DNA from: Bacteriovoracaceae bacterium
GTDB taxonomy: Bacteria; Bdellovibrionota; Bacteriovoracia; Bacteriovoracales; Bacteriovoracaceae
Length of the DNA stretch: 10,188 nt
Direction: 5' to 3'
NCBI GenBank assembly: GCA_049599895.1
Contig: JBMYPC010000111.1
Span: 1-10,188, forward strand
This document shows, one piece after another, positions 1-10,188 of the stretch. Both the position numbers and the translations under genes were made by a program. The notes under the pieces were generated by a model that searched no databases, was not told the DNA's origin, and worked only from the letters and a program-made list of their open reading frames with translations. The stretch's first letter is position 1; every line of letters starts with the position of its first letter.

Positions 1-1538
1 AGCGAAAAACAATCTATTTAGATGGAGAAAATTTAGATATCGACACCGTTGTTGAAATCTCAAATCATCCTGATCAGTTTCAGGTTGCAATCTCTGAAGA
101 ATCAATCAAAAAAATGAAAATCGCAAGAGACTACGTTTTAAACATCGCCAACAATGACGAAGCTGTCTATGGAATCAACACAGGTTTTGGTGCTCTCTCA
201 GAAGAAAGAATTGATCGTGACGATCTTTCTGAACTTCAAATCAATCTTATTCGCTCACATTGCACCGGTGTTGGTCGTCCTATGGATGATAACATCGTAA
301 GGGCCATTATGATCTTAAGGGCCAATTGCCTTGTCTCAGGTCATTCAGGTGTTTCCCTTGAAGCCGTTGAGAGACTTAACGACTTTATTAATTTTAATAT
401 TACTCCCGTTGTCCCAAGCAAAGGTTCCGTTGGAGCTTCTGGAGACCTTGCACCACTTTCTCACATCGCTCTTGGACTTATTGGCGAAGGGGAAGTGAAG
501 TATGAAGGGAAAATTGTAAACTCTCAGTTTGCCCTTGACCAAATTAAGAAAAAACCAGTTAAGCTAGGGCCCAAGGACGGGCTTGCTCTTATTAACGGAA
601 CAGCTGCCATGCTCGCTCATGGTTGTCATGCTGTTTATGAAGCAAGAAAGCTCGCTAAAATGGCTGACGTTATTAGCTGTATGACCCTTGAAGGGTTAAG
701 AGGGACATCAAAAGCCTATTCCCCTCTTATTTCCAGCTTAAAGCCTCACGTCGGTCAACTCAATGTCTGCTCGAACCTCAATCGACTTCTCGAAGAATCG
801 CAAATTAATGAAAGTCATGAAGATTGTGGAAAAGTTCAAGACCCTTATAGCTTAAGATGTGTTCCTCAAGTTCACGGATCTTGTCGCCAGACCATTAATC
901 ACGCAGCCGAGATTGTCGCTGTGGAAATTAACTCTGTTACCGACAACCCACTTATTTTTGTTGAGCAAGACGAAGTTCTCTCTGGTGGAAATTTCCATGG
1001 TGAGGCCCTGGCCTTTTGTATGGATTATCTTGCCATGGGACTCGCTGAATTTTGCAGTATCTCAGAAAGAAGAGTTGAAAAAATGATGGATCCTCACTTT
1101 AGTGACCTCCCTAGTTTTCTCACCACTCGATCAGGACTAAACAGTGGTCTTATGATTGCTCACGTAACTGCAGCAGCACTGACAAGCGAAAACAAAATCC
1201 TTTGTCATCCAGCTTCAGTGGACTCTGTTCCCACATCAACAGATAAAGAAGACCACGTTTCTATGGGTCTCACTTCTGGTCGAAAAGTTTGGGAGATTAT
1301 CTATAACCTCAAAAACGTCCTTGCCATTGAACTTCTCGCAAACTCTCAGGCGATTGATTTTCTAAGACCGCTCAAGTCATCAAAGTCCATTGAGGCTGTT
1401 CATAAACTTATTCGAAAGCATGTCCCTATTATTGAAAAAGATCGTGTGTTCTATAAAGATATTAAAAGCATTCGCAATCTTATCGACTCTGGTGAAATTA
1501 TTAAAACTATTGAAGAAGAAATTGGAGAATTATTATGA
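1..1538 (+). CDS. hutH: Histidine ammonia-lyase, 5'-truncated by the window edge
   Basis: The frame is open from nt 3 ([20 protein letters not shown]..., a typical HAL N-terminus), so the ATG at 114 is internal. Motifs: [14 protein letters not shown] (His-specific Ser-His), [12 protein letters not shown] with the MIO-forming ASG at 435-443, [22 protein letters not shown]. Adjacent to hutU. Confidence 0.97.
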
Positions 1539-3196
1539 GCCATTTTGAAATTCCACTTCCTCCAACAGGATCGGAGCTGACTTGTAAAGGCTGGCACCAA
1601 GAAGGCGCTTTGAGATGCCTTCTTAATAATCTTCACCCTGAAGTTGCCGAAGACCGAGACAGTCTCATTGTCTATGGTGGCAACGGACAGGCTGCAAGAA
1701 ACCCTGAGTCCCTCAAGGCCATCATTGACGCATTAAAGAACCTCGAAGACGACCAAACTCTTCTCATTCAAAGTGGAAAACCAGTTGCCGTTGTTCCAAG
1801 TAACCCTCAAGGGCCAAGAGTTCTCATCGCCAACTCAAACCTTGTCCCTCATTGGGCCACATGGGATCAATTCAATCACTTTCAAACTGAAGGTCTTATG
1901 ATGTACGGTCAAATGACAGCAGGTTCTTGGATCTATATTGGCTCACAAGGAATTCTTCAAGGGACTTATGAAACCTTTATGGCCGCAGCTGAAAAGCATT
2001 ATGGAGAAGGCGCAACTCTTAAAGGCAAACTCGTTCTCACCGCTGGTATCGGTGGAATGGGTGGAGCTCAACCTCTTGCTGTAAAAATGGCCGATGGAGT
2101 TTTTCTAGGCTGTGATGTTTCAGTCGATCGAATTCAAAAAAGACTTGATTCAAAATATCTCGACACTCTTTGCGAGAGCTATGACGAGGCCATTGAGCTG
2201 GCACTTAAGGCGAAAGCTGATGGAGTGGCCACTTCTATTGCCGTGGTTGGAAATGCATCTGAGTTTTTTAAATATGTTCTTGATAAGGGAATCTTTCCTG
2301 ATCTTGTCACAGACCAAACAAGTGCTCACGATCCTCTTAATGGCTATGTTCCCGATACCTACTCTTTACAAGATGCCATGAGTGAAAAGGAAAAGGATTC
2401 TAAGCACTATACAGAACTAAGTTATCAAACGATGCGAAGACATGTTGAATCCATGCTTGAGTTTCAAAAGAAAGGCTCACATGTTTTTGATTACGGAAAT
2501 AACTTAAGAGAAGGGGCTAAGATCGCAGGGCTTGAACATGCTTTTGATTTCCCTGGTTTTGTTCCCGCATACATCCGACCACTTTTTTGTGAAGGCAGCG
2601 GTCCATTTCGCTGGGTTGCTCTCTCTGGAGACCCAGAAGATATCAGAGTGACCGACGAAGCCCTCATGGAGCTTTTCCCTGAAGATAAAAAACTTCATCA
2701 ATGGCTTAAAAAAGCTTCTGAGATGGTTCAATTTCAAGGTCTTCCCTCAAGGATCTGTTGGCTACGATACGGTCAAAGAGAAAAAGCAGGTCTTCTTTTT
2801 AATAAGCTAGTGAGAGAGGGAAAAGTCAAAGCTCCCATTATTATTGGTCGTGATCACCTTGACTGTGGCTCCGTCGCCTCTCCCAACAGAGAAACAGAGG
2901 GGATGAAAGATGGAAGTGACGCTATCAGTGACTGGCCACTTCTTAACTTAATGATCAATACAACTAACGGTGCTTCATGGACATCATTTCACCATGGTGG
3001 TGGAGTTGGTATGGGTTATTCTCAGCATGCAGGAATGGTTATCCTTGCTGACGGAACAGAAGAAATGGACACGAGGTTAAAGCGAGTTCTTAACAGTGAT
3101 CCAGGTATGGGCGTTATAAGACACGTGGATGCTGGTTACGAAAAAGCAAAAGAATTTGCGCCAAAAACGAATATTCAATTCCCAATGGGGCATTAA
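1535..3196 (+). CDS. hutU: Urocanate hydratase (urocanase)
   Basis: 553 aa. Motifs: [43 protein letters not shown] (NAD binding), [45 protein letters not shown] 4-nt overlap with the hutH stop. Confidence 0.98.
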
Positions 3197-4440
3197 TGTT
3201 TCAGACCTACGAAAATGTAAAAGAGATCCTCACACTTAGGAAGGCCTTTGAAAAAGATGGCCGAAACCTTTTACCAGAAGATCTCTCTGTAAGAAAAAAT
3301 GCAACCATAATCTTTGATGAAGAAAAAATTCTTTGGCTTGGAGATCACCAAGAATACCTTGATGTTAAAAAATCTGAGTTTGAAATCGAAAAGCGTTTTG
3401 ATGGAAGCAAGCTCATCATCACCCCTGAAATTGTCGACTCTCACACTCATCTTGTTTTTGGTGGCAACCGATCCAACGAATACCTGATGAGACTTGATGG
3501 CAAGTCATATGAAGAGATCGCCAAGGCGGGTGGTGGGATTCAATCCACGGTAAATTCAACACGAAGTCTTTCTGAAGATGATCTTTTTGAAGTCGCTTTC
3601 GAGCGAGTAGAAAACCTCTACTCATATGGTATCGGTACAATTGAAATCAAAAGTGGTTACGGTCTTGATTATGAAAGTGAAAAGAAACTAAGCACAGTCA
3701 TTCAAAGACTCAAAGAAGCCTTCGCTCCAGAAGTTCAAATCTTTAATACCTATATGGCAGCTCACGCCATCCCAAAAGAATACAATAAAGATGCCGATCG
3801 CTATCTTGATGAAGTCGTCGTTCCTTTGATGGAAGAATTAAAGAAAGACAATATTATCGATGCGGTTGATATTTTCCAAGAAGAGGGTTACTTCAACAAA
3901 GACCACACCATTAAAGTCTTTCAAAAGGCAAAAGAACTTAAACTTCCCTTAAAGATTCACGCCGATGAGTTCTGTGATAGCGGTGGGGCTGAAGTTGCAA
4001 TGGAATTTGAAGCTTTAAGTGCTGATCACCTCTTACAAACATCAAGCGAAACAATAAAGAAATTTAAAAACTCTAATACCGTCGCAACACTCCTTCCAGG
4101 GACATCTCTCTTTCTTGGAAAAAACTTCGCTAAAGGTAGAGAGTTTTACGACTCAGGTGCCAGAGTCTCTCTCGCCTCAGACTACAACCCTGGCTCTTGT
4201 CACTTTGATAACCTTCTCATGATCGCCTCAATGGCAGCAACTCAGTTTAAAACTAATCAGTGCGAACTTTGGTCTTCAATTACTCTTAATGCTGCAAAAT
4301 CTCTAGGCCTCAATGAACAAGGGGCCATTAAAGAAGGGCTTTCTTCAAGATTTTCGGTATTTAAAGCAAACACATACGCAGAGATCAGCTATTTTTGGGG
4401 CAAAAATTTCTCCATCATGCCTCCCCATCTCAATTCATAA
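3196..4440 (+). CDS. hutI: Imidazolonepropionase (amidohydrolase superfamily)
   Basis: 414 aa. DSHTHLVFGGNR (HxH metal ligands), GGGIQSTV, EIKSGYGL, KIHADE, SADHL, ASDYNPGS. TAATG 1-nt overlap with the hutU stop. Confidence 0.96.
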   Translation: MFQTYENVKEILTLRKAFEKDGRNLLPEDLSVRKNATIIFDEEKILWLGDHQEYLDVKKSEFEIEKRFDGSKLIITPEIVDSHTHLVFGGNRSNEYLMRLDGKSYEEIAKAGGGIQSTVNSTRSLSEDDLFEVAFERVENLYSYGIGTIEIKSGYGLDYESEKKLSTVIQRLKEAFAPEVQIFNTYMAAHAIPKEYNKDADRYLDEVVVPLMEELKKDNIIDAVDIFQEEGYFNKDHTIKVFQKAKELKLPLKIHADEFCDSGGAEVAMEFEALSADHLLQTSSETIKKFKNSNTVATLLPGTSLFLGKNFAKGREFYDSGARVSLASDYNPGSCHFDNLLMIASMAATQFKTNQCELWSSITLNAAKSLGLNEQGAIKEGLSSRFSVFKANTYAEISYFWGKNFSIMPPHLNS

Positions 4441-4472
4441 GATTAGAAGTCCTTTACTCCGAAAATATTAGT

Positions 4473-4865
4473 ATGAAGATCTTTGCAATCCTTTCACTTT
4501 TATTTTTGGCCTCTAGCTGTGGCGATCCAATGGGTCTTAGTAAACAAACTACTGTTTCAACTGATCGCAACACTTCTGTAAATGATGGCAACCAAGTTCT
4601 CTGCCCTCAGGTTTATCAACCTGTCTGCGACACAAATCGAAATATCACTTATTCAAATTCTTGTATTGCTTCAACTCAAGGAGCTTCTCAGGTTGTTGAT
4701 GGTGCCTGCCCTGATAACGGCGGCAGTGATGACTCTTATAAATTTTCGAGCTGCACATGTATTGCAGTAGTTCAGCCTGTCTGTGGCGCTGATGGAAATG
4801 TTTATTCCAACTCTTGTCATGCTGCTTGTGTGAATGTTCCTTATGGAAACCAGTACTGCAATTAA
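4473..4865 (+). CDS. Lipoprotein with two Kazal-type serine protease inhibitor domains (130 aa)
   Basis: The ATG at 4473 gives MKIFAILSLLFLASSC|G, a signal peptide with a lipobox-like Cys. Kazal 1: CPQVYQPVCDTNRNITYSNSC...DGAC. Kazal 2: CTCIAVVQPVCGADGNVYSNSCHAAC...YC. The track start at 4395 overlaps hutI and buries the signal peptide. Confidence 0.88.
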   Translation: MKIFAILSLLFLASSCGDPMGLSKQTTVSTDRNTSVNDGNQVLCPQVYQPVCDTNRNITYSNSCIASTQGASQVVDGACPDNGGSDDSYKFSSCTCIAVVQPVCGADGNVYSNSCHAACVNVPYGNQYCN

Positions 4866-4877
4866 GACAAAAATTTA

Positions 4878-4893
4878 TGGTATAGAACTTGCT
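4878..4893 (+). promoter_or_regulatory. Sigma54 (RpoN) -24/-12 promoter for the 4919 gene
   Basis: TGGTATAGAACTTGCT: GG (4879-80), exactly 10 nt, then GC (4891-92). Close to the consensus TGGCAC-N5-TTGCW. Intergenic, upstream of RBS GGGAG (4909-13) and ATG 4919. Confidence 0.7.
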
Positions 4894-4918
4894 TATTCTC
4901 CTAATAAAGGGAGAACAT

Positions 4919-5257
4919 ATGAAGCAATTTATCAATATCTTTTTATTTCAAATATTCATTCTCACAGATGTCAATGCAACATTGGTCCGAAGATTTCCAT
5001 GCCCACATGAAAAAAGCAAGCTCACATCCGAAGTAATTAAAAATAAATGGAAATGGATCAAAACATGCGAAAGAGAAAACATTATCAAGTTTATTCTAAG
5101 ATATCACAATCCCAATACATACCCTGTTTATGGCCGCATTGTTGAAAATGATATGCCAACATACTCCGTAGATGATTTCATAATAACAGCAGAGGAAGTG
5201 AATGATTGCAGCATAAAAGAAGATCGAGAAATTCTTTTTGTCTGCTCAATTGAGTAG
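4919..5257 (+). CDS. Small secreted 4-Cys protein (112 aa), paralog of the N-terminal domain of the downstream Hint protein
   Basis: RBS GGGAG at 4909-13. Probable signal peptide ending VNA|T at residue 20. Cys28/50/97/109. KWKWIKTC, TYPVYGRIVEN and CSIKEDREILFVC align with the 5401 gene. Confidence 0.82.
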   Translation: MKQFINIFLFQIFILTDVNATLVRRFPCPHEKSKLTSEVIKNKWKWIKTCERENIIKFILRYHNPNTYPVYGRIVENDMPTYSVDDFIITAEEVNDCSIKEDREILFVCSIE

Positions 5258-5270
5258 TTGTTATAAGCTT

Positions 5271-5315
5271 TTTCATTTCAAAAATGAAACGTCTATTTCA
5301 TATCCGAAACGAAAC
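5271..5315. promoter_or_regulatory. Candidate upstream activator sequences for a bacterial enhancer-binding protein
   Basis: Perfect inverted repeat TTTCATTT-caa-AAATGAAA (5271-5289). Two TTTCA-N5-GAAAC boxes at 5276-5290 and 5296-5310, 20 bp apart, lie about 40-80 bp upstream of the -24 element. Confidence 0.5.
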
Positions 5316-5350
5316 ACCTCTTTTAAACCACTGAAAATACAAATTAAAAA

Positions 5351-5367
5351 CTGGCACTACCATTGCT
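5351..5367 (+). promoter_or_regulatory. Sigma54 (RpoN) -24/-12 promoter for the Hint gene and downstream operon
   Basis: CTGGCACTACCATTGCT matches TGGCAC-N5-TTGCT exactly. Followed by RBS GGAGG (5391-95) and ATG 5401. Confidence 0.85.
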
Positions 5368-5400
5368 CTTTCCGGAAGCAACTAAAAAACGGAGGAAAAA

Positions 5401-6282
5401 ATGGAATTAGGAAAAAAAGTTGTTTTAGCAGTAACTCTACTTTCATCTATTGCAAACGCAAAGTTTATTACAGGACGTTGTCCAGAAATGGATAAAAACT
5501 TAAATGTAGAGAAGGCCAAGGCTCGTTGGGCATGGGTGAAAAAATGTGATCCTGTTTCTTATCGTTACAATGTGAAGTTTAAGAAAACTAACGCTGGATC
5601 GGGAGTTAGTTATCCAATTTTTGGAATAGTTGAAAATTATGAAACTGGAGATTTTAAGCTAACTGGCTACGTTGCTCCTACAAAAGCTGATGCAGAATGT
5701 AACATCCCTGAAGGTCACGAGATTGTCGCTTTTTGTGTTGCTGGTTGCTACACTCCAAATCAAGAACTCTCTTTTGGTCTCTCAAAAGATCAAGGTCGTT
5801 CTTTTTCCTTTAATCGTGATGAAGCTTTTACAATTAAACCACAGTATGCTCTTTCTGTTGCAGCCAACTCAAGTCTCAACAATATTGAACCAAAATATCG
5901 AAAAGTACTAAAGTTAACCGAATCACTTGTTGCTGAGAACAATTCTATTCTTAAGTTTGAGCTTTCCTCAGGAAAAACTCTCGAAGTAACAGAAACTCAT
6001 CCTATGGTCTCTGGTCGTGGAATGATGAAAGAAGCTCAAAGTTTTAAAGTTGGCGAGTCCTTTGTCACAAAAGATGCCCTAAAAGATGAAATTGTTTCGA
6101 TCTCCAAAAAGAGTTTCTATGGAAAAGTCTGGAATGTTGCTGTTAAGGCACCAACGAGAAATGAAAGACTTGTAGTCGCTAATGGTTATCTCTCCGGGGA
6201 CATTAGTTTTCAAAATGAAAACTCAAAGTTTCTCAACCAGCTTGTTATGAGAACTCATCTACCAAAAGAACTCATTCAATAA
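5401..6282 (+). CDS. Secreted protein: 4-Cys N-terminal domain, Hint (Hedgehog/intein-like) autoprocessing domain, short C-terminal tail
   Basis: Signal peptide ending ANA|K at residue 20. Hint block A G115|C116YTPNQ, block B LEVTETHPMV (T197-x-x-H200), EAQSFKVGESF, block F KVWNVAV, block G VVANGYLSGD. No homing endonuclease. Confidence 0.88.
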   Translation: MELGKKVVLAVTLLSSIANAKFITGRCPEMDKNLNVEKAKARWAWVKKCDPVSYRYNVKFKKTNAGSGVSYPIFGIVENYETGDFKLTGYVAPTKADAECNIPEGHEIVAFCVAGCYTPNQELSFGLSKDQGRSFSFNRDEAFTIKPQYALSVAANSSLNNIEPKYRKVLKLTESLVAENNSILKFELSSGKTLEVTETHPMVSGRGMMKEAQSFKVGESFVTKDALKDEIVSISKKSFYGKVWNVAVKAPTRNERLVVANGYLSGDISFQNENSKFLNQLVMRTHLPKELIQ

Positions 6283-6295
6283 AATCAAAACTTCA

Positions 6296-6318
6296 GGGGC
6301 ACATCCGTGCCCCCTTTT
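6296..6318 (+). terminator. Intercistronic GC hairpin: weak intrinsic terminator or mRNA stabiliser
   Basis: GGGGCAC-atcc-GTGCCCC (6296-6313), then CTTTT, directly abutting the next RBS AGGAG (6319-23). Confidence 0.65.
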
Positions 6319-6328
6319 AGGAGACATC

Positions 6329-10188: not shown

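Follow-up and report, generated by a model that had tools for sequence, protein, structure and literature searches.

The gene at 4919-5257 of the window (the whole stretch of DNA that was analysed, 10,188 nucleotides, representing one whole contig of a 3.27-Mb assembly) encodes a free, Hint-less paralog of the front domain of its downstream neighbour, the Hint-fused protein encoded at 5401-6282. As a preceding sequence-only reading had proposed, a Hint-fused form and a divergent free form of one small domain are thus encoded in the same genome. Both genes lie in the order Kazal lipoprotein, free gene, fused gene, S8 lipoprotein, helical protein and MACPF-like gene, and the Kazal lipoprotein gene is preceded by what we take, from its open reading frames, to be a histidine-utilisation-like operon. 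The features of this region are the following:

4878-4893, + strand: sigma-54-like -24/-12 box (TGGTAT-N5-TTGCT) upstream of the free gene; a pattern match of putative function
4919-5257, + strand: free (Hint-less) paralog P0001, 112 aa, with a likely signal peptide (1-20), the four-Cys domain (21-112) and the end C-S-I-E-stop
5253-5264, + strand: out-of-frame Ser-Ser-Cys-Tyr overlapping the stop codon of the free gene, a possible vestige of a lost Hint junction
5352-5367, + strand: sigma-54-like box (TGGCAC-N5-TTGCT) upstream of the fused gene; a pattern match
5401-5745, + strand: front part of the fused gene P0002, with a likely signal peptide (1-20) and the four-Cys domain (21-115), Arg26-Cys27 and the junction C-V-A-G
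5746-6201, + strand: Hint domain of P0002 (residues 116-267) with Cys116, Thr197-x-x-His200 and Asn245, and Gly266-Asp267 at the His-Asn positions of inteins
6202-6282, + strand: conserved tail of P0002 behind the Hint domain (residues 268-293; Gln271, Asn279, Arg284), the predicted docking site for the helical partner
6329-8176, + strand: likely lipoprotein with a subtilisin-like (S8) domain, a recurring operon member by synteny (D/H/N/S motifs; Pfam PF00082 at E 4.4e-6, above the cut-off)
8167-8844, + strand: helical partner with an N-terminal hydrophobic stretch, a variable linker and a helical domain of about 160 aa with a conserved GDKxE/D motif; assigned by synteny, fusion and predicted complex
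8831-10188, + strand: likely secreted MACPF/CDC-like protein, a recurring operon member cut by the contig end; assigned by language-model likeness of a homologue and by synteny

The hand alignment of the two proteins (112 and 293 aa) on which the earlier proposal was built proved to be real. BLASTP aligned the free protein with residues 27-112 of its neighbour at 31% identity over 91 columns (E 1e-9), and the local alignment score of 101 lay far above the maxima from 5000 shuffles each, 55 with full shuffling and 61 with the cysteines fixed, so that 0 of 5000 reached it in either case. Cysteines were located at positions 28, 50, 97 and 109 of the free and 27, 49, 100, 112 and 116 of the fused protein, with C1 and C2 22 residues and C3 and C4 12 residues apart in both, as claimed. 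Furthermore, in AlphaFold models (pLDDT 78 for the free and 86 for the fused protein, from 58- and 43-row alignments, respectively), the elements of the domain follow in the same order, with two helices first, then a two-strand hairpin and finally one more strand. The signal peptides of 20 aa assigned to both proteins were likewise read in our analysis, as judged by eye. By contrast with the proposed WxW, which was rejected as a family motif, the pattern conserved in the family is R-x-x-W, the R of which is replaced by K in the 4919 protein. These two are the only copies of the domain in their genome.

The region of about 92-95 aa is supported as an autonomous domain, which occurs in Hint-fused, dead-Hint-fused and free forms in Bdellovibrionota, Pseudoalteromonas and Zooshikella. 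Two disulfides, as suggested earlier, are likely: C2 and C3 were lost together in two fused proteins and C1 and C4 together in three free ones, and this reciprocal loss points to the pairing C1-C4 and C2-C3. None of 58 domain sequences matched a Pfam family at E 0.01, no match was obtained among PDB sequences, Foldseek returned no match at E 0.001 and the best VIA-align Z was 2.3, which shows that the four-Cys domain is without known relative and not thereby a new fold. No account of the domain, the helical partner or the operon was found in a literature search outside which most subscription journals lay.

The domain profile matched 57 of 401 genomes of the phylum and 11 of 237 genomes of the family, and among these 11 a free copy was present only in the genome studied here; the Hint-fused proteins of same-family genomes are named in public sources as Halobacteriovorax proteins, which makes the host a member of this family of Bdellovibrionota. 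In the phylum sample, where matches outside the retrieved loci were classed as fused by open-frame length, eight genomes carried a complete Hint-less gene, one of which again lay directly upstream of a fused copy. A profile-based count of the kind proposed earlier yielded 104 Hint-fused proteins against 46 without detectable Hint among the best 150 of 186 representative proteins. Six of the 46 were fragments or frameshift-like and were excluded from the free/fused counts, as were locus L057 (contig end) and locus L059, in which the Hint domain begins and then stops. Word-based protein searches found one relative only and no short relative, and a scan of the collection with P0044 gave no match; a weak match in G023 with internal stops and a match in G360 that was not recovered in later searches were dropped. 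The free state required 21-22 changes on a weakly supported tree as compared to about 45 with shuffled labels, and it therefore probably arose many times. At 2473-3102 (-) of locus L060, a free lipoprotein form ending in C-T-V-E-stop lies among genes that by eye are integrase-like and conjugation-like, which suggests that it is carried on a mobile element.

After the last cysteine the free protein reads S-I-E-stop and the fused protein V-A-G followed by the first Hint cysteine, exactly as had been described, and this coincidence was taken to be meaningful. However, an ending in exact register turned out to be ordinary. In 30 single-domain Hint-less relatives (remaining of the 46 once 6 fragmentary or frameshifted, 6 multi-domain and 4 C4-less proteins had been removed; some metagenomic proteins among the 30 are perhaps cut by contig ends), the tail after C4 comprised 2 (one protein), 3 (six), 4 (seven), 5 (two), 6 (six) or 7-16 residues (eight), i.e., the mode is four, the range 2-16, and only 6 of 30 share the three-residue ending; exact register was accordingly rejected as a constraint. 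The short free genes in the loci end 2, 3, 3 and 4 residues after C4. Since Hint-less copies are common and only this minority end so, the free protein gives no independent support for cleavage between Gly115 and Cys116, as it had been held to do; the site is assigned because the first Cys of the Hint domain itself lies four residues after C4 in 99 of the 104 fused relatives. Nor does the free gene simply encode the equivalent of the already-processed product, given that four commonly kept residues (Arg before C1 and Asp10, Arg20 and Pro75 of the profile) have been lost.

The Hint domain recognised earlier in the 5401 protein was confirmed. P0002 alone had no match in Pfam, and at E 0.01 PF14890 was matched by 30 of 43 relatives, members lying below the cut-off on both PF14890 and PF07591. 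The family profile matched a BIL domain and inteins among PDB sequences (best E 1.1e-6; top match 2lwy), and Foldseek with the P0002 model returned inteins, BIL (BIL2) and Hedgehog (best E 1.5e-7), in accordance with which residues 116-267 are a Hint domain. In 98 full-length relatives, the catalytic Cys1 was conserved in 96, Thr in 93 (Ser in 5) and His in 98. An assignment as intein or type A BIL was rejected, as the His-Asn positions of inteins hold Gly in 96 and Ser, Thr or Asp in 93 of these 98 proteins. As Cys116 and Thr197-x-x-His200 are kept and the terminal His-Asn is absent, the domain likely cleaves only on its N side, between Gly115 and Cys116. The tail of about 26 residues behind it is conserved as well (Gln in 95, Asn in 87 and Arg in 92 of 98), and PF01079 (Hog) was matched by 3 of 43 members (best E 1e-4). 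In four dead-Hint paralogs from Pseudoalteromonas, Cys1 and the tail Gln are lost and the tail Arg is kept in all four; natural dead-Hint copies of this genus in which the whole Hint region is retained are encoded at L137 11174-14215 and L138 10973-11851. A second, unrelated protein with a C-terminal Hint domain and without four-Cys domain is encoded in the own genome (G000:C262:3-1454, +), and loci L010-L015 carry genes that by eye are pilin-like or pilus-associated beside proteins ending in Hint with the related end signature NGIPTGDLTTQ.

Among solved sequences the BIL domain 2lwy is the closest, and P0002 resembles BIL domains (PDB 2lwy, 6y75) in its likely N-terminal cleavage without splicing, attributed to type B in PMC7765530. 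Type A, defined there by its conserved C-terminal His-Asn, differs in this respect from the P0002 family, to which the fixed front domain, the conserved tail and the dedicated partner gene are particular. A closer analogy may be drawn to the Hedgehog autoprocessing domain (PDB 1at0, 6tyy), with which P0002 shares the Hint fold, the C-terminal position and, probably, chemistry on the N side only, and P0002 might work like Hedgehog-type N-side processing, for which handing the front domain to an acceptor has a precedent (PMC7765530). Unlike Hedgehog, P0002 is bacterial, has no Hedge domain (the 58 sequences without a Pfam family also lack Wart and Ground N-terminal domains) and ends in a much shorter tail; whereas Hog carries its own sterol-recognition region, the tail here is predicted to bind a separate protein. 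The genomic pattern of fused plus free copies is shared with the hedgehog-related families of C. elegans, in which secreted N-terminal domains (warthog, groundhog, ground-like, quahog) occur with Hint/Hog and as many paralogs of the N-terminal domain only, according to PMC1636047, although these families are eukaryotic and their domains apparently unrelated. With a bacterial subgroup of C-terminal Hint proteins (e.g., MXAN_6253 and plu1731), credited to Dassa and Pietrokovski (2005) in the sections on it in Burglin (2008; PMC2362128), the P0002 family shares the signal peptide, the C-terminal Hint domain without His-Asn and, as judged by eye, an end marked by G-x-x-x-G-D/S-x-x-x-Q with a short tail behind it. 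However, the N-terminal regions of that subgroup, of about 400-500 aa with two conserved cysteines, are by eye unrelated to the 95-aa four-Cys domain, and those same sections make no mention of a partner gene, an operon, free paralogs or dead-Hint copies.

Across families, the fused gene is repeatedly followed by the S8 lipoprotein, the helical protein and the MACPF-like gene, in this order. The helical partner gene at 8167, missed in the earlier reading, is the constant companion and was found in 47 of 57 fused loci, of which about 20 are close kin and from which the partner profile itself was built. Of the ten loci without a match, one is the own locus, which is cut short, one holds a weak fusion, seven have less than 2 kb of flank and in one the gene is absent within 8.9 kb. 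In one lineage (L003/L027), the partner is fused behind the Hint domain. Prediction of a complex between P0002 (21-293) and the partner (66-225) scored 0.73 as compared to 0.00 for the best of three controls, a mark that 116 of 157 solved complexes attained, as against 2 of 215 mismatched pairs; the runs agreed in at least 71% of contacts, with a partner pLDDT of at least 84. The tightest contacts are formed between the tail around Arg284 and the partner helix at the conserved GDK motif, so that the predicted docking site is the conserved stretch behind the Hint domain, which the free protein lacks. To our knowledge, no complex of this kind has been solved, and for the partner itself no convincing Pfam family or PDB relative was found. 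The partner is unlikely to be a catalyst, because its alignment contains no conserved Cys, Ser or His. In Pseudoalteromonas loci, a single partner gene is accompanied by two genes with an active Hint, one to three with a dead Hint and several free ones. A lipoprotein-like signal was detected by a crude screen in 14 of 31 long fused members, which speaks against the view that the system generally serves membrane anchoring. One such protein, of about 900 residues, is encoded at L128 8394-11135 (-) and comprises a lipoprotein-like signal, by eye PKD-like and Cys-rich stretches, and then the domain and Hint; proteins of this type are widespread in family f9 and are always followed by the helical partner.

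Based on these observations, we propose, with the chances evenly balanced, that the fused form docks, cleaves itself and likely transfers its domain to an acceptor, and that the free gene supplies a non-reactive variant. Both proteins would be exported via their signal peptides and, judging from the sequences and the paired cysteine losses, form the C1-C4 and C2-C3 disulfides, leaving Cys116 free. The fused precursor would then bind the membrane-tethered helical partner via residues of about 272-293, as predicted and as supported by synteny and one fusion, and the Hint domain, given its fold and conserved catalytic residues, would form a thioester between Gly115 and Cys116; as His-Asn is absent, neither splicing nor a cut at the far end is expected. 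In the least certain step, an acceptor and not water would resolve the thioester, which is favoured over hydrolysis because a C-terminal Hint domain frees only itself, and after plain hydrolysis the outcome would be no different from the product of a Hint-less gene. The free paralog, which probably arose by local duplication and lost Hint, lacks the docking tail and the Arg of the fused copies and would be released unmodified; the much-changed surface of the one encoded here would likely give it another or weaker binding target, and the decoy or cap suggested earlier would be a hypothetical role.

Plain hydrolysis is part of a rather unlikely alternative, by which Hint domain and tail serve as a handle for folding or export that is later removed, with the partner acting as a tethered chaperone and the free genes giving a product of the same kind without it. 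The build of the partner (anchor, linker, helical domain, no catalytic residues) would fit a chaperone, and 24 of the 30 free ends fall 2-7 residues after C4. Moreover, dead-Hint copies persist with their docking tail, which implies a non-catalytic use of the Hint module. However, dozens of free copies exist without the handle, which is hence unneeded for making the domain, and nearly all fused copies have retained the tail Gln as well as the catalytic residues.

Doubtful as well is that the domain serves the MACPF/CDC-like protein as an accessory subunit, be it as targeting piece, cap or inhibitor, with free copies tuning it; either Hint chemistry would allow this. In three genomes of one genus, two to three free copies in tandem immediately precede three MACPF-like genes, at loci without nearby Hint, partner or protease. 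Additionally, four representatives join the domain to a small module that is also present at the C-termini of MACPF-like proteins. On the other hand, the long fused members of that genus, in which the fused copy, about 900 residues long, bears a lipoprotein-like signal and carries the domain at the far end, as well as several short ones have no MACPF-like gene in the flanks examined. The MACPF label is itself a lead only: the 8831 protein has no Pfam or NCBIfam match, and a homologue is similar in its language-model features to MACPF/thiol-cytolysin clusters (recognition 2297, slightly below the bar). No homology was found between the four-Cys domain and the small module (hhalign probability 0.5%). 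This second, two-Cys module ends MACPF-like proteins and other small proteins beside Hint genes and is also fused behind the four-Cys domain (L061 4733-6649, L131 6083-7534, L137 4447-5157 and 9663-10181), and in L009 (1285-2028) it itself precedes Hint.

With regard to the origin of the free gene, local duplication followed by loss of Hint is suggested by its top BLAST match, which is its neighbour (42 bits; next 34), by the shared boxes and by the Ser-Ser-Cys-Tyr vestige. The two sigma-54-like boxes, one before each paralog, are the only matches in the window (0.07 expected) to a pattern based on the sigma-54 consensus and loosened to fit both sites; a looser pattern had 35 matches in the genome, which encodes an RpoN-box protein, and a box precedes 11 of 46 family genes (both paralogs among them) as compared to 2.8% of random windows. 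The junction motif [SGA][SG]C[YFA] occurs near 3 of 2935 ORF ends in the genome, that of the free gene included. By eye no further Hint likeness follows 5253-5264, where 143 bp are left before the next gene, and trees do not place the 4919 protein beside its neighbour, that clade being merely not rejected (p-AU 0.47).

The free gene looks selected as a protein, since 0 of 5000 neutral simulations (substitutions only) kept the four cysteines and the open frame at 30% identity. Its stop codon is not a sequencing error, as contigs of a second study cover 4767-5268 without a differing letter; the window is present in two DNA runs (seawater and marine), one of which may be its source, and no RNA run is among its listed holders. 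That the 4919 gene is a decaying duplicate, the remainder of which drifts after a frameshift and deletion removed Hint, is in line with the out-of-frame vestige, the loss of residues kept in other free copies, the very long branch and the lack of an orthologue both in the 237 genomes of the family and among the short proteins covered by the search, and is nevertheless quite unlikely in view of the retained open frame, with four Cys, Trp and Tyr-Pro still present at 22-31% identity, beyond all neutral runs, and of an intact promoter-like box and ribosome-binding site (AAAGGGAG, preceding the ATG), found with identical sequence in the second study.

The 4919 protein is the most diverged free copy, with an end branch of 2.6-5.4 as compared to medians near 0.6, and its divergence could predate a recent loss of Hint. 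Asp10, Arg20 and Pro75 are kept in 78-97% of free relatives and lost in the 4919 protein, which is the only one of 40 free representatives to miss Arg20. Arg before C1 was present in 65 of 65 active-Hint, 4 of 4 dead-Hint and 9 of 16 free genes of the loci, in 0 of 7 short free genes with genomic context, and in 101 of 104 fused as compared to 15 of 40 free representatives; this link between Arg and Hint was not significant after kinship correction (median p 0.5; four well-supported independent pairs).

Returning to docking and transfer as the preferred reading, a bolder version that we consider improbable as a whole is that of a bacterial Hog split over two proteins: a secreted Hint domain would act with a membrane-tethered protein in place of the sterol region, and the thioester would serve to attach the small binding domain covalently to the surface of prey, to a partner subunit, to a lipid or to some other target, with free and dead-Hint proteins as non-covalent versions. 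In one Bdellovibrionota genus, the domain might then be displayed at the tip of a lipoprotein stalk of about 900 residues, and the repeatedly evolved free and dead-Hint paralogs would compete with the fused form or diversify its targets. How secreted bacterial Hint domains use their thioester has been an open question since their discovery, and a precursor of 273 residues, a candidate partner with a predicted interface and dead-Hint and Hint-less paralogs as natural controls make a tractable test set in a family present in cultured genera (Halobacteriovorax, Bdellovibrio, Pseudoalteromonas, Zooshikella). Should transfer be directed by the partner, Hedgehog-like ligation would be split over two bacterial genes and might provide a protein-ligation tool.

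At 4473-4865 (+), two genes upstream of the subtilisin-like lipoprotein, a likely lipoprotein with two Kazal domains is encoded, of which no homologue was found in 40 other loci screened and which could be an inhibitor of the subtilisin-like lipoprotein. In the gap that separates the fused gene from the S8 gene lies a GC-rich inverted repeat that runs into T's (6295-6313, +); it could act as a terminator or stabilising hairpin, raising the transcript share of the fused gene.
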